From: Promethearchaeum sp.
Lineage (GTDB): Archaea; Asgardarchaeota; Lokiarchaeia; Sigyniarchaeales; Promethearchaeaceae
Direction of reading: 5' to 3'
Assembly: GCA_030611625.1 (NCBI GenBank)
Contig: JAUWPK010000002.1
Location: 1 to 24,000 of the forward strand
Length of the DNA stretch: 24,000 nucleotides
Part shown: positions 1 to 24,000 of the stretch, in pieces
Position numbering within the stretch: position 1 is the stretch's first letter
How the letters are laid out: each line of letters opens with the position of its first letter
Made by a program: the position numbers and the translations under genes
The notes under the pieces: model-generated
What the model saw: the letters and a program-made list of their open reading frames with translations, nothing else
The model's database searches: none
Told to the model about the DNA's origin: nothing

Positions 1-156
1 CATCTCACAAAAAGGAAAACTTCTCTTGGAAGCAGTATCACGTATGTATTTTTTTCGGTAAAAAGGAAATATGCAAATTACACGTTTGAAAGCATCTTTA
101 CTATGGTCTACAGCACTCTTAAATACATTTTTTCCCTTTGATCTATGGTTTTCCAT
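1..156 (-). CDS. Possible 5' part of a hypothetical protein that continues past the left window edge
   Basis: The minus strand has ATG at 156-154 and stays open in frame to position 1 (MENHRSKGKNVFKSAVDHSKDAFKRVICIFPFYRKKYIRDTASKRSFPFCE...). I recognise no motif. It is absent from the ORF track because the visible part is short. Confidence 0.25.
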   Translation of the reverse strand, partial: MENHRSKGKNVFKSAVDHSKDAFKRVICIFPFYRKKYIRDTASKRSFPFCEM

Positions 157-334
157 ACTAAAATTAATTTTAATTCTGGTTTTAAAACCGCATATTATCT
201 GGGTATATGAATAATTATTATTCAAAATCTTAAATTTTTTTTCTTGATTGATTATTCTGCTTGAATATTTCTTATATAAATTCGAAAAATATATTGTTTT
301 ATAGAAAATACGTAATATATTAAAGAAAAAACAA

Positions 335-438
335 TGCTTCGGGTCGGAATTTCATTTAAACACGAAAAGTGCCTAAATTTTGAACCAACGATGCCTGGAT
401 CTTCAGTCCAGTGCCTTCCCGAGCTAGGCCACCGAAGC
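335..438 (-). tRNA. tRNA-Phe (anticodon GAA) with an intron of about 30 nt inside the T-loop
   Basis: The reverse complement folds by eye into a cloverleaf. Acceptor is GCTTCGG/CCGAAGC, D-arm GCCT-AGCTCGGGA-AGGC, anticodon arm CTGGA-CTGAAGA-TCCAG (GAA), variable region GCATC, and T-stem GTTGG/CCGAC. There are 37 nt between the T-stem strands (TTCAAAATTTAGGCACTTTTCGTGTTTAAATGAAATT) where 7 are expected. The discriminator is A (335) and no CCA is encoded. Confidence 0.85.
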
Positions 439-709
439 TTTGTTAAGATTTATCAATTTACGTCAATTTTACAAGATATAAAATGTTTAAGTAGACAGAA
501 ATGATTCAATCTTAAATAACCTAATTTTGCATATTATTAAAAATTTTCTACACTCAATCCAATTTGAATTGAAACTTTTCCCTTCATGCAATTATCTTAA
601 TCGATAATGGATGTTTAAGTTTTCTTCTTAAATTACGAATTCAAATTTTCACTTTTTATGGTAATATTGAAAATAAAATAAAAAAAAAGAAATAACATAT
701 CTCTCTCAT

Positions 710-2290
710 CTATTTTTTCTTAGCTTTATGGGCTTCTTTACTAGCATTTCTTAATGCTCTGGGCAAAGCTTTACTGTATGCAGCCAGTTCAATTTTATTT
801 TTAGATTCAGTAGACTCTTTTAGTTTGTTCAAAATCATTTTCAATTCAGTTTTAGTCCCATCTGAAAGAAATTCCGCTTCATCAACTAAAATTTTTTCTG
901 CGCGTGTTGCATAAAGTTCTGTTATTTTCTTCTGAACCTTTCTTTCTTCTCTCTTACCTTTCTGAACATTTCCAGTTATCGACATGGCCGTTGTGGCCTT
1001 TATTCCCATTTCTACAATCATTAATTGAATATTTCTGTGTCCTCCAAGAACTTCAATCAATCTTGACACATTTTCTAAGCGGTTAATAATAGAATTTGAA
1101 TTAAATTCAGAAATAGAGCCGCGCCCTCCCATTGTTTGAACTACTTCATAAGTACATTTATGATACATTTTACTCAATAAATATTTTCCTTGAGCAGCCA
1201 TAATTGCAACAGATCCTTCATCCATGGGATTTGGCTTCTCTCCCTTTTCAATTTTATTTCCAACTTTAGCATCATAAAAATCTGCAATTTGGAATGCAAA
1301 CGCAGTATTGGCTGCAACTTTTGAATATAAATCATCCAATGTATGGCTTATACCTTGATATTTAAATAAAGGTTTCCCAAATTGATGACGGATTTGCGAG
1401 AAGATGACACCATGCGCCAGAGCAGCCCAACTTCCAGCGATACCTGCACCCATAATTGCAACTCGTTCTGGTGTAAGTCCTCTAAATAATCGCCTATATC
1501 CTTCTCCGGGTGGTGCTAACATACGTTCAGCAGGCACAGTAACGTTATCATAATTAACCTTAGCAATTCCTATACCATAAGCACCGGGAATTCGAAGACG
1601 CTCTGTTTTTAACCCTTCATCACCTCTCTCAAAAAGTGTGAACATCATCGTTCGGCGAGGGTTAGAAACGTCTGTCACTCCATAAGTAGAGAAATAATCT
1701 GCGACTGCACCGTTAGTTGTATAAATCTTAATTCCATTATATGTGATTGAGCCATCGTCTGCAATGCTCGCTTTCATTTTCATGTTAACAGCATCAGATC
1801 CATGCTCAACTTCAGTGATCCCAATTCCTCCAATTTTCGTTCCTCTATAAATTTCTTTCAGAGCTTTTTCTTGAATATCTGTTCTTTCAGGGTTGTGATA
1901 CAAGGAATTTCCCACTAAAATTGCAGAAGCTGTTGCTGCAAAATCCGTTTCGGGACTCATTTGAACCATGCACATATTTAACAACATTTGCCGTTTACAA
2001 GAGCCTTCGACCCCATCATAAGTATTCATTCTTTGGAGCATATAATGCTCCCCAAGCTTTGGAAATAAAGGGTATGCGTCTTCATTGATATAACACTCGT
2101 CTGCTTCTTTTTGAAGCTTCTTGCATACTTCTTGAACTTCGGACATCATATCCTGTTCGTCTTTAGATAATAATGGAAAGAGATTAGCATTAAGAAAGGA
2201 ATAACGATTTCCAAGGCTTAAAGCCTTCTCATAGTTTTTTTCTAGCAAATGTGTATAGTTTGCTTCACTTAATTTCATTTTTTTAAACAC
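710..2290 (-). CDS. Acyl-CoA dehydrogenase family flavoprotein with a Lys/Glu-rich C-terminal tail of about 95 aa
   Basis: 526-aa ORF. ACAD-like segments include GGIGITEVEHGSDAVNMKMKA, IYTTNGAVADYFSTYGVTD, GEGYRRLFRGLTPERVAIMGAGIAGSWAALAHGVIFSQIRHQFGKPL and a terminal helix region LIEVLGGHRNIQLMI. The canonical YEG catalytic-Glu position reads VLG, so the base may lie elsewhere, as in IVD-type enzymes. Confidence 0.85.
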   Translation of the reverse strand: MFKKMKLSEANYTHLLEKNYEKALSLGNRYSFLNANLFPLLSKDEQDMMSEVQEVCKKLQKEADECYINEDAYPLFPKLGEHYMLQRMNTYDGVEGSCKRQMLLNMCMVQMSPETDFAATASAILVGNSLYHNPERTDIQEKALKEIYRGTKIGGIGITEVEHGSDAVNMKMKASIADDGSITYNGIKIYTTNGAVADYFSTYGVTDVSNPRRTMMFTLFERGDEGLKTERLRIPGAYGIGIAKVNYDNVTVPAERMLAPPGEGYRRLFRGLTPERVAIMGAGIAGSWAALAHGVIFSQIRHQFGKPLFKYQGISHTLDDLYSKVAANTAFAFQIADFYDAKVGNKIEKGEKPNPMDEGSVAIMAAQGKYLLSKMYHKCTYEVVQTMGGRGSISEFNSNSIINRLENVSRLIEVLGGHRNIQLMIVEMGIKATTAMSITGNVQKGKREERKVQKKITELYATRAEKILVDEAEFLSDGTKTELKMILNKLKESTESKNKIELAAYSKALPRALRNASKEAHKAKKK

Positions 2291-2403
2291 CTTTTTTTTT
2301 TTAGTTATTACTAAATAGTTCCAATTTTTTCTTTCTCTTTAAGAATTTAAATGATTTGCTAAAAATTCTATGAAAAAAGTAAATAAGTAGATAAAATTGG
2401 AGA

Positions 2404-3165
2404 ATGTTAATTTTTCAAAAAATCGAGAGGATAACATTTTTTCGTTCAAATTTATTTTCAAATTTAATGTTCAGTTATAATAAGAAAAAAAAATATGCTG
2501 TAAATCTATTTTGCCCCATATGCAAGGAAAATATCTCATTTAATATTCCCGAAGATTTCATGCATGCAGAACACAAAAGATATCCCTTTACATACCGCTA
2601 CATACATGGTCACCCTAGCCATAGTATCACACTTTACATTGATAAAAACCATGATATTCGCAGCAAAGAATTTGGGGATTCTCTTTCCTTTTCGAATGAT
2701 CTTATGGATAGAATATTTGAGACAAAAAACATAAAATCTCAAGAAGATACTCAAAAAATCTTGGGAAGCATCATTAATACATTCACAGTGGTTATAGATG
2801 CGAGAGTTCCTGAAAATGAGAGCATTCATTATGATGTAGGAACTAAGTTAGGAAAAAAACTCGAACCTTTATTTAAATCTACTGAATATAATGACATCTT
2901 CTATGAATTAGCAAGTTTTTGGAAAAAAAATGGTTTTGGTCATGTAGACGACTTGGAAATCACCCCAAAAGCCACAACTTTTAATGTTTATGATTGTTTT
3001 GAATGCTCTCACATGCCTAATATGGGTAGAACTGTATGTAAATTAGATGAGGGATTTCTTACTGCTGTTTTAGAAACCAAGTTTAAGAATAAGTTTGAAG
3101 TAAAAGAAATCGAATGTTATGCGTCTGGATATGACCATTGTAAGTTTGAAATCAAGAGAATATGA
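2404..3165 (+). CDS. V4R (4-vinyl reductase / TRAPP Bet3-like fold) domain protein with an N-terminal Cys/His-rich segment
   Basis: The C-terminal roughly 85 aa (FWKKNGFGHVDDLEI...YDCFECSHMPNMGRTVCKLDEGFLTAVLE...EIECYASGYDHCKFEI) matches the V4R Cys pattern ExC...C..GfL.g......E..C.a.G...C.F. The N-terminus has CPIC followed by H-rich YIHGHPSHSITLYID. The start is uncertain. ATG 2404 has GGAG immediately upstream, and ATG 2467 (MFSYNKKKK) is an alternative. Confidence 0.75.
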   Translation: MLIFQKIERITFFRSNLFSNLMFSYNKKKKYAVNLFCPICKENISFNIPEDFMHAEHKRYPFTYRYIHGHPSHSITLYIDKNHDIRSKEFGDSLSFSNDLMDRIFETKNIKSQEDTQKILGSIINTFTVVIDARVPENESIHYDVGTKLGKKLEPLFKSTEYNDIFYELASFWKKNGFGHVDDLEITPKATTFNVYDCFECSHMPNMGRTVCKLDEGFLTAVLETKFKNKFEVKEIECYASGYDHCKFEIKRI

Positions 3166-3169
3166 GAAA

Positions 3170-4045
3170 ATGAAGAAGATGCAAAAAATCATTGATGCTC
3201 ACGTTCACGGCTTTCCAAACAATCTTTTTAACGCTATTTGGAATTATTTCGAGAAAAATTATTGGCCCATCCGACATCGTTTTTTTCTTGATGAAATTGC
3301 ACAATATCTCCCCTCTCAAGGAGTAGAAGCGTTTACAATCCTGAATTATGCTCATAAACCCAATATTTCTGAGGATCTTAATAACTGGTCCCATGCTATG
3401 GGAAAAAAATATCTACAAATAATTCCATTTGGAACCATCCATCCCAAGGATTCATATTTCCGCTCTGAAATTTTGCGTATTCTTTCCCCCGGTCAATTAA
3501 ATTTAACTGGAATCAAACTGCAGCTAATGGTCACAGATTTTGATCCTAATGATAAAGGTTTAGATTTTATGTACGAAAAACTAATTCAATCTGATAAAAT
3601 ACTGGTTTTACATACTGGTACCGGTCCAGTTACAGATATGATTTTAAACAAACAATTAGATTTGAGTACACATGTTGGTATTGCTAAATTGATCCCCGTT
3701 TTAGAGAGGTTTCCAAACCTTAAAATCCAAATTCCCCACCTAGGATGTATGGAAACCAATGAATTTTTTGATTTAGCGACCCAATATAAGCGTGTTTATT
3801 TAGACACATCAATGGCGCTAGAATTCTTATTTGAGAATACTCGATTTTCCAAACAAGTGGATCTTTCCTTGGATCGATTGATAGATTTGCAGGATAAGCT
3901 CTTGTTCGGGTCCGACTTTCCAAATATTCCGCATCCCTATTCAAAACCGGTGCTCGCTATAGAAAATTTACCTTTAGAACAAGAGATTAAGGATAAAATC
4001 TACTATAAAAATGCTCAAATATTCTATAAAATCCCCTCAAGTTGA
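3170..4045 (+). CDS. Metal-dependent TIM-barrel amidohydrolase (amidohydrolase-2-like)
   Basis: Metal-ligand pattern is IIDAHVHGFP (HxH), VLHTGTG, IPHLG and FGSDFP (Asp). I moved the start to ATG 3170 (MKKMQKIID...), 4 nt after the V4R stop. The track's 3119 start overlaps the upstream gene. Confidence 0.8.
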   Translation: MKKMQKIIDAHVHGFPNNLFNAIWNYFEKNYWPIRHRFFLDEIAQYLPSQGVEAFTILNYAHKPNISEDLNNWSHAMGKKYLQIIPFGTIHPKDSYFRSEILRILSPGQLNLTGIKLQLMVTDFDPNDKGLDFMYEKLIQSDKILVLHTGTGPVTDMILNKQLDLSTHVGIAKLIPVLERFPNLKIQIPHLGCMETNEFFDLATQYKRVYLDTSMALEFLFENTRFSKQVDLSLDRLIDLQDKLLFGSDFPNIPHPYSKPVLAIENLPLEQEIKDKIYYKNAQIFYKIPSS

Positions 4046-4066
4046 GAAAGACCTAGACACCGTATT

Positions 4067-4810
4067 TTATTTGAATATTCGCACTAAATAACTACCACCA
4101 TTCTCTTCCTTCATAACAAATTCATATTTTAATCCCGATTCTATCACAATATTTTCGAGTGTATCAGGATCTACGTGAAGTATCTGAAAATAATCGCCCA
4201 TTAAACCTTGATATTCCATCCGTATTCGAATTTCTCCAAGATACCGTCCCTCGTCTTGGTTATTTTTATGATATGCAAGATGAATAGGTTTCGTGGTTGT
4301 GCGAAGATCGGAGCTATCAAAGATAATATTGCCATTTTGGTTTAGTAGAGTTTTACAGTTATTTAAGAATTTCTTTAAACCATTTAGATTTTCAACAAAC
4401 CCGATAGAACGCCCTAAAAGAAGAATTGTATCATATTTACATTTATTCGAATTACAATATTCATAAAAAGACATACATGCAACATTTTTCAGCCCTTTTT
4501 TCTTCATAATATTGCATGCATGCAAGGAGACATCAATAGAAGTCACATTTAATCCCATTTTTTGCAGTTCGAGACTATGAGGTCCGACTCCCGCCCCAAT
4601 ATCTAAGATTTTCCCTTTACATATTTTTAATGCTTCTTTTTCTATCAGTGAAAATTCTGATGGCTCACGAAAATAATACTCCACCGGATGCTCATCTTTC
4701 AAACCATCATCTCTATGCATAATTAATTTTTCCACTTCTTTACCTGTGTAATAATCAGTTAAAGCTAACCCAAAAGGTTCCATCGCTTTAATTAGGGCAT
4801 TTTTTTTCAT
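4067..4810 (-). CDS. Class I SAM-dependent methyltransferase
   Basis: Motif I is ILDIGAGVGPHSLELQKMG, followed by VTSIDVS (acidic post-I residue) and DTILLLGRSIG. Length is 247 aa. Confidence 0.8.
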   Translation of the reverse strand: MKKNALIKAMEPFGLALTDYYTGKEVEKLIMHRDDGLKDEHPVEYYFREPSEFSLIEKEALKICKGKILDIGAGVGPHSLELQKMGLNVTSIDVSLHACNIMKKKGLKNVACMSFYEYCNSNKCKYDTILLLGRSIGFVENLNGLKKFLNNCKTLLNQNGNIIFDSSDLRTTTKPIHLAYHKNNQDEGRYLGEIRIRMEYQGLMGDYFQILHVDPDTLENIVIESGLKYEFVMKEENGGSYLVRIFK

Positions 4811-4961
4811 GTTAATAGTGAATTAGACAGATAATATTAATCTGTTCAATTTTTATAGTAATAAAGAACTACCATCTGAACCATGTGTTTTTAATAATTC
4901 CCCGTAAGTTCCATGTGTCTGATGGAATTTACTTAAGAATTATTTTTCATAATTGTTACTT

Positions 4962-5021
4962 AGGATGAATTTATTGTAAGAGAAGATTATTATTCAACAT
5001 TTACCTATGAAAATTCATCCT
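4962..5021. promoter_or_regulatory. Perfect 11-bp inverted repeat (AGGATGAATTT ... AAATTCATCCT) with 38-nt spacing in the divergent intergenic region upstream of the stomatin gene
   Basis: Read directly. Arm 4962-4972 is the exact reverse complement of 5011-5021. The right arm ends 22 nt before ATG 5044. Its function is not shown. Confidence 0.4.
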
Positions 5022-5043
5022 TTAGTAAAAAGGTGTAAAAATT

Positions 5044-5826
5044 ATGATAATGCAAATTGGTTCAATTGGTATATGGGCGATAGTTATAACTCTTGTAATA
5101 ATCGTCTGTTGTATACTCGCCTCAGGGCTTAAAATTGCCCTCGAATATGAACGACTTGTTATCTTCCGACTCGGTAGATACTCTAGAACTATCGGTCCTG
5201 GCGTTGTTTTTATATTTCCAATTCTAGAGTCTGCTAAAAAGGTAGATCTTAGGATTATTACGCAAGACATCCCCAGACAAGAAGTTATGACAAAAGATAA
5301 CATTCCTGTATTGGCAAATACGGTAGTGTATTTTAAAGTAGAAAATCCTGAAGATGCAGTCATTAAAATTGAAAATTATGTTTATGCCGTACGACAGTAT
5401 ACTCAAGCCGCTCTCCGTGATACTTTTGGCACAATGGAATTAGACGAAGTTCTTGGTGAACGCGATAAAGTGGCTCAAGATATTAGAAAAATCGTAGATG
5501 CCGAAACACAAGATTGGGGGATTGATATCAAAGGAATTAAAATTCAAGAAATGGAACTTCCCTCCGAGATGAAACGTGCTTTTGCTAAGCAAGCAGAGGC
5601 AGAACGTGATAAGCGGGCAGCAATTATAAAAGCTGAAGGTGAATTCATAGCAGCTAAACGGCTAACTGAAGCCGCAGCGTTAATGGCTACAGAACCGATA
5701 GCAATTCAACTCAGAACGTTGCAGACCATTCGAGACATTAGCAAAGACCCATCTGAAAAAGTGGTTATCTTTATGCCGAGTGGGATAGGAAATTTAGATA
5801 ATTTAATTAAAACGATAAAACCTTAA
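5044..5826 (+). CDS. SPFH/Band-7 family protein (stomatin/prohibitin-like)
   Basis: An N-terminal TM helix is followed by LKIALEYERLVIFRLGRY, TKDNIPVLANTVVYFKVENP, the typical AEAERDKRAAIIKAEGE coiled region and LRTLQTI. Confidence 0.9.
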   Translation: MIMQIGSIGIWAIVITLVIIVCCILASGLKIALEYERLVIFRLGRYSRTIGPGVVFIFPILESAKKVDLRIITQDIPRQEVMTKDNIPVLANTVVYFKVENPEDAVIKIENYVYAVRQYTQAALRDTFGTMELDEVLGERDKVAQDIRKIVDAETQDWGIDIKGIKIQEMELPSEMKRAFAKQAEAERDKRAAIIKAEGEFIAAKRLTEAAALMATEPIAIQLRTLQTIRDISKDPSEKVVIFMPSGIGNLDNLIKTIKP

Positions 5827-5842
5827 AGGAAGGGGTAAACCA

Positions 5843-6514
5843 TTGAGTTTGAAACCCGGATTGCGCTATGTGCAAATAGCTTTTAATGGTTCTATAAGGC
5901 AGGTTAAAAAAATTCTGCCTCATATACGGTATGATCCCCGTATTATTATCGAAGCTGGTACTCCTTTCGTAAAGCGTGAAGGACTGGCCGGAGTTCGTCT
6001 AATCAGAAGGATGTGGAGAGGCATGGTGGTTGCAGATTTAAAGATAACGGATGGTGCACGAGAAGAGGTAATATTTGCAGCAAATGCAGGAGCAAGCGCA
6101 GTTACAGTCATGGGATCTTCTCCAATTGAGACATTAGACATATTCTGTGAATCCTGTGCCAAATTTAACATGTATTCACAAGTAGATATGCTCGGTGTAA
6201 AGGATCCTTTAAGAAAAGTCATGCAAATGAAAGTTCCACCGGACTTCATTGTAATTCATAAGGGTCGAGACGAAGAGGCCAATACTCGCAATATAATTCG
6301 GTATAAGGACATTACTAAGGTTCGGTCAAAATTTGAATCAAAAGTAAGTGTTGCTGGAGGTTTAACGCTTGATAATGTTCGCAGTGCATATTTCAATGGA
6401 GCCGATGTTGCAATTTTGAACATTATTAGTCATTCAGATTCAAATGAGGGATTATTGGAGTCGTCGAACTTTAGACAGCTAATTCCAATGATTTTATCAG
6501 AAGTTGGATCTTAA
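5843..6514 (+). CDS. OMP-decarboxylase suprafamily TIM barrel, 3-hexulose-6-phosphate synthase / KGPDC-like
   Basis: TTG start 16 nt after the stomatin stop, preceded by AGGAAGGGG. It aligns by eye with HPS: VQIAFN (vs LQVALD), IIIEAGTPFVKREG (vs IIEVGTPLIK.EG), VVADLKITDGA (DxK), AVTVMG, and VSVAGGL...GADVAIL. Confidence 0.6.
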   Translation: MSLKPGLRYVQIAFNGSIRQVKKILPHIRYDPRIIIEAGTPFVKREGLAGVRLIRRMWRGMVVADLKITDGAREEVIFAANAGASAVTVMGSSPIETLDIFCESCAKFNMYSQVDMLGVKDPLRKVMQMKVPPDFIVIHKGRDEEANTRNIIRYKDITKVRSKFESKVSVAGGLTLDNVRSAYFNGADVAILNIISHSDSNEGLLESSNFRQLIPMILSEVGS

Positions 6515-6644
6515 TTTTTGAATTCTATTATCAATTTCGTGACATTTTTTTATTTTCTTTTTTCATATTTTTATAGTATAATTTTGCTAAATTCTATTCC
6601 ATTCCTTGCATATCAGAATTAAAAAGGTAACTCAAAATAATATC

Positions 6645-7583
6645 TTATTCTGATTTTTCATCTTCTAAGGTTTTTAGATGTGAAGTTTGTGATATTTGAT
6701 AACTACCTAGAATAAAGATAGAGATTAAACCCAAAGCAACACCAAAACTATAATAGAATACATTATTTATTGCTTGCTCAAAAATAAAAATTCCAGTAAT
6801 GATAGAAACAACATTATTGATAGTCTGTTGGATTGGATTACATTTCGAAGCTGGCATTTTTTGAAGCCCAATTTGAAGTGAGTATGCTGCTAAACCGTTA
6901 AAAATAAGTAGAGCAACAAAAAATAAATTTGCCATTATAATATTTGGATCAGTAAATGCTCGTTTAATGATGAGATCTAAATCTTGGATAAAATTATATC
7001 CCGAGAATGCAATCATAGACATATAAGCTTGCATATAATAAGCCCCTAATGCGTAAAATAGACCAATTACTCCAGTAAGAAAGATGGGATATTTTTTAGC
7101 AAGGATTATGCAACCTAAAATTAGGATTAATATTATTCCAGTAATGATAAAAAATTTGATTCTGGTTGATATTTCTGTTATATTACTTTGAGCGTTTGAT
7201 AAATCTGCGAGCCAGATAAAAAATGGCATAGCAATCATAAACCCTATTGATATTTTTGCCCATATATTTAATTTCTCACCAAGTTTCTTTTCGCCAAATA
7301 TAACTAAAACTATCATACCTATGTTCATAACGGGTTGTACAACACTAATTCCAACCCAACTCATTGCGATAATAAATGGGATCACGCCTATTAATCCCAC
7401 AATCAAACCAATAACCCATTTCCTGTCTGTGAACATAGTGCGAAGAGAATATTTCATATTTGAAAATGAGACTTCATGTTTCATATTTGATAAAGCTTCT
7501 TTATGGATAACCGGGACCAGATTAAAGCATATTCCTGCTAAAACAGCAAATAATATGCCAAAGATATATTCAACAGAAGCCAT
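6645..7583 (-). CDS. Polytopic membrane protein, probably DMT/EamA-like transporter
   Basis: 312 aa with about 10 hydrophobic segments. The end of the first half reads VLVIFGEKKLGEKLNIWAKISIGFMIA, which resembles the EamA repeat-end motif. The family call is tentative. Confidence 0.6.
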   Translation of the reverse strand: MASVEYIFGILFAVLAGICFNLVPVIHKEALSNMKHEVSFSNMKYSLRTMFTDRKWVIGLIVGLIGVIPFIIAMSWVGISVVQPVMNIGMIVLVIFGEKKLGEKLNIWAKISIGFMIAMPFFIWLADLSNAQSNITEISTRIKFFIITGIILILILGCIILAKKYPIFLTGVIGLFYALGAYYMQAYMSMIAFSGYNFIQDLDLIIKRAFTDPNIIMANLFFVALLIFNGLAAYSLQIGLQKMPASKCNPIQQTINNVVSIITGIFIFEQAINNVFYYSFGVALGLISIFILGSYQISQTSHLKTLEDEKSE

Positions 7584-7646
7584 TAAAATTTAAAACGAAA
7601 CGAACTTAAAGAATATTTGTGAATAGTTGTGATTAGTTGAGAATAT

Positions 7647-8192
7647 ATGGACACTGAATGGCTAAAAAAGAACGGCTGGGTAATATTTGGAATTGGTTTA
7701 ATACCAATTAATTTAGTTTGCTTAATTGGAGCCATGATTAGCAGAAACCCGTATGAGGCATTATGGATTTCACATTATGCAGGACTACTTGGAGCAATTG
7801 TTCTTATTTACAGATTTAAAAAACCAATATTGAATGGAATCTATTCTTTTCTATTTGTTTTTCAAGTTGGCTCTTCATTTATGCACATAATTAATCCCGT
7901 GCCATATATTAATTATTTAGATACATTCTATTGGTTGAACCACCTTCCGCATCTTGTAGGAATATATCTTCTTATGAAGAAAGATTTTGATGTAAAAGGA
8001 GTCCATTTTGGATTAATATTCATGTTATTTTTAATAAATTTGACTTTTCAAATACTGTTTATCAACTCACAAGAATCTCTTGGAATAAACACAGTATATC
8101 GGGAATATCATATCTTTATTTTAATTTCTGCAGTAATTTGGTATGTTTTTCTGATAATCATTGATATCTATAAGAAGAAGAAAAAAATGTGA
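7647..8192 (+). CDS. Hypothetical integral membrane protein (about 6 TM)
   Basis: 181-aa ORF made of hydrophobic helices with a KKKKK C-terminus. No motif recognised. Confidence 0.55.
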   Translation: MDTEWLKKNGWVIFGIGLIPINLVCLIGAMISRNPYEALWISHYAGLLGAIVLIYRFKKPILNGIYSFLFVFQVGSSFMHIINPVPYINYLDTFYWLNHLPHLVGIYLLMKKDFDVKGVHFGLIFMLFLINLTFQILFINSQESLGINTVYREYHIFILISAVIWYVFLIIIDIYKKKKKM

Positions 8193-8221
8193 AGTCAAAG
8201 AGATTTTTTAAAATTTAATTT

Positions 8222-8818
8222 CTATTTAGCTTCTTTATTGCCTGAAAACAACGAATTCAAACGCAGGTAAATATAAGAAATTAAGATAAGATGAATCGCC
8301 CAACATGCTAAAATTCCAAAGTACAACACAACTCTTCCCAGTAATAATCCAAGTAAAAAACTATAAATGATATAAACTAAAGTGATTGCTGGGTTTTTAT
8401 ATGCAATTAAGATGTGAATATGGTATAAACCAAAAATCCCTGCAGAAATAAAAATTGCATTAAAGATTGATGTATTTTCAAGCAGTAAATTAAAAACTAT
8501 TCCCCTAAAAAGAAGTTCTTCACAAAGTAAAGTTAAGGGGTATGTAACCAATAAAGAATAACGATTCATGCTCCTTATAGTAACAATGAAAGAAAGTTTT
8601 GAAACATCATCTATTTGTTTTTTATTAACAATGCTTATTATACCCTCAGCAATAATAATAAGTGCAATAATCCCTCCAAATATTATCGAGCTTTCAATAT
8701 AGAAATCTAAACCATCATTAATTTTAGGATAATTCTCCAATCCAATCCAGTAAGGGCGAAATTGTTCAACAATAAAAAACAAGAAACTTAAGATAATTGC
8801 TAAAAAAGGGATTGCCAA
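8222..8818 (-). CDS. CPBP family intramembrane glutamic endopeptidase (CAAX protease/Abi-like)
   Basis: Three CPBP motifs occur in order in a polytopic protein: CEELLFRG (EExxxR), FGLYHIH (FxxxH) and WAIHLILI (HxxxN/D-like). It has a TTG start, and the upstream in-frame stretch has no ATG. Confidence 0.8.
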   Translation of the reverse strand: MAIPFLAIILSFLFFIVEQFRPYWIGLENYPKINDGLDFYIESSIIFGGIIALIIIAEGIISIVNKKQIDDVSKLSFIVTIRSMNRYSLLVTYPLTLLCEELLFRGIVFNLLLENTSIFNAIFISAGIFGLYHIHILIAYKNPAITLVYIIYSFLLGLLLGRVVLYFGILACWAIHLILISYIYLRLNSLFSGNKEAK

Positions 8819-8998
8819 GCCCTTTATTCTATCGAGTTGAGAATTTGAGATTGATTCAGTTGTTTCTTTTGGTGATTTTCTTGTTAGATCTAATTCTGGA
8901 TTGTGTTTTATTTTATTTCACCATTTATTTGTTTTGGATGTTTTAGATTATTAAAAGTTTTATTTCAAAAATATAGAGAGATTTTGTAAAAAATAGGA

Positions 8999-9760
8999 TT
9001 ATATCTCCCTAATCTTAATTTTCTTCTTTAATGATTGAGAATATGAGAAATTTAAAAGATTTTGATTTCTTAAAATAAATTTACCCCCAATTCCTTTAAA
9101 CCCTTCTATAATCCCCGAAATATTCTTGGGTTTTCCACTTTTTGAATAATTAACCTTAGCTTCCGAAATAGCATGAAGAGTAAAGAGTGGATTTCCTAAA
9201 ACATCCAAAAATCGTTGAGCTTTTTTATCACCAACATCTACTAATCCTTCAAGGAAATATTTTTGGTCTTTAGCTGTAATTTCCTCGCTTAAGGACTCTT
9301 TATCAATTTTGGGAATAATATCGGGAAAATATCCCTTAGATTGCTCTAATTTTGCAATTTCAACAATAACTTTAGCAGTTTCAAAGGCGTCTTTTGTTGG
9401 AATAATAGGAATGTTCATTTTATATGTAGCATATACCAAAGCCCCGTAGATCGAACTTTCCTTAACAAATTTCCTGAATGTTTTTTCTAAGGATTCAATA
9501 ATCAATATTGGAAATTGAAAAACATTCTTTAATTTGGACAGTTGTTGAAAAAACCGTGTATCAAAAATTGAAGAAACAAGATCATCCCCTCTCTTTCGTT
9601 CGATTGCACAGCGCGAAGAAACGATGTAATCGCCGAAATCCAGAGTTTCAATACTAAGGTCGCATTCTAAATTATCAAAAGCACTTCTAATTTCACCTCG
9701 TTCCCTTTCATCTAAAATTATTTTTGGAGATGAAGGTGAATTAGAGATTTTATTGTTCAT
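8999..9760 (-). CDS. Short archaeal XPF/ERCC4-family structure-specific nuclease (nuclease domain plus HhH2), catalytic motif intact
   Basis: The ERCC4 signature FGDYIVSSRCAIERKRGDDLVSSI (GDx(n)ERKxxxD) lies at nt 9581-9634. The C-terminal tandem helix-hairpin-helix reads FLEGLVDVGDKKAQRFLDVLG ... EGFKGIGGKFILRN. There is no helicase domain. Confidence 0.85.
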   Translation of the reverse strand: MNNKISNSPSSPKIILDERERGEIRSAFDNLECDLSIETLDFGDYIVSSRCAIERKRGDDLVSSIFDTRFFQQLSKLKNVFQFPILIIESLEKTFRKFVKESSIYGALVYATYKMNIPIIPTKDAFETAKVIVEIAKLEQSKGYFPDIIPKIDKESLSEEITAKDQKYFLEGLVDVGDKKAQRFLDVLGNPLFTLHAISEAKVNYSKSGKPKNISGIIEGFKGIGGKFILRNQNLLNFSYSQSLKKKIKIREI

Positions 9761-9815
9761 TAAAAAATTGCACCCTAAACATTTATTTACTGTATAATTA
9801 AAATCATTTTTGAGG

Positions 9816-10496
9816 ATGAGTGATAATCTGAATTCGACTAAATTACATGCAATTATTGACGAAGACTCATATGAAAAGTTCCAGAATTTGATAGATCAAT
9901 TGGAAAAACTCGATTTTTATATAGAAAAGAAAGAAATCGGTAAAAATTTCGTCCAAATCCCTCCTAATGGCGGTGTTTTAATCTTAAAATCAAAGAACTT
10001 GGATGGAAAATCTCTTTTGTCAAATATGGACAAAAAAATAAAGGAATTTTCTAATCTAATACCGAATGGTGTAATTATCTTTGAAAATTTCAACAGATTG
10101 GGTGTAAAAAAGAGAGAATTAGTTCAAAAGATATTGTTTAAGCAAATTCTTAACTCAGAATCGACATTTAACGGGATTATCCCCACAAGAAATCCATCAG
10201 AAACTGCATTATGTATAAAAAGCATAGCAAAAAGGGAACAAATTGAAGATCTTCCACCAATATTAAGTAGAATAAAACGAAAATCAAAGTATCTTTCAGA
10301 TTACCAAATTTTTTTTATTGAAGGGTTACTCCAATGTGGAACAAAAAAAGCAAAAGCCCTTCTGAAGGTTTTCGATAGCCCACAGGAGATTATCAATGCA
10401 ATTCTCTATGATCCAGTTAAAATATCAGAAATAAAGGGATTTGGCAAGAAATTTATTGGTATTAATCAAAAACTTCTTCAAAATAATCTAAAATAA
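9816..10496 (+). CDS. ERCC4/XPF paralog with degenerate active site plus HhH2 (ERCC1/Eme1-like non-catalytic partner candidate)
   Basis: It is collinear with the neighbouring XPF: AIIDE vs ILDERE, IPTRNPSETALCIKSIAKREQ vs IPTKDAFETAKVIVEIAKLEQ, and FFIEGLLQCGTKKAKALLKVFDS...IKGFGKKFIGINQ vs the HhH2. The nuclease signature is replaced by GKNF...VLILKSKNLDGKSLLSNM (nt 9939-10010), so ERK becomes LKS and GDY becomes GKN. I prefer ATG 9816 over the track's TTG 9810. Confidence 0.7.
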   Translation: MSDNLNSTKLHAIIDEDSYEKFQNLIDQLEKLDFYIEKKEIGKNFVQIPPNGGVLILKSKNLDGKSLLSNMDKKIKEFSNLIPNGVIIFENFNRLGVKKRELVQKILFKQILNSESTFNGIIPTRNPSETALCIKSIAKREQIEDLPPILSRIKRKSKYLSDYQIFFIEGLLQCGTKKAKALLKVFDSPQEIINAILYDPVKISEIKGFGKKFIGINQKLLQNNLK

Positions 10497-10531
10497 CAAC
10501 TTTTTTTTAGTTTAGACACAAATCGATATTT

Positions 10532-10906
10532 ATGCAAGATCCAATTCAGCATTATGAAGTAGGATGTAAATTTTGGATTAAAGGATCAAATGATTTTACT
10601 ATGGGCCCAGGTGATGTCCAATTAATAAAAAAACTAATAGAATTCAATAACCTTACAAAAGCTGCCACAGTTTGCCATTATTCCTATAAATATGCTTGGA
10701 AAAAGATTAAAAATATTTCTGAAAAAACCGGTAAAGCAATCGTCAATAGCCACAGAGGAGGTAAAGGTGGTGGTGGAGAAGTAATGGTTACTTCTTGGGG
10801 GAAACATTTGATTTTTCTTTTTGAAAGTGCTGAAAAACAGCTGAATAAAACAATCAGTGAAATTAATGCTGAATTTACAAAAAACATTTCTGAGAAACAT
10901 TTTTAA
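10532..10906 (+). CDS. ModE N-terminal-domain-like winged-helix transcriptional regulator (no Mop/TOBE domains)
   Basis: GPGDVQLIKKLIEFNNLTKAATVCHYSYKYAWKKIKNISEKTGKAIVNSHRGGKGGGGEVMVTSWG parallels E. coli ModE (SISQGAKDAGISYKSAWDAINEMN...ERATGGKGGGGAVLTRYG). Confidence 0.8.
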   Translation: MQDPIQHYEVGCKFWIKGSNDFTMGPGDVQLIKKLIEFNNLTKAATVCHYSYKYAWKKIKNISEKTGKAIVNSHRGGKGGGGEVMVTSWGKHLIFLFESAEKQLNKTISEINAEFTKNISEKHF

Positions 10907-10960
10907 GAAAGATTTTAACGAAAAAAATTATAAAATATTAATATAGAGGTATTTTTGAAT

Positions 10961-12619
10961 ATGAACAGCGGAGTCACCGACATACACGAACCAAAATCTG
11001 ATGAGGAATATACTGTAATAATTGACATGGGACAAGGTAATACAAAAGTTGGTTTTGCCGGTGATGAGAAGCCACTTATGTTTCCTACCGTCTGTGGAAA
11101 ACCAAAATATCAGCAAATGATGGCAGGGGTTACTGCGAAAGAAATTTACGTTGGCGATGACACAAAAAGAATGAGAGGAGTTCTCAGATTATCCTATCCT
11201 ATAAAGCGTGGGACAGTTATGGATTGGGATAATTATTATGCCATATTAAATCACATATTTTATAATACTCTACGTGTTAAAGATGCAAAAAATTGTAATG
11301 TAATTTATTTAGTTCCTCCCTTAACCCCTCCTGAAACTTATCAATATTTTGCAAGAGTTTTATTTGAAACACATCAAGTTAAGTCCGTTGCAATACTCGA
11401 TACTGCAACAACTGCTATATTTTCTATTGGTGAAACAACGGGACTATCTATTGATATAGGTTGCGGATTGTGCACTATATGTCCGGTAATGAATGGCCGA
11501 ATTTTTGAACCAAGCGTTCAAAAGCTTAATTTGGCAGGTATGGATGTAGAGGATTATTTGGAGAAACTGCTAACACAATACGGAATTTTTAAAAAAAGGG
11601 AGATTATCCAAGATATTAAGGAAAAAACCTTAAAAATTTCTTTAGATCCTAAAAAGGCTTCTCAAGATCCTTCATACAATATGAATTATGTCCTTCCAGA
11701 TGGAGAAAAGTTGGAATTAAGTGCTAATTTTATCATCATGGCAAGTGAAATCATATTTAACCCAATTTTAGTCGGAATCAGTGGAAAAAGCTTGCAAAAT
11801 GCAATAATCGATTCGATTCGTGCTACTGATCGAGCATATTGGCGACAATTATTAAATAAAATTGTTCTTTCAGGAGGAACCTCCTACATAAGTGGATTAA
11901 AGGAGAGATTAGAAGCCGAAATCAAGAAAAATCTATTTGAACTGGGAGAATTACCGCCCTTGGTTGAGGAGAAAGCTAATATTCTTGTACCAGAACCAGT
12001 GAAGGGAATTTTAACACCCAAAGAAAATTTAAAATCTATGATTCAAATTATGGGAAAAGATAGAATTCCGGAAAATTGTTCTAGGTGCGGAGAGTTATTA
12101 GAAAAATCTAGTGAATTTTGTCCATCTTGTGGCGCAAAGATCACTCAAAAACAAATCGAAATAATGGGTGCAACTCTAGAATCATATCCTACAATGTGTT
12201 CTAAGTGTTTCCAAAAATTGGACGGAGTTATTTCCGTCTGTCCTTATTGTAATAATCAGTTAAAACCTATAATCCATGAAGAAAAATTAGATCGTAAAGA
12301 AAAGAAATTAATCAAAAAAACATCCGTTTCTGAAAAAGAATTGAAAGAATTATCATTACAAGTGGCGAGTGAATACGGTGGTTTTGATGAAATTGATGAC
12401 AAAATATCTTCCCCTCTTAACAAGTTAAATATAAACAAACCAAAATCAGATGAAATCATTCAAATTGATTTATATGATGACAGGTATTACGCATCTTTCA
12501 AAGGCGCATCAATTTTAGGGTCTTTACCAAGTTTTAAGAAATTTTTGGTCGATAAAAGCACTTTCGATGCAAACCCTGATTCTGTAAAAGTAGATTTCGA
12601 AAAAATAATAAATCAATGA
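10961..12619 (+). CDS. Actin-family (eukaryote-like actin/ARP) ATPase with an internal insertion of about 170 aa carrying two zinc ribbons
   Basis: It aligns with eukaryotic actin over its length. IIDMGQGNTKVGFAGDEKP is phosphate-1, YVGDD, YPIKRGTVMDWD, LFETHQV, GLSIDIGCGLCTICPV is phosphate-2, LNLAGMDVEDYL, IIQDIKEK, YVLPDGE, and VLSGGTSYISGL is the adenosine motif. The C-terminal YASFKGASILGSLPSFKKFLV matches [21 protein letters not shown]. Between the last two blocks (nt about 11935-12455) lie CSRC-x10-CPSC (12077-12130) and CSKC-x10-CPYC (12197-12250), plus a K/E-rich linker. ATG 10961 has GAGGT about 10 nt upstream, and the track's TTG 10955 is less likely. Confidence 0.9.
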   Translation: MNSGVTDIHEPKSDEEYTVIIDMGQGNTKVGFAGDEKPLMFPTVCGKPKYQQMMAGVTAKEIYVGDDTKRMRGVLRLSYPIKRGTVMDWDNYYAILNHIFYNTLRVKDAKNCNVIYLVPPLTPPETYQYFARVLFETHQVKSVAILDTATTAIFSIGETTGLSIDIGCGLCTICPVMNGRIFEPSVQKLNLAGMDVEDYLEKLLTQYGIFKKREIIQDIKEKTLKISLDPKKASQDPSYNMNYVLPDGEKLELSANFIIMASEIIFNPILVGISGKSLQNAIIDSIRATDRAYWRQLLNKIVLSGGTSYISGLKERLEAEIKKNLFELGELPPLVEEKANILVPEPVKGILTPKENLKSMIQIMGKDRIPENCSRCGELLEKSSEFCPSCGAKITQKQIEIMGATLESYPTMCSKCFQKLDGVISVCPYCNNQLKPIIHEEKLDRKEKKLIKKTSVSEKELKELSLQVASEYGGFDEIDDKISSPLNKLNINKPKSDEIIQIDLYDDRYYASFKGASILGSLPSFKKFLVDKSTFDANPDSVKVDFEKIINQ

Positions 12620-12627
12620 GGTAGTTT

Positions 12628-12680
12628 TTTGAACCACTATTTTTTTAATATTTGAACCACTATTTTTTTTAATATTTGAA
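12628..12680. repeat. Tandem direct repeat (23 and 24 nt, plus a 6-nt partial third copy) in the actin/surface-protein intergenic region, containing duplicated T-run/TATA-like boxes
   Basis: Read directly. TTTGAACCACTATTTTTTTAATA (12628-12650) and TTTGAACCACTATTTTTTTTAATA (12651-12674) are followed by TTTGAA. The second TTTTAATATT (12667-12676) sits about 20-28 nt before ATG 12695, a plausible archaeal TATA position for a leaderless mRNA. Confidence 0.8.
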
Positions 12681-12694
12681 TAGGTTTTAGAAAA

Positions 12695-13858
12695 ATGAAA
12701 CGACATAGTATTATACCTTATTTATTCTTATTGATGTTCATAATATCCTCGGTCTCAATTGATTATTCGGTAGCGACTTCAAGAAAAGATTTGCTTGAAG
12801 AGTTCTGTATCTCAAACCAAACTGAAACCGGTGGTTTTACAGATTATAATAATGGAACAGACGTAATTACAGAATTTACATCTTTAGCAAATTTGTTCAT
12901 TTTGTATGAAATCGATCCAACATTAACAAAAATTGATAAATCCAAGTCAGAATTTTGGTTTATAGACCGATTAGATGATTTTATTACAACAACTACTACC
13001 GATAAAAACATTCCAAATGCTTATTATGCTTTGGAAGGTTCAATTTATTTAAATGCTACATCCAATAATACCGCAACTGTTGATGAATCGATTATAGAGT
13101 TGAATAATCATTACAATGAAACCAGTCACGGATATCATGGAGGAAATTCTCCTATTCCTACATTAAGTAATACCTATTATGCAATCGAATTTCTTTATTT
13201 AGCAAGTAATATTACAACTTCCGCAAATTTAAGTACAATTGAGTCAACAGAAATAGCTACTTTCATATTATCTTGCTGGGATAGCGAAAATAATGCATTT
13301 GCAGGAAGCCCGGGAGGACAAGCGAACCCTATTGATTCATATTTTGCAATTCAAACCTTAATTAGACTTGAAAAATTAGATCTATTTAATTATGGAGAAG
13401 AATTAACCGATTTTATTGATGATTTCTACTGTAATGACCCTGTATTTGAATCCCATTACGGAGGATATTCACATATCCCTAATTCACCTTCGTCCAGCTC
13501 ATTAATGATGACATATTATTGTGTTAGTATACAAAACTTCTTAAATTCTTCAAAAATGAATAATGAAACGACTCTTAGCTGGATCTTGTCCCGTCAAAGC
13601 CCTTATGATCACGGATTTAATGATGTTCCCAGTGTTTCTGGTATTGAATACTCTTCTGCAAAATTATCATATTATGCAGTTAAATCAATTCTGATCTTTG
13701 AAGAAAGCGCTTTTGGAGATAAAAATGCAGATTTAATGAATGAAGAACTCTGGGATTTAAGAACCAGTGGTTGGTTAATTGCTGCAATTGTTGTAGGAAG
13801 CTTAGGATTAGCCGCACTTGCAGGTTATGGTATTTATAGATATAAAAACCGAATTTAG
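12695..13858 (+). CDS. Membrane-anchored extracellular protein with prenyltransferase/terpene-cyclase-like (alpha/alpha toroid) repeats, probable N-glycoprotein
   Basis: It has an N-terminal signal/anchor (IIPYLFLLMFIISSVSI) and a C-terminal TM plus basic tail (WLIAAIVVGSLGLAALAGYGIYRYKNRI). Five or six spaced repeats have the GGF/HGY ... (T/S)YYA form: ETGGFTDY, NAYYALEG, HGYHGGNSPIPTLSNTYYAIEFL, NAFAGSPGGQANPIDSYFAIQTL, HYGGYSHIP...MTYYCV and DHGFNDVP...LSYYAVKSI. There are nine N-x-S/T sequons. Confidence 0.65.
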   Translation: MKRHSIIPYLFLLMFIISSVSIDYSVATSRKDLLEEFCISNQTETGGFTDYNNGTDVITEFTSLANLFILYEIDPTLTKIDKSKSEFWFIDRLDDFITTTTTDKNIPNAYYALEGSIYLNATSNNTATVDESIIELNNHYNETSHGYHGGNSPIPTLSNTYYAIEFLYLASNITTSANLSTIESTEIATFILSCWDSENNAFAGSPGGQANPIDSYFAIQTLIRLEKLDLFNYGEELTDFIDDFYCNDPVFESHYGGYSHIPNSPSSSSLMMTYYCVSIQNFLNSSKMNNETTLSWILSRQSPYDHGFNDVPSVSGIEYSSAKLSYYAVKSILIFEESAFGDKNADLMNEELWDLRTSGWLIAAIVVGSLGLAALAGYGIYRYKNRI

Positions 13859-13887
13859 AATTTTTTTTCAATTATTTCTATATTACA

Positions 13888-15312
13888 TCATTTTTCTATT
13901 TCTATAAATCTCTTAAGATAAGATAGAATGATTATATCTATGTTTGGAAGATATTTTCTTAAAACATCACGAATAAAATCAGGATCATATCTTTCATTCC
14001 TATTATAAGACATATCAATATATCCTGACCCACGCTGCAAATAATCTGAAGAAGCGACTGAATACCATTTTTCTTCATCCAGAGGTTTATCATCAATAGA
14101 TATTGAAATAATTTTACAAGTATTTTCAGATTCGGGATTCAAATATACTTTAACATTATTTGAGACAGCAAGGTTTCCCAGATATTTTCCTCTAAATCCC
14201 GCTCCACTACCATCTTGCATTTGAATTTCTTTGACCAATGATTTTTCTAATGATTTCCTAATATCTACTCCCTTTAGTTCAAAATATGTTGGATTTAAGG
14301 GAGAAGGACTAGTTTTATGAAGGAGGAGTTTTGAAATAGTTCCTTTTTCCAAACCATTATTTAAAATTCCACTATTGATAATACTGATATCACTGTGGAA
14401 AATATCTCTTAAAGAATCCGCTAAGAAATTTGATAGAGGATTTTCTTCTGTTAGGGAATGAGGAAGTGCCATTTTTAAGTAGAAAAGGGGTTTCGACATA
14501 TTTTTCTCTGCTATTTTTGAAAACTTATTAATTATTTCAACAATTTTTGGATCTGGGATAAAATTCTTACTTGAAATAAGTGATCCTTTAATATTTTTTA
14601 TGTGTAGATTATCATCCAATTCAATATCTAAAATTCCAAGATTCTCGCCATATTTTCCAGTTTGGCATATTGTAGTATTATTTACTAAAACGGGTTCTTT
14701 GAGGGCATCATGTGAATGCCCCCCAATAATAATATTTATGGAAGGAAATTCTTCTGCTATCTTTTTATCAAATTTTAATCCTAAATGTGAAATAAGAATT
14801 TTAAGATTAAATTCATGATTCTTATAGTTGGAAAGAACTCGATGAATTTCTTCAATAGGATCCTTTGTTAACATATTAAACAGTTTATAAAATCTGTTAT
14901 ATGAGGGAGAACTTGCAGTTACACCGATTAAAAGTATTTTTACCTTATTAATTTCTAAAATTGTAGAATCTTTTAGGAAATTCAATTTATTACCTTCGAT
15001 ATCATATATATTGCATGTTAAAACTTCACATTCTGAACTTTCTGCTATATGTTTTCCATTCTCTATACCAGAAAAACCCTCATTATTACCAAAAATGCGC
15101 GCATGAAATCCTATTTCATTTAATATTGCTGAACTGATTTCACCTTGAGTGCCTTCCGTTTCAATTCTCATAAAATCAGCATTATCTCCGGCATCGAGTA
15201 AAATTGAATTAGAATCTTTATATTTCTCAATTGCTGTTGCAATTTTTGCTAATTTTTCAAATCTACTATGTATATCGTTTATATGGAAAATTTTTAGCTT
15301 TTGTATCTTCAT
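13888..15312 (-). CDS. Calcineurin-like metallophosphoesterase with 5'-nucleotidase C-terminal domain (5'-nucleotidase/UDP-sugar hydrolase family), cytoplasmic
   Basis: Motifs in order are FHINDIHSRF (DxH), LLDAGDNADF (GD), FGNNEGF (a GNHE variant), ISHLG and IIIGGHSHD (GHxH), followed by a roughly 200-aa C-terminal substrate-binding-like domain. There is no signal peptide. Confidence 0.85.
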   Translation of the reverse strand: MKIQKLKIFHINDIHSRFEKLAKIATAIEKYKDSNSILLDAGDNADFMRIETEGTQGEISSAILNEIGFHARIFGNNEGFSGIENGKHIAESSECEVLTCNIYDIEGNKLNFLKDSTILEINKVKILLIGVTASSPSYNRFYKLFNMLTKDPIEEIHRVLSNYKNHEFNLKILISHLGLKFDKKIAEEFPSINIIIGGHSHDALKEPVLVNNTTICQTGKYGENLGILDIELDDNLHIKNIKGSLISSKNFIPDPKIVEIINKFSKIAEKNMSKPLFYLKMALPHSLTEENPLSNFLADSLRDIFHSDISIINSGILNNGLEKGTISKLLLHKTSPSPLNPTYFELKGVDIRKSLEKSLVKEIQMQDGSGAGFRGKYLGNLAVSNNVKVYLNPESENTCKIISISIDDKPLDEEKWYSVASSDYLQRGSGYIDMSYNRNERYDPDFIRDVLRKYLPNIDIIILSYLKRFIEIEK

Positions 15313-15353
15313 TAAATCATTAATTACTTATTTTTAAAATAATTTTACCACTT

Positions 15354-16217
15354 ATGGATCCAATTATTCTCGATGGTCGCTCTTTATCAAAAAAAATCAC
15401 AGATAATTTAAAAGAAAAAATCGAAGTTGCGACGGAAAAGTATGGTCGTCCACCTTGTTTGGCAACTATTCTTGTTGGAGAAGATCCAGCCAGTAAAGTA
15501 TACGTTAACATTAAAAATAAGACTTGTGAAAGAATAGGGATTATTACTATTAAAAAAAATTTTACATTTGATATTAAGATTGACCAATTATTCCAGGAAA
15601 TAAAAAATTTAAATAAGAATCCTAAAGTGGATGGAATTTTAATTCAAATGCCTCTTCCAGAAAAATTACGAAAATATGAATCTAAAGTTATGGCTCTAAT
15701 TTCACCAGAAAAGGACATAGATGGATTCCATCCGAATAGTATCGGATTAAATATGCTTGGAAATGAGAAATACGGCGCATGTACTCCTAAGGGCATGATA
15801 AGATTATTAGAAGAATATGGAATCAACATAGACGGCGAAGAAGTTGTCATTATTAACCGAACTCCTGTAATCGGGAAACCCTTGGCAATGATGTTTATTA
15901 AAAGACATGCTACAGTGACAATTTGTCATAGTCATACTCGAAATTTAGATTTTCACTTAAAACGGGCAGACATTATCGCTGTTGGAGTAGGCCGTATAAA
16001 TTTTGTAACACCAGAAAGGATAAAAAATGGTGCTGTTATCTTGGATGCAGGAATAAACTATAATGAAAATGGTAAATTAGTCGGTGATGTCGATTTTGAA
16101 TCTGTAAAACCAAAATCTAAAGCAATTACACCCGTTCCTGGAGGAATAGGTCCAATGACAATTGCCATGTTGATGGAAAATACATATCTTGGTTATATAA
16201 ATCATGTAAGTAATTAA
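15354..16217 (+). CDS. folD: Bifunctional 5,10-methylene-tetrahydrofolate dehydrogenase / methenyl-THF cyclohydrolase
   Basis: ILDGRSLSKKI...PCLATILVGEDPASKVYVNIKNKTCERIGI, DGILIQMPLP, KDIDGFHP, CTPKG, VVIINRTPVIGKPLAMM, ATVTICHS and PVPGGIGPMTIAML match FolD end to end. Confidence 0.95.
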   Translation: MDPIILDGRSLSKKITDNLKEKIEVATEKYGRPPCLATILVGEDPASKVYVNIKNKTCERIGIITIKKNFTFDIKIDQLFQEIKNLNKNPKVDGILIQMPLPEKLRKYESKVMALISPEKDIDGFHPNSIGLNMLGNEKYGACTPKGMIRLLEEYGINIDGEEVVIINRTPVIGKPLAMMFIKRHATVTICHSHTRNLDFHLKRADIIAVGVGRINFVTPERIKNGAVILDAGINYNENGKLVGDVDFESVKPKSKAITPVPGGIGPMTIAMLMENTYLGYINHVSN

Positions 16218-16311
16218 ATTTGGAAGAAAAAAAATTCTAAAAAAGGTTCATTAAGCATATTATCAACAGATTAAGATTCTCTTTTTTTAAGTTTGAAGAA
16301 TATAATTTATT

Positions 16312-17766
16312 GTGGCTGGATTAGCTGGAATTATAAAATTTAATATCGAAAACGAACTACACGGTATTTCAAAAGAATTATATTATCTTTTATTCGGATT
16401 ACAAAATCGCGGGCAAGCTTCTGCCAAAGCAATAACACAAATGAAGAATCCAAGCAATAAAGTTTACTATTATAGCAATGGTGTTAAATACGTTACCTTG
16501 GAGAATATTGATTCTACTCACTTTATTTATGCTGAACGAAAAGGAGATGGAATAGTTCGTGAACTTTTCGGTAATAAAGTAATTTTGGATTTATACGGGG
16601 AATCCGGGATAGGAGGGGTTAGCAATTATCAAGTATATAAAAGTGCTTCACTCCCTTATAGATATAAAATGGTAGCAGTGGGAAAAGATGGGTTTTTGGA
16701 AAATAGTGAAGAAATAAAACAATTTTTAGTAAAGCAGAATATTCCATTTAAGAAAGAAAGCAGTGAAGTAGAAATCTTCTCAAAATTATTCCATTATCAT
16801 TATTTACAATCTTCTTCAGGAGCAGAAGCAATGAAACGATGTGTTTTGGGTTTCAATGATACACCCGGGATAAAAGGATTGATTTCAGCTTTAGCATTAA
16901 TACCTAGTGGAATTGTAGCTTTTAGTAATGGAAAACCTCTTGGATATATTTACTCTTCAGATGCAGTATATTTTGCTAGTGAAAGTGCCGGTCCTTGGAG
17001 TTTTTTCAAAGAGATGAATAGTGAGAATTTTAGCGAATATTGGCATGATATTGAACCAGGTGAAATTTTTGAATTTAACCGGGATGGAACATTCCATAAA
17101 GATACATTCAAGACCTCAAATAAAATGTGCTCATTTGAATGGGCATATTTTGCTCGCCCCTCTACTGTAATATATAATGAAGAAGCAGGTGATGTACGAA
17201 AAAAAATTGGGAAACAATTAGTTCCGAAAATTTTTGATAATATTCGAAAATCGGGTGGTAATCCAAACGATTGTATTGTTGTTCCAGTTCTTGATTCAGG
17301 AAATTGGTACGGTATTGGAGTTTGTGAAGGATCTAAGCTATCTTTTATCCCTGGACTTTATAAAAATAAATATTCTTTGAAATCGTTCATTCTTGATTAT
17401 CAAGAAAATCGCGATCAAGAAGTTCTTATTAAACATATTCCCAGTGTTATCCAATTGAGAGATAAGGAAATCATATTGGTTGATGATAGTATCGTTAGGG
17501 GGACAACAATGAGAATTATTGTCGAATTTGTTAAGAAAAAAGCAAGACCATCGAAAATTCATGTAGTTGCTGGGTACCCTGAAAAAAGATATGCATGTCC
17601 ATATACATCTGAAGGAAAAGATAAATTAATTGCAAATGAAATGACAACGGATATGATTCGTGATAAAATAGGAGCAGATACTTTAACTTATGGAGAACAT
17701 CACATGTGGCATGGAATTCTTGGAGATGATTGTTGCTATAAATGTGAAAAAAGAGTAGAAGATTAA
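16312..17766 (+). CDS. Amidophosphoribosyltransferase (PurF) homolog lacking the N-terminal nucleophile Cys
   Basis: It has the PRTase motif IILVDDSIVRGTTMRII. CSFEWAYFARPS matches CSMEYIYFSRPD, YYLLFGLQNRGQAS matches YYGLHSLQHRGQEG, and CCYKC and YACPY fall at Fe-S ligand positions. The N-terminus is (GTG)M-AGLAGI where PurF has CG(I/V)xGI. An in-frame TAA at 16303-16305 excludes any upstream Cys. Confidence 0.8.
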   Translation: MAGLAGIIKFNIENELHGISKELYYLLFGLQNRGQASAKAITQMKNPSNKVYYYSNGVKYVTLENIDSTHFIYAERKGDGIVRELFGNKVILDLYGESGIGGVSNYQVYKSASLPYRYKMVAVGKDGFLENSEEIKQFLVKQNIPFKKESSEVEIFSKLFHYHYLQSSSGAEAMKRCVLGFNDTPGIKGLISALALIPSGIVAFSNGKPLGYIYSSDAVYFASESAGPWSFFKEMNSENFSEYWHDIEPGEIFEFNRDGTFHKDTFKTSNKMCSFEWAYFARPSTVIYNEEAGDVRKKIGKQLVPKIFDNIRKSGGNPNDCIVVPVLDSGNWYGIGVCEGSKLSFIPGLYKNKYSLKSFILDYQENRDQEVLIKHIPSVIQLRDKEIILVDDSIVRGTTMRIIVEFVKKKARPSKIHVVAGYPEKRYACPYTSEGKDKLIANEMTTDMIRDKIGADTLTYGEHHMWHGILGDDCCYKCEKRVED

Positions 17767-17788
17767 TCCAGAAAAAAAGATTTGGTTC

Positions 17789-18949
17789 TTATTCATCTAG
17801 AATATCTTTAGCACATTCAGGACAATAACTGTGGGAAAATTTCGCTTCAGAATGGTTATCAATATACGTTTCCATTTGATGCCATGTTCCATATTCATCT
17901 CGGATTTTTTTACAGAGAGAACATATTGGTAGAAAACCTGAAAGAACTTTAATTTCAGATAATACATCTTCTACTCGTTTTTCAAGATTATCAGAATATG
18001 ATTTTAGCTGAATTGACGCAATTTTAAGTTGTGTAACCGTTGCTATTAGATATAAATTAGTAATTGATATTACAAACAAGAAAAATTGAGTCATAATTAA
18101 CGAATCATAAAGATTATTTTCAAAAAAGGGGCTATTTCCAATAACCAAACCAGTAATGGCAAAAATATATATAACTAATATTTGAATTACTGCAAATCTT
18201 GGAGAAAATCGAATAACAGCCCAAATAATAAAAGGAATGATAATATACGCGAAATTTACGGATTCAAAAATAGGAGATATACCTAAGAGAAAAAATACAT
18301 AAAAAAGTCCTGTTAAAAATAAAAATAAAATCATTTCGAGAATTCTTTCTTTTTTCCAAGAATAATAATCTTGTACTTCGAGTAATATTAATACTGGAGA
18401 AATAATGATGATTCCAGTAACATTTGAGAGCCACCAATCAAAAATTCCATGAAAAATCAATGCGTTATTAAAATCAACCCTAATAAAAAGACTTAAGCCA
18501 ATTGCTAATGCACCAATTATACATACTAAGTGGACAATTAAGATATATCGAAACAAATAATGCAATTTAAAAAAGATCTCTTTTTTCGAGCAGAATTTTT
18601 CAAGAAGATAAACACACAATAAAGGTTGTATTGTATTTACGATAGATACGAGAATGATAGATAAGAGTGAGAATCCCCAAGATATTACTTCCGAATCTAA
18701 GAGAAATAATAAAGCTTCAAAAGCAGTTCCAAAAAAGATTCCAATTGCATATTTCCGATTTCTACCTAAGAGAACAGCAAGATTGAAACCGGCAGGTAAA
18801 TAAATCGGTAGAACCATACCTTCCATATTAAATTTAAGTAAATAACTTAATTTCCCTAAAATTAAGACAATTAATGCAATCAATATATTATAAAAGGTAA
18901 ATTGCACATATGACTTTCGATTCCGAGATTTATGGTTTTCAGAACCCAT
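17789..18949 (-). CDS. MASE1-like polytopic membrane sensor with coiled-coil linker and C-terminal CxxC...CPxC cytoplasmic module
   Basis: About 8-10 TM helices begin with LPIYLPAGFNLAVLLGRNRKYAIGIFFGTAF, which is MASE1-like (P-x-G ... G-x-r). Next comes a helix, QLKIASIQLKSYSDNLEKRVEDVLSEIKVL. The protein ends with SGFLPICSLCKKIRDEYGTWHQMETYIDNHSEAKFSHSYCPECAKDI (nt about 17792-17944). Confidence 0.7.
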   Translation of the reverse strand: MGSENHKSRNRKSYVQFTFYNILIALIVLILGKLSYLLKFNMEGMVLPIYLPAGFNLAVLLGRNRKYAIGIFFGTAFEALLFLLDSEVISWGFSLLSIILVSIVNTIQPLLCVYLLEKFCSKKEIFFKLHYLFRYILIVHLVCIIGALAIGLSLFIRVDFNNALIFHGIFDWWLSNVTGIIIISPVLILLEVQDYYSWKKERILEMILFLFLTGLFYVFFLLGISPIFESVNFAYIIIPFIIWAVIRFSPRFAVIQILVIYIFAITGLVIGNSPFFENNLYDSLIMTQFFLFVISITNLYLIATVTQLKIASIQLKSYSDNLEKRVEDVLSEIKVLSGFLPICSLCKKIRDEYGTWHQMETYIDNHSEAKFSHSYCPECAKDILDE

Positions 18950-19003
18950 TAATTAACAATTCAACTTAATTTATTATATAGATTTTTATTTAAAATTATT
19001 TGA

Positions 19004-19576
19004 TCATTCTGGTTTTACTAAAAATGCTTTGATGCGTAATTTTTCAAATAATCGAGTTGAAGTAGATTTGATTAAACAACATGTATCAGCACCACTCCCA
19101 GTTCCTCCTACTGAAATAACATCTTCTCCTACATCTACAGCACCAGCATCACAAGCCATCAGAACAATCTCCATTACAACTTTAATACCTTGACACATAA
19201 CCGTTCTTATTAATCGAGCGAACATAGTTGTATTGTCATATTGCTGATATTTTCTGAGAAGTGAACTTCCCACCCCTGAAAAAGCCAATACTCCTGTTAT
19301 CACTTTTATTCCTTGTTTTTCCAATTCATTTCTTAATTTTTCTGGAAATTCTTGTTCCAATCCTTCTCTAAACCCGTAGTTATGGGTAACAACTATCAAT
19401 TCATAAATAGAAGGGTCAAAAATACTAATTGCTTGGCTAATTGTATATCCTCCTGTTGAAGCAATTACAATTTTTTTAATATTTAGTAGATCTGCATTAA
19501 TTTTTGCAAGTTCCAAAGTTTCTTCTGTATTTTCTTTTCCAGGAGAATCGAATATTTTAAATTTTAATTCTGGCAT
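19004..19576 (-). CDS. Stand-alone pyruvate-kinase C-terminal (alpha/beta) domain-like protein
   Basis: 190 aa. FDSPGKENTEETLELAKINADLLNIKKIVIASTGGYT, VVTHNYGFREG, GIKVITGVLAFSGV, QGIKVVMEIVLMACDAG and VISVGGTGSGADT match, from memory, the conserved archaeal family of this size. Confidence 0.65.
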   Translation of the reverse strand: MPELKFKIFDSPGKENTEETLELAKINADLLNIKKIVIASTGGYTISQAISIFDPSIYELIVVTHNYGFREGLEQEFPEKLRNELEKQGIKVITGVLAFSGVGSSLLRKYQQYDNTTMFARLIRTVMCQGIKVVMEIVLMACDAGAVDVGEDVISVGGTGSGADTCCLIKSTSTRLFEKLRIKAFLVKPE

Positions 19577-19664
19577 TGTTATTCACTTGTTACGTAAAGA
19601 TAATATAATTATCCTCAAGAAGTTTTTTCTCCTTAGAATTATCTTGATATATTTAATTCTTATT

Positions 19665-19970
19665 TTAAGAGAGGTGGTTCCTGCATGGAGAATTTTCTGG
19701 AGCAATCTTAGAAATTATGGGACCGACTATTAACGCTCCAATAACGGGAAGAAATAATAAACCAAGATTGTAATTTCCAACTTTAATAGTAATTAATGGT
19801 AATAAGAAGTCTATGAAAAAATACTAGATGCTATCAATCGAAATGCGTAGAAGTATAGCAACTACTCCACCTAAAGCACCAATAATTGCAGTAAATAAAT
19901 ATATCTTCAACCAATAGTCAACATTTCTTCTACTTGGTCGGTCCGTTATTTTGGTTGATGGATTCACCAT
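19665..19970 (-). pseudogene. Truncated N-terminal remnant of a ClC-type chloride channel gene, interrupted by an in-frame TAG
   Basis: The minus-strand reading is MVNPSTKITDRPSRRNVDYWLKIYLFTAIIGALGGVVAILLRISIDSI-TAG(19826-19824)-YFFIDFLLPLITIKVGNYNLGLLFLPVIGALIVGPIISKIAPENSPCRNHLS-TAA. The two helices and the ...PxxGALxVG....APE segment resemble the ClC N-terminus just before the GSGIP motif, which is missing. Only about 90 nt remain before the next gene. Confidence 0.4.
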
Positions 19971-20008
19971 AAATCCTCCAAATTCTTTAATAAATTGGAA
20001 AAAAAAGA

Positions 20009-21085
20009 TTAGATATTGCCAAAAACTAAGAATTTCTTGTCGCTCCCAAGAGAGTATACTTGGAAAGTTCTTCCTTTTTTGGTTTCACAATTCAAAACTA
20101 GTACAGGAAAGAGATAAATTGGCAATCTTATATTAATATCTTCCTTTTTTGATGATTGCTTCCACTCTTTACTCGCTTCCTTCACAGTCTTTCCAATTTC
20201 TTTAGAATAATAACCTAAACTGGGTTCAATAAATTTCTGATCTAAATCCTTTTCAGGTTTACGGATTATAATAGCTTCCACTTGTTCAATTGCGTCATGA
20301 ATTTCTTTGCCCATTTCCTTTTCTAATCCCGATAATTTTATCGATGATAAGAGAACAGGGTCAGATTCGTGCTCTTTTTTAAACGGAACAGGTTTAATTT
20401 GATATGTGAAAAAGATTCCATACCCTTTGCAGTCAGAACACTGAATTATCCCCTGCCCATCGCAATATTTACAAGATACTTTCCCAGTTCCACCACATTT
20501 AGCACATGTAATTTTACCTGAAGCCATGCAAACATTGCATTTTACTTCAATATTTTTCTTAGTTTTCTCTTGTTTTTCATTAATTACTGTAATCTCGAGA
20601 TTTACTTTCCCAGTTCCCTCACAAGCTTTACATTTTGTCTTTTCTACATTTCCGCCGCAATCAGGGCAAGGAATGAGTTTAGATCCTTCACATTTTTTAC
20701 AAGAAACCCCTCCTAGACCATTGCAGCGACTACAATTTTGCTTTTGGAGTGTTTTGTAAAATGGTACCTCTGAAGAGCCTTTCCAGTCAGATTTAATAGG
20801 ATAACCGTTAATATTGTAGAACTTTTCTTTTTCAACATCCCTGACTGATGCTTTTTCCGTTTTAATTTTTTCTTTCGATGGTTCAATATCGATTGACTTC
20901 TCTAAATAAATTACAATTGCTTTTTCTACACTTTTTACAAATTCAGCAGCAGTAATATTATCCAATTTAAACACAGCACCTTTAACGCCATAATGCTTTT
21001 CTAATTTCTGTGCTTTTGCGTTTTTTTGTTTCCAATTCTCCCAGATAACATCTGGATTGGCCGATTTTATTGAAATATTTCCCAT
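20009..21085 (-). CDS. Protein with eight DnaJ-type CxxC(xGxG) zinc-finger motifs and no J domain, flanked by unrecognised N- and C-terminal domains
   Basis: Residues 118-219 (nt 20429-20734) contain CSRCNGLG, CKKCEGS, CPDCGG, CKACEGTG, CNVCMASG, CAKCGGTG, CKYCDGQG and CSDCKGYG. They fall into two clusters of four separated by a K/E-rich beta-like linker. There is no HPD motif anywhere. Confidence 0.8.
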   Translation of the reverse strand: MGNISIKSANPDVIWENWKQKNAKAQKLEKHYGVKGAVFKLDNITAAEFVKSVEKAIVIYLEKSIDIEPSKEKIKTEKASVRDVEKEKFYNINGYPIKSDWKGSSEVPFYKTLQKQNCSRCNGLGGVSCKKCEGSKLIPCPDCGGNVEKTKCKACEGTGKVNLEITVINEKQEKTKKNIEVKCNVCMASGKITCAKCGGTGKVSCKYCDGQGIIQCSDCKGYGIFFTYQIKPVPFKKEHESDPVLLSSIKLSGLEKEMGKEIHDAIEQVEAIIIRKPEKDLDQKFIEPSLGYYSKEIGKTVKEASKEWKQSSKKEDINIRLPIYLFPVLVLNCETKKGRTFQVYSLGSDKKFLVFGNI

Positions 21086-21333
21086 TTTTTTTACATCTAA
21101 TTCTCTTAAAATTTTTTTTATTGCTTTTTGTTATTTGGTTTTTGAACTTTAATATCTTTTCCATGTTAATATATCACTGCAATTATTGTTCAACATGATT
21201 TAAAGAGGATATTGTAATTTTTTTTAGGTATAAGTATAAAATTGTGTTTTTCTTTTAGGTTTACAATTTTTTATGCTTTTTATTATTAAAACTTAAGCGG
21301 ATTCTTTATTACATCTTTCTCTAATTACAAAAT

Positions 21334-21705
21334 ATGAACTGGAAGCGATTAATAATTAGTATTCCTCTTGGAATGTTAATGGGAGTAATTTGCATTATTG
21401 GACTCTCTCAACGAATTCCTACGGGTGGTGTAGATCCAAGTAATTCAATTTACCTTTGGGGTGCTTGGTATGAACGCGTTATAATGGGTGTAATGATTGG
21501 ATTTGCAGGTGAACTAGTAATTTTTAAATCAAAAAGAAATTTGCTTAACGCTTTTGTTCGAGGAGCAATTCTTGGGTTGTTTACTTCTGCAGGATATGGA
21601 TTTCTCCAACAATTTATTGATTTACCCTTTTTCTTTGCTGGGATTATATTTGGTGGAACAATTGATATTATTGCAACGTATTTTAGTAGCGGTAAAATTG
21701 ATTGA
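21334..21705 (+). CDS. Small hypothetical membrane protein (about 4 TM, Gly-rich helices)
   Basis: 123-aa ORF with helices LIISIPLGMLMGVICIIGL, VIMGVMIGFAGELVIF, AILGLFTSAGYGF and FFFAGIIFGGTIDIIA. It is divergent from the Cys-rich gene. Confidence 0.55.
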   Translation: MNWKRLIISIPLGMLMGVICIIGLSQRIPTGGVDPSNSIYLWGAWYERVIMGVMIGFAGELVIFKSKRNLLNAFVRGAILGLFTSAGYGFLQQFIDLPFFFAGIIFGGTIDIIATYFSSGKID

Positions 21706-21853
21706 TTTGTATTAAAATTTTTACATTTTTGCTTTTTTTTGGTTTTTTAACTCATTTAGCTTTTGGTCGAATTAAAAATCGAATTTTGCTTTAGATTTTT
21801 AAAAAACATTTATATTAATTTGAAAATCAGATATAAATATTGTTTGAGCCTAA

Positions 21854-23371
21854 TTATTGATAAGATTCATAATTAGGACAAAAAATGGAATTTATATGAC
21901 TATTTATCATATTTAATTGGTTTTTCTTAAAAGATTCTACATTTATTTTTTCTGAATTCTTCAAAAAAGTCAAAATTTTTAGCGATTCATTATATTCATA
22001 TTCAATTTTAGCGTAAATTCTATATAATTCAAGTTTCTTTGCAATTTTTTGTGCTTGAGCTATTAATTCTTGATATTGCTCAAGATCGAAATTGAAAATA
22101 GAGATTTTCGCTTTTATTAATAAAGACTCGACATATATTGAATGAGAATATGTTTCTTCAGATATTTGAATTAATTTTTCAATATAGTATTGTAGATCAC
22201 TCAAGATTGTAGGATCGTCCATTTTCTCCATTTTTACTATTAAAATATTACATAAAGTCACTAAAGACATTACAGTAATATCATGGTAACGAATTTTATC
22301 ATGGATAATGGCTTCTAAATTGCTTTCAGCTTTATTATAGTTATCGTATCCTCCCTTTGATTTCAAAATTAAAGCTTCTGCTAGAAGAAATCGTTGAAGA
22401 ATTATTTTATTTTTATCTCTCTGTTTATTTTGTCTTAATTTAGCTAAATACTTATTAGCATTTTTATAATCGTTCATTTCTAGTAATACAGCAATAATTG
22501 GAACCAAAATCTCTGAAATTTGAAAAATGTCATTTAGATCTTCAGATATTTCTAAAGCATTTTTAAGAAATTTTAAAGATTTTTTATATTCTTTTTTATG
22601 CCAAAGTACTTCTCCAATATTTTGAGAGGCTACCTGAATTCCTTCCTTATATTTAGTAAAAGTATCTATTTCAAGCGATTTTGTCATAAATTCTAAGCTT
22701 TCGTTAAGTTCACCTAATTGTATTAATATCGCACCGATATTATTACCAGTCTTTGATATACCCCTAGTATTATTTATATCTTCATATATTTCGTAAGAAT
22801 GTTTCAAATTGGATAAGGCTCTTATTAGATCACCTCTAGCATTATATATCACCCCAATATTATTATAGGCGTGAGCAAGATCCATTTCCTTGTTTAATTT
22901 TATTCTGATTTTTAAATTAAATTTAAAATAATCTAAAGCTCTGTCTAATTCACCAGTTTGCCAGTAATAACCTCCTCTTAGAATGATAATATCAGATGTT
23001 TTTTCTAGGATTTCATTTTGTGAGATTTTTTTCAGATTAATTATATTTAACTTATTTTCAGCGATTTCAATATTTTGTAAAACTTCTTCCCGTTTTCCCA
23101 TTGAAAAGAGGATTTTAGCTTTTTCAATTAAAATGTCCACTTCAAACACGGGATCAGAAATAATTTTCTTATTTGCTTGTAATTTAATCGCAAGATTTAA
23201 TCCTTCTTTATATAATCCCAATTTTTCTAAAAACTGTAATTTTCTAATTTTTATTTTGGTTTTCTCATTAAAATTTAGATCTTTTCGTTTTTCATATTCT
23301 ACAATTTTAGATAAACCCTCTATAAAGAGACTTTTTTCAAACAACGTTTCCAGTATTCTTAGTTCTTCCAT
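21854..23371 (-). CDS. Tetratricopeptide (TPR, kinesin-light-chain-type) repeat protein
   Basis: It has repeated 40-42-aa units such as AHAYNNIGVIYNARGDLIRALSNLKHSYEIYEDI and TGNNIGAILIQLGELNESLEFMTKSLEI, plus ASQNIGEVLWHKKEYKKSLKFLKNALEI. No NTPase or enzymatic motif was seen. Confidence 0.85.
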   Translation of the reverse strand: MEELRILETLFEKSLFIEGLSKIVEYEKRKDLNFNEKTKIKIRKLQFLEKLGLYKEGLNLAIKLQANKKIISDPVFEVDILIEKAKILFSMGKREEVLQNIEIAENKLNIINLKKISQNEILEKTSDIIILRGGYYWQTGELDRALDYFKFNLKIRIKLNKEMDLAHAYNNIGVIYNARGDLIRALSNLKHSYEIYEDINNTRGISKTGNNIGAILIQLGELNESLEFMTKSLEIDTFTKYKEGIQVASQNIGEVLWHKKEYKKSLKFLKNALEISEDLNDIFQISEILVPIIAVLLEMNDYKNANKYLAKLRQNKQRDKNKIILQRFLLAEALILKSKGGYDNYNKAESNLEAIIHDKIRYHDITVMSLVTLCNILIVKMEKMDDPTILSDLQYYIEKLIQISEETYSHSIYVESLLIKAKISIFNFDLEQYQELIAQAQKIAKKLELYRIYAKIEYEYNESLKILTFLKNSEKINVESFKKNQLNMINSHINSIFCPNYESYQ

Positions 23372-23630
23372 TATTGTAACAATCCTCCAAATTTAAATGA
23401 TTATTCAAAATTATTATTTAATAAAGATAAAATAATTACCCTTAAAACCTTGGCGGTTTTCTTTAGAATATTGAATCTATTTAGAATATAATATATTAAC
23501 CCCTTTTTTCCAGAGAAAAAAGGGAAATCGGACAAAAAATTTGATTAAAATATAAAAAGGTATTCTAACTTAATAAAAAAGAAGTTTTTTGTCGTTAAAT
23601 AAAAATTTGAAAAAAATCATTTAAATTATC

Positions 23631-23996
23631 TTATTTGTTTTCTAATGCTTCAGCTTTCTTCTTTTTAGCTTCTTCCACTCGAGCTTCACAACTACGAAGA
23701 TTGTGTTCTGCTGAACGAATCGCATCTTTATATGTTTTATGAGCCTTCTTTAAAGCTTTATAGGCTAAAAAGATATCACGATCCAGATCTGCGTCATCTT
23801 CTTTAGAGTTATAAATATCTTCTTTGGTTTCTTGAGCTTCACGAGTCACAGTATAGTTATCTTTTGCTTGATTGAGAATATTTATCACTTCAGCTAGATT
23901 TTTTTTCTCTTTTTCTAAGGTTGTTTCAGCATTTTGGCGTTCAACTAAAGATTGCTCCTCTCCTTCTTTGTCATCAGTTGCATTTCTAAGGTCCAT
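23631..23996 (-). CDS. Charged coiled-coil protein of unknown function, possibly 5'-truncated by the window edge
   Basis: 121-aa ORF rich in E/K/A heptad-like sequence. The frame stays open upstream of ATG 23996 to the window end, so the true start is uncertain. Confidence 0.5.
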   Translation of the reverse strand: MDLRNATDDKEGEEQSLVERQNAETTLEKEKKNLAEVINILNQAKDNYTVTREAQETKEDIYNSKEDDADLDRDIFLAYKALKKAHKTYKDAIRSAEHNLRSCEARVEEAKKKKAEALENK

Positions 23997-24000
23997 CTTA

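Follow-up and report, generated by a model that had tools for sequence, protein, structure and literature searches.

Does an archaeal genome encode an XPF-family nuclease built from two different subunits, one that cuts and one that has lost its active site? This question is raised by two divergent genes, hereafter called A and B, in a 24,000-nucleotide stretch of Promethearchaeum sp. DNA (the window). According to reviews, archaeal nucleases of the XPF family are homodimers and eukaryotic ones heterodimers (PMC3905867, PMC6320978), and our literature search found neither an archaeal XPF heterodimer nor a degenerate XPF paralog described. The first-pass annotation had seen in the two genes a head-to-head pair of XPF paralogs, one of them degenerate. 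The layout was confirmed, with the two ORFs on opposite strands and a gap of 55 bp at 9761-9815 (Table 1). The ORF of gene B was listed from a TTG at 9810; the conserved start is the ATG at 9816, which gives a protein of 226 aa, as in public databases. Judging from sequence comparisons, we lean towards the view that the locus encodes a two-subunit, structure-specific endonuclease of the XPF family, in which A would be the cutter and B a catalytically dead partner.

Table 1. Features of the A/B locus, with positions in the window.
Feature	Position	Strand	Description
Gene A, short catalytic XPF	8999..9760	-	253 aa; ERCC4 nuclease domain and HhH2, no helicase domain
QNLLNFSY, followed by a Lys-rich tail	9041..9064	-	A residues 233-240; candidate non-canonical PCNA-interaction motif
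16-residue insert between the HhH motifs of A	9113..9160	-	Residues ~201-216; predicted beta-hairpin
GDXnERKX3D catalytic signature, GDY...ERKRGDD	9581..9634	-	A residues 43-60, GDYIVSSRCAIERKRGDD
DERE, N-terminal acidic part of the XPF active site	9701..9712	-	A residues 17-20
Divergent intergenic region	9761..9815	.	55 bp; AT-rich TATA-like elements
Gene B, catalytically dead XPF paralog	9816..10496	+	226 aa; nuclease-like domain, conserved linker and HhH2
Pseudo-active site of B	9945..9998	+	Residues 44-61; GDY, ERK and DD replaced by NFV, LIL and KN
B-specific linker signature	10227..10283	+	Residues 138-156, AKREQIEDLPPILSRIKRK
HhH2 domain of B	10287..10487	+	Both hairpins intact, CGTKKA and GFGKKF
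ModE-like winged-helix gene	10532..10906	+	124 aa; 35 bp downstream of B, same strand

Gene A proved to be a complete catalytic XPF, and the GDY...ERKRGDD motif that had been read by eye on the minus strand at 9581-9634 was correctly placed. The protein matched Pfam ERCC4 (PF02732) with an E-value of 5.5e-27 (94.8 bits against a cut-off of 24) as well as the NCBIfam models of Hef and archaeal Xpf. Among PDB sequences, it matched the Hef nuclease domain (1j22, E 2.6e-20) and Aeropyrum pernix XPF (ApXPF; 2bgw, E 1.6e-17). Residues D44, Y45, E54, R55, K56 and D60 of the GDXnERKX3D motif, as defined in PMC3905867, are invariant among 20 XPFs, as are D17 and E20 of the upstream acidic motif, in which R19 is nearly so. 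The catalytic N-terminal part of A is conserved and its linker is not; the dN/dS ratio of the gene is 0.08-0.09. In the AF2 model (pLDDT 85.5), both hairpins of the HhH2 domain, VGDKKA and GIGGKF, lie within helices 163-245. The alignment with ApXPF extends through residue 202, and the insert between the hairpins is modelled with strands at 202-205 and 211-215. The spacing between the hairpins is 47 aa in all 25 Asgard XPFs compared; ApXPF has 31, as do most other XPFs. At the C-termini of XPFs, a QxLLxxS[YF] motif with a basic tail recurs; it differs from the canonical QxxhxxFF box, and its sequence makes QNLLNFSY of A a possible PCNA-binding site.

Gene B is genuinely paralogous to XPF and combines an ERCC4-like domain with HhH2. 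BlastP aligned A and B at 36% identity over 118 aa (E 1e-12), and profile-profile comparison with hhalign joined residues 10-244 of A to residues 8-226 of B over 219 columns (probability 99.96%, E 6.6e-39), so that the collinearity first noticed by eye extends over the full length and is far above chance. The ERCC4 fold, which had been set as a test that could overturn the idea, was recovered: the AF2 model of B (pLDDT 80) found in Foldseek, as top matches, ApXPF (E 6.7e-8) and the Hef nuclease domain (TM 0.80), together with FANCM/FAAP24, Zip2/Spo16 and Mus81/Eme1. Gene B had no significant match to Pfam ERCC4; it matched NCBIfam Hef below the curated cut-off (E 1.6e-13) and Pfam HHH_5 (E 7e-5). 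The HhH2 domain aligns to that of Hef (1x2i), and within the family G170, G175 and L182 never vary and 39 of 41 members have K178. The preceding linker, rich in Lys and Arg, carries R140, D145, P148 and R152 in all of 41 diverse members; in the model of B on its own, residues 146-153 have an AF2 pLDDT below 50, which predicts disorder there.

All catalytic residues of A are replaced in B. In the hhalign alignment, D44, E54, K56 and D60 of A correspond to F, L, L and N, with G43-D44-Y45 of A facing N44-F45-V46 of B and E54-R55-K56 facing L55-I56-L57. The first-pass annotation had set GKN...LKSKNLDG (9939-10010) against the motif of A; these letters are indeed at that position, and the proposed equivalence is off by two to three residues. 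In either register, B keeps no catalytic residue. Throughout the B family (~56 members), the D of GDY and the E and K of ERK are absent from every sequence, and ERK is replaced by LIL, LYL or FYL. An alternative set of metal-binding residues was also considered and ruled out, as no column of residues 1-122 holds D or E in at least 60% of the family and no conserved acidic cluster was found. The description of the second protein as degenerate therefore stands.

The two genes are also conserved as neighbors, which had been proposed as a check: in 12 of 15 informative loci, B lies beside an XPF gene or at most 3.5 kb from it, in three different gene arrangements. Ten distinct loci are head-to-head (the window, L001/L008, L003, L004, L005, L006, L007, L009/L013, L010 and L019), and in two differently organised loci, L002 and L011, the genes are 1.4-3.5 kb apart. 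No B gene was found within the visible flanks of the XPF loci L014, L015 and L016. Ten of the 12 linked loci share one syntenic block (Rce1-like, XPF, B, ModE-like, actin with zinc ribbon, prenyltransferase); much of the proximity may therefore come from gene order inherited within the lineage and not from selection to keep the pair together. The 55-bp region between A and B is probably a bidirectional promoter for both genes. Of its bases, 53-54 (96-98%) are the same in the window, P. syntrophicum MK-D1, L006 and L007, whereas synonymous divergence in the flanking genes A and B is 0.17-0.72. The gene downstream of B matches the ModE repressor domain (TIGR00637, E 2.6e-16). A gene of 123-146 aa occupies its position in L001, L003, L004, L005, L013 and L019, and it is not beside B in L002 and L011. 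The ModE-like gene is a conserved neighbor in the Lokiarchaeial block and an uncertain member of the A/B system. An origin of the pair in a defense system or mobile element was ruled out, as neither A nor B had a PADLOC hit and the genes around them are housekeeping genes.

We then considered the B family as a whole. Its ~56 sequences are intact ORFs that diverge down to 26% identity and form one pure clade (100 of 100 bootstraps), which adjoins the Asgard-type short XPFs in a neighbor-joining tree without eukaryotic sequences. The dN/dS ratio of gene B is 0.19-0.28, indicating purifying selection and ruling out a pseudogene. Conservation is concentrated in the linker and HhH2, while the N-terminal part is poorly conserved. 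Remnants of the Asgard-specific 16-residue HhH2 insert are found in the family, and Lokiarchaeial B proteins show that this insert can be lost. All named sources are Lokiarchaeial. A scan of the genome collection with a narrow B alignment returned only five loci, all from Promethearchaeum or Promethearchaeota; a metagenome scan with a deep-branching B subgroup returned only two short contigs, and an alignment-seeded homolog search added few named proteins. Hardly any of the B clusters carry an organism name; the names given were "Promethearchaeota archaeon" and, on a 1.4-kb contig, one "Patescibacteria", probably a case of misbinning.

From these features, we infer a physical A-B complex, a division of labor between its subunits and a link to PCNA. 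Gene B would have arisen when a short XPF of the Asgard type was duplicated. It has lost all metal-binding and catalytic residues, and still has the strand and helix at the C-terminal end of its nuclease-like domain, the invariant linker and a canonical HhH2. It would have replaced the second protomer of an ancestral homodimer, with dimerisation through the nuclease-like and HhH2 domains. B may bind a DNA arm and possibly recruit partners, and A, which would supply the single active site, would do the cutting; its C-terminal QxLLxxSY motif might tether it to PCNA. The divergent 55-bp region would drive both genes and couple their expression. The complementary conservation of the two proteins, in the N-terminal part of A and in the linker and HhH2 of B, supports such a pairing. 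Two single-chain analogues of the pair also speak for a heterodimer: P0098 joins a B-like module to an XPF-like one, and in P0106, a Hef, a degenerate module precedes the catalytic one. Both HhH hairpins are kept in A, which could still form homodimers, and the poor conservation of the N-terminal domain of B is unexpected for a tight nuclease-domain interface; these two features count against the heterodimer. The presence of a linked dead paralog in turn argues against A acting as a simple homodimer.

B might instead act alone, as a homodimer or monomer, being a non-catalytic binder of branched DNA or a scaffold that is co-regulated with XPF, next to a conventional homodimer of A. Such a role would suit its canonical HhH2 with both hairpins and its basic linker. 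It would also agree with gene A having everything that a homodimeric XPF needs, with the three XPF loci that have no B nearby, and with the report that an isolated XPF HhH2 domain forms stable homodimers in vitro (PMC6320978). We nevertheless consider this reading unlikely, since the characterised non-catalytic members of the XPF family are all heterodimer partners (PMC3905867, PMC6320978). Moreover, A and B resemble each other most where the nuclease domain ends and in HhH2, the regions through which the family dimerises, their linkage is kept in the rearranged L002 and L011, and P0098 unites both types of module in one protein. That B is a functionless decaying duplicate or an annotation artefact deserves next to no credence. 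Its lack of a significant Pfam ERCC4 match and its variable N-terminal domain would fit decay, but the number of intact ORFs at such divergence, the dN/dS ratio, the invariant motifs and a confidently predicted fold effectively refute it.

B could also be a regulatory, dominant-negative partner, forming with A an inactive or restrained complex that keeps flap cleavage in check pending its release or remodelling. The probable promoter common to both genes, the absence of catalysis in B and a linker that is invariant and yet predicted to be disordered alone, as for a binding segment, are all compatible with this. In XPF-ERCC1, however, only one active site engages the substrate, and the same is reportedly true of the ApXPF homodimer model of Newman et al. 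2005, so that losing one of two sites need not inhibit activity. Furthermore, we know of no XPF-family partner that is an inhibitor. We therefore judge an inhibitory role quite improbable, and retain the complex of a cutting A and a non-cutting B as our working model.

Among known systems, the closest to A are the crenarchaeal short XPFs (ApXPF and Saccharolobus solfataricus SsoXPF), which likewise consist of ERCC4 and HhH2 domains, without a helicase domain, and have a C-terminal tail that possibly binds PCNA, as putatively in A. ApXPF is also the solved structure that both A and B most resemble. These enzymes are described as symmetric one-gene homodimers (PMC3905867, PMC6320978), whereas here a dead paralog is encoded as well, and the Asgard-type proteins have the additional 16-residue HhH2 insert. 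Euryarchaeal Hef, whose nuclease/HhH2 region is the best NCBIfam match of A and B and whose nuclease domain matches the B model better than any other single-domain structure, differs in being a helicase-nuclease homodimer; the present locus has two genes instead of one, and no helicase domain. XPF-ERCC1 (Rad1-Rad10) combines a catalytic subunit with an ERCC4-fold/HhH2 subunit that lacks an active site and keeps a canonical HhH2, as is proposed here for A and B. In ERCC1, ERK is replaced by LFL or L[F/Y]L (PMC6320978), and in the B family also by hydrophobic residues. The two systems differ in that A has no helicase-like domain and B matches no Rad10/ERCC1 profile and groups with Asgard XPFs. 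In Mus81-Eme1/Mms4, FANCM-FAAP24 and Zip2-Spo16, too, a duplicate of the XPF family is no longer catalytic and has turned into an obligate partner; these proteins are eukaryote-specific, larger, with extra domains, and showed no specific sequence affinity to B. In FANCM-FAAP24 and Zip2-Spo16 both subunits are inactive, whereas A is intact.

The first-pass annotation had also suggested that the locus bears on the origin of ERCC1- and Eme1-type subunits, a suggestion that our results did not sustain. None of 41 B members matched Pfam Rad10 (PF03834), ERCC4 was matched weakly by seven of the 41, and the B profile retrieved from the PDB only archaeal XPF and Hef, with no ERCC1, Eme1 or FAAP24 chain. 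Because B is nearest to Asgard XPFs, retains remnants of their insert, has no ERCC1/Rad10 profile match and has only Lokiarchaeial named sources, these sequence relationships make an independent, lineage-specific duplication, parallel to those of ERCC1 and Eme1, the more likely origin. It is very improbable that the ERCC1/Eme1 lineage of non-catalytic subunits shares its descent with the B family or a relative since lost, the asymmetric pairing of a catalytic and a dead subunit being already present in the Asgard ancestors of eukaryotes. Such shared descent finds some room in the fast evolution of B, in the fact that the diagnostic insert can be lost, and in a comparison that was made without eukaryotic sequences and non-Lokiarchaeial Asgard genomes.

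The conserved pair of a catalytic and a dead gene in Lokiarchaeia would be the first candidate for a prokaryotic heterodimer of the XPF family. If it was invented in parallel, the change from a symmetric XPF dimer to a cutter with a DNA-binding partner would be a recurrent and easily reached route, and the exchange of ERK for hydrophobic residues in B is of the same kind as in ERCC1. Since both proteins are small and lack helicase domains, they offer a tractable system for the study of nuclease asymmetry. The A and B genes are also present in the cultured P. syntrophicum MK-D1, at ~3.026-3.028 Mb of CP042905.2, which makes a direct test of the idea possible.

The window, AT-rich at about 31% GC, comes from a Lokiarchaeon closely related to Promethearchaeum syntrophicum and carries ordinary chromosomal genes, which encode, among others, an acyl-CoA dehydrogenase, a Band-7 protein, OMP decarboxylase, FolD, a prenyltransferase and a zinc-ribbon-tailed actin. 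This gene content does not support a defence or mobile-element origin of the pair formed by gene A, a short XPF, and gene B, its paralog. The divergent arrangement of the two genes, described in the first-pass annotation as about 55 bp apart, was borne out, and the motif coordinates given there are exact. Proteins A and B share 88% and 79% identity, respectively, with their orthologs in P. syntrophicum MK-D1, where the B ortholog is publicly annotated only as "helix-hairpin-helix domain-containing protein", starting at a downstream ATG (locus L001, around 4986-5003; 221 aa). Since the upstream ATG found in the window and in close relatives is conserved in MK-D1 too, the public annotation may miss the first few codons (about six).

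Features of the window and positions in loci fetched for comparison
Feature	Position	Strand	Details
Gene A	9760 to 8999	minus	253 aa
C-terminal QxLLxxS[YF] motif of A	9041-9064	minus	Lys-rich tail follows
A/B intergenic spacer	9761-9815		55 bp; genes divergent
Gene B	conserved ATG at 9816	plus	listed start TTG at 9810; 226-aa product as in public databases
ModE-like winged-helix gene	10532-10906	plus	124 aa; 35 bp past B
Actin homolog	10955-12619	plus	C-terminal double zinc ribbon, then a tail of about 120 residues
L002, different neighbourhood			XPF and B 3.5 kb apart; 824-aa gene and flavodoxin-like gene between
L011, different neighbourhood			XPF and B 1.4 kb apart; membrane-protein gene between; flanked by 873-aa DEAD helicase and HIRAN, RadA about 3.9 kb upstream
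L011, helicase/HIRAN neighbourhood	1291-7087		
L012, helicase/HIRAN neighbourhood	3417-3767		
L016, helicase/HIRAN neighbourhood	2294-4825		

Gene A encodes a complete short XPF. It matches Pfam ERCC4 (E 5.5e-27) and the NCBIfam models for Hef and archaeal Xpf. Among proteins of solved structure, the best matches were the Hef nuclease domain (2.6e-20) and Aeropyrum pernix XPF (ApXPF; 1.6e-17), the latter alignment reaching through HhH2. All active-site motifs are there, namely DERE (17-20), GDY (43-45) and ERKRGDD (54-60), with key residues invariant across 20 related XPFs. AF2 models the protein with confidence (pLDDT 85.5). At the C-terminus of A and of its orthologs (P0026-P0059) a Lys-rich tail follows a conserved QxLLxxS[YF]; resembling a non-canonical PIP box, this element could be a PCNA-interaction motif. 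The B protein of the window ends in NQKLLQNNLK, without aromatic residues, and canonical versions of the motif occur in some other B proteins (QHLLRDFF in P0063, QTLLKKYF in P0060).

Gene B is a full-length paralog of A with a dead active site. In BLASTP, A and B align across 118 residues at 36% identity (E 1e-12), a stretch that takes in HhH2 and, before it, the nuclease domain's last strand and helix. Comparison of a profile of 20 XPFs with one of 41 B-family proteins extended the collinearity to 219 columns (A 10-244, B 8-226; probability 99.96%, E 6.6e-39). B itself had no significant match to Pfam ERCC4, weak matches being found in seven of the 41 family members, and it matched the NCBIfam Hef model at 1.6e-13. 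Its AF2 model (pLDDT 80) orders the secondary-structure elements as in A, and the top Foldseek matches were ApXPF (E 6.7e-8) and the Hef nuclease domain (TM 0.80, rmsd 3.4 Å), along with FANCM, FAAP24, Zip2/Spo16, Mus81/Eme1 and ERCC1. The paralogy and ERCC4-like fold plus HhH2 read from the sequence at first pass are thus confirmed, as is the degenerate active site: in the profile alignment D44 of A is replaced by F, E54/R55/K56 by L/I/L and D59/D60 by K/N. No column within residues 1-122 was acidic in at least 60% of sequences across 41 diverse members; therefore B has no conserved substitute metal site.

The profile search with B covered 1.84 billion representatives and yielded 448 matches, 30 of them below 1e-30. 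Sorting the matches by their catalytic columns gave two classes. A catalytic class of 111 XPF/Hef proteins keeps the GDY aspartate and, in ERK, the glutamate and lysine; a degenerate class of about 56 sequences, the B family, lacks all three. A pure clade that took in 90% or more of the degenerate sequences was recovered in 100 of 100 neighbor-joining (NJ) bootstraps. Among close relatives dN/dS was 0.19-0.28 for B and 0.08-0.09 for A, so B is under purifying selection, more relaxed than that on A. Conservation in the two proteins is complementary. XPFs are constrained in the catalytic N-terminal part and free in the inter-domain linker, whereas B is free in the N-terminal domain and conserved in a PTR...AKRxQ segment, the linker and HhH2. 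The linker bears the signature xDxPPxLxRxKxK, with R140, D145, P148 and R152 invariant. In the AF2 model of B on its own, the pLDDT of this linker is below 50; by inference, it looks like a segment that would become ordered only on a partner. The B family is therefore real and constrained, and these conservation data exclude a decaying duplicate.

We scanned every fetched locus with HMMs for co-conservation of the two genes. XPF and B lie head to head in 10 distinct loci (the window, MK-D1 (L001/L008), L003, L004, L005, L006, L007, L009/L013, L010 and L019), at identities down to 43% for XPF and about 39% for B, and they are near each other in two rearranged loci, L002 and L011. B was not found in the visible flanks of XPF at L014, L015 and L016, and L012 was uninformative, with B at a contig edge. 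The pair is thus conserved as neighbours at 12 loci, but 10 of these share one long syntenic block, so the adjacency evidence is weaker than the count suggests. The 55-bp spacer is identical at 53-54 of its 55 bases across four genomes whose flanking coding regions show a synonymous divergence of 0.17-0.72. The two rearranged loci and this probable promoter weigh more than the adjacency count, and the pair is real and conserved.

At all loci in the Lokiarchaeial block, the ModE-like gene (TIGR00637, E 2.6e-16) comes directly after B; it is absent from L002 and L011 and may be co-transcribed with B. The actin homolog (Pfam Actin, E 1.4e-69), two genes 3' of B, keeps this position in L001, L003, L004, L005, L013 and L019; its zinc ribbon was found in five of these and not detected in L005. 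Outside the block, the neighbours of XPF and/or B include a DEAD/ResIII helicase gene (product about 850 aa; L011, L016) and small HIRAN-domain genes (L011, L012), with RadA also in L011, which suggests a repair-gene neighbourhood.

According to reviews, archaeal XPF-family proteins are homodimers, and those of eukaryotes are heterodimers in which a catalytic member pairs with a non-catalytic one; dimer contacts run through the HhH2 domains and, in the archaeal enzymes, through the nuclease domains as well (PMC3905867; PMC6320978). In ERCC1 the ERK triplet has become LFL or L[F/Y]L (PMC6320978), and in the B family the same columns are likewise hydrophobic (LIL, LYL, FYL or LLL). An A-B heterodimer is plausible. 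B would replace the second protomer of the XPF dimer, leaving the cutting to A. The canonical HhH2 and the basic linker of B would serve in arm binding and possibly in partner recruitment. Contact with PCNA might run through A alone, the only member of the pair with the conserved QxLLxxS[YF] and Lys-rich tail. B could instead be a separate DNA-binding factor, merely co-regulated with XPF, or an inhibitory partner. In full-text literature searches, neither a heterodimeric archaeal XPF nor a degenerate XPF paralog was found described, and a 2026 Asgard review mentions on this point only that Asgards carry XPF.

Two metagenome proteins from the profile search, both outside the window, carry tandem modules. 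P0098 (497 aa) joins two ERCC4+HhH2 modules in one chain. It is B-like over residues 3-210 (69 bits with the B HMM vs 26 with the XPF HMM) and XPF-like over 257-494 (97 vs 60 bits), yet the latter has RVY for ERK and SKKN for DERE; it looks like a fused double pseudo-nuclease. P0106, a 1077-aa Hef-like helicase, joins a degenerate first module (ADF...VRM, 657-835) to a catalytic second one (GDY...ERK, 858-1069), a single-chain analogue of a dead-plus-live pair. Both fusions fit the idea of such modules working as intramolecular pairs. The profile search also found a 1289-aa Hef, P0197, whose helicase domain is split by an intein that contains a LAGLIDADG homing endonuclease.

The bearing of the pair on the origin of ERCC1, raised at first pass, was not supported. 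No B member matched the Rad10/ERCC1 family, and the only PDB sequences found with the B profile were archaeal XPF and Hef. The NJ tree places the B clade beside a clade of 39 Asgard-type short XPFs, including all 25 XPFs found with A as query, and the split joining the two appeared in 66 of 100 bootstraps. In Asgard-type XPFs the hairpins of HhH2 are 47 residues apart through a 16-residue insert (..YTKSGKPKGISG..), a predicted beta-hairpin in the AF2 model of A; the spacing is 31 residues in ApXPF and most other XPFs. It is 39-48 residues in 19 of 56 B proteins, several with recognisable insert remnants (e.g., YTRTGNPKGVTG), and is shortened to 34 in Lokiarchaeial B proteins, including that of the window. 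This rare structural character agrees with the placement of B in the tree, and it follows that B arose from the insert-bearing XPF subtype. All source names recovered for B are Promethearchaeum or Promethearchaeota (the Lokiarchaeial phylum in NCBI taxonomy). The data are most simply read as a duplication that took place independently in this archaeal lineage, in parallel with those of eukaryotes; shared ancestry with the eukaryotic subunits is unlikely, as judged with a tree limited to non-eukaryotic sequences. In that tree, a small group of short XPF-like proteins (P0113, P0135 and P0186, with P0126 and P0170) is directly sister to the B clade; in the first three ERK has become EIK, and the group could represent partly degenerate intermediates.

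What the first reader, a model, noticed from the sequence alone, without database searches (positions are those of the whole stretch)
10961..12619. Eukaryote-like actin-fold protein with two zinc ribbons inserted into subdomain 3
Seen in sequence: the ORF is collinear with eukaryotic actin, including both phosphate loops, the adenosine motif (VLSGGTSYISGL) and the C-terminal [8 protein letters not shown]-type block (FKGASILGSL). About 170 extra residues (nt about 11935-12455) sit between the blocks that correspond to actin ...EITALAP and KIKIIAPPERKY. The insert contains two CxxC-x10-CPxC units (12077-12130 and 12197-12250) and a Lys/Glu-rich acidic linker. Established knowledge: Asgard archaea encode lokiactins and ARP-like proteins, and eukaryotic Arps differ from actin mainly by surface insertions. 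The actin 322-325 loop, next to this insertion point, is a longitudinal filament contact in the Holmes-type F-actin models. Inference: this could be an ARP-like, possibly non-polymerising or capping actin paralog whose zinc ribbons dock onto nucleic acid or a protein partner. I do not recall an actin or ARP with an embedded tandem zinc ribbon.
Basis: partly seen in the sequence, partly recalled or inferred. Interest (0 to 1): 0.85.

Follow-up and report, generated by a model that had tools for sequence, protein, structure and literature searches.

The report
Lokiarchaeal actin paralog with inserted zinc ribbons
This is a real, strongly conserved gene of Lokiarchaeia (Asgard archaea) encoding an actin-like protein with a two-zinc-ribbon module spliced into a loop that ordinary actin uses to stack into filaments. 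Its sequences are already in public databases, but the insert and its function appear never to have been described.

Summary
ORF 10961-12619 (+) encodes a 552-aa protein that scores 235 bits against Pfam Actin and is collinear with eukaryotic actin at 33% identity. A 170-aa insert (aa 330-499) replaces the actin 322-326 loop. The insert carries two CxxC-x10-CPxC zinc ribbons (Pfam DZR) at exactly the stated coordinates.

It is not a chimera. The same architecture occurs in the closed genomes of Promethearchaeum syntrophicum MK-D1 and Lokiarchaeum ossiferum, and relatives occur in 146 GTDB species genomes. In the 80 loci fetched the gene always sits in the same syntenic block.

All eight Cys are invariant in the 74 two-ribbon family members aligned with the query. 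A small subclade, including L. ossiferum, has lost ribbon 2.

The family is monophyletic and far from lokiactin and actin. It keeps the nucleotide pocket and the barbed-end hydrophobic cleft. It has lost catalytic Q137 and H161 and the actin-like lateral contacts.

The L. ossiferum ortholog (UYP44711.1) was already placed among 'ARPs' in a published tree. I found no paper mentioning the zinc-ribbon insert.

Most likely it is an ARP-like adaptor or terminal subunit whose tethered ribbons dock a protein partner. That mechanism is inferred, not shown. I rate it a new variant of a known kind, of moderate to high interest.

The parts
10961..12619 (+). Complete CDS of the actin-zinc-ribbon protein (552 aa plus stop). 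The ATG at 10961 is preferred over the TTG at 10955.
   Evidence: P0001 100% identical, 552 aa; orthologs start MNSG; GAGGT lies 10 nt upstream
10961..11947 (+). Actin core, N-terminal part (aa 1-329): subdomains 1, 2, 4 and most of 3. It includes phosphate-1 (D22, K29), phosphate-2 (D165, G167, G169), the adenosine motif (G305, G306) and the family-specific exit motif L-P/F-Q/E-L-G (aa 325-329).
   Evidence: AF2 pLDDT above 90
11948..12457 (+). 170-aa insert (aa 330-499) replacing the actin loop 322-326.
   Evidence: alignment to beta-actin; (gap between actin 318 and 328)
11948..12037 (+). Linker 1 (aa 330-359): Pro/Glu/Lys-rich, variable in length (15-45 aa across the family), predicted disordered.
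   Evidence: (pLDDT below 50 at 339-358)
12077..12133 (+). Zinc ribbon 1, CSRC-x10-CPSCG (aa 373-391). Its four Cys are invariant in 81 of 81 family members.
12152..12166 (+). Conserved beta-strand Q-I-x-I after ribbon 1 (aa 398-402; I399 86%, I401 80%).
12197..12253 (+). Zinc ribbon 2, CSKC-x10-CPYCN (aa 413-431). Its Cys are invariant in all two-ribbon members. The whole ribbon is deleted in the L. ossiferum subclade.
12284..12322 (+). Basic helix KLDRKEKKLIKKT (aa 442-454), conserved only in the query's clade. It contains an LKKT-like motif that is not supported as WH2.
12365..12376 (+). Conserved acidic-aromatic motif A-x-E-[YF] (aa 469-472; E471 90%), followed by a variable acidic linker 2 (aa 476-498).
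12458..12616 (+). Actin core, C-terminal part (aa 500-552), equivalent to actin 327-375 and including FKGASILGSL.
10532..10906 (+). Context: upstream 124-aa ModE-N-terminal-like winged-helix protein on the same strand. It is conserved upstream in 72 of 80 loci.
12695..13858 (+). Context: downstream 387-aa protein with a signal peptide, a prenyltransferase alpha-alpha-toroid domain and a C-terminal TM anchor. It is conserved immediately downstream in 79 of 80 loci.
15354..16217 (+). Context: FolD, part of the same conserved same-strand gene string (75 of 80 loci).

Best explanation
Identity, which is essentially shown. This is the Promethearchaeum-type ortholog of a vertically inherited actin-family paralog that, on cultured anchors and shared synteny, appears restricted to Lokiarchaeia. 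It is one of the Asgard 'ARP' or 'asgardactin' groups. Its actin fold is intact, and a self-folding module of two Cys4 zinc ribbons hangs on two flexible linkers from the barbed-end face of subdomain 3, at the actin 322-325 loop.

Mechanism, which is inferred. The core binds ATP but is a poor or non-canonical hydrolase, because Q137 is S/T and H161 is W/T. It does not build a canonical two-stranded filament by itself. Instead it uses its conserved hydrophobic cleft and its pointed-end elements (the D-loop Met44 and the P243-D-G loop) to engage a partner, most plausibly lokiactin. The tethered zinc-ribbon module docks a second protein. Because the insert leaves from the face that the next subunit must cover, the protein would act as a terminal or adaptor subunit (capping, anchoring or seeding) rather than as bulk polymer.
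For: Real and conserved gene: present in the closed genomes of MK-D1 and L. ossiferum and in 146 GTDB species genomes. There are 170 database homologs. The family is monophyletic in 100 of 100 NJ bootstraps. The gene always lies in the same syntenic block.

Fold: AF2 gives pLDDT above 90 for the core and TM 0.87-0.91 to actins. The ribbons reach pLDDT 80-90 both in the full-length and the insert-only models, and the linkers fall below 50.

Zinc ligands: eight Cys are invariant in the 74 two-ribbon members aligned with the query. The ribbons are better conserved than the linkers, with pairwise identity 0.37-0.42 against 0.18-0.22.

Nucleotide site: D11, K18, G156, G158, K213, E214, G301 and G302 are kept. 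Q137 is never Q. H161 is H in only 10 of 81 sequences.

Surfaces: the cleft (p=0.002), residues 61-65 and the nucleotide pocket (p=0.006) are significantly more conserved than the core average. Lateral contacts, the plug and residues 283-294 are not, and they are 17-38% identical to actin. M44 is kept in 80 of 81 sequences and PDG243-245 in 81 of 81.

Protein-docking rather than nucleic-acid ribbons: net charges are -1.8 (ribbon 1) and -4.6 (whole insert). There is an archaeal precedent in H. volcanii CdpC, whose zinc ribbon binds FtsZ1.

Abundance: the L. ossiferum ortholog is transcribed several-fold below lokiactin, as expected for a sub-stoichiometric factor.
Against: No experiment exists on any family member. 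The D-loop and the hydrophobic plug keep actin-like length, so self-polymerisation is not excluded. The long linkers could let the insert swing away from the longitudinal contact, so capping does not follow of necessity. I could not inspect model coordinates or PAE, so the position of the module relative to the core is unknown (pTM 0.69). No partner is identified. The conserved neighbours lie in a roughly 10-kb block that is syntenic as a whole, so adjacency is weak evidence. Loss of ribbon 2 in one subclade shows that the second ribbon is dispensable.
Confidence: 0.4

Rival explanations
1. It is a second, self-polymerising cytoskeletal filament. The protein forms its own actin-like polymer, and the zinc-ribbon modules project from the filament surface as built-in cargo or membrane-protein binding sites. 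This would resemble an actin with its adaptor fused in.
For: The D-loop has the same length and M44 is kept in 80 of 81 sequences. PDG243-245 is invariant. The cleft residues are conserved, and the plug FxPxLxG has the same length. Flexible 15-45-aa and longer linkers could route the module out of the interface. Apart from two 3-4-aa deletions there are no other large indels relative to actin.
Against: The insertion sits at a longitudinal contact, the 322-325 loop. Lateral-contact residues, 283-294 and the C-terminus are not actin-like and are not specially conserved. Q137 and H161 are lost. Transcript levels are far below lokiactin in L. ossiferum. In that study the filaments were attributed to lokiactin by antibody labelling (immunogold, immunofluorescence).
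Confidence: 0.25
2. It is a nucleic-acid-associated ARP, functionally analogous to nuclear Arps. The actin fold acts as a nucleotide-controlled switch in a DNA repair or chromatin complex, and the ribbons bind DNA or RNA.
For: Neighbours include an ERCC4/XPF nuclease, a Hef-like HhH protein and a ModE-like wHTH protein. Zinc ribbons often bind nucleic acids, which is established knowledge. The query clade has a Lys-rich helix at aa 442-454.
Against: The ribbons and the insert are on average acidic. The nuclease genes are divergently transcribed, and the whole block, including FolD and a GTPase, is syntenic, so the link is weak. The basic helix is absent from the main clade. The insert model has no significant structural match to a nucleic-acid-binding module: the best Foldseek E-value is 0.2.
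Confidence: 0.12
3. It is an artefact: an assembly chimera or a mis-called fusion of an actin gene with a zinc-ribbon gene.
For: None was found.
Against: The same collinear architecture occurs in two closed genomes from cultures (CP042905.2, CP104013.1) and in all 80 loci fetched; relatives were detected in 146 GTDB species genomes in all. It also occurs in independent NCBI, ENA, JGI and Logan assemblies. The actin C-terminal block resumes in frame after the insert.
Confidence: 0.01

Closest known systems
Lokiactin and eukaryotic conventional actin (Pfam PF00022)
   Same: The fold is the same (TM 0.87-0.91) and all five actin sequence blocks are collinear. The phosphate loops, the adenosine motif, the D-loop length with Met44, the hydrophobic cleft and the PDG243-245 loop are all present.
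   Different: Identity to beta-actin is only 33%, whereas lokiactin is reported at 58% to muscle actin (PMC12050087). Q137 is S/T, H161 is W/T and H73 is R. Lateral contacts are not conserved. There is a 170-aa zinc-ribbon insert at loop 322-326.
Asgard 'ARPs' / 'asgardactin' clades (Rodrigues-Oliveira et al. 2022, PMC9834061; Da Cunha et al. 2022, PMC8850707)
   Same: The L. ossiferum ortholog UYP44711.1 lies in the same 90% cluster as P0032. It is one of the three non-lokiactin homologues that the paper places with Asgard and eukaryotic ARPs and measured by RT-qPCR.
   Different: Neither paper mentions a zinc ribbon. Da Cunha et al. contains neither 'zinc' nor 'insertion'; Rodrigues-Oliveira et al. 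did not surface in the zinc-ribbon or zinc searches, and its two uses of 'insertion' that I saw do not concern this protein. The domain architecture, its conservation and its position at a filament contact are described here.
Eukaryotic actin-related proteins (Arp1-10; e.g. Arp2/3, nuclear Arp4/Arp8)
   Same: These are actin-fold paralogs at about 30-45% identity to actin. They differ mainly by surface insertions and act as non-bulk, adaptor, nucleating or terminal subunits, which is established knowledge.
   Different: Orthology to any Arp class was not tested here. No eukaryotic Arp known to me carries zinc ribbons. The insertion point and the module are unique to this family.
DZR double zinc ribbon (PF12773) and archaeal CPxCG zinc-ribbon proteins such as H. 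volcanii CdpC
   Same: There are two tandem Cys4 ribbons with CPxCG knuckles. In CdpC a zinc ribbon binds a cytoskeletal polymer (FtsZ1), and Cys mutations abolish that binding (bioRxiv 10.64898/2026.07.16.738847).
   Different: Here the ribbons are embedded inside an actin fold rather than forming a stand-alone or membrane-anchored protein. Homology to CdpC was not tested, and only a generic zinc-ribbon resemblance was found.

Membership tests
Actin family (Pfam PF00022 / actin-like ATPase fold) | HMM score above the curated cut-off | tested here: met
   235.2 bits against a cut-off of 27, E=1.3e-69
Actin family (Pfam PF00022 / actin-like ATPase fold) | Phosphate-1, phosphate-2 and adenosine motifs (D11, K18, D154, G156, G158, G301, G302) | tested here: met
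   D22, K29, G167, G169, G305 and G306 are invariant in 81 of 81 sequences. D154 is E or D in all 81.
Actin family (Pfam PF00022 / actin-like ATPase fold) | Four-subdomain actin fold | tested here: met
   AF2 core pLDDT above 90. Foldseek to actins gives E~1e-33 and TMt 0.87-0.91.
Conventional actin / lokiactin (filament-forming orthologs) | High identity to eukaryotic actin (lokiactin about 58%) | tested here: not met
   33% identity to beta-actin. The family forms a separate long-branch clade in 100 of 100 bootstraps.
Conventional actin / lokiactin (filament-forming orthologs) | Catalytic Q137 and H161 | tested here: not met
   Q137 is S in 57, T in 18 and A in 6 sequences. H161 is W in 47, T in 15 and H in 10.
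Conventional actin / lokiactin (filament-forming orthologs) | Actin-like longitudinal and lateral filament contacts, with an uninterrupted 322-325 loop | tested here: inconclusive
   The cleft, M44 and PDG are kept. Residues 283-294, the lateral set and the C-terminus are not. The 322-325 loop is interrupted by 170 aa. Polymerisation itself cannot be tested here.
Eukaryotic Arp classes (Arp1-Arp10) | Phylogenetic nesting within a named Arp class | not tested
DZR double zinc ribbon (PF12773) | HMM score above the cut-off, plus two Cys4 units | tested here: met
   34.3 bits against 27.3, covering aa 373-431 and the full profile 1-45. Eight Cys are invariant in two-ribbon members.
DZR double zinc ribbon (PF12773) | Zinc actually bound | not testable with these tools
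   This needs metal analysis of purified protein.
WH2 / thymosin-beta actin-binding motif (PF02205) | Amphipathic helix plus LKKT/V with WH2 spacing; HMM match | tested here: not met
   The KK[LI][LI]KK[TV] motif is conserved in the query clade. There was no WH2 hit at E<=10 for 7 segments, and the spacing of the hydrophobic residues differs.

The most novel reading that the evidence does not exclude
The protein is a single-polypeptide filament-end factor of the lokiactin cytoskeleton. Its pointed-end face docks on a lokiactin barbed end, or templates a new filament. Its zinc-ribbon module, emerging from the barbed-end face, anchors that end to a membrane or surface-protein complex, or to another filament. 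This would be a prokaryotic solution to nucleation, capping or anchoring that is independent of Arp2/3, formins and capping protein, and that operates at protrusion tips or branch points in Lokiarchaeia.
Probability: 0.15. Interest if true: 0.85.

Novelty: new variant of a known kind. Interest (0 to 1): 0.56.

Why it matters
[quoted passage not shown] How those filaments are nucleated, capped or anchored is unknown, and the 'ARP' paralogs are uncharacterised. This paralog occurs in every fetched locus of what appears to be Lokiarchaeia, including both cultured anchors. It lies in a fixed genomic position and carries an invariant metal-binding docking module exactly at a filament contact. That makes it a concrete candidate regulator or adaptor, testable in MK-D1 and L. 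ossiferum. It also shows that decoration of actin paralogs by insertion, the way eukaryotic Arps diversified, happened independently in archaea. Finally, the current NCBI product name, 'zinc ribbon domain-containing protein', hides the actin nature of the protein.

Tried and rejected
1. Assembly chimera: rejected.
2. WH2-like reading of the conserved KKLIKKT segment: there was no Pfam WH2 hit for 7 clade members at E<=10 and the spacing is wrong, so it remains only an unexplained clade-specific motif.
3. Insert-only AF2 model plus Foldseek against the PDB: only generic zinc-knuckle resemblances (PolD, Nop10, aIF2-gamma, RanBP2/NZF fingers, ArnA), with best E=0.2. No functional lead came from it.
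5. Naming the non-family sequences in my tree: three PDB searches returned nothing because my thresholds were too strict. The two successful searches hit only actins and 'HC1 actin'. Placement relative to Arp1-10 is therefore not resolved here.
6. Gene neighbourhood as functional evidence: wHTH, prenyltransferase-toroid protein and FolD are adjacent in 72-79 of 80 loci. However, the whole roughly 10-kb block, including unrelated housekeeping genes, is syntenic, so I discounted it.
7. NCBIfam has no model for the family. It gave only weak sub-threshold hits to MamK, syringactin and crenactin.
8. Ten literature searches, plus reading four papers, found no description of the insert.
Full report
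**Observation.** The window has an ORF at 10955..12619 on the + strand. Starting from the ATG at 10961 it encodes 552 aa. That product is identical to a database protein (P0001, NCBI, on a 27.9-kb contig), and its orthologs also begin MNSG. Pfam gives Actin at E=1.3e-69 (235 bits, cut-off 27). It gives DZR, the double zinc ribbon, at E=2.7e-8 (34.3 bits, cut-off 27.3) over aa 373-431.

Against PDB sequences the best hits are actins: 'HC1 actin' 9wc4 and yeast actin 1yag, both at E about 1e-60. Query 16-322 aligns to actin 5-318, and query 501-541 aligns to actin 328-368. I aligned the family to human beta-actin. The alignment gives 33% identity over 364 columns. It places a 170-aa insert (aa 330-499, nt 11948-12457) between actin M325 and I327.

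The eight Cys are C373/376/387/390 and C413/416/427/430.

**Is it real, and how widespread is it?** The protein search returned 170 homologs. All 120 listed carry precomputed Pfam Actin, and nearly all also a zinc-ribbon domain. They run from 82% down to 32% identity and come from NCBI, ENA, JGI and Logan assemblies. Of these, 112 have two ribbons at the same position, seven have one, and one is a fragment.

A scan of GTDB species genomes found 146 genomes encoding a relative. The 80 best loci include the closed genomes of Promethearchaeum syntrophicum MK-D1 (77% identity), Ca. Lokiarchaeum ossiferum and Ca. Harpocratesius repetitus. Seventy-eight of the 80 have both ribbons, while L. ossiferum and one MAG have one. 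An assembly chimera is therefore excluded.

Some MAGs are labelled Hod-, Odin-, Thor- or Hermodarchaeota, and one is labelled as a 'Nanopelagicaceae bacterium'. Most of their copies are 82-94% identical (one about 74%) to those of generically labelled Promethearchaeota MAGs, and they share the same synteny. I read these labels as noise rather than as evidence of a wider distribution.

In an exhaustive search of 1.84 billion cluster representatives, only about a dozen 50%-identity clusters belong to the family. The next best hits are ordinary or Asgard-type actins at about 200 bits and 33-38% identity. A neighbour-joining tree of 21 family members, beta-actin and 33 other actin-like representatives recovers the family as a clade in 100 of 100 bootstraps, on a long stem. 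In that tree the L. ossiferum-type one-ribbon proteins nest inside two-ribbon proteins, so ribbon 2 was lost secondarily.

**Conservation of the insert.** In an 81-sequence alignment the four Cys of ribbon 1 are invariant. Those of ribbon 2 are present in 93% of sequences and are missing only where the whole ribbon is deleted. In the 74 two-ribbon members aligned with the query, all eight Cys are invariant.

Mean pairwise identity is 0.54 for the N-terminal core, 0.37 for ribbon 1 and 0.42 for ribbon 2. It falls to 0.22 and 0.18 for the two linkers, whose lengths vary between 15-45 and 5-47 residues. Further conserved elements are:

- the exit motif LPQLG-x-IP;
- a Q-I-x-I strand after ribbon 1;
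- an A-x-E-[FY] motif, with E471 at 90%, before the acidic return linker.

The query's clade additionally has a conserved basic helix, KLxRKEKK[LI][LI]KKT.

**Structure.** AlphaFold2 with the family alignment gives mean pLDDT 82. The actin core is above 90 and the ribbons are at 80-88. They have short strands at 361-363, 405-408 and 437-440. Residues 339-358 and 473-492 fall below 50. Foldseek matches actins at E about 1e-33 with target TM 0.87-0.91.

The insert modelled alone (aa 355-475) keeps pLDDT 81-90 in the ribbons, so it appears to fold autonomously. It has no significant PDB neighbour: the best E is 0.2, with only generic zinc knuckles. I could not inspect coordinates or PAE, so where the module sits relative to the core remains unknown.

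**What the core has kept and what it has lost.**

- Kept: D11, K18, G156, G158, K213, E214, G301 and G302.
- Kept: the D-loop at actin length with M44 in 80 of 81 sequences, and R62 in 81 of 81.
- Kept: the barbed-end cleft residues, namely Y143F, G146, T148, G168, I345, L346, L349 and F352.
- Kept: P243-D-G in 81 of 81 sequences, and the plug length.
- Lost or changed: Q137 is S, T or A and never Q. H161 is W or T, and H in only 10 of 81. H73 is always R. K336 is Q or Y. F375 is S.

A permutation test compared within-family conservation with the core average of 0.63. It is significantly high for the cleft (0.82, p=0.002), residues 61-65 (0.99) and the nucleotide pocket (0.75, p=0.006). It is not high for residues 283-294, the plug, the lateral contacts or the C-terminus, and those regions are only 16-38% identical to actin.

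According to established F-actin models (Holmes type and later), loop 322-325 of subdomain 3 contacts residues 243-245 of subdomain 4 in the next subunit toward the barbed end. The insert therefore leaves from the barbed-end face.

**Genomic context.** The gene lies in a same-strand string. The order is a ModE-N-like wHTH, then (in the main clade only) a CBS-pair protein, then the actin-zinc-ribbon gene. After it come a signal-peptide, prenyltransferase-toroid, C-terminal-TM protein and then FolD. In the main clade a 152-aa unknown protein and a DRG/TGS GTPase follow.

The individual neighbours are conserved in 72-79 of 80 loci. A divergently transcribed ERCC4 nuclease and an Rce1-like protease lie upstream. 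Because the whole roughly 10-kb block is syntenic and functionally mixed, I read it as vertical inheritance of a core gene and not as an operon-level functional link.

The 75-nt spacer after the stop codon holds a duplicated T-rich 23/24-mer. A TATA-like TTATAAAA and a GAGGT sequence precede the ATG. Both are compatible with an independent transcription unit.

**Relation to what is known.** UYP44711.1 of L. ossiferum is in the same 90% cluster as P0032. Rodrigues-Oliveira et al. [quoted passage not shown] They found lokiactin transcripts several-fold higher. Da Cunha et al. (PMC8850707) divide 'asgardactins' into five clades, and that paper never uses the words 'zinc' or 'insertion'.

Ten full-text searches used combinations of Asgard, lokiactin, ARP, zinc ribbon, zinc finger, double zinc ribbon and the accession numbers. 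I also checked a 2025 preprint on Asgard motility. None describes the insert. NCBIfam has no model for the family, and NCBI names the MK-D1 protein merely 'zinc ribbon domain-containing protein'. The sequences and their automatic domain hits are therefore public, and the clade is loosely known as an Asgard ARP. The architecture itself appears undescribed, so I rate it a new variant of a known kind.

**Mechanism.** The following points are shown:

- an intact actin fold with a conserved nucleotide pocket and barbed-end cleft;
- loss of the two residues that activate the hydrolytic water in actin;
- a conserved, autonomously folding double Cys4 module on flexible tethers at a longitudinal contact site;
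- low expression relative to lokiactin in one species.

From these I infer the preferred model, at about 0.35-0.4. The protein is an ARP-like adaptor or terminal subunit. It engages lokiactin, or another partner, through its cleft and pointed-end elements, and it docks a second protein through the ribbons.

I favour protein docking over nucleic-acid docking for two reasons. Ribbon 1 averages a net charge of -1.8 and the whole insert -4.6. There is also an archaeal precedent in H. volcanii CdpC, where a zinc ribbon binds FtsZ1 in a Cys-dependent manner.

The rivals are a self-polymerising second filament with surface ribbons (about 0.25), a nucleic-acid-linked ARP (about 0.12) and an artefact (about 0.01). 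The remaining probability goes to functions I cannot foresee.

**What led nowhere.** The LKKT-like motif is not a detectable WH2. The fold search of the insert was uninformative. Two fold libraries were unavailable. Placement relative to Arp1-10 could not be computed for lack of reference sequences.

Noticed in passing
window 12628-12680: A tandem duplication of a T-rich 23/24-mer (TTTGAACCACTATTTTTTT(T)AATA, twice) lies in the 75-nt spacer between the actin-zinc-ribbon stop codon and the next gene. The oligo-T runs look like a duplicated archaeal terminator.
   Followed up: partly
window 8999-9760 (-) and 9810-10496 (+): A divergent gene pair. One gene is an ERCC4/XPF-type nuclease (Pfam 5.4e-27). 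The other is a 228-aa Hef/XPF-C-terminal-like HhH protein with no recognisable nuclease domain. Together they may form a catalytic and non-catalytic XPF-type heterodimer. The pair is conserved in the query's clade (L001-L007).
   Followed up: partly
window 12695-13858 (+): A 387-aa protein with a signal peptide, a prenyltransferase alpha-alpha-toroid domain and a C-terminal TM anchor, followed by a tail of about 6 residues. It sits directly downstream of the actin gene in 79 of 80 loci. It is a candidate surface protein of unknown function.
   Followed up: partly
L021, L028, L030, L032, L037, L038, L045, L057, L064, L074, L076, L080: The GenBank organism labels (Hod-, Odin-, Thor- and Hermodarchaeota, and one 'Nanopelagicaceae bacterium') conflict with the content. 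Their actin-zinc-ribbon genes are mostly 82-94% identical (L064 about 74%) to those of Promethearchaeota-labelled MAGs and have identical synteny. The labels or the binning are probably wrong.
   Followed up: partly
L009 11827-13501 (and most main-clade loci): After FolD the conserved string continues with a 152-aa protein that has no Pfam hit, followed by a DRG-type GTPase with a TGS domain. A CBS-pair protein lies between the wHTH gene and the actin gene in the main clade but is absent from the query's clade.
   Followed up: partly
window 12284-12322 (aa 442-454): A clade-specific, strongly conserved basic segment, K-L-x-R-K-E-K-K-[LI]-[LI]-K-K-[TV], resembles the LKKT/V of WH2 and thymosin motifs. 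It gives no WH2 HMM hit and remains unexplained.
   Followed up: yes
window 20009-21085 (-): A 358-aa protein with DnaJ-type CXXCXGXG zinc-finger repeats but no J domain detected. Homologs occur in 31 of the related loci.
   Followed up: no
P0133 (486 aa) and P0130 (461-aa fragment), from the representative search: These are variants of the family. P0133 has a single ribbon and branches at the base of the family in the NJ tree, so it is open whether one ribbon is the ancestral state. P0130 has a much longer Lys/Glu/Pro-rich linker 1.
   Followed up: no
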